Positions 1 through 64,000 of a stretch of 64,000 bases of DNA are shown here, in pieces. The notes below the pieces were generated by a model. The model made no database searches and was not told the origin of the DNA. It saw only the letters and a list, made by a program, of their open reading frames with translations. The first letter of the stretch is position 1. Each line of letters begins with the position of its first letter. Both the position numbers and the translations under genes were made by a program. Origin of the DNA: Lepidodermella squamata (taxonomy: Eukaryota; Animalia; Gastrotricha); contig JBLDXI010000054.1 of the NCBI GenBank assembly GCA_047495785.1, positions 2,480,001 to 2,544,000 on the forward strand, in the 5' to 3' direction.

Positions 1-330
1 GAGAAAGGGCTGAGGCTAGAAATCCCAACGAGTTTCCTCGGAAATAGGGTCATTTGAAAGCCTTAATTTGGCATTACTTGGCGATAAAAGTAACTGTTTC
101 AATTCTTTTCCCACGAAACGAAATGTATTTCGTGTATTTTATTATCCTTTCATTCACTTTTAACTCACACAAAATCAGGGGAAATTAGTCCTTAACAAAC
201 AGTACTTATATTTTGATAATAACTTTATGCAATAGCATTAAATGAATAAGACAGAAAAGTTCCGCAGACAGCTTCGATCCCATGACAGTTCATGTATGAG
301 GTATCAAGTAAAGTCAGTATAGTCAGGAGA

Positions 331-366
331 GTATAGTATAGTATAGTATAGTATAGTCAGTATAGT
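331..366. repeat. (GTATA)n pentanucleotide repeat
   Basis: gtatagtatagtatagtatagtatagtcagtatag. Confidence 0.85.
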
Positions 367-518
367 AAAGATTTTTATAATTAAATATTATATATTGATA
401 GCGCATCTTTGTCAAGTCTTTGTTTGCAGAAGTTCGCGTTAAAAAATAAACAATGCCTTGAAATTCCTCAACTCAAAGTTACTTCCTCAGATCGAAAAAT
501 TCGAGCGACGGAGTATCC

Positions 519-1755
519 CTAGTTTGACATCATCAAAAACAGGACACCAAAATTAATAACCAAAAAGCATAAAAATGTAAACCAGAAGAAAACGCAGTCA
601 ATAAATTGCTTTACAAGCCACACTTTTCCGCAAATTTTTACCTCTTGCTCCATTCGAGTGCTCCAAGGCTTTCGATCTACCATCTGGCACGTGACTGCCG
701 CGTAGAAAGTGACACAAAGTGCTGAAATCGTGTCTGCAGATATGACTTGCATTAGCCATAAGTTTTCCGATGTTTTAGGTACATTCGCAATCACATTGGC
801 CTAAGAATATTCGGGGAAATTAATTTAAGTATTTTGCGGATGATAATTCACCTGAGCGACAGAAAAGGCCAGCAAAATTGTAATGCCAAACCCTGCTCTA
901 TCCGGGACCCCAAATGGGATGAAAAAAGTAGCAAGCTGAGCGACAGCCAGAACAGCACTTGGTAGAATAAGATTGAAGATAAAGTAATTGATTCTTCTCT
1001 CAAGGAAAAGCTCAAATTTGACTATGTGGTAACCAAAACCGTCAAACTCAAAATAATCGGATGTTGCATTTTTCCGTATGATGTTCCAGCCTGAATTTGG
1101 CGATTGAAGTCGGCTAGGATTCAGTACCGACATTTTTACTGTCTGAATATCAATCATATGATTGTTTTGCCAGATGGCGAATTCAAACCTGAAATTCAAA
1201 GTTGAGGATTGTTCACAATACAATTTCTATTAGTTACCAGCAAGTTTGCTTATCGAACGGGAAATTAACCAACTTAAGAGCACATTCAGATATGAAAAGA
1301 CCACTCCATTGATATTGAATCATACCATAGAATGGAAAAATCAGCATGTTGTATGAAAACGAATTCGATACAGCAAAGTCTGCCTGAGCATTGGCGTGCG
1401 ACATAGGAGGCCGCCATATCTGGTCGAGACCAGAATATATGACCCAATACGGTGCATAAGGAGCGAGTTCCTCATCAGTTGAGTTGTAGAAGATGCTTCG
1501 CTCGGCTACACATGGTACGGTGAAGTACATCTGAAGTGAGGCAATTGACGAAACTGTCTGCTCGACGTCATTGATGTCTTTGAACTGCAGCAACGAAAAT
1601 TCAACCTTTGTTGGGGCCGGCGTGTTTCTGTCCTTTTCATTCGGTGAAGATGCTAATGGGGTGAGTTGGCAATCATTGAGTATTTTCATTCGCAGCTCGT
1701 CAGTACTTGACGCGTACGTCTGGCTAGCGAAGAATACCACGAGAAGAATAAGCAT
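519..1755 (-). CDS. Divergent Cys-loop ligand-gated ion channel subunit (copy 1); 3 exons, introns 1189-1237 and 801-851
   Basis: Signal peptide MLILLVVFFASQTYA; Cys-loop CALKLVNFPFDKQTC; M1 YFIFNLILPS; M2 PDRAGFGITILLAFSV; M2-M3 loop VPKTS. GT-AG introns of 49 and 51 nt join the three ORF fragments in frame. Confidence 0.92.
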
Positions 1756-2246
1756 CCTGACTCGAAATTCGAATGCATGTATATCTGCGTTTTACTTTTC
1801 ATATATATACCTAATTGAAATAATTTGACTGACATTTCATGGTTATAACTTCCATAATAGAAAATTCTAGCGGATATTGCATTAATAAAACCAATAAATC
1901 GTAACAGCAGACATCAAAATTTCGCAACCAGCTATTATATGAGAGCCTGTTTCGACGCTTCCAGATAATTCGGGCAATTTTTTATGAGTAGCATGAATCA
2001 GCAATACTCTAATTTTAAATATTCTTTCATCTTTCATTTGAAGAATTAATAAAATAAAACCAGTGGAAAATCATAAGGAAAGGTCACAAAGACAAAGGAC
2101 GTGGGAGAAGCTAAAAACTGATTTAATGAAATAAAAAATCTGCATTTTTCACGCAATTTTGAGAGGCTGTTTTCAACAAGTTTGCGGCAACTGTGATTTG
2201 TTCCACGCAAATTCCGGTGGCGCTAATTTTTTATTGGTCCTCAAAG

Positions 2247-3496
2247 TCACATTTTGGTATCAGACAGCATAATCATAATGAAGCTCGTATTCACGGCTAA
2301 CAGCGTTAGCAGCGTTATCCAAAAGCATACGCAATCCATCAGCTGTTGAATAGTGCGAACAATACCGCAAATTTTCACAACGCGAGTCATCCGATCGCTC
2401 CACGGTTCTCTTTCGACCAATTGACATGTTATCGCAGAATAGATGGTTATGAGAAGCGCGAAGATTGTGTCAATAGAGATGAGTTGCATCAGCAGCAGGT
2501 TCTCAGAAGTTTTCGGAACATTACTCATTACTGTCGACTTAAATTAGAAAAAGTTTGCTTAAAACATCTATGATTTCAATGAATTTTCTTACCTGTGCTA
2601 CTGAAAAAGCCAGCAAAATAGTGACACCAAAACCAGCTCTATCCGGGGTACCAAACGGGAGGAAAAAAGTAGCGAGCTGAGCTATAGCCAGCAAGCCACA
2701 TGGCACGATTAGGTTGAAAATGTAGAAATTAAGCCGTCTCTCGAGCTTGAACTGAAATCGCATGACTTGAGACCCGAATCGTTCACTAGACGAAGTATTC
2801 ATTGCTTTGATGTCCCAACCAGAGTTGGGTGGATGGAATTCACTATCAGCTGGGTACATTTGCAGACCGGTAATTTGGACAGCCTTTCTATCCAGCCATA
2901 ACACGAACTCAAAGCTGGTAAAGGATGAAAATGTAAGGAGAAAATTCGGAAGAAAGAATATCTTACAAGCATTCCTGTTGATCGAATGGAAAATATACTA
3001 GTTTCAGAGAGCATTCGGAAACGAAAAGGCCACTCCATAAGAACCGAATAGTTCCATCAAATGGTCTCATCTGAACGTTATAGCTAATAGAATTTGCCAT
3101 TGCGAAATCGTTCTGCGCATTGTTGTGTGATATCGGCGGTCTCCAGATTTGGTCCAGCCCAGAGTAGAAGTTCCAACTCGGGGTAAATGGCGCCAGTTCT
3201 TTGTAAGTTGTAGCGTTGTACTCGATTGATCGCTCCTTAATGCAGGGAACATCGAAACTGATTATTAAGGCCCCAAGAACAGATAACGTTTGATCTAGAT
3301 CGTTGATATCCTTGAATTTGATCAAATTGAAGATTGCACTCGTTGCAGCCGGCTTGGTGCGATTTTTTTCATTCGGAGCCGTTGCGAATGGGGTTAGATA
3401 GCAATCGCTAATGATATTAGTTCTTAAATCGTCAACCAACGAAGAAGAATAAACGCTTGCAATGAGGCCCAAACAATGTAATACAAAGCTCCACAT
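2247..3496 (-). CDS. Divergent Cys-loop ligand-gated ion channel subunit (copy 2, close paralog of copy 1); introns 2915-2966 and 2538-2592
   Basis: Signal peptide; Cys-loop CSLKLVYFPFDQQEC; PDRAGFGVTILLAFSVAQ; same two intron positions as copy 1. Confidence 0.92.
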
Positions 3497-4596
3497 GATT
3501 TTTGTCCTAAAGATTGAATCACTTTTAGGCCAATCTTCGGGTTTCTTATATCACAGCGAGCTGTCTCTGGTTACGAGTTCGTTCCGGATATTAGACTAGC
3601 TCTATTGATGATTTTTTCATGTTTATGACTGGTCATGGAATGATCTGGAAGGTTCTGCCTCTGCATCCAATACATTCAACAGGAAACACCACAACTACGT
3701 GGTAAATATTGGTATAGAACTGCACCAGTAAATTCGACAAAAACCGAAGATGCTTTAGCTATCGGAATGAGTTCAGCCCAGAGCAAAGTTTGCTCCTCTT
3801 GGAAAAAATAAGAAAAGTCACCTGATCCGATTAAGCTAATTTCTACTAGTTGCCAGGCACCGATCTAAAAGGATGAGATAATTAGATCCCATGAAGTGCT
3901 CATGAGAGCTTGTTTTTCGCTGGCCCTGCTATTTGCTAGGGGTGTATACTATTTCAGTGAATTAGAGATTAGATTGAAGAGATTGAGGTTAAACGACTGA
4001 GATTGTATCAGAGAAGATTGCGAAATTTACATTCGAAAAGCTCGATGCGAGTTTGCAAGAACTGGAAGCGCTGGACATGCTTGCACAAAGTAAACAAAAG
4101 ATCTAGGGCGTGTTAATGAAAAGTCTGCTCATCCGCAATTCTAAAATTAAAATTCCCACAGTTATTTATTTTGTATACGAACACTAATTGGCATTTTTAA
4201 TCGATTGTCGAACCAAGAGCATTAGTATTATTTTCTTTGTATCACCCTTGTTGCAAAAGTATAAGTGGATGACGCATTATCCACTTAATATGAAGGCTGA
4301 TGTTAATTCATTTTCATTACAATTCTTTCTTAATTTCTAATATCGCAAGTCACTATTTCTCACTCTCTCTCCCTCCTCTTGGAAACATTTTTTCGATTGC
4401 CGAAATGTTCTCACAAATTTAAATTCTCATCGTTGCTAAACTACTGAGAATGCTATCCTTGCTCAAATATTTACTCTACATTCGACAGCCTACTCTACCA
4501 CGCGAGCGGTTTTGTTGATTTAGTGTTTTATCATCTTTCAGCGTAGGAACCTGCAACCGGCATGATTAAACGGTAGTTTTCAAGATTTAGTCCAGA

Positions 4597-4869
4597 ATGT
4601 TTATCAACCAATCAGCTGTTGTCGCTTTAGTTTTCTCTTTGTTCCTCTTCGTAGCTCACGTTACTGCCGGCAACTGGCAATCGAGCAGTGACGAGAGTCG
4701 GCCTTATCCCCGTAGAAACGGCCGTCAATACGGCGATAACTGGTGGCATGCTCCAGGAAGCAGACGACCGCAGTATCCACGAAGAACGACAAAGGGCAGT
4801 TCAACAACCCTTGGTTATCCTGTCAGCCCTTTCGTCCCACCCGAAACCACGATAACTAACAAAATCTAG
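4597..4869 (+). CDS. Small secreted Arg/Pro-rich peptide precursor, unknown function
   Basis: ATG-initiated 90-aa ORF with a clear signal peptide (VVALVFSLFLFVAHVTA-G), several RR dibasic sites, repeated RPYPRR/RPQYPRR, and AATAAA downstream. Confidence 0.6.
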   Translation: MFINQSAVVALVFSLFLFVAHVTAGNWQSSSDESRPYPRRNGRQYGDNWWHAPGSRRPQYPRRTTKGSSTTLGYPVSPFVPPETTITNKI

Positions 4870-5197
4870 ATATAGCCTCCGCTACAATGTGTCCATTAGT
4901 TAAATAGAATAACCTATGTAGATACCAGCATAATTGCAATTTGCAATCCCTTTGGAAAATGTTTTTGCGAACTTATAGCTTTTTCAAATTGTAGAATAAA
5001 CACAAAGATTCCCAGCTCATTAGCAATAAAATCAATGATTTAAGTGGGGAAATTTCCTCTCGCGTGTGAAGCTAGTATTGACAAGGGCCTCGTTACTCTT
5101 AATTGCCTCTGCGGAAGAGACGGAATTGCCCATAATAAAAAACAAACCCAATACGATTTAGGGCGAGAGAGCGCACGTTCTAGTTTACGGTTGTAAA

Positions 5198-6416
5198 ATG
5201 CATTTCAGGAGTCATATTTTCCTGCTAGCGGCTCTAACTTGGAGTGGTTGGAATGCATATGGATTAGAAATTGGCGACAAGTTCAGCGTATTGGATACAT
5301 TGTTAGATTCGTGCCGTATTGGTCCTGAGGTTACGTCACCGAATGAACTGCTCGGGAAGCCGATTGATATTGAATTAATTCTCGAAATCGACCGGTTCCT
5401 GGATATCGACGACGTCGAGCAAACGTTCAGCTTTATCGGCACTCTGGTTCTTAAATGGGAAAGCGAATGCGCGGCAGGAGTTGCTAATAACACGAAAATA
5501 TGGCCCGAAAAGTTGAACATGCTCCTCAATTTGGACTGGAACAAAGTTTGGAATCCAAGATTTTACTGTCGCAACTCCATTGCTAATTTCGGTTTTACGG
5601 ATGGCTTCACAATAACAGTCGCCTTCTTTCCACCGAGAGGCATTTTCGCAACCAGCATATATGGGAAATGGGACGTCTACTGTGATTTGACATTAACGTT
5701 GTATCCTTTCGACACCCAAATATGCAAGGTAATGGGATTCGGGATTCTATGAACAGTTTTACACTCTTCAAATTTGTGTTGCTTAGATTGAGCTTATAAG
5801 CTCCAATATGAAGTCAGTCATGCGTGTCACGAAAGCTGATATAAGCTACCTGGGTGACTACATCCCTTCTAACAGCATGTGGTCACCAGCGGGCAACAGA
5901 AGTGTTATAGAAACAGTCGACTTGAACCTCGTCAAGAATTACACCCAAGTAACGTTCTATCTAAAATTCAACAGAAACCCGTCGTGGCATGTTCTCAACT
6001 TGATTGCTCCAAGTATTGTCTTGTGCCTACTGGAACTCGCGACGTTTCTAGTACCGGCTAATACCCCGGATAGACCAGCCTTCAGCGTTGCGATCCTTCT
6101 GGCCTTCACCGTGCTTCAATCTCAGATAACCGATAACGTCCCCAAAACTCCGCGAGTAATCGTCATTGAGTACTACGTCTTTGGCGAGATGTTATTCGCG
6201 ATGTTCATAGCGATCTACGCTGCAGCCATGTGTCATTTCATCAAAGAAAAGCCGGACAAATCAAAGCGCCTCGTAAAAAGCCCATTTTCCTGCAGACGCG
6301 CGAATTCGAAACCCGTGAAATTCTACCGCATCGTAGACTCGACCGCCTTCGCTATTTGCGGCGTAGCACTTATACTTTTAAATGTCTGTACCATTCTGTT
6401 GTTTTTCAACAACTGA
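5198..6416 (+). CDS. Divergent Cys-loop ligand-gated ion channel subunit (copy 3); intron 5729-5786
   Basis: Signal peptide; Cys-loop CDLTLTLYPFDTQIC; PDRPAFSVAILLAFTVLQSQ; four TM segments. A 58-nt phase-0 intron joins the ORFs in frame. Confidence 0.93.
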
Positions 6417-6767
6417 CCGAGTTTGTTTCCGTTAATGTTGACGCAAATTTAATTATTATTGCGACGTTATCATCAGGTGATGTGTCGTATCACATGACTC
6501 TTCAAATTTCGCGATTTTTCATAAATCTTTCACTTTCGAGATGAATTTTTCTTACAAGGCTGGATTTCATCACTTTAATGGGATTAACTTCTTTATCTTA
6601 ACTAAAAGCCGTGTTCCACGAGATTGAAATTATTTACATCACAGTACATTTTGGGCCCCGTAATACCCACGTAGGCAGACGCTTTCAGGAGATTGATGTC
6701 AGCAACTTCTTTAGGTCTTATTATTGAAAAAACTGGTGTAATTTTGCTTTCATTCTGAGATAGGAAA

Positions 6768-9308
6768 ATGACAAAGTTGATATATCTTCCGATTTTATTG
6801 ATGACGTTCTGTCTTATTCTTCACTTGGATGCGGCCAAGAACAAAACCTTAGTGATGTTAGCTATGGTTCCAAAAACAGGAGATGCTCCAAGGGACGGGC
6901 GTTCCTGTATCGCAGCTATGCAAGTCGCGGTAGATGCCGCCAACTCTAACCCCTCAATCCTTTCTGGTTACAGGCTTGAGGTCAAATTTGAGGACGAAGG
7001 ACTTCAAGCAAGTCTAGCGCCTAGAAGTTTCGTAAACTTCATTGAAAATTTGAGAGTCGGTTCAGGGGACGTTTTTCTAAGCCCAGTTGCAGTCGGAACT
7101 TTCTTCCTATGCCAAACTAGCTCAGGACTGGCAAGGTATTACAACCAAGTTCAGTTCACCCAAGGCTGCGTTGGTACTTTATACACTGCGAACCGTAAAC
7201 AGTTCCCAAATCTATACAGAGTCGTCGTTCCAGCTGAAATGATCACTCTCCCGATGATATTCGTCGTCAACCGCATCGGGCAATGGAAACAAGTGGCTGT
7301 CATCTCGAACTCTGGTAATGTGAACAACGACCTAGCCGCTAAGGTTTTCTACACTGTCGCTTCAAACGCGAAGATTGAAGTAGTCTGGTTCGCTGGAGTT
7401 CCAGATATTGACAGCTCAATCATATCCTCCTTAAAAGACAGTGATGCCCGAGTCATTGCTGCATTCATGGTTGAAACTCCGATTGTTCTGAAATTTCTAT
7501 GCGAGAGCTATATGGCAGGCCTTACTGCACCGCGTTACGTCTTCATCTTTCAAAACCGAGCATTCATCGACCCTGATACCCCCGATCTTAGGTTACCGCC
7601 TGGCTGCTCAAAGTCAATGCTGATCGAACAATTTCAGGCGTCGTTTTTCACTGGATTAGCCAATGCAGCGCTGAGGAACTATGGTAGAACTGGTTTAGGA
7701 TATGATCTGGACGGCTTTGAGCGGCAATTCAACATTTTGACGAATAACACCAGGCCTCCGGACTTCATGCAACGTCACCAGTGTAACGATGCGATGCAAG
7801 GTGCGATCTTAGCTTTGGATTCCTCAGAGAAGACCCTTCAATCTCAAAATCTAACTCTGAGTGACTTCTCCTCCAAAATGGACAAAGTCATGGATGTTGT
7901 GAACAAATCAGCTGCTAGGACGAACTTTCTCGGTCTAAGGATTGGTCAGATATCGTACAGTAGTCGACTTGAGATAGACCGCGAGCCGATGTACGTCATG
8001 CAATGGGTCAATCGAACAATGAGAACCGTTGGGCAAATTGTTTATACGAGCAGTCAAGCAGATGGAATCTATAATTTCAGTCTTTATAATGCTTCTGTTG
8101 TCGCTTCAGTAGTTTGGGCTACGAAGAACAATCAGCCACCTAAAGATTTGTCAGCTATTCGCCATGTTGTAGTTTCACTACCGGAAAGTATGACACCAAG
8201 TGTTAGTTCAGTAGTAGCTTTGCTATCGGGTCTGCAAGTATTCTCTTTGTGGTTAAGCAGCCTGAAGAATTCAGCTCATTCTCGGCCATTTAAAGGAATA
8301 GCCATTGATATGACTCTGATTGTGGGTTGTTTAGCCACAAATCTGACATCGGCTCTATTCAGTTATGATTTATTTCGATCTCCTACCGTTTGCTTTTTGC
8401 GTCTCATACTGCCAACACTGGGGATTTCATTAATCAATGCTCACATTTTCCTACAACAGTGCGCGATCACAATTGAGGCTCAGGTGAAATTCAAGGGATA
8501 CCTACTGCGTTTGAATAAGTTCAAGTCAATCCGGTCGAAACTAAGAAGCTCGAAGACGTCAGGAAAGACTTCCATATCAACAGCCAAGAATTTTATTACG
8601 TCACGTGTGGTTCTTCCGATGACCAAGTTAACGACTGTTCCTGACACTTTTCACGGGTCTCATTACAATTCCAGTTCCCCAGAGGGAGCAAAGAAACGAG
8701 GACAGCGGTCTCAGGTGTCGGCCCAGGCGATATCGAAGCATGGGCAGAAGGTGTTAATAGGAATCCTCATCTTCACTTCTGTCAACATGCTGATATTAGC
8801 CATCGGGCTAGGACTATCCCCTCCACAAGTTCAGTCGCTCATGTCCAAAATCGACTTCGACGAGGTCGATGACTCTTATTTCGACGTTAGAATAGATATC
8901 TGCGCATCCCAAGATCAACCATATTATCTCGCCGCAGTAGCCGGTCTTAATGGATTCGTGTTAATTCTCGGGATTTGTTTTGCATTAAGCGCTCGGTATC
9001 TAGCCGGTAGTGGGCCGCTACTAGCCTATACAAAGTTGGTTCGCTTTGCGAGCGTCAATTCTGCGACCTTGTTTGTTCTCGGTGCTTTCATTGTCGTAGC
9101 TATCAGGCCTACTGAAGTTACTGTGTATTCGATCGCAATTTCGGTTTTTTCTCTCATATATTCCTTGTCAAACTGGATGCTGCTAATGATTGGCAGGTTA
9201 AAAATCGTAGGGAATTTGACTTTGGAGGACGCAAGTGGCGGTGGGGAAGTTCAAATCATGTTTGGAACGACCGGTAAATCTCAGTTTTCTGGTCATAGTG
9301 AAAAATAG
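6768..9308 (+). CDS. Class C GPCR, GABA-B-receptor-like (Venus flytrap domain + 7TM), intronless
   Basis: Signal peptide; periplasmic-binding-protein type N-terminus (AMQVAVDAANSNPSILSGYRLEV, DARVIAAF, YVFIF); no cysteine-rich domain; seven hydrophobic segments including TM3 VCFLRLILPTLGISL and an ECL2 Cys. Confidence 0.8.
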   Translation: MTKLIYLPILLMTFCLILHLDAAKNKTLVMLAMVPKTGDAPRDGRSCIAAMQVAVDAANSNPSILSGYRLEVKFEDEGLQASLAPRSFVNFIENLRVGSGDVFLSPVAVGTFFLCQTSSGLARYYNQVQFTQGCVGTLYTANRKQFPNLYRVVVPAEMITLPMIFVVNRIGQWKQVAVISNSGNVNNDLAAKVFYTVASNAKIEVVWFAGVPDIDSSIISSLKDSDARVIAAFMVETPIVLKFLCESYMAGLTAPRYVFIFQNRAFIDPDTPDLRLPPGCSKSMLIEQFQASFFTGLANAALRNYGRTGLGYDLDGFERQFNILTNNTRPPDFMQRHQCNDAMQGAILALDSSEKTLQSQNLTLSDFSSKMDKVMDVVNKSAARTNFLGLRIGQISYSSRLEIDREPMYVMQWVNRTMRTVGQIVYTSSQADGIYNFSLYNASVVASVVWATKNNQPPKDLSAIRHVVVSLPESMTPSVSSVVALLSGLQVFSLWLSSLKNSAHSRPFKGIAIDMTLIVGCLATNLTSALFSYDLFRSPTVCFLRLILPTLGISLINAHIFLQQCAITIEAQVKFKGYLLRLNKFKSIRSKLRSSKTSGKTSISTAKNFITSRVVLPMTKLTTVPDTFHGSHYNSSSPEGAKKRGQRSQVSAQAISKHGQKVLIGILIFTSVNMLILAIGLGLSPPQVQSLMSKIDFDEVDDSYFDVRIDICASQDQPYYLAAVAGLNGFVLILGICFALSARYLAGSGPLLAYTKLVRFASVNSATLFVLGAFIVVAIRPTEVTVYSIAISVFSLIYSLSNWMLLMIGRLKIVGNLTLEDASGGGEVQIMFGTTGKSQFSGHSEK

Positions 9309-9648
9309 CCGTAATTTATGGATTTCAGAACTCTCAAGGTAGAAACGGGTGATTTTACGCAATAAACCAACGTACTGTTACAAAGGGCGATCATAATTGA
9401 ATGTTGTGATAGATTCGGGTGTTAAAACAATGAATGATCATCGATTGAGGGAGAGTTTCTTACCGTTCGCAGTGAATAACTGATGCGACAAACAACATTC
9501 TAGCAGTATTGTGAAGCAATAGATGGATCAATGAGGAGATCGATTATTGCGATCTTAGCGATGCGTCCGCCTGCTGTAGCAGCACTCAAACATCGCAAGT
9601 GCTTGCCAGGTTCAAATATGCTAGCATAATCTACGAAATAAAACTAAA

Positions 9649-10858
9649 ATGGCTTGCTTTGTATCCTTCGTCTTCATCCTCCTAAATATCCCGCTCGGCC
9701 TCATCGGACTGGGATTGGCAGCGGCAGGCGTTGTCTTGAAGTTATCGGACAACCTTTTGAAACCTTATATAGAGCCTTACCTGAGTCAGCTTTCACTACC
9801 AAGCGTTAGTAGCCTAGTTGCAGGAGATTTTTGTTAACATTTTCATTACCACAGGGATACACAGCTAATCTCGGTAACTACGTCCAGCCAGCCGCGATTG
9901 CTTTCATTGCAATAGGAAGTGTTTTCGCTCTCCTATCCCTTCTTGCTTGTATAGGAATGTGCCTGAAGGGGTCTGGCTCCGGATCACTTTTCTTCTCAAT
10001 CGTAAGAAGTTGGAATTCCTCTCAACTTCAACTTTCATGCCTAATTACAGTACGCATTCTTCGCTGCGATATTCCTGCTGATATTTATCGGCGTTACAAC
10101 GTTGATCGGAGCTCCTCAGCAATTCGTTGGAGGCTATGTATCCTACTACATGAATGCATCTCTCACACGAGACTATGTAGCAGTCGATTCGACCGATGCG
10201 GTCAATGTTGTATGGAATGTCCTGCAATTAGGACTTCAGGTATAGATCACGTGTTGGAGAGTTTCATGTAATCTCGTCTCTGATTTGAACGCAGTGTTGC
10301 GGAACTACAGGTGGTATCGATTACACGTACGCCGTAAAATTCAATCGAACTTGGCTGACAATGCCTGACCCCTCGACGATGGGCACGACAATGATGAAAA
10401 TGGAAATTCCGCCCTCGTGTTGTACGTCTGAATTACTGTCCCTATCAAACGTTTTCGGCGGGTCTACAGCGGAAGTTATGAAGAATCCGATTGCTATGCG
10501 GTCATGTGTTTTCGAGACGTCACCTAAATTTTCAAACTACGTCTATGTGAGTACATCCAGATTTTGAATTATAGAGAGGTTGAATTTAAAACCTTACAGG
10601 GCTGTTACAATGCGGCTCTGTCGAAGTATTATCAGTATCAGTGGTACGCCTTAGGACCTTGTATTGCAATCTGCCTAATTTTGGTGAGATATGAATATAA
10701 CTTTTAAGGTGGCTTCCAAATTATGAATTTTCCAGCTGTTCCTTGTCGTTGTACCCATTGTCTACGCCTGTAAGAACAAAAATCAGCGTAATGAAGCGGC
10801 TGAGGCAGAAGCGTTGAAAAAGGAAGACAAACTTAACAATTACAATCATTACAAGTGA
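9649..10858 (+). CDS. Tetraspanin (multi-exon)
   Basis: Four TM segments; CCG motif just after the acceptor at 10294; PPSCC and GCY motifs in EC2; introns 9805-9854, 10002-10050, 10240-10294 and two more; stop TGA at 10856-10858. Confidence 0.88.
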
Positions 10859-11306
10859 TTGCTACGTCTACCACCGATGCTCGATTTATTTTTTTTCATA
10901 ATAAAACCCTCATGTAATGAAGTCATTTCTTGTATTGCTATATACTGGTTTTCCTCTCTAATATTCCCTGTTAACAAGACCCCTCTGCTATCAATCAGTC
11001 CACTGATAATATGAAACTGGTCGAAACGGGCTTTTGCCGAAAAAAAACATACCAGCGCATCTCTTCATAGTCAAGTACTATCTCCATGATGAGAAAATAA
11101 TGAGCGAGATGCACATCCCGAGCATTAAATCAACAACACGCCCAGCTAAATGTGTTGTGTGTGTACCTGATGATTTTACCATGGTAATGAGAAACGAAAA
11201 GTGCCGGAATATTTGCTTTAATGAAACATAATTTTCAATCAATTATTCACATGACTCTCGATTGCATAGCTTTTGATTCAACATAACCGATTAGGGCAAG
11301 ATATTG

Positions 11307-12516
11307 ATGACTACGCTGATAGGCGCATTTCTATGTCTCCTTTCGATCTGCTCAGTCTATGCAAGGCAGAAATCGCCTTTTGTTCGAGAAACCGATACGC
11401 AATTTTACACGGAGGAGGCGAATTTGATGAATTACATCAACCAAAAATGTGATTTGATGACGAAAGTTCGACCGGTGGCCCAATACCGTCAGCCAATACA
11501 TGTCGCCGCCATGTTAACTGCTATCAGATTCCGAGAGATCAACGAAAACGAACAAAGTTTCAGATTTCTCGGCGAATTCGAACTCTCTTGGACTCATCCC
11601 TGCGTGAATTGGCAGAATGAACCGAATTTTGATGTGGAATATTTCAAGGTGAAAGCTTCCGATATTTGGTACCCAGTGCTTCTACTCAATAACATTATCG
11701 GCCAGCCGAGCATTCTCGAAAACCTCGCTGAAACAACTCGAGCCAATGTCTACAGCGATGGCGCTATAGTTTGGTCAATTCTTACAACATTTTCGTTTCA
11801 TTGCGACTTCCAATTTACCAAATACCCGTTCGATCAACAGAACTGCGCTATGACTATTGAATCTTGGGATCACAATGGTCTTGTTCAAATCTCTTTGATG
11901 TCCAGTGCCTTCATTGCCGATGGTAAGGACTTCACTCGTTCCAATGATAAGTGGAGCTTGGTCAAAGCAAGACTGGTGAGCATCAACAGAACATTTCACG
12001 GCTATCCAAAGAGCTTCAATACAATAATTGCAAGTTTCACCATGGCTCGAAATGGTTGGCAAGATTTTCTTAATGCAATAATTCCGAGTTTAATACTGCA
12101 AATGCTCCTGCCCATGAGCATGTGGATGCCAGCACATCATGATAGATCCATATTCTGTTTGATCTGTAAGTCACTTGAACTAAAGAAGCTAAAGTTTATA
12201 AAGTCGATTCATTGTAGTGTTGTCTTGTTTCACGGCTGTTCAGCTATTAGTGACAAATTCGATGCCTACCACTGGCCAACAGACTTACTTATCAGCTTTG
12301 TTGAACGCTCAGCTAGCCATGTGTGGGGCAACGACCATTTATGCTTTAATCAGCTATCAGCTTGCAGCCAAGCGATACTTCTACCTCAAGGTCTTCTTTC
12401 CGCGATTGAATTTATTAGTTCCGAGAATTCGAGTTTTAGACGCCTGTTATTATAGCGTGTTTGTATTTTGCCTTTTGGCCGTTGATTTTTCAGTAATTAT
12501 CACGCTGGTGACTTGA
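11307..12516 (+). CDS. Divergent Cys-loop ligand-gated ion channel subunit (copy 4, most nAChR-like ECD); intron 12166-12217
   Basis: VRPV, IWYPVLLLNN, Cys-loop CDFQFTKYPFDQQNC followed by IESW; a 52-nt intron within M2 restores the frame to M3/M4. Confidence 0.9.
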
Positions 12517-12839
12517 ATAAAGGAAAATAGAGAGTGATGTTCATTATTTGTGAAAAAATGGATCGATTTGATCATGTTTACTTTGTCTGTTCTCAGGATC
12601 ACATTTTCGTCAAAGGGGAATTAATCAAACACTTTCACATCTCTGCGAGCCTGTCGACCGATAGGAATTGTTACAAGCATTGTAATTCTACACGGTTCAC
12701 TGAATACACAATGACGACATTTTAATTGAGTGAGCAATTTCATATTCCACGGTCTATCGAGTGGGTTTATTGATTTTGTCAAATTTAAAACCACTCTAGG
12801 TGTTTATGCCCCCATTTTCGATATTTTATCTCGACCAGG

Positions 12840-14043
12840 ATGATTGCAGCTTTAATTGTCATCCTTTGCTTGTTTCAATGGTGTTCAAGCTATGATAACA
12901 GCTCTTTTACCGCGATCAAAGCACTGCTCGCAAATTGTCACTTGGACCCCCTTGAAGTAGCTTCCCCGTATGAACTAACTGGACAGCCTCTGGTTGTCAA
13001 TATCAGTTTTGAGGGGGATCGCTTTAAAGAAATAAATGATGTTTCTGAGTCAATAACCATTATAGCAGCTCTCCAAATGTCATGGGTGGACGTTTGCGTT
13101 GCAGCAACAGCCCGTGACCCAACAAAATGGCCTCAGCACTTGAAAACGCTTCAGCTGGAAGAACCGCCTATCTGGACACCCAAGTTGTATCTACGTAACA
13201 GCGTTAACAATTACGGCTTGAAAGACACATTCACAAATATTTTAGTCCTATATCCGATGATAGGCTATGTCTCAAATATTAAAGCAGGCCTATTCGAGGT
13301 TTACTGCGATCTAGAATTAGAGCTGTACCCTCTTGACACACAAAACTGCTCAGTAAGTCCTTTTTCACTTTGTGAAACCAGCATTATAACACATTTTATA
13401 CCCGCAGTTTCAGTTCATATCAACAGTCCATTCGTCATTGATCGTAATAGGCGCAGCAGACTACAATGAACTAAAAACAACCTTTATGGGATCGAATAGT
13501 GTCTGGGAGAAGATTGATGTGCATGTTAGCATTGTCACGAATCAATACAGCCTTGGAACTTTGACCGAAATCACTTACTGGATGGCGTTAAGGAGGAAAC
13601 CCAACTGGGAGCTTTTAAACTTGCTCGCTCCAAGTTTCATCTTCTGCGTATTGGAACTAGCGACATTTTTCATTCCCGCTAAGGCACCCGATCGGCCAGC
13701 ATTTGGAGCTGCGATTCTCCTTTCCTTCACTGTACTTCAGTCTCAAATCGTGAACAGCATGCCTAGGACTCCTAGGACAATCGTTATTCAGTACTACGTG
13801 CTGGGCGAGATGATCTACTCGATGCTAATCGTGATTTACGCCGCCATTATGTGCACTTTCTTACGTTTCCACCCTGAGGAGGCGTCAAAGCAACTGAAAG
13901 CGGGTCCTATACTAAGGTTTTTCAAACACGATTATATTTCCCTGTATGTATGTATTGATATATTCGCCGGTTTAATAGCTTTTATCAGTTTGATTTTTTT
14001 AAATGTCGTTACAATCGGTTACATTTATACTAACATGAAATAA
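12840..14043 (+). CDS. Divergent Cys-loop ligand-gated ion channel subunit (copy 5); intron 13353-13407
   Basis: Cys-loop CDLELELYPLDTQNC; PDRPAFGAAILLSFTVLQSQ; in-frame 55-nt intron. Confidence 0.93.
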
Positions 14044-14057
14044 ATTATCGATTTTTA

Positions 14058-14632
14058 TCACCAGCCAGAAGGTGTCAGATTGATAATACCTTTAACATGC
14101 AAAACTGGCAAGGTAACAACAATTGCGACAGTTAGAAAGAAAGAAAACACTGAGAGGAAGATGGCAGCTTTCCAGTTAGATTCGTTCTTCGGATCGAAAG
14201 CTCGTCGAGCCAGAAAAATTGCAGGTATCGTGAAGAGGCATTGACAAGATATAATTAGAGCTGAAAATGAGCAGCAAATCGCGCAGTTTTTAATTTGCAT
14301 TAGCCGGGTTGTTTCCATGATTTGTAGCTCTTCACGAGTAATCACTTTCGGCTTTTGCGCCTGTTGAGCCTGTTCAATGTCCATCTGCTTTTTCTGCTCG
14401 AAAGCTTTCTTCACAGCATCTCGATGCCTTTCCTGCTCCTCTCTGAATAAAATTAAAAATGATGAGGAATACTGAAACAATTTTATTTGAGAGGTCACCT
14501 GTAGTATGCCTTGTTCATCTCCCTTTCATAACTGATATACTCTGACTCGTAGAAATCAGGCCTTGGAGTAGGCCGAATAGGGCCGACATCGTTCGACTCG
14601 AAAAACTCTAAACTGCCCGGAATTAAAGGCAT
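14058..14632 (-). CDS. Small two-TM membrane protein, CD225/dispanin-like; intron 14443-14498
   Basis: Upstream exon MPLIPGSLEFF...NKAYYR splices in frame to EEQERH...; Cys-rich first hydrophobic segment (ICCSFSALIISCQCLFTIPAIFLA), short loop, second TM (AAIFLSVFSFFLTVAIVV). Family assignment is by topology and pattern only. Confidence 0.6.
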
Positions 14633-15391
14633 AGTGAAAAAAAAACTCTCACGAATATTTCATCGGGTAGAATTTTTATGCGCGTTGAGAATTTCTGGTG
14701 GTGCAAAACCTTTTCAAAGAAATGTATCTCACTCAATAGCCTTCTGAAAGGATCATATAATCAGCATTCAGCGGCGGATGACTCATGTAGAGACGCACCG
14801 AGAAGTCACCAGAATGTATATATATACTATATACCTATCAATGGTCCCTAAGCGGGTAAGCGGAGTACCAATTAGATATTCAAGGCCCAAACATCCTATT
14901 CGCTCGCCCAAGATTCTTTTAGAAATTATTTCATACCGATTTCAGGCAGCTTCTATTTATCAAACTCAAAGCCTTGACCTTTTCGATTTGTCATCTCACG
15001 ATAGGCTCCGGGTTGTAGAAGCACGAATTCGTAAACATGTCTTGGAAAACTGTCGTCATCCTTAATGGCTGAACTCTCACCATTAGATTCACACAACATC
15101 CAAAGCTGATATTCAGGATTCAGGATTTATGCAATTTTTGCGAATAACGGACAGGTTGAAAGAGAATCGATGATGTAATGGCCAATTACATTCGTATAGA
15201 TCCACTTACACGCAGTGAACCTGTTTGTTTGACAGGAAATGTTAAGGAAAGTATCAACCAGGTGCGTGACGGCGGATGTGGCAGCTAGGCGACATGTATA
15301 CCATGCACTGTAATTACCATGAAACACGCCTTTATTTGCACAGGCAGAGTTCGCTACTCTGGTATCGGCATTGAGCTGAGCCACTGCAGCT

Positions 15392-16575
15392 ATGACTCGC
15401 ATTATTATAGCATTCCTCAGCTTCTTACTCGGCTGTAATTCGAACGACGCGCCCGATTTCTCACCCATTGAGAGTAAACTCATCCGCTACTTCGAACAGC
15501 AATGCGATGTGAAAGAGAAGAGCATTCCGAGGAGCTCCAACGATCCGATAGATGTCGGCGTCAGCTTTCAACCCTTTCAATTTCTAGTACTGGACGAACA
15601 GCGAGAAACGTTGAACATCGCATCGCAGATCAATCTCAGATGGTTCCACCCATGTGTTCGTTGGAACGCATCCGACTGGAACGGAATCAACTCATTTGAA
15701 ATAGACTCTTCTGAAACGTGGTTTCCAGTCATCGAGTTGATAAATGCTGATGGAGACATGTATCTCACGGATTTATTCGCAAATAGACGAATCAGATTCT
15801 ACAGTGATTCTTCAGTTGTTTTCAGCATTGATGGAAGTTTTACGGCAAGATGCCCACTTCGGTAAGATTCAACATCATGTTTCGACTTGTGAATACAGTA
15901 TTTCTTTACAGGCTGGAAAAATTCCCGTTCGATAGGCAGAACTGCTCTTTCCCACTCGAAATGTGGCTGTCGACAAAGCATACGAAAATTAATCTGGTGG
16001 ATTTTGAGATAACGGTCGAAGCTGACGGTAGATTCATTACTGAAGGCAGCGTCTGGACCCTCGAAGGAACTCAAACCAGTTTGACGCAGATAAGTTACGA
16101 CAACATCGATAGCGTCTACGATAGAGGAACGTTCAGCATTATTCTTAAAAGACGACCTGTCTTATACTTGATTAACATTTTCATGCCCTGTATGTTTTTG
16201 ACGGTTTTACTTCTCGGTGCTGTTTTCCTATCACCCGCTGTGCCAGATCGACCGATGTTTTGTGCAACTGTTGTATTAGCCTACTCGGTTTACCAATCTT
16301 TTGTGACTAGCATGATACCAAGTTCTAGCCAAATCCCTTATGCTTTGCTCTATGTTTTGTGCCATCAAGCTGCGGCGGCTGCTTGCACAGCTTATTGTCT
16401 TCTTGCGAACGAATTAGCGCGAAAAACGTATTTCAAAACCGCAATATTTAGAGAATCGAAATACGCTAAGCTTACCGTGATAAGGTTGCTAGATATTTTG
16501 TTCTTTTCAATCATGGCGGTTGGTATGGCCCTAGCAGATCTCGTAATATTTCTAAAATTGCTCTCGATTTGGTGA
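15392..16575 (+). CDS. Divergent Cys-loop ligand-gated ion channel subunit (copy 6); intron 15862-15911 inside the Cys-loop
   Basis: Spliced Cys-loop CPLRLEKFPFDRQNC; LKRRPVLYLINIFMPC; PDRPMFCATVVLAYSV. Confidence 0.92.
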
Positions 16576-16788
16576 AAAATTATACAATTAATGCAATTCC
16601 ACCTTAAAAATCGATAAGATAGAAAAAAATAAACTGCAAAGAGCAACAGCTAGGTCCCCAGAGGCAAATTGCGACTGGCCTGAGTGATTTCAATAATTCA
16701 TCGATATTATTTACATTGTCAATCAACTACATAGCGAGACTTAATGCTACCAGTACATGAATCCGATTCAAAGTTTTTACTGTTCAAA

Positions 16789-17995
16789 ATGTTCTCGATA
16801 ATGATTTTTATTCTCGGAACAATCTGTAATGCAGAGGAAGACGTTAAATTTGACGCTGCAGCCACTTTGATTGACAACTGTCGCTTGAAGCCTGACGTTC
16901 TATCCCCATTCGAATTGCAAGGTCGATCAGCTAACATATCCGTCTTTTTCGAAGTCGATCGGCTCATGGATATCGACGACGTTTCTGAAACCATGTCAGT
17001 ATTAGGGGCATTGCAAATAGTTTGGCAAGTTGACTGCGTCGCTCAGCTGGCCGCTGATGCAACGAAATGGCCGCCGAATCTTACTATCCTCCAATTTGAA
17101 AACATCGGTGATGGCTTACCGCTGTGGCATCCACGGCTGTTCCTCCGCAATAGTTTGAACAACTACGGCATGAAAGGAGACACATTCACTGATATGATCG
17201 GCGCATTCCCTCACATTGGCCTATTCGCTATGTTTAAGGTTGGCCGCTTCGAAGTTTACTGCGATTTACATTTAGAACTATTCCCATTCGATCAGCAAGA
17301 GTGCTCGGTAAGAATCTCTTTTAACCATTGGTTCAAAATAAGCATAAAATCTTAAATTACAGATTCTGTTCATCACCGCTATTCGACCCTCTGCTATTAC
17401 CATTGAAAATGCTGGCTTCGTAACAATCTTGACGTCTTACCTAGGCACAAACAGTGTCTGGCAGCCAGTTCGTAATGAAACAATAATCGAAGTGCTTTAT
17501 TTCCCAATATCTGGCGAATTCAGCCAGGTCACGTTTACACTGGCCTTCAAACGGAAGCCTAACTGGGAGCTGCTGAATCTTCTGACGCCGAGTTTCATCT
17601 TTTGCTTACTCGAACTGTCCGTGTTTTTCATCCCAGCTAAATTGGCAGATAGGCCTGCATTCAGCGTTGCCATCCTACTCGCCTTTACTGTGCTCCAATC
17701 TCAAATCGTAGATAGCATGCCGAAGAGCCCTAGGACTATCATTCTTCAATATTACGTCCTTGGCGAGCTGATATTTGCTATGATCATAGTAATCTACGCC
17801 GCGGCTATGTGCTCCTACATTCGCCTGTGTGAAAAATCAGGCCGTCTAATCCAGCTACCGAAAATATTCAAACGCTCTCGGCCGGTAGTTTTGTTCAATC
17901 TGATCGATGTCGTTTCATTTATAATTGCTGCGATTGTTCTGTTTGCTCTCAACGCAATTACAATAGGCTACATCTATTTCAACATGCCTGCGTGA
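16789..17995 (+). CDS. Divergent Cys-loop ligand-gated ion channel subunit (copy 7); intron 17308-17362
   Basis: Cys-loop CDLHLELFPFDQQEC; ADRPAFSVAILLAFTVLQSQ. Start placed at the signal-peptide ATG; an upstream in-frame ATG exists at 16744. Confidence 0.93.
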
Positions 17996-18854
17996 CAATT
18001 AGATTTATTTGAAGTTATCTGCTCCGTCAAGTAATATCGTTATTAAACGTGAACATGAAGATAATTGAGAAGCCTGATGTTTCTGGAATTTTTGTAGTGA
18101 TATTAACTTGCAGCTTTTGCGGTAATATTGTTCGGAATATTGCTGGGTTCCTCAAATACAGAAGCTCTAGGGCCTTTGTTTTTTCCAGAATAACTTGCGG
18201 GAAAATAGCTTGGTTGTTCAATCGGGGGAGCAGATCAGAGCTCGGTTGCCTCCAAGGTTCATGCTTGGAAGGATCATCAGCGGATCGTAAAGTTCGTCTT
18301 TATTTTACCAATGTGTACAGCCTCGAGACTGCAGTACAAACAACTTATTTATTTTTCGGCAACCAACAAGTAATTATTCCAGCGTATTCGGTTTATCAAC
18401 GATTTTCCGCTTTTAAATCTCAAATTAAACTCAAATTAACCGAGCAGCCAGTTTGAGTAAAATGCGTATAGAGTATCATGCCATAATATTTGTACAGCAA
18501 TGTAACATGTCGTGTAATGTTTTCAAAACAAATTACGTGCTGACCTTGGCACCGCGCGCGTTTCTTGCAGGTTTGGGGTTGTTCTACTAAATCCAGGATC
18601 CTTGCGGGGGTAAACATGAAAGTGAAGTGTATTTGCATGTTTTATGCTATGCTGGTATTTACCGCTAGCAAGTCGCAGCTTGATTATTGAATTAACTGTC
18701 GAAAATCAATGCCAGGCCTAGTTTTTGAAAATCTAGAATTTCCTGTCATGCGCTTGGCATGATCGCCATAGCTGCCTAATAGGTTTGCAATTCTAATTTG
18801 TCAGTATTTGCCCTTCTTTTCAATCATTGAATTACTCTGCTAAACGTTTGTAAC

Positions 18855-19197
18855 ATGAACAAACCACTGCTAATCACGTTATTAGTGGTAAACTATCGCA
18901 TAGATGCATCCGAAATCCGAATCTAACATTATTCTATTACCATAGGTTTCCATTGCAGCCTGTGCAATCCAAGCTTGGAAGCAGGAAATCAAGGTAGCCG
19001 GTAGAAGTGTAAACATCAACCTGCCCCCACCTAGTGATCGCGAGGGGAGTGCCCAGCAGCCTAAGGTATCCGGTAGAAGTGTGAACATCAACTTGCCTCC
19101 GCCTTCTGATCGCCAGGGAAATGGTAAGCAGCCTGAAGAAGCCGGCAGAAGTGTAAACATAAACCTGCCCCCGCCGACAGATCGCTCGGCCGAATAA
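18855..19197 (+). CDS. Secreted repeat-peptide (neuropeptide-like) precursor with 3 x GR-SVNINLPPP[S/T]D-R; intron 18888-18945; not in ORF track
   Basis: Spliced 94-aa product MNKPLLITLLV|VSIAACAIQAWKQEIKVAGRSVNINLPPPSDREGSAQQPKVSGRSVNINLPPPSDRQGNGKQPEEAGRSVNINLPPPTDRSAE. Signal peptide, 72-nt repeat period, and differences between repeat cores are almost all synonymous in this frame. Confidence 0.85.
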
Positions 19198-19770
19198 GGC
19201 TTGGAAAAATATTTGAAACTAACAAAAGGCAAATCTATATTGGCGCGAGAAAAAAACTATTGGTGAAGGTTTCTATTTGAGGGCATAGCTCTCTGAATCA
19301 ACTGAATCAAGCAAAGTGTTCGTTTGCGAACGCTTTGCACTGCTGAACTGATTGGGGCTTTGTTTTAATAAATGCTGTATACATTTTTGGTGGTCCATCA
19401 TATTCGGGTTAAGTTGTAGAATTCGAAGACAAAGTTCGTGAATAGTGAATAGGGATCTAATATGGAGGGTCTCACGCGACTATTCTCTAAAACGACTATT
19501 CTCAGTCAGTAAGCAAATAATATTGCCACACATGAAATGTCTCCCATCTCCAGTATCAAAAAAGAGCTAAGGCAATACCATTTGCCAACAATACAATCGA
19601 TATTGGCGTCATTAATATAGCCTAACCTAGGGATAATTTTCTAACCATTCCCGAAAAAATCGATTGATGTCGCCGAAAGCTGTTAGAAACGTGAATATAT
19701 GCTGACAAAGGCATCAATTAATATGTGTGGGAAGTCGAAAATTCATTTTTTCCATCTGTAGGTAAAATTG

Positions 19771-20990
19771 ATGCAATATATTATGTTCCTGATCATAATT
19801 CTCGTAGCGAAAGTCATAGCCAGTTCTGCTGAGGAAGACGTCAAATTTGACGCTTCAGCCGTTTTAATGGAGAACTGCCGGTTGAAACCTGATGTCATGA
19901 GCCCATTCGAACTGCAAGGCCGGCCTGTTAACATATCCGTTCTCTTCGAAGTAGATCGGCTCTTGGAGATCAATGACGTTTCAGAAACAATGTCCGTGGT
20001 AGGCGTGTTGCAAATACTTTGGCAAGTTGACTGCGTGGCTCAACTAGCCAGTGACACGGTGAAATGGCCGCCGAACCTCCGTGTCCTTGTTTGGGAAGAA
20101 ATTGGCGATGGCTTACCCTTATGGCATCCAAAACTATTCCTTCGTAATAGTTTGAACAACTACGGGCTGAAAGGAGAAGCCTTTACCAACTTACTAGGCC
20201 TCTTCCCACACGATGGGCTGTTCTCTCTGTTTAAATTTGGTCGGTTCGAAATTTACTGTGATTTACACTTGGAGCTGTTCCCGTTTGATTTTCAAGAGTG
20301 CTCGGTATTTTTTTACTTGATCCTTTATCCTTAAAGATGAATGAATTTTCGCAGATGATGCTGCACACCGTTATCAGACCTTCGGTGATCAGCATCGAAA
20401 ATGCCGGATTCGTGACGCTCACTGCATCATATTTAGGCGCTAACAGTGCCTGGCAGCCAGTTCGCAACAAAACAAGAATAGACGTTATTTATTTCCCAAC
20501 ATCTGGCGATTTCAGCCAGGCAACGTTTACACTGGCGTTCAAGCGAATACCTAATTGGGAGCTGCTCAATCTTCTGACACCCAGTTTCATCTTTTGCCTA
20601 TTAGAACTGTCCGTGTTTTTTATCCCGGCGAAAATGCCTGATAGGCCTGCATTCAGCGTTGCCATTCTGTTGGCTTTTACTGTGCTCCAATCTCAAATCG
20701 TGAATAGCATGCCGAAAAGCCCTCGGACAATCATTTTGCAATATTACGTCCTTGGCGAGATGATATTTTCCATGATCATAGTAATCTACTCTGCCGTGAT
20801 GTGTTCCTACATTCGTCTTGGTAGAAAATCTGGTCGCCTGGTTCAGCTACCGAAAATATTTAAACGCTATCAACTTGTGGCTTTGTTCAACCTGATCGAT
20901 GTCATTTCATTCATTCTGGCCACCATTGTTTTGATCGCTCTTAATGCTATCACAATGGGTTATATTTATTTCAGCTTACCTCGGCTATAA
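19771..20990 (+). CDS. Divergent Cys-loop ligand-gated ion channel subunit (copy 8, close paralog of copy 7); intron 20305-20354
   Basis: Cys-loop CDLHLELFPFDFQEC; PDRPAFSVAILLAFTVLQSQ; in-frame 50-nt intron. Confidence 0.93.
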
Positions 20991-21109
20991 TCTCGTCGCC
21001 GTTGTAGGCTTCAAGGAAATATCCATAAACACTCCCGCTTTGAACAGTAACAAAATTGAGATTTTGTTGTATAAATATCGTACTGATGTCAGAAATTTGA
21101 GGGAAGCCG

Positions 21110-22470
21110 AAATTGACGACGTTTCGGAAACAATTTCCATGTTCTGCGATCCAGGCTTTGCTATTTCTTTGGCAAGTTGACTGCGTGGCCCCAACTGGTC
21201 AGGGAATCGTCGAAATGCCTGCCAAGTCTTACAATCCTCCAATTCGAAAATATCGGCGATGGCCTACCGTTGTAACAACTACAGGATGAAAGATGACACG
21301 TTCACTGGTGTCATCGGCTTATTCCCCAACATATGGGCCTATTCGCTATGTTCAAGGTTGGTCGGTTCGAAATTTACTGCGATTTACAATTGGAGCTGTT
21401 CCCGTTTGATTATGAAGAGTGTTCGGCATGTCGTTAAGCCAGAGAGCGAAGAACCGCTAGGGATGCGCTAGGGATCCCCACCAGTTCCATCGGTCCTTAT
21501 GGTGAGCTCAGTCAAAGACCAAAGGAGGTACCCTTATGTTGATTTTTGTTATCCTTACCAGTTCCGCGGTCCTACTTCGCTCTACATATGCTTCAAGCTG
21601 TATATATGCTTGGGAAAAATTATAGCAATTTAGCTGGTAGCTTTTTTGCACCAGATTTTTCCTAAATTCTCAAGAAAATTCTCAAGAAATCAGGTCATGC
21701 CTTGTTAAAAAAAAACTAATAAAAGGCCCGCTTTATCAGTGGGAGCGTAATTCACGGTGAGCATACAGTAAATATAGCGACTGAAAAGAGCAAAAGCAAA
21801 TGCGTTTTACAGAAATAAATTTTTCTCAGTGTATTTTCGACTCCGGATAAGTGATTGTTTCCACAGATTTCGTTCATCACAACTGCACGACTTTCCGCGA
21901 TCAAAATCGAAAATGCCGGAATTCTGACCCTCTCTACATCATATTTAGGCGCTAATAGTGCCTGGCAGCTAGTTCGCAATGAAACGAGAATCGATTTTTT
22001 GTACTTTCCGGTTTCAGGCGAATTTACTCAGGTCACATTTACACTGGTGCTGAAACGAAAACCGGATTGGCAGCTCTTAAATCTTCTGACCCCGAGATTT
22101 ATTGTTTGCCTCCTGGAACTGTCAGTTTTTGTTCCCGCTAAAATGGCTAATAGACCTGCTTTTAGCGTTGTAGTTCTGTTAGCTTTTAGCTTCAATCGCA
22201 AATTGTAAATATCATGCCTAAAAGTCCGAGGACCATTATTTTTGCAGGATTTTTGCTATGATAATATACGCTGCAGCCATGCGTTCCAACATCCGTCTGT
22301 TTGAAAAATCAGTTCGTCCGGTTCAGCAGCCGAAAATATTTAAACACTCACAGCCACGTGCTTTTTTTCAAACTGATCGATGTCGCTATTCATTTATAAT
22401 GGCAACTATTGTTTTGTTCGCTCTTAATGCAATCACTTTGGGTTATATTTATTTTAGCCTACCTGGGTAA
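21110..22470 (+). pseudogene. Cys-loop channel pseudogene (copy 7/8 type): 5'-truncated, multiple frameshifts, intron expanded to about 440 nt
   Basis: Fragments IDDVSETISM, WQVDCV, CDLQLELFPFDYEEC, YLGANSAWQLVRNET, LLNLLTP, RPAFSVVVLLAF and LFALNAITLGYIYFSLPG occur in different frames with stops. Confidence 0.88.
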
Positions 22471-22572
22471 TAATTCAGTTACGTCATCGACATCTGCCTC
22501 GTTTTGTAAAAAAACCGATATAATAGTTCGATTCGAACAAAAATACAATTTCACCATTTTTTATTCATCAAC

Positions 22573-23765
22573 ATGTTTTCGCACAATTTTGGAGTAATTT
22601 TCCTGCTAGCAACGGCTTCTGCTGAATTTTACCACAACTTCAGCGCTATCGATACCATGTTAAACCACTGCCGGGTTCACCCAGACATAACCGCACCTTT
22701 CGAGCTGGAGGGCCGGCCGGTTAATCTGACAGTATATTTCGAGGTCGATCGATTCTACGATATACAAGATATCACAGAAACTCTAACACTATTCGGTGGT
22801 CTCGAGGTAGTCTGGCAGGATGATTGCATTTTCCAGCTATGCAATGACCCAGAGTTATGGCCGCCCACTCTAGAAATCCTGCAAATGGATGCGCCGAAGG
22901 TTTGGGTGCCTCGCCTATACTTGAGAAACAGCGTGGATAACTACGGCCTAACAGACAGAATGGCACCAATGTTCTACCTGTTTGCTAAAGGTGGAATGTT
23001 TGTTAGCATAAAAGCTGGATTTTATGAGGTTTACTGCGATTTAGACCTCAAATTGTATCCTTTTGATACACAGACGTGCAAGGTATTTGCATTCCCTAAT
23101 ATTTCTCAACATATTATAGTTTCATCTTTCAGCTCGAATTCATAGCTGTGATCTCTGACAGCTTTGTATCGATAACAGATGCTCTTTTCTTAGCAGTTCG
23201 AGGGAGCTACATGGGTACGAACAGTGTTTGGGAGGCTGTAAGCAACAGCACGCATGTTGAAACGCAATTCCAGCCGCCGGTTGGAAGATTTTCTCAAGTA
23301 ACCTTCTCACTAACCTTCAAACGCAAACCGCACTGGGAAATGCTGAACTTGATAGCCCCAAGTTTCATATTCAGCTTTTTAGAATTGGCGACGTTTTTCG
23401 TCCCAGCGAGAACACCAGACAGGCCAGCTTTCAGCGTAGCTCTTCTGCTTGCTTTCACGGTGTTGCAGTCGCAAATTGTTAGCAACATGCCGAAAACTCC
23501 GCAAGTTATCATACTTCAATTCTACGTGTGTGGCGAGCAGATCTTCGCCATGCTCATCGTGATTTATGCCGCTGTGATGTGTGCCTATGTAAGGCAATAT
23601 CCTGAGGATGCTGGGCGAATGGTCAAATGGACGAGAGGTTACACGAAGTTAGGTGTAATGCCCTTTTATCATGCAATTGATATCATCATGTTCTGCGTTG
23701 CTGTGGTGTGCCTGTTGCTTCTCAACTTGACAACGATCGCTTACATAAATATTCAAGTAGCTTAG
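22573..23765 (+). CDS. Divergent Cys-loop ligand-gated ion channel subunit (copy 9); intron 23083-23132
   Basis: Cys-loop CDLDLKLYPFDTQTC; PDRPAFSVALLLAFTVLQSQ; in-frame 50-nt intron. Confidence 0.93.
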
Positions 23766-24279
23766 AGTTTTTAACTCGACCATGATGGAATTTGAATATA
23801 ATATTTGCATATGATATTTTGGAGTAAAATTGAAGTTGTCATCATCATCAGCGCAGTATAAATTCCTGGCTAAAATCAATTAGGAAAAGCCGATAGTTTT
23901 TGAGCGCTGAGCGCAACTTGAATCAATACGGATTGAGATGACTGTAAATCCCGGGCGTAATGAATAGGGTATGCGCTAAAGGAGGAAGTATAATAATAAT
24001 ACCCTCACTCGTAAGCTAGGGTTGTCCGAGCCGCCAAGTGCGCACCGAATTAGCGATATAATTGAAGTGGCGGCAGGTCGCATGTACAAAACAAGTTTCG
24101 ATTATAGCATATTTGTGTAAAATTCACAGATAATCCTTAGGCCAAAGGCAGGGCGATACTATCTACGTTTCGAACTCGCCCACTGCTAGATGAAGTCTGA
24201 TAGGAGCAGAACTGAACTTAGTCATCTGACTAATACCATCATTTTTAAAATAACTCTATAGGCTGTGATTTTTTAGGAA

Positions 24280-26047
24280 ATGTTTGATTCAACATCCCCG
24301 ATGCCCTTTCGGGGTGAATCGCAAATAACCATTATCGAACTGTGGCGGTCAGGAGGAGATGCTCGCATTGTTGCTGAACGGATGGATCTTCTTGAAACTG
24401 CCTCATATCCTAGGGGTAAACTCGCCCTACTGAACTCACCAACAACACCATCATTACCCGGCACTTCGGGAGCAAACTACTCTAGTAACCCTCTTTTTGC
24501 ATACCAATACCCTCTATTCGTATGGGCTTTGACTATTATCTACATGCTCATATTGGCTACGTCGGTGGTTGCTAACTTGATCACCGTCTCGTTCTACGCA
24601 ATCAACCGGAAGTCTCAACATATGAGTGCAAATCCTTATGTTTTGAGCCTATTAGCCGCTGATTTAATCTGGCCGATAACGAACGTGCCTTATTCGATTG
24701 TCTACGCCTGGTCACCTTATTGGGTCTTTGGAGAGACTGCTTGCCAAGTTCTACCCTATTTACAGGTTGCTCTACCTGAGATAATATCGCTGACCTTATG
24801 CGCCATCGCTTTGGAGCGATATTTCACAATTTTACATCCTTTTCGTAACAATCCGATGCTAAAACCAGTTGTGGCCGGTATTACGATAGCCCTAACCTGG
24901 ATGGTACCAATTAGCGGCAATTTTTTCCTCATTTTCGCCCATGGGCTGTTTCAGCTGCCGGGCAGTCGAAACAACCTGTGCATTCCTAAGGCCATCGGAC
25001 TATTAAGCGCTCAACAAGTTACCACTTTCAAAATTATTCAGTCAGCTGTGATCCTAGTTGGAATTCCTGGCGCACTCTTCCCTTTCTGCTACGGTCAGAT
25101 CGTTGCAAAAGTTGTGAGATCTCAAGTAAGATTATTTCTAACAAATCTCCCTTAATAATGGAATTGATTAAAAAATATAGGTAACACTCACCGCTCGTGC
25201 CTCGACGGCTTCGCTCGCAATAGCAAGCATGCCAGGTATTCTGCGGAGGCCGAGCTTAGCAAATAACCAGCAGCCCATGCCCCTTAGCACCAAAAGGTCA
25301 ACCCCGGAGCATAGAACTCGAGTTGTCTCAGTGATAGCAGCTGCTGGTCAAATCGCCCATTTCACCTGCTGGGTACCGATAGTCGCTTTTCAGTTATGGC
25401 ACGTTACAAATGACTACCCTGCCCTATCGTCTAGCCAAATAGTGACGTTCAAATTGCTGACTCTTCTCGCATCGGCTAATCCTGCGTGGAACTCGCTTGC
25501 TTACACAGCTGTGCTACGTCACCGAGCTCAGCCTCAAAACAGCAGGACAGGAAGCCACGCTTCAACATTCAGCCTTATAGCTACTCTGGTCAAAAGTGGC
25601 GGGGGCAGTGCTCATGCCGGCTACTACAGATCCAGGGCCTGTTCAAACTCTCATCGGCCTAGCGTTACCAGTCCTGTGAGTAAAACTGCCCCGCAGATTC
25701 GGGTATCCGGCGACTTGAGTTATAACTCTGACTTCCTCAGCTGCAATGGCGGTACGCCGCGACGACACTCCGCCTACAACGCTGTGCCGTTTCAAGTCGC
25801 TCTAGAGCGGGTGCTTTCTCTGCCTGAGGATGCTCAGAGTCGGGAAATCAGCCGCCACACTTCTGATTCCAGCAAAGTTTGGCAGATTCGAGCGGATGCC
25901 ATACAGCGTGATAGTGTTTCGAAAACCGTATCTACCCGAAGTAATAAAAGCGGCGCACCTAGTCGCGTGTCTTGCGATTCACAACATGGTGGAATAATGC
26001 CACCGGCGCCCCCTCCTTCTAGACTGCAGCTATCCACAGAAATTTGA
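24280..26047 (+). CDS. Class A (rhodopsin-like) GPCR, neuropeptide-receptor-like; intron 25126-25180
   Basis: TM2 SLLAADL, ECL1 YWVFGETACQVLPYLQ, TM3 LTLCAIALERY, TM6 CWVP, TM7 ANPAWNSLAY, long Ser/Arg-rich C-tail; a 55-nt intron joins the ORFs in frame. Confidence 0.9.
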
Positions 26048-26150
26048 AATTCATATTTTTGTCAATAAACTCACCGGCGTAAGATTGCTAAATCGATTTC
26101 TTCTTTTAATCAAAAGTATGAATGCGTGCAGAAGACATTTTTGCTCTGAT

Positions 26151-27353
26151 ATGGAACTGGTTTTCATCCTTTTCCTTATCCATTGTGTTGAATCACTTGA
26201 ATCCTTGGATGAGATCAATTTCAGGGCTCCCGATGTCCTGCTGTCGAATTGCCGCCTCCATCGGGACGCCTTGTCGCCGTATGAAATGGAGAACCGGCCT
26301 GTAAACCTTACAGTCAGCCTAGAAATCGACCGTTTACTCAGCATTGATGATGTCTCGGAGAAATTTTCTGTCATGGGCTTACTCCAAATCTTGTGGTTCG
26401 ATGAATGCGCTTATAATGTAGCCCATAATGAGTCGCTTTGGCCTAAAAATGTGAAAGCTTACCAAAGGATAGCTGACGAGGGAGTTCTGTGGTACCCAAG
26501 AATCAGATTAAGAAACAGCATGGGTAACTATGGTCTTCTGGATCCTGTTGTCACCGAATTAGGCTTCTACGCTGAGCAAGGGCGATGGATTCTTATTGTT
26601 ACTGGGCTATTTGAAGTCTATTGCGACTTGGACCTGAAACTTTACCCGTTTGACTACCAAACTTGCGAGGTAACCTTTTGCTACATCGAATGATATCGCA
26701 GGTAATTCTCTATAATTTTCCAGCTCATATTCATCACATCATTGAGCTCGGATCTTGTGAATATCACAATTTCAAGGTTCATTACTGGAAAACCCTTGTA
26801 TATCGGAACGAACAGTGTTTGGGTCCTGGTCGCGAACAGCACAAGAGTTCAGTACTTATTTTTCCCGAATTTCGGCATTTTCTGCCAAGCTGAGTTCTCA
26901 ATGACCTTTCGACGCCAGCCTAACTGGGAATTGCTGAACCTCTTGGCTCCAAGTTTCATTTTTTGCGTTCTGGAGCTGGCTAGTTTCCTCATTCCAGCAA
27001 AAATGCCTGACAGACCCGCTTTCAGCGTTGCGATACTTCTAGCTTTTACCGTCTTACAATCTCAACTGGTCAACAGCATGCCGAAGTCTCCCCAGCCCAT
27101 CATTCTCGAGTACTACGTCCTAGCTGAAATGATTTTCGCAATGATCATTGTCATTTATTCCGCCTTCATGTGCTCTTATGTAAAGTTCAATGCCAAGAAG
27201 GCTAAAAAATTGGTTCCATTGCCGGGATGCAGGAAAGGCATTCAATTCTTCTTACTAATTGATGTAATTATGTCAATTGTTTGCTTTTTCGCTTTGGCCC
27301 TGCTGAACTTGGCATCGATTGGCTTTATTATTTATAACCTGCCAAATAAATGA
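26151..27353 (+). CDS. Divergent Cys-loop ligand-gated ion channel subunit (copy 10); intron 26670-26723
   Basis: Signal peptide MELVFILFLIHCVES; Cys-loop CDLDLKLYPFDYQTC; PDRPAFSVAILLAFTVLQSQ. Confidence 0.93.
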
Positions 27354-27586
27354 GGTTTAGCTGCATCAAATTAATGATTGCTTCAAGATTTCTCGCGTGG
27401 GTCAATAAAGAATGTTAAAATTCCATTTTCATTTTGTTTACTCTAGTCAAGGGTATCTAGTTATTGATTTGCCTCGCCAGAAAATCTCAGAGAAAAAGTA
27501 ATTCGAGCAAATATTGGCATATTTCAATGAAGTCCACACTCTAGACCTGTGAGCGTCAATATTCTGTCAAACCTTAGCATTTCCGT

Positions 27587-28796
27587 ATGAAGCACTTGGC
27601 AATTTACCTTACTTTCACTCTTGCATCGGCATTGAGGTCGAACAGTGACATCCACTTCAGTGTGGTGGACACCTTGCTAACCCACTGTCGCCTGCAAAGC
27701 GATGCCATGTCACCTTTCGAACTTGAGCAGCGGCCTTTGAACATTTCTGTTAATTTCGAAATTGACCGACTGCTTAACATCGACGACGTCACGGAAAAGT
27801 TCTCACTCATGGGTGTTCTGCAGGTGAAATGGTTTGACAACTGTGTCCAAGAACTGGCCCTCAATCAAACAATCTGGCCACCTGAAATAACTGCATACCA
27901 GCGTAGAACCACAGAAACAAATCTTTGGTATCCTAAGCTATACCTGAGAAATAGCATTGGCAACTACGGTTTACTCGAAGCGGTTGTAACTGAATTAAGC
28001 TTATTGGCACCGTTAGGAATATTCCTTATGTTCTCGGTCGGGATATTTGATATTTACTGCGACCTTCAACTGGAAAGCTATCCATTCGACTATCAAACTT
28101 GCAAGGTATGATGTTCCTGAAGTCTGAAAGTTTTATTTGGTTTTATTCAAATTGTAGCTCGAGTTCTGCACTGCAGTCACTAATAACCATGTAAACATCA
28201 CTGATTCAAGTTTCATAACGGCAAAGGACTCTTACATTGGCTCGAACAGCGTCTGGCTGCCGGTGAAAAACTCAACAAAGGTTGAATACCTTGCATTTCC
28301 GAATTTCGGAGTTTTCTGTCAAGCTGAATTCAGCCTAACCTTTCGTCGAAAGCCGAACTGGGAATTGCTCAACCTGCTAGCCCCCAGTTTTATTTTCTGC
28401 GTTCTAGAGCTGGCTAGTTTCCTTATTCCAGCTAAAATGCCTGATAGACCGGCTTTCAGCGTTGCTATCTTACTAGCGTTCACTGTTCTTCAGTCCCAAC
28501 TCGTTAACAGCATGCCGAAATCCCCAAAGCCGATAATTCTGGAGTACTACGTCTTGGCTGAGATGATTTTTGCAATGGTCATCGTAATCTATTCATCCTA
28601 CATGTGCTCCTACGCGAGATACAACAAGGAAAGGGCTGGAAGACTAGTGAGAATGCCGCTGTTCCTGCGGCGAAAACCTCCTGTGCCTTACTTTATATTA
28701 GTTGATATTGTCATGTGCATTGTTTGCATTTTAGCTTTGACGTTACTCAATGTGACTTCGATAACGTATATTTACTACAATATGCCCAGCGAATGA
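27587..28796 (+). CDS. Divergent Cys-loop ligand-gated ion channel subunit (copy 11); intron 28106-28157
   Basis: Cys-loop CDLQLESYPFDYQTC; M1-M2 identical in amino acids to copy 10. Confidence 0.93.
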
Positions 28797-29076
28797 CGAA
28801 TAAAAACACCAATTTCACCCACAGCAGTTGAAACCTGAACTTGAATTACTACCCCTGCCCTAATCTATAAGGTTCGGCTCAGAGCTTTGCAGTCGGACAA
28901 TGATTTAGTTTGTCGTTTCATTTTCAAGCCCCGTAATATCAACGGAGTTCAATAAATCAGCAAGAGTGATGCATGTAAGCCCATGAGATCATTCCAGTAA
29001 TCATGTGAGCGCTTTGGTTGAAATTCAATATGTATTAGGTTTTCCATTGCTTTGTAAAACAGTCTGTAAAACGCCA

Positions 29077-30329
29077 ATGGGTAGACTACGATATTTTTTC
29101 GCAGTTTCATCCATACTTTTCGCTATCAGTCTAGCAACTTCAGATCCCACAGATCTCATCGGATTCAATGCCCTGGAAACTATGCTGACATATTGCCACG
29201 TGCATCGCGACTTCCTTACGCCATCCGAGTTAGAAGGAAGACCCACAAACATAGCTGTTAACCTTGAAGTAGACCGTTTCCTTGGTATTGATGACGTTAC
29301 CGAAACGTTCACAATTCTAGGAGCTCTGCAAGTTATCTGGTTTGACGATTGCGTCTCAAGGCTGGCACAAAATTCTTCAATATGGCCAAGTAACGTCAAG
29401 GCCTATGTCGGTAAATCTGGCGAAACCCTGTTATGGGGCCCAAAACTCTATCTCCGGAATAGTATGGGCAATTATGGCCTTCTGGACCCAGTCATTACAT
29501 TTATTGGCTCTTTCGTACAATATGGCCTGTTTGTTTCTTCGTCCATTGGAGAGTTTGAAGTTTACTGTGACCTTGACCTCAAACTATATCCGTTTGATTA
29601 TCAAACTTGTACGGTAAGTTTCACCGACAGAGCGTGGTTAGCCTTTGGAAAAGTTTAATTTGTGTCTAGTTGCAATTCATAACATCAATACAACCGGAGT
29701 TCGTCAACATTACATCGTCCAGTTTCATCGAAGCGACAACGTTTTACATGGGTAAAAACAGCGTTTGGGAACCGGTTGCGAATTCGACTGTCGTCAAATA
29801 TCTCATGTTTCCCAATTTCGGACTATATTCCCAGGCAGAATTTTCGCTCAGCTTTCGACGCGTGCCTAATTGGGAGTTGCTGAATTTGCTGGCGCCAAGT
29901 TTCATTTTCTGCCTACTGGAACTAGCCGCGTTTTTCATCCCAGCTAAAATGCCGGACAGGCCGGCGTTGAGTGTAGCGATTCTTCTCGCTTTCACTGTTC
30001 TTCAATCTCAACTTGTCAATAGCATGCCAAAATCTCCACGGCCAATCATTCTCGAGTACTACGTTCTTGCTGAAATGAATTTTGCCATGATTATTGTGAT
30101 TTACTCTGCATTTATGTGCTCTTATGTTAGACTTTACTCTGAGAAAGCTGAGAAGCCCATTCGGCTGCCAAAATTCTTTCGATGTAAAGAGCCCGTGGCT
30201 TACTATTTCGTTGTTGACGTGACAATGTTCTTCGTATGTGTTGTCTTATTGGCAGTTCTCAATATCGCAACAATCGGCTATATTTTCTCTAATCTTCCTG
30301 ATGACAGGAAGATGAAAAACGAATCTTGA
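29077..30329 (+). CDS. Divergent Cys-loop ligand-gated ion channel subunit (copy 12); intron 29614-29669
   Basis: Signal peptide MGRLRYFFAVSSILFAISLA; Cys-loop CDLDLKLYPFDYQTC; PDRPALSVAILLAFTV. Confidence 0.93.
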
Positions 30330-30608
30330 TACTTCTCGAATGAATAGAGAAGCATGATGTATATTAATATATACCTAGCGTTTTAAATGCGCAAATACGT
30401 AACATATATATTCTGATCTGTGTCTACAAGTCTAGCAGAGCACTTTTCGTTATCTATCACTCACATCGGATGGTGAAATATGACATCGATTCAGATTTTG
30501 AAGGTGACTCATTACTAATTGACGAACATTAGAGCTTTCCGCTTTAAAACATCGTTATACGTGAAAATTTATCAATAGTAAAAAACTTGAGTAATTTGCC
30601 ATTCCGTA

Positions 30609-31843
30609 ATGAGAGTCCACATCATATTTCTTCTATTGTTGCCAGTAACCTCAAGCTTCGCGAAAAACAGCCAAGAAAAATGGCGTCAGTTCAAGCCCGT
30701 TGAAACGTTGCTCGAAAACTGTCACATTCATCGCGATGCCAAATCCCCGTACGAGCTGGAAGGACGATCTTTGGAGCTGACAGTTTTTATGGAAGTCGAC
30801 CGCTTTATCGGAATCGACCCTGTCTCGGAAACCTTCACTATTTTTGGTGCCCTTCAAATAATGTGGTCCGACAGTTGCGCGTACGAGGTCGCTCAGAACA
30901 CCTCGCTATGGCCGCCTGAGGTTGATTCACTTCAAGTTAACAGAAAGGACGTGGAATTGTGGAGTCCTAATTTGTACATGCGGAACAGCATGGCAAATTA
31001 TGGCATGGCTGAACCAATTATTACAGTTTTAAATTTCTATCCGAAATACGGAACTTTCCTAACTGCAGCTGCCGGCGTTTTCGAAGTGTATTGCGATCTG
31101 GAATTAGAACTATATCCTTTCGACTACCAAACTTGCAAGGTAATAGCAGATTCCTGGATTTCAAAATACGTGTTGACTCTGATTTTCAGTTACAAATTAT
31201 ATCGCTTCTCCCGCCACGAACGATAAACATAACAACAGCTGCTTTTATTACTGGCGTCGCGTCGTACATTGGCGCGAACAGCGTTTGGATACACGTGAAG
31301 AATTCGACAAAAGTTGACATTTTATGGTTTCCCAACTTTGGTGAATATTCCCAGGCGGAATTCTCGCTGACATTTTGCCGGCAGCCAACTTGGGAGATTC
31401 TCAACCTAATTACTCCGAGTCTCATTTTCTGCATACTCGAACTAGCCGCGTTTTTCATCCCGGCTAAAATGCCTGATAGAGCAGCGTTGAGCGTTGCCAT
31501 TCTGCTAGCCTTTACTGTCTTACAATCTCAGCTCGTTAATAGTATGCCGAAAACTCCAAAGCCGATCGTACTAGCTTACTACGTTATGGCTGAGATGATT
31601 TTTGCTATGTTCATTGTAGTTTACTCATCAGTCATGTGCTCTTATGTCAGAATTTATTCTGAAAAAGCGGAGCGACTTATTGATATCTCAAACTACATGC
31701 CGAAGTTCTTGCGTTGCAAGGGGCCTGTTGCATATTTCTTTCTTGTTGACATTTGCATGTTTTTCGTTTGCTTATTTCTGCTGATATTACTGAACCTGAT
31801 AACCATTAGCTACATTCTCAGCAATTCAATGCCTAAAGACTAA
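30609..31843 (+). CDS. Divergent Cys-loop ligand-gated ion channel subunit (copy 13); intron 31140-31189
   Basis: Cys-loop CDLELELYPFDYQTC; PDRAALSVAILLAFTV. Confidence 0.93.
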
Positions 31844-32156
31844 TAGTCAAAAGTAAAAATGATCAAGGCTATACCGTTTTATTGAGGAGAGCTCCTGAGT
31901 GAATCACGTTAAATTTTAGAGAAAAACAAGTAACATATTTTTTATCGCAAGTCATGTGACCACAGTCATTTAAATGAAGTCATTTTTAATTGAACTTGTG
32001 CGCTTTTGGAAACTCACCCCCTAGGTATTTCGTAATCTTATGAATTATGCATAAAACTATTAGTTGCTCTTGACGAGCGGCAAATTAAAATAAACCATTG
32101 ATGGCTTTCCACTCAAAATGATTCTGCAACCCTTGAAATGTTCACGGATCCTGAAA

Positions 32157-33371
32157 ATGAATTTAACAATTCAATTAGTTTTCCTTTCGTTACTGAAATC
32201 GAGCTTAGCCGAAGATTGGACTCATTTCAACGCGGTTGAAACTTTGCTCGCTAACTGCCGGTTGCATCGCGATGTGAAGTCACCACTGGAATTAGAACGC
32301 CGAGCCGTAAACGTGAGCATCAGTTTGCAGGTCGACCGATTCTTAGGAATCGACCCAGTAGCAGAGAAATTCTCCATTGTCGGAGCGATACAAACTGTAT
32401 GGTACGATAAATGTGCGCATAAAGTCGCTCAAAACACATCGATATGGCCAGAGGAAGTCGATTCGTTCCAAGTGGATCCAAAAGAAGCGATGTTGTGGAT
32501 TCCGAAGTTGTATCTAAGAAACAGCTTGGGAGGCTTTGGCTTGCAGGATCCAATTGCCACAGCAATGTCGTTTTCCGTCTTCACAGGTATGTTTTATATC
32601 GGGTCAGCTGGCATCTTTGATGTTTACTGCGACCTTGATCTAAAGCTGTATCCTTTCGATCACCAAACGTGTACGGTAAGTGTCTTCCTCTACCTTGAAA
32701 CTTAGTTCACCGCTGATTCTTTTAAGCTTCAAGTTATGACCATTTTCCCACCCGAAGTGATCAACATGACGAATTCTGAATTTGTTACAATAACTGACTC
32801 TTACATCGGCACAAATCTTGCCTGGCAACCTGTGAAGAATTCAACCCGAGTCAAGGTTCTTACTTACCCATTCGCTGGCACGTTTAGTCAAACCGAGTTT
32901 TCCATGACTTTCCGCCGGCAACCGACATGGGAGATTCTGAACTTGATAACACCCAGTCTTATTTTCTGCGTCCTGGAATTGGCAGCGTTTTTCATTCCAG
33001 CAAAACTGCCAGATAGGCCTGCCCTGACGGTTGCTATTCTTTTGGCGTTTACTGTTCTCCAATCTCAGCTTGTTAACAGCATGCCAAAATCACCCAAACC
33101 AATTGTTCTTGAATATTATGTGCTGTGTGAGATGCTGTTCGCAATGGTCATAGTGATATACTCGGCGTCCATGTGCTCCTACGTTCGGCTCCATTCAGGG
33201 AAAGCAGAAGAGCCAATCAATCTATCTATCTACCTGCCGAAATTCATGAAGTGCGAACCGGTAGCATTCTTCATCCTGGTTGACTCCGCTATGTTTATCT
33301 TATGCTGCTTCGCCTTATTCTTCTTGAACGTCATATCTATCGGTTATATAATGGATAATTTGCCGCAGTAA
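32157..33371 (+). CDS. Divergent Cys-loop ligand-gated ion channel subunit (copy 14); intron 32676-32726
   Basis: Cys-loop CDLDLKLYPFDHQTC; PDRPALTVAILLAFTV; upstream in-frame ATG at 32118 is an alternative start. Confidence 0.93.
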
Positions 33372-33974
33372 ATGATAATTCAGTTTCTATATCAGTTTTC
33401 TATAAGCCAGTAATAATCGGACGTTCAGCAATTATTATCAATGTGGGTGAATTGTTACTTGATTGTTTGACATTTTGAAAATAAATCCTCTCAATTTTCA
33501 AACTAAATCTGACGAAATTAACGCAAATTTCTAATTTCTAGCGTCCAAACTAGCGATGAGCGTCCAGACATTAGACATGCATGCTAAGGCTGATACTAGT
33601 ATGCTCTAATTAACACGTACCATTTGCCCGATCAGAGAAAGATGCACTTCTTAGGACAAATAGCAACGACATAAATGGTAACAATAGATGGGCTTTATTC
33701 TGCCCGTCCATCCATTGTTCAACGCAATCTCGAGCTTATTAACCTCGATGGGTTACTCACCTAAGAGTAACGTATTATGGGGTTAGCGTTTTTACCCTAC
33801 TTCGGCCGCTATTGTTCATAGCAATATTTTATTCATAGTATCAATACTTATTTCGAGCAGCTCGTCAAATCGACGATGGGCATTCATTTCATCAAAGAGT
33901 GTGGTGAATTTTCTTGATATGTGCATGAGGCCATTTTCTCATTTTATTTCACATTGAAAAATGGCAGACCGTCA

Positions 33975-34148
33975 TAACAGCAAATACCCAAGACAGAAAA
34001 CGCGACAAAACAGCAACTCGCGACACAACAGCAGAAACACGATTCATCTTTTTACATGGCAAGTCTTCGCTGTTTTGTCGCGAAACAGAATATTTGCTGT
34101 TTTGTCGCATTCGCTGCTCTGCGAAGTTGCTGCTTTGTCGCCGTACCT
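33975..34148. mobile_element. Foldback/MITE-like remnant with inverted subterminal repeats
   Basis: GCGACAAAACAGC-like units on the left and their reverse complement GCTGTTTTGTCGC repeated on the right. Confidence 0.5.
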
Positions 34149-34213
34149 GAAAAATAAATAAATATCGCCATGATTTTTAGATCTGCTACAACAAAATTAC
34201 ACCACGCATATCG

Positions 34214-36073
34214 ATGACTCCATTCAAATTAGACGTCGCATGTCAAGTTTGTAAAAGATCGCCTATTGTCTTTCGAAAGCGACAATGGCCCGACCAACTT
34301 GAAGCTCTTAAAAGCTCTTTACTTTGCGAACCTTGCCGTAAATTCTGGTGCCGTTACAAGTATGTGGCTATCGATAGCTGTCCGCAATATCAATGCGATA
34401 GGCAACCTGAAACCGAACATACCAAATCGTGTCGTTATTGCCGCTTCAAACACTGCCAGGCTATTATTGACCAGAGAAGGCTCAATGGTCTTCCTGACGC
34501 TGAGAAAAGCAAAGCTCTTAAGGCTTCCGGCCGAATGGATTTTAGCAGAGTTCCTTGTGCCGTTTGCGGATGCTCTAGTAAGTTATGGATGGATTGGGGT
34601 TGAATATTGAACATTTCTTTCAACAATCTCAAATTAAACTCAGGGTTCAGGGTTAAGGCTATAGGATCATGGCTTGGATTTTCGGTTCCTTCGCACTTCC
34701 ACCTATAACGATTTTCATGAAATCAACCTTTCACTTTGTGTAAAACCGTATATTTGAAATTGACCTTGATTTAACGAATAATTTGAAAACAGGCTCCGGT
34801 CTACACTATGGGGTTATTCCTGCGATGGCTGCAAGGTCTTCTTCAGACGTTCGGTTCGACAGAAACACACAAGGCTGCTACATTTTTGCAAACGGATCAA
34901 TGGCAAAGAAGAACTATGCCCTACTGGATCAAATTGCCGAAAGTGTCGCATGCAGCGCTGCTGGGATGCTGGAATGACATTGAACTATGTTTCTCCTCGT
35001 GGCGCGCTAAAGACGAAGACGGCAACTGATAAAGCCATGCTGCTTGGACCAGTTACCCGCCGCAGATCCATACTGCACCTAGCTGAATCGCAAAAACACG
35101 AAGAAACTGAAAGTGCAAGCCAGTCGAATCCCCAGACAATTAATAGTGCGAGCAACTTCTCAATTGATCATGGACTGAGCAGTGCATCTTCGTCTTCATT
35201 ATTGAGCATCGAAAGCGATGCAGAAAGCCTATTGGCCGCAGTCACCAAATCAGCGGCGCATCTAGCCCCGATCAGCGAGGTCCGCATATACGCTACGCAG
35301 GATACCACCATCCTCGAGGCGGCCAAGTTACGTCTGGAATCTGCTGAGATCTATCTGAAATGCGTCAGCGACTTTTTTCTATCCCTGCCTGGAAGCAACG
35401 AAATTACCCTCGAGGATAAAAAGATTCTTTTCACGCATGGCTTTTTTCCTGTGTTAATCGCTCAGTTTTCACTTGAATTCGACGTTGGGACGCAGAGCAT
35501 AAATTACCTGTCGGTGGCGCCTGGGGAATCAACAACAATTTACAAACGACTGATGGCTACTGCTGGGTTGAATGAAAACGATCCTGGTATCTATGAAAGG
35601 AGTTCCGTCCTTCGGCAATATCAAGATCAGGTGGAGGCAGTGTTGTTACAAGCTGGAAACATGATGGTGACAAGCCTATCAAAAATCGACGAATTCGCTC
35701 TATTCTGCGCTTTGCTTTGTCTTAAACCAGGTATGAATGGGCTGAGAATGGGCTGTCCTTTCTCCATTGAGAGATCTTGATTATTGGGAATCTTTCCACA
35801 GATGTTCCGGGCTTGCAGCAACCAAGCGCAGTTCTGAATCTCCGGATGTTGTACGAAACTGCTCTGATCAGGGTAGTTCGTAGCAAACCGAATGCGGATA
35901 ACCGCTTGTCGCGAATTTACGCTATGCTGGATTATTTCCCTACAGCTACAACTATCTTCCGAGAGAAACTACGAGCCTATGTTCGAATCATGCCTATTAT
36001 GATTGAGATAACAGCATCTCATTCGCCACTTGTGCTCGATTTCAAAAGACAGCTAGCAAATGGTGATTTTTAA
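34214..36073 (+). CDS. Nuclear receptor with two tandem DNA-binding domains (2DBD-NR-like); introns 34578-34792 and 35731-35801; apparent 1-nt frameshift near 34817
   Basis: DBD1 CQVC..CEPCRKFW..CPQYQC..CRYCRFKHC; DBD2 DFSRVPCAVCGCSS|SGLHYGVI/SCDGCKVFFRRS..CRKCRMQRCWDAGM; LBD signature FFLSLPGSNEITLEDKKILF and LCLKP|DVPGL. Confidence 0.85.
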
Positions 36074-37062
36074 ATAGTATGGGAGCTTTTCCCTACAATA
36101 AACCTGCGGAAGTATCCACTAAAAAATATTGGCGCATCTTTGTTATTTGATTGTGATTTCCAGAATTTTCGAACTGAATTGCCGCATCAATCATTGCCAG
36201 GATGTTGTTGATCGCAGAGAACGTTCAACGGCCAACAGGGCGTTTCGAATGTGACGCACATACAAATTGCGGGTAACGGTTACCATGCCGTATCCATGCC
36301 GTGTAATAAACGTTTGCGCGTGGCACCGCATAGTGAGTATGCACATTAAACATAACTGTAGTCCGCCGTAGTACAGATGGAAAAGGACACATATTATTCG
36401 GTCATCACCGATAATTCTTCGTAACGCTGGATAGCTCGTAGCAAGCCCTACATACTGGTCATAGCAGTTTTTAGACAACTAAGACATAGATGAGAACCAT
36501 GTCGTTTTGACGTTAATTGGTTCCTTCAGTGCCTCTCAGCCTTTCAAAATGAATGAATTTAATAATCAGTCAGCTGCTCAAGCATCGAGTCAAGTAAGAT
36601 TTTCCCTAAAAACTTGTTTTCGAAAATACCAGCCAATATAAAATCAAACGATTCTCAGGCAAACAGTAAATCCAAGGCATACGAGATTGCCTGAGAAAAA
36701 AACCAGCATCATCAAACGAAAATCAAACGAGTTTTCTTAAAAACCACATCACATTTGATAAAAAAAACAATAGGCATTTGAAACACGCTGTAGCATAGTA
36801 TTATTCCGTCTTCTATCATTCACATTCATATCGGAGCTTGGCGTAATATTCTTCATGCTTCTTTATTTATTCGAGATGTAGCTATTTATTCGCTTCCAGG
36901 GTCAATGAACGACTTACACATTTTTCATCTTCTTTTCATCGGGAAGATCACAGAAATGATAGCTTCACATAGAAATATAGAAAACAAAAACCTTAATTAG
37001 GACATGATGGTACATGTTATACAGGCATGGTACAGTTATCGTTCACGTACACTTAGCGGCGT

Positions 37063-38589
37063 TTATAAAGATTGGATGAGCTCCAACGTAGATGACTTAA
37101 GGCGAGGAGGCGGCATCTGCTTTTTGCGACATAGCTCCATCAGATCTGCATCGAAAACAACATTTATCAGGGTCGATGGGCATAACCCTAACTCCGCAAG
37201 CGAACCGGGCGTATTTTCGCTAAATCGTAATGTACTGCCTTGAGAAGTTCGGCAAGACAAAGTGAATGGAGCCCAATCTGGTTCAACATGTTCCTTCACA
37301 AATTCGAACAAGTTATTCCCTCGTTCCGTGGACCAAAACGTTCCCTAATTTAAAATCCCCAACTCATTTAGAATTAATGATGAAGGGCCTTACTTGAAGA
37401 ATCGTTTGATCTGGAAACCTAAATCTGATCAAAGAAAATCTGTAGCGTCTCAGCTCGCGTTGAGCATCCCTTTCCTTCATGGCCTTGGTTCTTAGCATAA
37501 CTGCAATGAGCAAACAACGGATTAAAAAAACCGGTGCAATAAAAAATTGAGTTTTCAACCTAGTTTTTCAACTTCTTCCACCCGCGCTTGCATTTCCTTG
37601 CGAAGTTCTTCCTTTGAGATCGAGAAAAAGTCGTCAGGCAAATCGCGGAAACGACCTGAATTTGCCGATGGGAAAAAGACTCGAATTCCACGGTCAAGTA
37701 TGGGAACTATTGGTTCGGCCAAAACCAGAATGTCAAGGTTTTCTTTCAAAGCCGTGGTAACGCGACTAGTACGAAGTACTGGAAGTATGAGATAAGGCTC
37801 TGGTCCATTATCGCCGTCAACTTGAATTTGCTAAAGGTGAATAAACGGAGAATAAAAAAAAGCATTTTTCGGGATAAAATATGGACATGCCTTGAATCCG
37901 ATGGCTCGAAGGAATTCACTTCCCCCACTCATCGACATTACTTTCTCCTGAAGAGTTTTGTTTTGCATGCGGATTCGCGAGAACTTCTCCTCGGCTGGGT
38001 TTGAAATGATGTTTTGAACATACTGGGAAAGTATCTCTACACATTTTTGAACCTTCTCCGGGTCTTTGTTAAGCGAATGAATCATCAAAGCAGCAGCCAT
38101 TACTGGTTCTTGGCCGAATAGCTGTTCTTTTAAAAACTTGGCAATTTTATCCTTTATTTCGCTCCACGAAGCGGTTTCGGGTCCAATTAAAGGACAAGTG
38201 AAATATATTCCGGAAACTTCCAACATCCGAGGACCATCTTTTACCACTTCTTTCTGATCATTGTCATGAATAGGCGATGCAGCAGCGGCTGATGCATTTT
38301 CACGCTTCATCTCTGCTTCGATTTGAGATTTGAGGCGCATGTAAGTATTGGAAGCCTCTGGAACACCGGGATTGTTTCTTGAAGCCATGCGTGCGAGGGC
38401 AGCTTCGCCAGCTCGTATAGCGTCATTTGTCTGTTCCATTCTCCCATAGCTGTGAGAAGACTCTTCTGCTCTGCTTGTAGAATTAGTTTTACTGAAAGAC
38501 GCACCAACCGTTAGTTTTGAGCCTTCTTCCGTCATTGCAGACTTGACTTTCGCCTTCTTCTGCTCAAACAAATGTTTGATTTTATCCAT
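37063..38589 (-). CDS. UBXN6: UBX domain-containing protein 6 (UBXD1; PUB + UBX domains, p97/VCP cofactor), multi-exon
   Basis: IYFTCPLIG; PUB domain YVQNIISNPAEEKFSRIRMQNK...FLRAIGF; LPDDFFSISKEE; LRTKAMKERD; UBX domain YRFSLIRFRFPDQTILQG and LAELGLCPS. Confidence 0.92.
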
Positions 38590-39132
38590 GATGACAACAA
38601 TCTAAAGATAATAGTTCATTAATGAGCAGTTATCGATTCACAGACGAGTTTATTCTTCAGCTTGATATTATGTAGCCAAAAATCACGTGAGCTTTGATTG
38701 AAGCCAGAACAAATCCCAGATCCAACCAACTCTTTTCTGAGGAAATTGAGAATTGATGAATCGCCAATTCACCTTTTCACTTAACTGCACCTCGGCTTCG
38801 CCACAGCTTGTTATGTTTTTTAGAGTTATCATATCGAAATAGGCCGCCCCCAGGGAACAGGGAACTATACATGTACATGCTAGGTGAAAATTTTGTCCAG
38901 TCTAAACGACCGAACCAGCTCTATGAACAAAGCAAGAGCCACAAAAATACGTCGGTTAAGACAACTTTTGTTTTGCTTGAAATATCCGTAACACATCAGC
39001 TGAGCAGTGATCCGTAAAGTTGAGCAGTGATAAACAAAGAGCAACTTTAAGCTTTAGGGCGTGATCCCTATCACCTGCTGGCTCTAACCGACTGTTCTCA
39101 GCATGAGATCTGAGGGTAGAGGAGAGATATTA

Positions 39133-39173
39133 TTGGGACTAAGAGTACTACTAATATTTACTCTTAGTCCCAA
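39133..39173. repeat. Perfect 15-bp inverted repeat with 11-nt loop
   Basis: TTGGGACTAAGAGTA (39133-39147) and TACTCTTAGTCCCAA (39159-39173). Confidence 0.85.
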
Positions 39174-40142
39174 GGAGATATAAGTCTGCTACGGTAATAG
39201 TAATACCTACCCAGAGCTCAGACTAGTCTCTAATACTAAGTCTATCCGAGGGGATGAGAATCTCTATAGCTCGGCTCAGAAAAAGAGCTGCGAGGCATCA
39301 TGCATAATTTGAGTCACGGCTGTAGCAAAGATATAGCATTAGGCTATGGTTAGGGTTAGGTTAAAGATCGAGAAAATGCGTTGGGTTCGATCGAATCAGA
39401 ATCGGCGCGAAACTTGACTGTGAATAGTACGGCTGCCCTTTCAAAACAATGGGCTTACAAAAATACCGCATATCTATTTATTCTGCATTCACGATCGTGG
39501 TACAGCATGAGGTCATAAGTGAGGCGAAAGCGCGAGGCGAAGAAAGTTTTAAGGTATTCCGGGATAGCGTGAGTGAATAGTATTCAAGTTGAATAGCGCG
39601 CACTTGAATAAAATTCACGTGAATAGCTTGAACATCGAATACGATTCATGAATTCTATTCATTTTCAATAGGCGATATCGCGGGGTGGGCGACAGAACGA
39701 CTTGACTAAAATAGAAACAGATGGCGCAATGCAGTTGATGCACAGAAAAAAAACTGGCGTTTTAATGATCAGTCACGCAACTGACTTGGCCGAGATGCAA
39801 AAAGTTAGTTTTACGTTTACGCCATTTGTTTCTATTGCTCAATTCCGGACCCCGCTTAGTTCCGTGCAGGTAAAAGTTTAAAAATTCCGTCTTTTCCCTC
39901 ATTTTCTTCACGCAAGTTCAATAATTTTATTAAATTCTCACTAAAAATATTTAATTAAATACAATTTAAAATTATTTAAAATATTTTCCATGGCAACGCA
40001 TTTATGGGGGAAATTATGGAATTATGGAAATTATGGAAAATCACCGGTAGGTTTGCCGATTTGGATGAAGGCTGGATTGTCGAATTGAGCCCGGCGGATT
40101 CAGCTAGAGCCTGGGCATTGATATCATGGAAATGTATAGCAT

Positions 40143-40170
40143 GGGTGTAGAATCTGCAGATTCTACACCC
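40143..40170. repeat. Perfect 28-bp palindrome
   Basis: GGGTGTAGAATCTG|CAGATTCTACACCC, imperfectly extendable on both sides. Confidence 0.9.
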
Positions 40171-40493
40171 GTGCTTTATAGCATTCCTAACCTATCGAAG
40201 TGTCGAGGTTGCCAACAGCAGGCAGCTTCCTGGCTGCAGTCGTCATATTGGCAGAGGCAGCGACAGAGTCGTCCTCTTGCCGAGCCGATCGATTTTCGAT
40301 GAGCAGCGTTGAAAGTTTGAGCGAAATTGTGCCCCAGTTAACGCTTTTTTGTTGTTCAAGTGCCACTTCTTCACCGAATCCGAAGTCGACGTCCTTAGAT
40401 TTTGACACGTGTTTGCGGTATTTGTTAAGAAAAAGGACTTTGCGGCCAGGACTGAGGAAAATAAGTGCCTTGGCGAGAGATCAGCTCAAGGGG

Positions 40494-40522
40494 ATTATTA
40501 TTATTATTATTATTATTATTAT
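40494..40522. repeat. (ATT)n microsatellite
   Basis: About 9 tandem ATT units. Confidence 0.9.
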
Positions 40523-41524
40523 GTTTATTTCGAAAAATATACTTTCGTATAAAAATTTGGTACAAAAAAAAATTCGTGGTTTCAAAAGGGCACGCAGGCC
40601 GCTAACTTTGAACCAATTAGTACATATGTAGTGTAAGTTAATCGAGTTGTGCGACAATAAGTGTATGCAGTTTTACTATTCACAAATCACGATTAGCTGG
40701 TTATTAGATGGAATTCAATTTTGTAAAGATTAATATCATTTGTGATTGCCTGTTTTGAATGACAGAAAATTGTTCTGAAAGATTTTCTGAATAAACTATT
40801 GCGAGTGTAACTTTCATGTGTTGGTTTATTGGTGAATAGCGATGATTCCAGTTATTTTCAGCAGCAAAAAAAATGTTCAATAACTAGCGCGAAAGCAACC
40901 CAGGTCCAGATTAATGCAAAACAGGCACCGCAAAATCCCAAAAATGTGGTTACCACGCTAACTGCAAGCCGCAAGGCAACACTAGTTAGCGAATTTTAAT
41001 TAATATTTATGCTTAGAGGCACTTTCTTATATTATGTGTGGCTGTTTATTTGTTTATGGAAAAGGATTAACGCCTCAGATTATGCCAATTTTTTTCTGTT
41101 ATCTAAGTATCCACTAAAAAAATCTTGTCGGATCTTCATGATTTGTTGGTGATTTCCAGAATGTTCGTCTGCAGTTTATTTGGCAATAATAGTAATGTGC
41201 TCTGATTTACGCGGGAAAAGCACCATGTCCCATGCGCCAGGTGGTAGATCGGAACCTAGGAGGAACCTGGCCCGGGCCCTTATCTCGCTAGCACCCAGAC
41301 CGAGCCGCTAAAAAACATAGGCGGCGCCACTGTTATCGTGATCCCACCCGCCCACTCCTGAGACCAAGTCCCTTTTTGTAAATATTTGCCGTTCACGACA
41401 GCCTTATCTCCCGCCAGAGCCTTCAAAAAATGCACCGACATGGCGGTATCTTTGTGGCTGGATTATTTAATTTGCTGCTCTCAGCTCAATTCCGGACTTC
41501 AATCAAACGAGGCAATTCCGCTGG

Positions 41525-42947
41525 ATGTCGTGTCTCAGAAACAGATCAAAGCCACAAAGTGATTCGTCAAAAGTTGCTCGGGCATCCAATTCCAAGTTTG
41601 ACTTCTCGAAGATTCCCTGTAAGATATGTGGTTCTTCAAGCAGTGGCGTGCATTACGGAGTAATGTCCTGCGAGGGCTGTAAAAGTTTCTACCGGCGCTC
41701 CATGCAAGGCAAGTACCGCATTCAATACAAATGCAAAAGTTCGACGAATCAATGTGCCCAAGAGTCGAATTGCCGCAAGTGTAGACTTGATCGCTGTGAA
41801 AGCGCTGGCATGTCATTCACGGATGTAGCGATGGGCCGTCTTACTGCTGATTCGAGACGAAAATTCGAAAATGTTATACAAGCGATGAAGGCTGATGATT
41901 CCCTGCTGAATGCCCCAGTTCTCAGGCGAAAACGCCCCCTGTCGCTTTACGATAGGAGAGGATCGATAGGTTCATCTGGCTCAGTATGCACCATGATACC
42001 GGACGATACAGTACAGGACTCGAAGCCAATGCTGCCGAATAACGATTTAGCTAATTTATTAGATAGCAAGCTGGACTTTCGAACCGATTCCTTCTCAAAG
42101 CTCAACGATGAGTCCGGGTGCCAGAAAGTGATTAACCAATGTGTTGAAGCAGCTTCAAGATTAGCCCCGATTTCTAATGTGGCTATACTCCTACCTCAGG
42201 AAAAAGGGCCCGACATGCTTGAATATTTAATGTCAGAGCGAAGCAGATCTTTCGAAGTATACATCAAAGCAGTGGCTGAGTTCATCTCTCATCTACCTGG
42301 TTTTAATTCATTCGGCATGAACGATCGAATCCTACTGCTCGTCAATGCATTTTACCCTGTTCTTATCGCCCAGCTTTCTCTTCAATTCGATGCTATGCGG
42401 CAAGTGCCTAATCACATGTCCTTGGACAGAAACGGGACATTTCAGTTTGCCGAGCAACTAGATACGAAGATTGCGGAATTCGATAGCTACCTCTGTGAGG
42501 CTGGTAACAAGTTGGCCACTACTGTCTCGAATCTGCAAGAGTTCTCGCTAATGTGCGCCTTGGTATCAATGAGTCCAAGTAGGTTTTAGTTTCAAATTCG
42601 TACCTAATCTTATTATTCAAACCGTCATAGAATTCGGTATCTTAAACGATACAAATCTGTTGAGGAGTGTTCGGTCCAGATTGCAACAATCTGTCTCCTT
42701 AATTTTAAACGGGAAGTCAGAGTGCGCTGTTACGGCTTTCAATGAGACGACGTCATTTTTCGAAACTGCAACTCAATTTTGTCTTAAGCATGGCTGTGGT
42801 CTTCCGATAACGTACTCTAAGCGGGGTAGTAACTCAAATTTAACCTCACATCTTGTATCGGATTTTTGCGGCCAAATCGAAAAACTGACAAATGGAAATG
42901 ATCTGGTACTATGCGTGCCGGACACCTCGCTTTGCCACGAGTCTTGA
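41525..42947 (+). CDS. Nuclear receptor, paralog of the 34214 gene; intron 42579-42630; true 5' end uncertain
   Basis: DFSKIPCKICGSSSSGVHYGVMSCEGCKSFYRRS..CRKCRLDRCESAGM; LBD FISHLPGFNSFGMNDRILLL; shares LAPIS and F[FY]PVLIAQ motifs with the 34214 gene. Confidence 0.88.
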
Positions 42948-43208
42948 TAAAGCGGGAATAAAAGCAATAAGCGGGAATAAAGCGGGAATGGCTGTTTTTC
43001 ATTTCCGGTTTTAACTCAGTTATCTTTGCGAAAAAATCCTGCAGGGTAAAATTCGTTTTGAAGCGATCGATTTAGATATTGCCAGTGCTGCTCATCCGCA
43101 CTCAGAGATAAGCAGACGCAATTATCGACCAGTAATAAAATGCTCAATTAAACAAAGACAGAAGCACTCGTAATAAATAACACATTTTTATTTCCTATCG
43201 AATTAAAA

Positions 43209-44412
43209 ATGATGAAATATATCGCTTTCGTTTATGACCTACTCTTCGCTGCAGTCGTTCACTGCCAAAGCGGCTCGACTAACTTCAAGTTTGACGCCGA
43301 AGAAATAATGATGGCAAATTGTCACGTCCACCCGCGAGTTACAACACCTCTTGAACTGGAAGGCGGCCCTGTCAACATTTCAATCCTTCTAGAACTCGAC
43401 CGATTTTTCGGCATCGAAGACGTATCAGAAACCATGACCATTCTTGGCGGTGTCCAATCAATCTGGGTCGATGAATGCATCGCAAATTTAGGACAGGACG
43501 TTTACAAATGGCCTCCCGCAATGAGAAAAGTTCATTTGATGTCGCCAAATCTGTGGTATCCCAAAGTGCATTTACGGAACAGTAAAGACAATTTCGCTCT
43601 GACAGACGGATTTTCGAATACGATGCAAATTGAACCGATGACTGGGCTGTTTACCTTCATGCAGGTTGGCCTTTTGGAGGTCTATTGTGATCTGGACCTT
43701 AAAGTCTATCCTTACGATACTCAAACATGCAAAGTAAGTCTCTGATACCCTTGTTAACTAGATATCAACTTGTATTTTTTTCTAAATATAGCTCGTGTTC
43801 ATTTCGATTATAAGTCCGCAGGCTGTTGCGATTAAGAATGCATCATTCGCCTTCGCCGACAATTTCATTGGCGCCAATAGTGTTTGGAAGCTGATCGGCA
43901 ATTCAGTCAAGATTGAGGAGAAAGATTTCATTAATTCTGGAGCTTTCACAGAAGTCGTCTTCAGCTTAACATTCAAGCGCCAGCCTGATTGGGAGATGTT
44001 GAACTTATTAACTCCCAGCTTCATTTTCTGCCTTCTGGAATTAGCCACGTTTTTCATCCCAGCTAAAATGCCTGATAGACCAGCTTTTAGTGTTGCAATT
44101 CTTCTCTCGTTCACTGTTCTGCAGTCTCAGATAATTTCAAGCATGCCCAAAACGCCGAAAATCGTCATAATTCAATACTATGTTCTGTTTGAAATGATTT
44201 TCGCAATGTTCATTGTCCTTTACGCTGCTCTCATGTGTACTTATGTGCGAACTCATCCGGATAAAACTATTGTATTGCCGAGATTTTTCTGTCGCAAGGA
44301 GAAGCCAATATCCGTGTTTCAATTAACGGACATTGTGATGTTTTCCGTTGCCTCTACATTACTATTTCTCCTTAATATCACAACAACGGTTTACATTATG
44401 TTGCACTCCTAA
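43209..44412 (+). CDS. Divergent Cys-loop ligand-gated ion channel subunit (copy 15); intron 43734-43791
   Basis: Cys-loop CDLDLKVYPYDTQTC; PDRPAFSVAILLSFTVLQSQ. Confidence 0.93.
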
Positions 44413-45109
44413 AAGACTCACAATAATTTTGTGAGATGGTAACTTACAGTAATAAAATACAACAACAACTATCATTACAACCTTATACTTGATAAAGGAA
44501 CTTTTTATATTTTTTCGATAGGCATATATTAAAAGCGTTCGTCAAATACTTTCAAGTCTGGATTATCTTGGGAAAGCAAAAAACCGCTTGCGTTCTAGAT
44601 TTTAATAATTCAAAATAAAAATGCGGCTCCTCGCTCCTCTTGCACCAGCAGCTAGGTTGAAGATGAGGTAACTCCGCAGAGTGCAGTGAATACTGCCGTA
44701 GTGAAAGCAAACCCAAACGTACCCTTATGCGGCAAAAAGTGAACAACATCATATTTTATATTGTATCAGTTTATTTACACAGTACCTGTCATCGTCAATA
44801 GCGCTGGTAAAAAGCTGGTGGTATCATCGATTTTTTCCCAGATGCTTCGCTAAAATTAGCACTTTGCTTCACATGGGGCGTTTCGAAATTAATTGCCGAG
44901 TTGTTTCATGCCGACATGATAAACATACCGCGAGTAATTCAAAATCCACTCAAACCGCTCTGGCATGAACTTTTATACTATGTTGCTTCGTTATTATTTT
45001 GGCCGTATTATATTTGAGTGAGCTTCACCGTTTCTATTCCTCTGAGGTCTGAATACCAATCGACTCAGCCTGGAAAGCGTCAAATCTACACATTTAGTCG
45101 TGATCTATC

Positions 45110-46311
45110 ATGATTTATCTCGCTATGGTAGTTGTCACGGCCGCCATGGCTCGATGCGATACCGACCCGAATTCACCGAAATTTGACGTGGAAGAAGCGA
45201 TAATGGAAAATTGCAGAACAGGCCTCAAAGTTACCTCCCCCTTCGAGAAAGAAGGCTTAGTAGCCAATATTTCAATCACTTTCGAACTCGACCGCTTCTT
45301 TGACATTGACAACGTCGACGAGAAAATGGTGATGATGGGCGCCTTGCAAACAGCTTGGTTCAGCGATTGCGTGGCTCAATTAGCTCGGAATCCTGAGAAG
45401 TGGCCCCAGTACCTTCAGTCAGTTCAAATCCATGATCCAATAAACTTGTGGTATCCACGGTTAAAAATGCGAAATGCCGTATCGAACTACGGCTTGACAG
45501 ATAAAATGGATGGAGTGATGATAATTTATCCAGCAGCTGGATTTTTCGCCCATGCTAAAGTTGGCGTATTCGAAGTTTATTGCGATCTAGACCTGGAGCT
45601 ATATCCTTTCGACTACCAAACTTGCGAGGTATGTAATCTTCAACTACTGCTCATTCAGATTTTCCTGAGATTTTCCTTTAGATTCAGTTTATCTCTACTG
45701 CGAATTCTAATGTCATCCAAATTACAAGCGCTGTTTTCGCTAAGATTCAATCATATCTAGGGGCGAATAGCGTGTGGATAGCCGTTCGAAATTCAACAAT
45801 CATCTCTGTTGGCTATTTCCCAAATGCAGGGGACTTCTACCAAGCAACGTTTTCACTCACTTTCAGGCGGAAACCAGACTGGGAGCTGCTAAATCTATTC
45901 GCCCCTAGCTTCATTTTTTGCGTCCTCGAACTTGCTACATTTTGCATCCCAGCAAAAATGCCAGACAGACCAGCGTTCAGTGTTGCAATTCTGATGTCTT
46001 TTACCGTTCTTCAATCTCAACTGGTAGCCAGTATGCCTCGAACCCCAAAGGTTGTAATACTTCAGTACTACGTGCAAGGCGAGATGATTTACTCAATGAT
46101 CATTGTTTTATACGCCGCGATCATGTTGGCGTACGTGAGATTCTACCCTGAGAGGGCTGCAATGCCTGTGGAAATGCCGAGATGTTTTCGTTGCAAGGAG
46201 GCTGTCCCTTACTTTCATGTGTTCGATGTCTTCGGTTTTATTGCAGCTCTATTACTTCTTATCACTCTTAACTTGATCACAATGGTCTACATTTTCACTC
46301 ATCTGCCTTAA
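45110..46311 (+). CDS. Divergent Cys-loop ligand-gated ion channel subunit (copy 16); intron 45629-45681
   Basis: Cys-loop CDLDLELYPFDYQTC; PDRPAFSVAILMSFTVLQSQ. Confidence 0.93.
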
Positions 46312-46443
46312 AAAAACGTCATCGATCTCAGTAAATTCCGGTAAATTTAATCCTCTTGTTTTATTTCAAGCGAGCGAATGGGCATATGTATAAACAAAGC
46401 ATAGTATGAGGAAAGTTGTAAGAGGGATACTTAGCATTTGACT

Positions 46444-47568
46444 ATGCCTCATGTTTTTAACGTGATCGCTTTGCTCGCACTCAACTTGCACTCGGCAGCG
46501 AAATGCCAGCAAAAGACTTACACACAATTCATTGTGGAGAAGTGCCCGGCACTTGGGCCCAACATCGGAAGTCCTACGCTCAACCTTACTACCCCGTTTC
46601 CTATTGGAGTGACTCTGGTTGTAGATCGGTTTTTCGGGATCGACGAAGATAAAGAGGTGTTACCGCTCAGTGGCAGCATTTTAATCACTTGGACCTCAGC
46701 TTGCCTCCCTAAAGTTGTCAAATCGAATTCAACTATATGGCCAGCAAAACTCGGCGAGTTGGAGATCGACACAGACGAAATATGGCATCCTAAAATTGAT
46801 TTTACGAGAATATCGGCAGGCAATTATGCTCCTTCAGTGCAGACTTATGCCTTCCCCTACGTTGGAACATTCATTATGGTACTGAATGGCCGGTTCGAAG
46901 CGCATTGTCCCTTAAACATTTTAGCTTATCCAGTTGATCTTCTCACTTGCTCTTTGGAAATAACCTCAATTAGTCCAGTTAGCTACGTTAATATAACAAC
47001 AGCGGCTATAGACATTTCCAGCTCAATTATTTCCGATGTTATAGGATGGGTGAAACAAGCTCCTATCTCGAATTTAGGTATCAGGTACAATGGCTATTTA
47101 AAGTCTCCTCAGGCTGTTTACAAGTTCAAATTTCGACGAAAATCAGCTCGAGTTATTGTGAGCTTACTAGTGCCAAGTGTCATTTTTCAAACAATAGCTC
47201 TTAGCTCATTCTTCCTCCCAGCCAAGTATCCTGATCGAGATGTGTTTTGCGCCGTGGTCATGCTAACTTTCACAATTTTCCCTAGTCAATCCTCCACTGA
47301 TTTCTCGAAGTATTCTCAGCTCATGATTATCGATTGTTACTTCTTAGCTGTTTTCTGCTTCATGATGCTTGTAACTATATATTCAACCGGACTGAGTTAC
47401 TATGTCAATATTCATCGCCGCCTTGCTAGACAGAGAGCGGCTGTTACCAGCGGCTGGAAACCTCAGATGTTCTTGCTGGTCGATATCACAGCTTTCGTAA
47501 CCGCGTTAGTAATATATCTCACAATCAATATTGTGACTTTTTCGATACTCGCATCAATGAGTAGCTGA
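46444..47568 (+). CDS. Highly divergent, intronless Cys-loop ligand-gated ion channel subunit (copy 17)
   Basis: Single ORF with signal peptide, VDRFFGIDE, IWHPKI, Cys-loop CPLNILAYPVDLLTC, FLPAKYPDRDVFCAVVMLTFTIF and four TMs. Confidence 0.88.
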   Translation: MPHVFNVIALLALNLHSAAKCQQKTYTQFIVEKCPALGPNIGSPTLNLTTPFPIGVTLVVDRFFGIDEDKEVLPLSGSILITWTSACLPKVVKSNSTIWPAKLGELEIDTDEIWHPKIDFTRISAGNYAPSVQTYAFPYVGTFIMVLNGRFEAHCPLNILAYPVDLLTCSLEITSISPVSYVNITTAAIDISSSIISDVIGWVKQAPISNLGIRYNGYLKSPQAVYKFKFRRKSARVIVSLLVPSVIFQTIALSSFFLPAKYPDRDVFCAVVMLTFTIFPSQSSTDFSKYSQLMIIDCYFLAVFCFMMLVTIYSTGLSYYVNIHRRLARQRAAVTSGWKPQMFLLVDITAFVTALVIYLTINIVTFSILASMSS

Positions 47569-47606
47569 AAATCATCAAATTATTGTATTGTTCGAAAACT
47601 CTCGAT

Positions 47607-49651
47607 TTATGAGTTGCCATGTTTACGGCAACAGCAGTTCAATTTCTGGCAAGCTTCGGTCTCTTTCAATTCACGATAGACCAGTGGCGCCATACAAACC
47701 AATGTCAATATGCACTGAAAAAGGGAAACATTTTACCTGAGATAAATCGATAACTGAATCTTACAGAAATTATGAATAAATAGAAAACTGAATTCCAGCC
47801 AAGACTGTTTTGAATCACAGGTACAAGGAGCTGGCCAATAGCGGCGCCCATGCTTCCAATACCGTCCATAATGCCGGTCACTGTTGATAGGGCAGCTGGG
47901 TTGCCTCGCAATTTTGGCTGCCGGCCAAGATCGGCGGCTATCGCTGCTGACATAATGTTACTCACGCCGCCGATGAAAAACCCGATGACAACCAGGACGA
48001 ATGCATTCAAAGCCGCGTCATTTGGTAGAGCTGGAAATGGAGAAAAATTTAATCGATAGCTCAAACCAAGCAAGTGCTAACTTGTATAAAGAAGAAGGCT
48101 TGGAATTGCTAAAAGCAGCATTACAGCTAAAACGGGAGCCCTTTTTAACTTGTCCGAGATATAGCCACCTATGATAGCTCCAATGACCCCGCCAACATCA
48201 TACCAACTAGCTAGGGAAGATGCGGTCGATGCCTCCCAAAGGAATTGCCGGGTTAGATAGAACGGGAGCCAATAGAAGAACGAATAATTGACTAGTTTCA
48301 CACCGGCATAAGCGAGAGAATACTAGAGGAAAATTGTATATAAATTCAAAAGTGCGGGGTGTCCTTATAGTCTTACCAGGATAACTCCGGGTAAAAACAG
48401 GGCAGCTATAAGACCGATCGGCTTGTTTTCGGTTGGTGGAACGTGAGTCGAAGGTAGAGAGTTAACAGTATCTGCGGCCGAGCCGTAATGATAAGGTCTT
48501 TCGGGTAATAATCTACGCTGCTCTTCTTCCTCGGTCTTTTTCTCTTTGTCAGTTGTTGGCCCGGGAAGGCCAACTTCTACCGGGGTCTCCACGAGCCCGA
48601 AGAATAGCAAGAGACAGTTAGAGACGAGAAAAATCGCGGGTATCAGCATGGATACATCGTAACCATATCCGACAAAAGCACTACCCAGAAGAGAGCCAGC
48701 AATATTCCCGACAGAAGCACAAGTGCTCCAGAATCCAAAAATAAACCCACGACTATACAAAACTAAAGTAGCCACAGGAAAGAGTGAAAAGACTAGACCT
48801 ACTGTGATTTGCCAAACCAGTTACCCATTACCGCGATGAGGCAAGGAATTGCTGGGGATTGAAATAGTCCATTTATAAGCCATAGCGGTAGGTACCAGGC
48901 GACGCTGTACAACTCTAACCATTCTCCAACGCTGGCGAAGAGAAACACTGTCAACGCGTTGCCGATGATTCCGATGCATAACACGTATCGTACGTTGTAT
49001 CGGTCACCCAAAGTCCCAGAAAAGAACAAACCCTAAACCATCAATGCAATTTTAACGGATTTGAAAGATAGGCATAAACATACAACGGCGTAGACTACTT
49101 GGAAGCTGGTATCAAGGGCGCCCAAAAATGTAACACTGCTAGGATCGGTGTTACTTTTGAAAAACGTATGCGTGTTCCAAATCTAAAGACAGAAATGAAT
49201 TGGAGAAATGGCTCGAGGATTGGGTTCGAACTCACATAGTCTGGTTCCTTTTGCTCGATAGTCCCATTGCTTGGAGTTGAAGGGGTCCATTCTTCGATAA
49301 TCACTGATTTCACGCTTCCTAACGACTTTCGACTTGCATGAATCAGAGCATTCCTGAGACGAGGAAATCTAGCGAATTTATTGCAGAAAGTTCTGAACTT
49401 ACGTCAAGTATGTGAGAATAAATGCAGCTAGGTGAAAGTGCGTGTAGTTTGTTTTAAGAAGTCGATGCTTAGCGAAGATCGCGGCGTGTTTGACTTTCAC
49501 CGGATCTTGAGCTGCCGCATTCTCGGAGAGCGGCGCCTCCTCTGCTTCGACTTTCGCAATGTTTGTAGCTTCTAAGTCTGAATGATAGCAAATACATGTT
49601 GGCAGTCATTTCTGGAAGTCTCATCGAACTATTCGATGACGAGTTTTTCAT
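47607..49651 (-). CDS. SLC37A3: Sugar-phosphate exchanger SLC37A3-like MFS transporter (copy A), multi-exon
   Basis: HASRKSL, GTLGDRYNVR, MGNWFGKSQ|RGFIFGFWSTCASVGNI, KLVNYSFFYWLPFYL, WYDVGGVIG, ALSTVTGIMDGIGSMGAAIGQ; start inferred via a 22-nt first exon and intron 49578-49629. Confidence 0.88.
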
Positions 49652-50196
49652 TGCAATCAAGTTTTAATTAAGTGGCAAGCTCTGCGATATAAATATGCCC
49701 GATATAGGGCGAGTTTTTTATGCCTGAATTCTGTGATAGCACGTGGACATCGGTACAGTGCAAATCCCATTAGCATTAGACGTAATATCCAGAGGATTTG
49801 ATGCGGTATCAGGACATATAATTGATAAGGCCGTTTGGTGAACTTGGCGGGCTGATAAGACACTTCCTAGAAGACAATGCTGGCATAATCATACTTAAAT
49901 ACTTTCCTTTCATTAGCTTGATTTGCAACTTCTCAGCAGGAAATTCTCTTCGGAACACTTGGCTGGGGATTTTAGAATTAGAAACACAGAGAAGCAAAAA
50001 GAGCCTTTTAAGGGACGGATCAGTTGTTTACAGAGTGTCATTAAAGTTTTGCGGAAATGAACTGGTTTCCTTCTGTTTTTTATTTCGACTGACGAACCCG
50101 ATCTGCGATGACAATAGAGCTCAGGTACAAGAAAATTGAAGATAGCTGATATTGAAATTCTTTAAATTGAAAATTCTCATGAAAAGGTTGAATGTG

Positions 50197-52048
50197 TTAG
50201 GCATTTGATTTATCAATCTGAGGTTTATTGCATATGGAAGGGCTTTTCAGTTCAGGATAGAAGAGTGGCGCCATGCATACCAGCGTCAACATGCACTGCA
50301 AAGATATAAATCTGTTGAGATCCTCCATTTTCATGCGAATGTCTTACCGTGACTATGAACAGGTAGAATACAGCATCCCAGCCGAGGTTGTGTTGAATGA
50401 GTGGAACTAAGAGCTGTCCGAGCGCAGCACCAGTGCTTCCTATCCCATCCACTATCCCGCATACTGTGGAGAGAGCGGAAGATCGACCTTGCAAAGCAGC
50501 TTGCTGGCCTAGATCTGCGACGACAGCAGCCGATAAAATGTGGGACCGATAAAACTTCCGATCATAATGAGCGCAGATGCATTCAAAGCTGCACTATCGG
50601 GGAGAGCTTAAAAGTTGATAGAAAGTTAAATCCTAGCGCCACATAGGTAGTAGATTCCAACCTGGGTATGCCAGTAAACAGGGTATTGCCAATGTCAGCA
50701 TAGCGGCTAGTACCGAAACGCGTCTGAACTTGTCAGAGATATACCCTCCCGCGATACCCCCTATGACGCTTCCCATGTCGTACCAACTAGCCATTGAAGA
50801 AGCGCGGGGTGCTCCCCACTGAAACTGCCTGGTTAGGTAATATGGAAGCCAATAGAAGAACGAGCTATTCACAAGTTTAACCCCCGCGTATGCAAAGGAA
50901 TACTGTGAGAGAAAAACCAGTCGCAAAATTATTTCTCGACTGTAATCTAAGCTTACCAATAGAACTCCAGGGAGAAGTAATGCTTCAAGCAATGTGATAG
51001 ACTGAGTTACCTCGACGTATTCATCGGCATTTCTTTTTTCATCTGTCTCAGACTCAGCCACCAGGCCAACTTCTTCTGGCGATGTGACCAGCCCCGTAAA
51101 AATGAAGCACGAGTTGCTAATCAAGAAAATAGCAGCGATCAATATTGCTACGTCGTACCCATATCCAACGGACGCACTGACTAGCAGCGACCCTGCGATG
51201 TTTCCCAGCAATGGCGAAACACTCCAGAGGCCAAAGATCAAGCCACGACTGAAAACAAGGCATTTTTCATCGAAAAATTGTTTCTTCAAGGCTCACTGTG
51301 CTTTCCCAAACCAGTTGCCCATCACCGAAATGAGGCAAGGAATGGTTGGCGACTGGAAAAGACCATTCAAAAGACAGAGAGGCAAGTACCAGGCAGCACT
51401 GTATAGATGGAACCATTCGGAGATATTTGCGAACAAAAAAAATGTAAAGGCATTGCCCAGAAGGGCGATGCAGATCACAAGTCGAACGTTGTAGCGGTCA
51501 CCCATTACTCCGGTAAACAACATGCCCTAATACAGCGATTGTTCTTGTAAACTTGTAGATGCAACTACAAACTACAACGTACTATTGCGTATGATAATTG
51601 CAGGCTTGTATCCAAAATCCCCATGAACAAATCACTATCAGGGTCTCGGTTGCTTTTGAAAAAATTATGGGCATTCCATATCTGTATAATTTTTATATAA
51701 AACAATAGCTCAAGCTTGTAATAGTGACTACTTCATCTGGCTGCTTGTTTAGCAAGGTGAAATTGGTGGGATGGGAAGGTGTCCATTCTTCTATAACAAC
51801 CGATTTCATATTGGAAAAACACTTGCGACCAGCATGCAGCATGGCATCGCTGATAATATGAATAAGCACAATGATGGCATAGTTCTAGGAAGCTCAATAT
51901 CAATAGCTTACGTGGAAAAGGTCAGCAGAAAAACGGCTACATGAAAATGGGCGTAGTTTGTTTTGCAGAGGCGATGTTTCGCTAAAATGGTATCTTTATT
52001 TGGCGAGCAAGTAGAAATCAAGGAAGTTTTCTCAGGTAACGTGTCCAT
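50197..52048 (-). pseudogene. SLC37A3-like tandem duplicate (copy B) with a 7-nt deletion frameshift near 50543
   Basis: Same motifs and exon layout as copy A. FIG-GVS-NIMSAA of copy A is reduced to FIG-(CC)-HILSAA, giving a TAG at 50509-50511; the downstream frame is still recognisable. Confidence 0.7.
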
Positions 52049-53136
52049 TACAACATCTTCCTCATCTGATAAGCGATAATATATTTTAGAATTAAATTGC
52101 GAGTTAATATAATAAAGTGAGCAAATTCAGTGAAACAAAGCGCAATACATATCATTGCCAACACCATTGCAAATTGTAGGCTGTTTTTCAGATGATATAG
52201 CTGCCTCTCAGCTAAAAATGTAGGGCATCTATTTTATAGGCGCTATTTGACCCATATTTTTTAATTTCAATAAAACAGCAGCAGCTGAGCTGATACCTCG
52301 ATGTCAGCAACGACCATGCTACGCCACCCCGCACGGCTCATGCATAAACATGCGATATTATCTTAACAATACCTATGATTAGTAAGGAGAAAAATTGCGC
52401 CTTTTAGTGACTTTCAGAATGCTTATAGCATGAGGGAATATTAGTCCCACACTTGATAGGGACCTCACCAGCACATTTTTCCAATCCCAGATGGTTTACT
52501 TCCATGCTGTTGAGTTAGAAAATCGCTGAAGCGCTGCTAGAGTCTTGCAATTGTGACATCGCATAGCTCAATCTGATTACTGATTAGCAACTTGGTAAAA
52601 CCTAATCAAAACCTCTTATACAAACCGCCGTGTTGACATTGTTTAGCGTTTGAACTCTAGTCCCATCTGAGCTTGCCCAATACCGCAGCGATGCCTGCAT
52701 GAATTACATACCGCCGATTAGAACTTATGACAAACACCCTTTATCGACAATCTATTCAGCTTCAACTTTTCATTCCGCCTCAAATTAGGTTCATCTACAA
52801 AGTTCTTTCAACCAATATATAATATGAGTTCAAAAAATAACGTGCACATCCTTATTCAGAGAGCAACTGTTGTATTTACCCATACTCGGTGCCAAGTTGA
52901 CGTGAGACTTCAACAGTAGCGACTCGGAGGCGCACCGAGGCGAGCACTCGACAACAAAAATCGGCCCGCGCGTGTTTACTCAGTGAAAGAGGCAGGCACG
53001 GCAAACTACACCTGATCACCATCGGCGTAAAAAAGTGAAATCGACACGTGCGTAAAATGTCAAGGAGCAAACACCACTGCAACTCACCAGCAAGTCCCTT
53101 AGTCTTTTTAGTATCAAGATTTTCGCTCCGCCAGAA

Positions 53137-54141
53137 ATGGAGAAACTCCTCTTTTGTCTTGGGCTTGTCTTCCTTTTTTCAGGCAACTTCAGCCATGCCC
53201 AGCCAATGTCGGCAGTCTTCACAAACCAGTCGATCGGAAATACAAGATTCTCATTGGGTATACTTGAAGTTTTGAGGCGGGTCGAAAGCACTAGACGATT
53301 GATTGCATTCGAACCCGGCTGTTATCTATCGGATGAGGACAAAACTGAAGTTCGCTGCAATGAATCCGCCGTTCTAGACTTTGACCAACTCTACACAGTC
53401 GATTCAATCTACAAATTCGTCTGCACCGGTTGCCAAGTTGTGGGCAATAAGCTGGACTCTTCGTTCTGCAGATTTGCTGGAACCTCGAATTACGGCCTTC
53501 ACTCAGCTGTTTTCTACTGGACAAATATAACTCTCATCGATTCAAACACTTTCAATTGCACGGATGCTGATAAAACTGTTGTTCGTTTTGTTATTAAAGG
53601 AACTCTGAGTAACGAGCTGAAATTGGGGCCTAGAATCTGCGGGCCCATGGCGCAATTTGATCTACTATGGATTCAGGGCATTCGGCATCTGACTTTCACT
53701 TCAAATACTTTCGCAGACTGCAGCCTGCGGTCTTTACTCATCGACTACGCTGATCTAGCCACTTCGAATTTCGACCCAAGGAATTTGTTACTCATGAGGA
53801 AAGTACCTGTAGCTATCAAGTTTAATTTTGTTCGATTGGATACTGTCGGCCTTATTTGGAATGAAGTCTTCCGCCGGTCTGAGGCCGATAACGGATGTAT
53901 TGCTAATTTCGACCTTGGCGGAAAGGGAAGTGTATCAGTGAGGTGTGACCAGCGATTGGCTTGGATGAAGGAGTACAACGATATGGAAGCGAGACTTAGG
54001 TTCGGCAACGCTTCGTGCCGATATCCGCCAGATTTGATCGGCAGAACTGTCTCCTCCTTAAGATGGGAAAAATTGGCTGTTATTCCTACTCCACTGCCCG
54101 ATAGAGAGCCTGATCGTACGATCTACGGCGAAGATCCATGA
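53137..54141 (+). CDS. Secreted protein with degenerate leucine-rich repeats and an LRRCT-like cap, intronless
   Basis: Signal peptide; ITLIDSNTFNC and LTFTSNTFADCSLRSLLI repeats; C-terminal CDQRLAWM...CRYPPDLIGRTVSSL resembles LRRCT; no TM segment. Confidence 0.65.
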   Translation: MEKLLFCLGLVFLFSGNFSHAQPMSAVFTNQSIGNTRFSLGILEVLRRVESTRRLIAFEPGCYLSDEDKTEVRCNESAVLDFDQLYTVDSIYKFVCTGCQVVGNKLDSSFCRFAGTSNYGLHSAVFYWTNITLIDSNTFNCTDADKTVVRFVIKGTLSNELKLGPRICGPMAQFDLLWIQGIRHLTFTSNTFADCSLRSLLIDYADLATSNFDPRNLLLMRKVPVAIKFNFVRLDTVGLIWNEVFRRSEADNGCIANFDLGGKGSVSVRCDQRLAWMKEYNDMEARLRFGNASCRYPPDLIGRTVSSLRWEKLAVIPTPLPDREPDRTIYGEDP

Positions 54142-54236
54142 GAGTAAAATCGAAAAGACCTTGAAATTCAATATTTTCGAAATGGTTTTAAAACCAAATA
54201 AAACAAGCTAATTATAGCAAAATGTTCTTGTTTTAT

Positions 54237-54664
54237 TCATGATATTTTAGCCATTAAAATGTTTTTGAAGTTAGTCATCGTGCCGTGGGTGAGGTCTCGT
54301 GCAGCAGCTTGAGCCCAGAGATTGAAAGGCTGCGGATTCCTTTGGCGGCAGATTGCGGCAGCAAGAATGCGACTGCATTTCCTGAACTTTTCGTGCTTCA
54401 TGCTCTGATACATCGCTCGTAGAAGCTCGTACGCTTTGGAATATTCTTTCCTCTCTAGCAGCACTTTAAGCCTCCCTGTATAGAATTAACGAAATTAGCG
54501 GCCGAAACAGATACATTTTGTATCGAAAACTAACTCGCGGAAGCAGCTTTGATCTCATAGGCTGATATCATTTTCCATCGCTCGCCTGTACGGGTAGAAG
54601 CTCTGGCTACAAACTTCACATATAGATCAAATACTAACATAACCAAGACAAGCCTTTTCAGCAT
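54237..54664 (-). CDS. Unrecognised small secreted C-x8-C / NPQPFxLWAQ family, member A; intron 54476-54534
   Basis: Exon 1 MLKRLVLVMLVFDLYVKFVARA... splices (phase 1) to RRLKVLLERKE...KCSRILAAAICRQRNPQPFNLWAQAAARD. Confidence 0.85.
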
Positions 54665-55426
54665 TACTGCAATGAGCTTGAATAATGAATTCTGTTTAGG
54701 ACAGAAGTTATTTTCTCTCTCGAAAAAGTCGAATCTTCGATATGTACTAGAAATGACAGCTGCTGTTTATTTCGTGGCATCATCCGACCTAAGTTGAGCT
54801 AGACATCATTGTAGACAATTTTCCGATACAGAAGCTACATGACAAGTGCATTTTGTGTCTACACCGACTTCCTGATACTTGTAGCCATGAGTCATGCTAT
54901 TAGTAACGCATAATCTCAAGTTGCTTCGTTAAAAACCCGAAAATTCAGAGCACTGCGCCTTTTCTCAAAACAAGGCCTTTCATTCTAGATTAGAAACAAA
55001 AATAGCTGCATATGACTCTAGCGGCGCACTCGAAGCCCACGGTCATATTCTCAGCGTATTTCAACGATATGCCAGGTGAGTATCGGAAATGTACGGGGTT
55101 TTGAAGAATAGTAATTAAGCTTTTGCCCTAAAACAAAAAGCTACCTCAAATTTCTTATTACGCCTACATATAATTCATATCACATAGCATACTCACCCTC
55201 GAGAATGTTCTCCACTAGCTCGCTGCAACTTCGGGAATCCGGCCAAGCATTCACCTGACTAGCACCCGCGTGGTTCGAAATTACCACTTCGCGTGTTAAG
55301 AATCCCCGCAGGAAATGTCAAGTGGGTTTCAGTTGCCATGAGCCGTCGCCTTTATCGCTTATAAATTACACCGTCGATTCGTTGCACCTTAATTCAAACG
55401 AATTTCACCCTTATAATAACGCCAAG

Positions 55427-55823
55427 ATGCAGGGAACAATTTTTACGACTCTCGCAGCTGTTTTGATGCTATCTAGTGCAATAAACAGCGCACCGATTAC
55501 GTCCGAGAAGAACAATGAAGTTCTTGAAGGTAATGATATAGGCTATCAATTTTTATCGTATTATATCGATTGATTTTCCAGCAAAAATCCAGGAGATGCT
55601 GGAAAATAACAATGACGAGCAGGTTTTCGAAATGGTGCGAAAGATGTTAGCCCAGCAACGCGAGGAGCGACTAAGGAAATGCCGTGAAGTTCTATCAGCC
55701 TCCATCTGCAGTAACAACAATCCTCAGCCTTTCTACCTATGGGCCCAGGTCGCAGCTCGTGACATGACAAAAGACCCTCTCAAAGCCTTTAAAGGCAAGG
55801 TTATCAACAAAATGGCTGCATGA
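55427..55823 (+). CDS. Unrecognised small secreted family, member B; intron 55530-55581
   Basis: Signal peptide MQGTIFTTLAAVLMLSSAINS; KCREVLSASICSNNNPQPFYLWAQVAARD. Confidence 0.88.
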
Positions 55824-56169
55824 AGGCTGATTTGTTACAGTCTTTAGAAGCATTGTATACAGCAATATTCGATTACTGTCATGATAATAGCTGAGTAGTA
55901 AAACCGTGTTTGTTCCTATGTCTTGATGAGTCACTTGCGTCCACCCCGAGGGAAAATTGTCTATGGTCTATTGCGCTCATCAAACAAACAAGAATGAAAT
56001 CTTACATAAACAGACAATCCTCGTTTCCGGCTAGCGTGTAGGGGGCGAGCACAGCATCGTTATTGAATGTTCAGGATGATAGATTAAAACTCACGGTCGG
56101 TTGAACACCAGTTTCAGATGCTCAAAATGTCCAGAAGATTAATTGCTTTTTCATCGCAAACATTCTAAA

Positions 56170-56591
56170 ATGTTTCCCAGTTTTAATTTCCCTCAATCCT
56201 TTCTACAAATCGCCATAGTCACACTTTTCTCTTTTCAAATGGTTAATTCAATGAACAATGAAGAAAGTGATGCGAAATACGAAATGGTTCAATCGGCTTC
56301 AGCAGGTGAGAGAGTCATTTTAAAAGATTAATCCTGTTTAAATTTAAACTTTAAGGTCGAGTTGTGGCTCTATTGAAACGACACGAGAACGCGAAAGCCT
56401 ACAACCTTTTGAAAGCCATGTACCTATCGATGAAGGCACAACAGTTTAAGAAATGCATCCGAGTCCTCGCGCCAGCTATCTGCAGGAAAACTAACCCGCA
56501 GCCCTTTCATCTCTGGGCTCAAGCAGCAGCTCGCGATCTTACTCAGGGAACAATGAACAGTCTCAGGAGCCGCTTGATGTTGAATAATTAG
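56170..56591 (+). CDS. Unrecognised small secreted family, member C; intron 56306-56355
   Basis: Signal-like N-terminus; KCIRVLAPAICRKTNPQPFHLWAQAAARD; closest to member A. Confidence 0.86.
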
Positions 56592-56909
56592 ACATACTAT
56601 CATTAATAAAGCCTGTTGTTTAGTTTTTCAATTCATGAGTTCGATATATGCCTAATTGAGTAGGGAAATCATCCTATGAAGTGTTGACTAATAAACTAGG
56701 CCTACACAAATTATTTTCGTTATTTCCCATGGATACCGAACTTTCATTGCTTTCATTCCTAATAACGATTTTGCGTGATAAACACCTACGCAAGTCTACG
56801 TAGTTTGGCGTGGTCAGTCACCGCCTCAAAGAAGCAATATAAGGCAAGCGCGGGCCCAATCTCAGGTCATTCAATTCCTTATTGTTAAACTTACATATTT
56901 CCGATTAGA

Positions 56910-57305
56910 ATGAAGTGCTTCTTATTTGGGATTGTTGCTTTCGGATTCCTAATCGCACTATCCTACTGTGATGCAGAGGAATCACAGCAGGCAGCAGCCG
57001 ATCGGGTTTTTACGAGTAAATTTACCCTTTCATCAAGTTTCCTCTTTTCAAGTCATATTTTCACAGGAAAAATTGACATGCTGCTGAAAGCTGGCCAAGA
57101 CAAAGCTGCGATGGCTGTGCTTCGAGAAATGATGGCTCATGAGAGGCTACGTCGTCTTCAGAAGTGTATAGAGCTGTTATCACCTTCGATTTGCCAGAAC
57201 AATAACGCGAAGCCATTCTATATGTGGGCCCAGGTAGCAGCTCGTGACATTGTGAAAGACCCGATTGAAGAGCTGAAAAGCCGCCTACAGTCTAACAGGC
57301 GCTGA
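56910..57305 (+). CDS. Unrecognised small secreted family, member D; in-frame intron 57016-57066
   Basis: Signal peptide MKCFLFGIVAFGFLIALSYC; KCIELLSPSICQNNNAKPFYMWAQVAARD; closest to member B. Confidence 0.88.
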   Translation: MKCFLFGIVAFGFLIALSYCDAEESQQAAADRVFTSKFTLSSSFLFSSHIFTGKIDMLLKAGQDKAAMAVLREMMAHERLRRLQKCIELLSPSICQNNNAKPFYMWAQVAARDIVKDPIEELKSRLQSNRR

Positions 57306-57677
57306 TAGCCATCTTTCTGTTTCAAAATTATAAATCCACCTGAATCTATCAGTAAATGCATTTTTGAGATTTATATTGTCATGGGTAAGCGAGTGTCTCA
57401 AATAAAATTTATTTACGCGTTATTATCCTCTGACCATAGTCCGAGGTGACGTAATGTTGGGTTTATTTTGAGTGCTAATTATAGCCGGTAATCATGATGA
57501 ATTACATCATTTGATTCCCATAAGGCGATCAGCGAGGCCATGGCCACTCAAACAAATGATGTTGCGCGTCAATTTGACAATTACTGTTCCTCCTCTCAAC
57601 CTCATGGGGCTATGTGGGAGGTGTACTTTACACCTTATCATCCGCAAATTACGATCATTTTGTAAAAATCCGCAAAA

Positions 57678-58168
57678 ATGCAGTTCCACGCATTGCTAAT
57701 ATTCTCTCTTATTTCCCTTGTACTGGAATCCCACTCATCGCCGCTATACAATGACGATGATTCTTCACAAGCCGATTCTGCTGTACTCCTTAAAAGCGGC
57801 ATGAATGCACCGGCAAAAGACGCGATGGAAGCTCTTCTAGCAAGTAAGTTTTACTCTCCAGCTGAAATCCTATAGCATGATTTTTCTTGAATATAGAACG
57901 AATTTGGACTTTGTTAAGGACTCGGCAAGACAACCGAGCGTTCGAGTGGATCAAGGCTATGATGAATTATCAAAAGAAGAAGCGTTTAAAGGCCTGCGTC
58001 AAGGTGCTGCCACTTTCCCTGTGTACAAACAACAACGCTCAGCCGTTCGCGCTCTGGGCTCAAATTCTAGCCAATAACATAACGTCGGACAGCACCGGAG
58101 CGAATTATGGAGCGGATATTTTCAACCGATTTAACGCTCTTTACGACTTGCCAGCGACTAGGCGATGA
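57678..58168 (+). CDS. Unrecognised small secreted family, member E; intron 57844-57896
   Basis: Signal peptide MQFHALLIFSLISLVLESHS; acidic pro-region ending at KR; ACVKVLPLSLCTNNNAQPFALWAQILANN. Confidence 0.88.
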
Positions 58169-58502
58169 TTATTAGCTGTTTTCAGTTAACTTATTGTTAC
58201 CCATGTCAAGTAATGTGTCATTTTCTGTCAAATGTTGCAAATGAATAAACCTGTTAATCTAAAGTCATTTTTTGAAATCGAATAGTTATATGAGATCGGA
58301 AACTTGAAATAGCCGCGTAACTTGGATGAGGATAAAAGAATTCATCTCAATTGCCCTTTTCCGTGCTCTTGAGTATGCCTCCGTAAGACCCCGCCTTACT
58401 TCCGGGCGTACGGCCTCTCAAGCAGTTAAGCAGTCAAGCATGCCAAGAAGTGTCGAGTACTAGATTATGGTTATTAGTGGCGAACCAGCTGTTTTACGGG
58501 CA

Positions 58503-58921
58503 ATGTCTCACTTCTTTCTTCTGCTATGTCTCTCCACGTTTGTCTTCATCGAATTCGGATCTGCTAAGGATGCTGAGAGAGGTGGCACTGACTCATTGAG
58601 AAAGCGAGAACGTAATTTTGAGGTCGCATCATTTTATAATTCTTACTGACTTTTCCATAATCAGTTGTTCAACGAGTTTGGGAGTTGCTTGACCGAAATC
58701 AGGACAAAAAAGCATACCAGATGCTGAGATCAGTTTTCAACCAAATTAAGGTGGAGAACACAAGGAAATGCATGTCTGTTCTGCCTATGTCGATTTGCAA
58801 AAGCATCAACCCGACCCCCTTCTATTCGGCATGGGCTCAAAATGCTGTCAACAGATTTAACAACGACCGAGTTGACAGTCTGAAGCAGTTATTGATGGCA
58901 AAACGCAAGCATCATAAGTGA
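58503..58921 (+). CDS. Unrecognised small secreted family, member F; intron 58612-58664
   Basis: Signal peptide MSHFFLLLCLSTFVFIEFGSA; RKR site; KCMSVLPMSICKSINPTPFYSAWAQNAVNR. Confidence 0.86.
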
Positions 58922-60748
58922 CGTAAATCTGAAAATATCGTTGACATAGGACATAGGCAGTTGATTTGAATTCCTTGGAGTCCGCGCTTAATAAACTGTG
59001 CAAAACGATCAAATGATGGGACTTCTTAGTCCGGAGTTTTAGATATCAAATTATTTCCTGTTATCTTGTGTGAATTGACTCATCAAAGAGTCCGATTAAC
59101 ATGTAACTGATCGGCGAAAATGTTGAGTGATGATTATTGAGTGTCCTATAAGTTGACGTGATTATTTGAATCTTATAAGATGATTGCGGCACTCATCAGG
59201 AATGGGACTTAAATGGCTAAATTATCACGTAAATTCAAAGTTGCAAACGTGCTCTATATTTCTGAAATTTGCCCATTTAGTCAAAGTTTATTAAAATCTG
59301 CAAATGTTCAATTTATACCCTATATACAGACAAGGGATAAACTGGAGTGAAATTCTCACATCCTCATTTCTCATCTATCTCCCAAGATATTTTTTCATTA
59401 AAATTGCTACTTGATAGGATGGACTGGACTCTACTGAGAGCGGGAGGCGCAATTCCCTACGTTTCACGCAAATAGAATAGCCTGGGCTTACTTGGTATTT
59501 AGAATGTACTGGAAGCAATGAGAAAATGAACCAAGATGGGCTATAAGAGTCGTATTTTATTCATTTTCTCAAATAAACTTGCTGTTTCTTACTCATCATC
59601 ATTTCTTTCTTCTATTTTAGGATTTAGCTGGCCGGAGGACTTAGGATTTAAGGGATAAAGGATCCGGGTCATCCCATTTTTTCTAGAAATGAATCATTAG
59701 TTTCACAGAATGACGGAGAATACAGTGAGCGACATTTTGACCTCAAAACATCTCACATTTTGAACAAAATCCGATTTTTCAGAAAACACCTATTTTCATT
59801 TTGGAAACAAATAATTTGAGCCAACCAGGTTTCTCTTAGGTGGAAAATCTTTCTCCTCTCAAGTACGATTTTTTCGGCTTCAGAAAAAATGCGGCTGCCA
59901 TATTATCATTTGGGATGTGCTATATTTAAATGTATCAATGCTTTATGGGACACAAATCGCGGCTTGGCTATGTTATTTTAAATTTTTACGGCACCTATAA
60001 ATGTAATCCAGGGTAATGTCATCAAATGCAATGGTGCGTGTTGATGCTTCCAGATCCCAATTCAGAGCCTTTAGCCCCCTCAGACTGCACCACACATCAA
60101 GAAGACATGATTAATGCGTAACGTCCACGGCCTTGTTTACAAAGCGCGCTTAACGATTTATTGTTTTTTTTCAAATGATAATAAAAATAAATCACCAATC
60201 TCCAGGGCAGTACGCTATTTCTATTCGCGCGTTGCCACGCAAAAAAAATTTAATTTCCTGGGAATACATTTATCCGTCGCGCCTATGTCAAAAATCAGAA
60301 TGTTGGGTGCGCGTTTGCCGGTCAATACCGGCATATATTTCTGATACCAAAGATATGTTAAATTTCGGGATATCGGATTTATACGGAATGAAAATGTTCC
60401 AGTTCATAACTTTGCGAGATGTTTTTTCATCTTATTATTTAGCACTCGAGGAAGGATATGGGTTCGAACAATCTGAGCGTTGAGAAATGCCCCTCTCGCA
60501 GCTATAAATGCCCCCGGTCATAAATGACGCGTTGAACGCTTGAAAAACAAGCCCCCGCATGCGCGTCTAATATACTATGATTGTCATGTGATTTTTCTGT
60601 GAATTATTTAGGTTCCGCGACCGGACTTACCGGCAGAGTGCGCGATCATCGATCATTTTTTATTGAAGGACAAGTGACAAGTGACACCCGAAACTGTTAA
60701 TTCACTCACCGGCTATTAATTCCATTTCACCTCTCGTTAATACCTAAA

Positions 60749-61276
60749 ATGGATGTCGGGCTTAATACGATGCTGGCGATTCTTTTGCTACAAGTTTTAG
60801 TGATCAAAGTGAGCTTTCAAACCAATTCTACAGTACGGCCGAATCTAGCAGCGGACTGGCACGATACAGTAGAATCAGTCTTATCAAGTAAGTTGACTAA
60901 AGCTGTCACAGATTCAGTTATTTTTTATCATTCAATTTTAGGAAAAATTTGGGAATTTTTATCTGCTCGCAAAAGTACAGATGCAATGAAGTTGATGACA
61001 GTGTTGAGGAAGCAGCTCAAGCAGAAGCAAATGCGGGAGTGTATCAAGGTGTTGCCGGTTCACATTTGCCGAAACAACAACCCGCAACCGTTTTTCTTAT
61101 GGGCGCAAGTGGTCGCTGGAAATATTGCGAAAGCGCACGAAAGCGAGATGCCTCGATTGTTGGCGAAAGCGCAGCAATCTGAGATCGAGAAGGCGAGGAA
61201 AGCATCGCCTGCTGACATCGCCTTTCAAAATCCTACAATAATGAAGAAATCGAAGAAGATTGATTTTAACGTTTGA
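60749..61276 (+). CDS. Unrecognised small secreted family, member G (extended C-terminus); in-frame intron 60888-60941
   Basis: Signal peptide; ECIKVLPVHICRNNNPQPFFLWAQVVAGN. Confidence 0.88.
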   Translation: MDVGLNTMLAILLLQVLVIKVSFQTNSTVRPNLAADWHDTVESVLSSKLTKAVTDSVIFYHSILGKIWEFLSARKSTDAMKLMTVLRKQLKQKQMRECIKVLPVHICRNNNPQPFFLWAQVVAGNIAKAHESEMPRLLAKAQQSEIEKARKASPADIAFQNPTIMKKSKKIDFNV

Positions 61277-62066
61277 TTGATTGCTCTCTTGGTCAACTAT
61301 CAGCTAACACTCGGCCTTCATTTGTTCAGCTCATTGAATAAAATTTGAAAAGATGGAAATCTTATTTTCAATTTAATGCGAACAAGATGCGAACGAGATG
61401 CGAACAAGTACTGATTCGTGCTTTTTCATATTTCTTAAATCTCCAAATGTTTTTGGGTTCAAATTGCACGTCCTTTTTATCGAAGCTATTTATTGTAAGC
61501 AAATTTGACCTCTAGCACCCGTAACTAATTGGATGGAGCAGCCATGCACGATCGGTCAATTAAGACAGTTTTATGCGTGCGTTCGTTTGTTCATGGTTTG
61601 TTTGATTCATCTGACTATAGCTCAAGATTTGACAATGGACAAAGATGTACATTGACAGATGAAATGCGCGACATTTGAGTCCCGACGATTCTGCTCAGAC
61701 ATTTCTAAAAACGAACTTTGTTCAAAACAAGAAACATTTCCGTCCACCTCTGAAATTTGCGATACGTTCAGTGCAAACGAAGGCAGTTGTTGTATTATGA
61801 CCTTTGACTAATCAGTTTATCTTGAAATTGAAGATGATAGTCAGGACTTCGAGTGACATCGCGTTATGCACTGCGAATGCAGACAGGGCGGATTTTGCTG
61901 CGCCATAGTCAAATTTTAATCTATGAACAATTCGATTTATCACGGTTAATACTAGGAGGAACAGGGATATCCCAGATCTCATCATTCAGCGGCGAAAGAG
62001 CAAAATCTATCCAAACAGAAGATAAGATCATAAAACTGCTATTTTTGGCTGGAATTTCTTTTTTCT

Positions 62067-63565
62067 TTATTTTGGCATTGAAAAACTTTGATACATATTT
62101 CGTCTCGTCCATTCGTCTTCCGATAAAACTGTCCTTCTAATTATGTTAGGTTGATTGGCCCAATAACTTGGGTCCCTTTTAAGAGGCGTTCGCCAGTCTT
62201 TCCCATAATGACCTTGCAACGCCTTTTCCGGCTCGCATGGTACCAGGTATAGATGGCGTAGAAATATTGTTGAGCAAAGCGACAGATCTGATGGATAAGC
62301 ATAGGTTAGAATTGTCCGATTTTCGGCCAGGAATCCGTCGGTGTGGGGTAAATCGTTCGGTAACAAAGCGCTACCCAAATACCAAATGAAAACATCGACT
62401 TGAAAAAGTGATTCGATGTATTGAGGCAAGGAGCTTGTGACGTAATACCGAGCCTCAACACCTGAAATCTTAAAATCTCCAAATCTACTGTCAAGTCGCA
62501 TTTGAAGTTGTTCGATTTTGTCGGTCCGCTTCAAAGTCAAACTTGCTTTTAATTTGTCATCCTTTTTCATCTGTGCGAAAAACAAAAAGTATTATGCGGA
62601 AACGAAGTAGAAACTATACTTACATGAAGCATATTATCGTAAAAGCTGTCGTTCAAGCGCGTGATTGGAACCATTAGATCAATGTCAGTATCGCCTCGAA
62701 TTGCTGAGCAATCTCGATACAAGCCAAGCAGTGATCCGCCTTCAAGACCAACGGGCATTCCATTGAGCTTGTAGAATTGTCGAATGGACCATGCAGCGCT
62801 CCAAGGTGCTTGATCTTCAATTTCACCATTGACGAATATTTGGTCCATCCTAAAAATGCCATTCTTCAAACAAGGCACAAATCTAGAGTATTTATGCCGG
62901 TAATTTGCTTCCGAAAATGAGTGGATATCCCCGACTCCGCGGAATTTAGGAAGATTTTCTGTTTCGAAAATTGCTGGACATAGACAAGGTGGGCAGTTCT
63001 TGCTGATGAGAGAGGTTTGAAACTTGTTCGGAGGCATCCCGTGGCAATACGTGTAGCCTGTGTTCTGGGAATAAAACCGACGAATTTTAGCGAATATAAC
63101 AGCAATTCGATTGTTGAATGCATTTTCGACGACTAGATGAGTTAGATTTTCCGCTTCATTCTGCTTGAAATCGCCACAGCGTATGGCATCCACGTTGATG
63201 GATGCCAAATCTACTGTCGAACAAGCAATAAGTACTTTTTCCGTTTTCAGAATTTCCATCAATGCATCGTCATCTTGAAATCCAATTATCACAAATTTGG
63301 AAAAGCCAAACGCTGCGGTTTCGTTCCAGTCTTCATCTATAAACGGGTAAGCCATAGCAAATAATCCATCCGTCCCATTTAGAGGCAAAGAAGTCCCTCT
63401 CGCCTGAGAAATCGTCCGATTAGCTGAATTTTTCTGCCAGTCTTGAGCAACGGTGTAAATCCAAATGAGTCCAATTAGCGAGTAGATCAGCAAAATACCA
63501 TACAGTGAGCTAGGTATTTGAGTCGGAGCATTTCGCGCTAAACAATCTGTAACACGAAAGCACAT
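62067..63565 (-). CDS. Fukutin/LicD-family phosphotransferase, type II membrane protein; intron 62571-62623
   Basis: N-terminal TM anchor; LEGGSLLGLYRDCSAIRGDTDIDL (LicD nucleotidyltransferase-fold motif); C-terminal LVPCEPEKALQGHYGKDWRTP. Confidence 0.82.
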
Positions 63566-64000
63566 CTTTAATACAACAATGTATATTCTCTTTTCATATG
63601 TATATACTGTCTTATTATACTCCAGGAAAACTAATGCGGCATAACGTTAACAATAGAAATGCCATGTCATTTCCACGTTAGAGAGAAAAACAATCTATTC
63701 CCCTGCTGCTGAAGATGGTGGTTTCATCCGACCCCATTGTGCCCATCTCGCTCTAGTTTTTCAGTCCGGTCAGGTAAAAGTCATTGAAGAGATGAAAATT
63801 CATTTGCTCATCTGATTACTTGGCACGGGCGATAAAACAGGCAGGACAAATTTTACTAACCGGCCTCACAAAATTCCAAGTTTTCAATCTTTTCAGGTTT
63901 AAAATCGACAGTATAATGTATAAAGCCATTTTGCGAGTGAATATGTATTGAGTTGGCTCAATCGGAGCAGCGAATTTCGCGCAAAATTGTCTGATTTATA

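Follow-up and report, generated by a model that had tools for sequence, protein, structure and literature searches.

The locus analysed here raises two questions: whether an unusually long gap in an array of channel genes of Lepidodermella squamata holds a short spliced gene, and, if it does, whether the repeated product of this gene is cut into small peptides or acts as a whole. The window, that is, the entire stretch of 64,000 nucleotides that was analysed (C54:2,480,001-2,544,000), is eukaryotic in character: its GC content is 41-43%, its GT-AG introns are short and its genes are spread across neighbouring frames. Positions 1-47600 are occupied by a tandem array of about 17 genes for Cys-loop ligand-gated channels, nearly all of them on the + strand. 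Most of these genes have two exons, with a conserved intron of 50-58 nt that directly follows a codon for Cys in the ligand-binding domain; the encoded channels have a very short M3-M4 loop and carry TM4 at the extreme C-terminus. The gaps within the array generally measure about 100-500 bp, whereas the gap between its two most similar channels extends over 1.77 kb and thus leaves room for one extra gene. When this spacer was compared in six frames with the remainder of the window, neither a remnant of a channel exon nor a second peptide gene came to light.

The part of the spacer at 17996-18854 (860 bp) is present in a single copy in the genome, has no match in Pfam or Rfam and contains a + strand ORF of 135 codons (18049-18456), with an ATG at 18055. 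At 21000-22470, a degraded channel copy is found between two intact ones. Its fragments, 64-76% identical to the gene at 19771-20990, lie in several different frames with stops between them, and it is therefore probably a pseudogene.

The ORF list of the window does contain, as the initial annotation had stated, an antisense ORF at 18882-19232 on the minus strand. Behind this shadow, the same annotation had proposed a hidden + strand gene composed of an 11-codon exon, a 58-nt GT-AG intron and a second exon, and this model is borne out by the translations and the splice signals. The features of the locus are as follows.

16744-17995, + strand: upstream neighbour, a two-exon gene for a Cys-loop ligand-gated channel that ends with TM4 (stop at 17993-95).
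18805-18854, + strand: possible 5' UTR, proposed from the sequence; it has no ATG and contains an in-frame TGA (18828-30).
18855-18887, + strand: putative exon 1, ATG and 10 further codons (MNKPLLITLLV), corresponding to the first half of the predicted signal peptide.
18888-18945, + strand: putative intron of 58 nt in phase 0, with a GTAAAC donor, a CTAAC branch motif and a TAG acceptor.
18946-19197, + strand: putative exon 2, 83 codons and TAA, encoding the remainder of the predicted signal peptide (VSIAACAIQA) and then three units of 24 amino acids.
19367-19372, + strand: AATAAA, 170 nt past the stop codon; the interval from the stop codon to the next gene contains no other poly(A) signal on the + strand.
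19771-20990, + strand: downstream neighbour, a channel gene that is the closest paralogue of its upstream counterpart (73-80% identity), also with two exons and ending with TM4.

The donor reads GTG/GTAAAC at 18887/18888 and the acceptor ATAG/G at 18945/18946. The branch motif CTAAC is located at 18923-18927, and the AG of the acceptor (18944-45) is the first AG 3' of it. Another AG, at 18957-58, was considered as an alternative acceptor and rejected; it is situated 13 nt downstream and is out of frame. The frame of exon 2 opens exactly at the acceptor, where it is closed by the acceptor's own TAG, and contains no ATG, so that it could be translated only through splicing to an upstream exon with an ATG. 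The ATG of exon 1 has an A at -3. It is preceded by the in-frame TGA at 18828-30, with no AG between the two, which makes exon 1 the first coding exon. An AG at 18803-04 (tttgtcAG), immediately before the possible 5' UTR, is a candidate spliced-leader or 5' acceptor. For comparison, the homologous intron of 12 neighbouring channel genes was collected: it measures 50-58 nt, with donors GTAAG, GTAAT, GTATG, GTAAC or GTATT and acceptors TAG or CAG. A 58-nt intron with such signals is thus typical of the locus. We consider it likely that the two-exon + strand gene is real, single-copy and an orphan.

Read side by side, the two exon translations begin with a basic n-region (MNK) followed by about 16 hydrophobic residues that run across the exon junction, and small residues at -3 and -1 (A-C-A or A-I-Q-A) would suit signal peptidase. 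The N-terminus thus has the make-up of a signal peptide, and the three 24-residue units can be read behind it, in agreement with the secreted precursor of 94 amino acids that had been claimed. The gene appears to be lineage-restricted, with a predicted secreted product of about 94 residues whose signal peptide is split by the 58-nt intron. Tandem Repeats Finder (TRF) reports a period of 72 nt, with 2.7 copies, 79% matches and no indels, and the 72-nt units found in the repeat search start at 18991, 19063 and 19135. Each unit contains a conserved core.

19000-19041, + strand: core 1, GRSVNINLPPPSDR.
19072-19113, + strand: core 2, GRSVNINLPPPSDR; four synonymous changes relative to core 1, and AGT replaced by TCT for Ser.
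19144-19185, + strand: core 3, GRSVNINLPPPTDR; followed by SAE and the stop.

The three cores differ at one residue only (Ser, Ser and Thr); the product combines several copies of a peptide with divergent spacers. The conserved part covers 14 of the 24 residues of each of the three units. Amidation, aromatic residues, basic residues and Cys are all absent from the core peptide. As had been pointed out earlier, it lacks a C-terminal amidation Gly, the core ending in S/T-D-R.

Of the 14 codons of the block GRSVNINLPPP[S/T]DR, eight differ between the units, seven of them only synonymously; the eighth is AGT, TCT or ACA (Ser, Ser and Thr). The complete set of variants comprises GTA/GTG, ATC/ATA, CTG/TTG, CCC/CCT, CCA/CCG, CCT/CCG, GGT/GGC and AGT/TCT/ACA, which includes every synonymous change listed in the initial annotation. 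When the 10 observed substitutions were placed randomly on the consensus, one or no amino-acid-variable column was obtained at P = 8e-5 without transition bias and at P = 2e-4 with a threefold bias. Between units 1 and 2, the ratio of synonymous to non-synonymous codons is 5:0 in the core and 1:5 in the spacer (Fisher p = 0.015), and the spacers are thus mostly changed non-synonymously, as had been stated. The pattern is specific to this frame: the corresponding core ratios are 5:4 in the antisense ORF and 3:6, 0:9, 3:7 and 0:9 in the remaining frames. Nucleotide divergence between the cores amounts to 14-19%, which indicates that the units are no fresh duplication. Both flanking Arg residues and the Gly are invariant across the three units. 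Comparison of these three paralogous units shows that selection holds the 14-residue block G-R-SVNINLPPP[S/T]-D-R constant while the spacers drift. Purifying selection had been proposed for the 11-mer; selection in that frame is upheld, but the conserved block extends beyond the 11-mer to the G-R and D-R at its ends.

Relatives of the product were sought exon by exon, with the exon 2 translation as the query. The translations of exon 2 and of the antisense ORF both gave blank results against a word-indexed collection of 5.8 billion proteins. A neighbouring channel used as a control found a best match of only 45% identity there, which implies that the collection does not include this species, and the blanks accordingly say nothing about transcription. 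A HMMER search of 1.84 billion representatives returned two matches, both to unrelated long repeat proteins and regarded as spurious, and a scan of metagenome contigs gave 475 pattern matches, none of which was confirmed. Pfam yielded nothing above noise, the ESM Atlas and a PDB sequence search yielded no match, and the core motif had no match in a full-text search of the literature. No homology to a described peptide family was found in these searches, consistent with the earlier remark that the peptide belongs to no recognizable family.

Within the animal's own genome (an assembly of 121.2 Mb in 151 contigs), this locus alone was matched when the protein, the entire 1.77-kb spacer or a degenerate NINLPPP pattern was used as the query, and Rfam contains no RNA family matching the spacer. 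The region is single copy and is neither a transposon nor a known RNA. Two NFNLPPP matches on another contig (C46) were rejected as unrelated, being located inside large Cys-rich proteins. The frames concerned are near-identical copies of a long, probably secreted Cys-rich protein, 16.6 kb apart (C46:1505500-1506500 and 1522100-1523100; positions 6-1001 and 2-814 of these pieces), each of which contains NFNLPPP.

What, then, would become of the product? Precursors of multi-copy peptides are classically built in this way, the peptide and its basic flanks being conserved while the spacers drift (PMC8557429), and since this layout is found behind a predicted signal peptide, we tentatively prefer to read the product as a processed prepropeptide, the precursor of a hormone-like peptide, a reading to which we give slightly less than an even chance. 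The signal peptide would be removed after A-C-A or A-I-Q-A, endoproteases of the secretory pathway would cut after the invariant Arg on either side of the core, and a carboxypeptidase would trim the Arg left on it. The products would be two copies of SVNINLPPPSD and one of SVNINLPPPTD, non-amidated and acidic, together with three spacer peptides ending in Gly, potentially amidated, as by-products.

The closest parallels are multi-copy proneuropeptides of invertebrates, such as the non-amidated pedal-peptide/orcokinin-type and AxxxDF-type precursors of spiralians (PMC8557429). Like these, the predicted product is a short secreted precursor in which the signal peptide directly precedes tandem copies, each copy is bounded by conserved basic residues, the spacers are free to diverge and the predicted peptide is non-amidated and acidic. 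Unlike them, it has single Arg residues instead of KR or RR, it is mostly off the P4/P6/P8 rule and it contains three copies only, and no sequence similarity to any of them was found.

The cleavage sites are the weak point of the preferred reading. In monobasic prohormone sites, a second basic residue is usually present 3-6 positions upstream of the cut, and the search pattern for amidated monobasic sites calls for a basic residue at P4, P6 or P8 (PMC8557429). All six sites flanking the cores are single Arg residues with Asp or Gly at P2. None is dibasic (KR or RR), and a basic residue at P4, P6 or P8 is found at one of the six, namely a Lys at P8 before core 3. Cores 1 and 2 have a Lys at P5 of the preceding site, and no basic residue is found upstream of the three D-R sites. 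An amidation Gly, which is common though not obligatory at the C-terminus of such peptides, is absent from the conserved peptide. The invariant Gly-Arg before each core, on the other hand, constitutes a signal of the amidation type for the unconserved spacer peptide that comes before it, a role that the initial annotation had overlooked.

A second peptide gene of the same contig, about 1 Mb downstream, provides a comparison within the animal itself. At C54:3537900-3544700, on the minus strand, an exon encodes a signal peptide and three KR-flanked copies of ARYLG (an RY-amide gene). This ARYL-amide precursor is likewise a small secreted protein with repeated identical peptides, but it has textbook KR-ARYLG-KR sites, of which the present gene has none. 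The animal thus uses classical dibasic and Gly sites, and this constitutes the main doubt about processing by classical convertases here. The departure from the monobasic rule, the KR and GKR sites elsewhere in the genome and the Gly-Arg before the core all weaken the reading as a processed precursor. Site-1 protease recognizes the motif R-x-hydrophobic-x. The sequence R-S-V-N resembles it, and the conserved Arg might then be a P4 determinant rather than P1. Of the claim that the locus bears the hallmark of a peptide precursor, the hidden gene, the signal-peptide-like N-terminus, the three repeats and the selection on the core have all held up; the release of three bioactive 11-mers is hypothetical, five of the six single-Arg sites being off the rule.

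A somewhat doubtful but serious alternative is that the gene is real and that its product acts uncut, as a small secreted repeat protein. The segment SVNINL alternates hydrophobic residues and Asn in the manner of a beta strand, and Arg before it and Pro-Pro-Pro-Ser-Asp-Arg after it could serve as 'gatekeeper' caps; three units might form a small sheet, or they might bring about assembly from strand to strand or bind trivalently, with mucus, the matrix of cuticle or scales, an adhesive or an egg coat as conceivable settings. In an AlphaFold single-sequence model of exon 2, short strands at residues 20-25, 44-50 and 68-74 fall on the three RSVNINL segments, but the model is poor (pLDDT 61, pTM 0.24). 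Besides the misfit of the cleavage sites with the prohormone rules, conservation outside the supposed peptide, in G-R and in the final R, is what would be expected of a structural or binding unit. Against this, the spacers, which make up 10 of the 24 residues, evolve almost freely, which would be odd for a folded domain; there are just three units in about 73 mature residues, and neither Cys nor any other stabilizing feature is present.

It is unlikely that there is no gene at all and that a 72-bp minisatellite in a long intergenic spacer happens to show an open frame, an ATG and a GT-AG pair. The databases searched contain no homologue. Repetition alone keeps frames open, three out of six in this case, and an open frame is therefore no evidence for coding. 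Codon usage does not discriminate between the frames either: the log-odds are 4.1 for the +0 frame and 13.5 for the antisense frame, with the 90th percentile of the null at 13.8, and neither is significant. This score was trained on the channel and GPCR exons of the window, hence biased towards membrane proteins, and was discarded. A coincidence would nevertheless have to account for a substitution pattern that is strongly specific to one frame (P about 1e-4) and contrasts with that of the spacers, for a frame that opens at a canonical acceptor after CTAAC and joins an ATG exon completing a signal peptide, and for an intron length typical of the locus.

Still within the processed reading, the peptides might be released but act externally, as a pheromone, a defence or antimicrobial agent or an adhesive-gland secretion, rather than as neuropeptides. 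A non-amidated acidic 11-mer that has none of the typical neuropeptide features, and is moreover an orphan as befits fast-evolving peptides of external action, would be compatible with such a role. The peptide is, however, neither cationic nor amphipathic and has no Cys, and in this it differs from the antimicrobial and toxin peptides that are known; we regard external action as quite improbable.

More ambitiously, a new family of signalling peptides could be founded by SVNINLPPP[S/T]D, or by the G...D block as a whole, released by an unconventional route, at the single Arg residues or through another protease, with its receptor among the neighbouring genes, either in the array of about 17 Cys-loop channels or in the GPCR 5 kb downstream. 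If this were true, the peptide and the neighbouring receptor gene would constitute a physically linked ligand-receptor pair. To our knowledge, a peptide-gated Cys-loop channel would be unprecedented. The GPCR, at 24280-26047, is of the rhodopsin type (7tm_1, E = 6e-24), and its best solved relatives are the histamine, adrenergic, orexin and NPY receptors (E about 1e-14), a mixture of amine and peptide receptors from which the ligand class is not assignable by sequence. We consider this proposal highly improbable, and for the present the location of the peptide gene inside the channel array counts only as a coincidence.

That the coding strand should be the minus strand is the least credible of all the alternatives: its 116-codon ORF (18882-19232), with three GGG[RK][LF]MFTLLP motifs, is the longest ORF and scores highest for codon usage, though not significantly, but it starts with TTG and has its first ATG inside the repeat, changes of its core are five synonymous to four non-synonymous, more than 500 nt separate it from the nearest poly(A) signal of the minus strand, the neighbouring genes are all on the + strand and its translation has no homologue in the 5.8-billion-protein collection.

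Taken alone, the gene is of an ordinary and familiar kind, of which it is an orphan member. If confirmed, it would enlarge the peptide repertoire of the gastrotrichs, which is almost unexplored, by another secreted peptide gene restricted to the lineage, and it would show that genes of this type are missed entirely by mechanical ORF tracks and by gene calling in the prokaryotic style. Its non-canonical single-Arg flanks would then be useful for testing how widely the rules of prohormone processing apply in this phylum.
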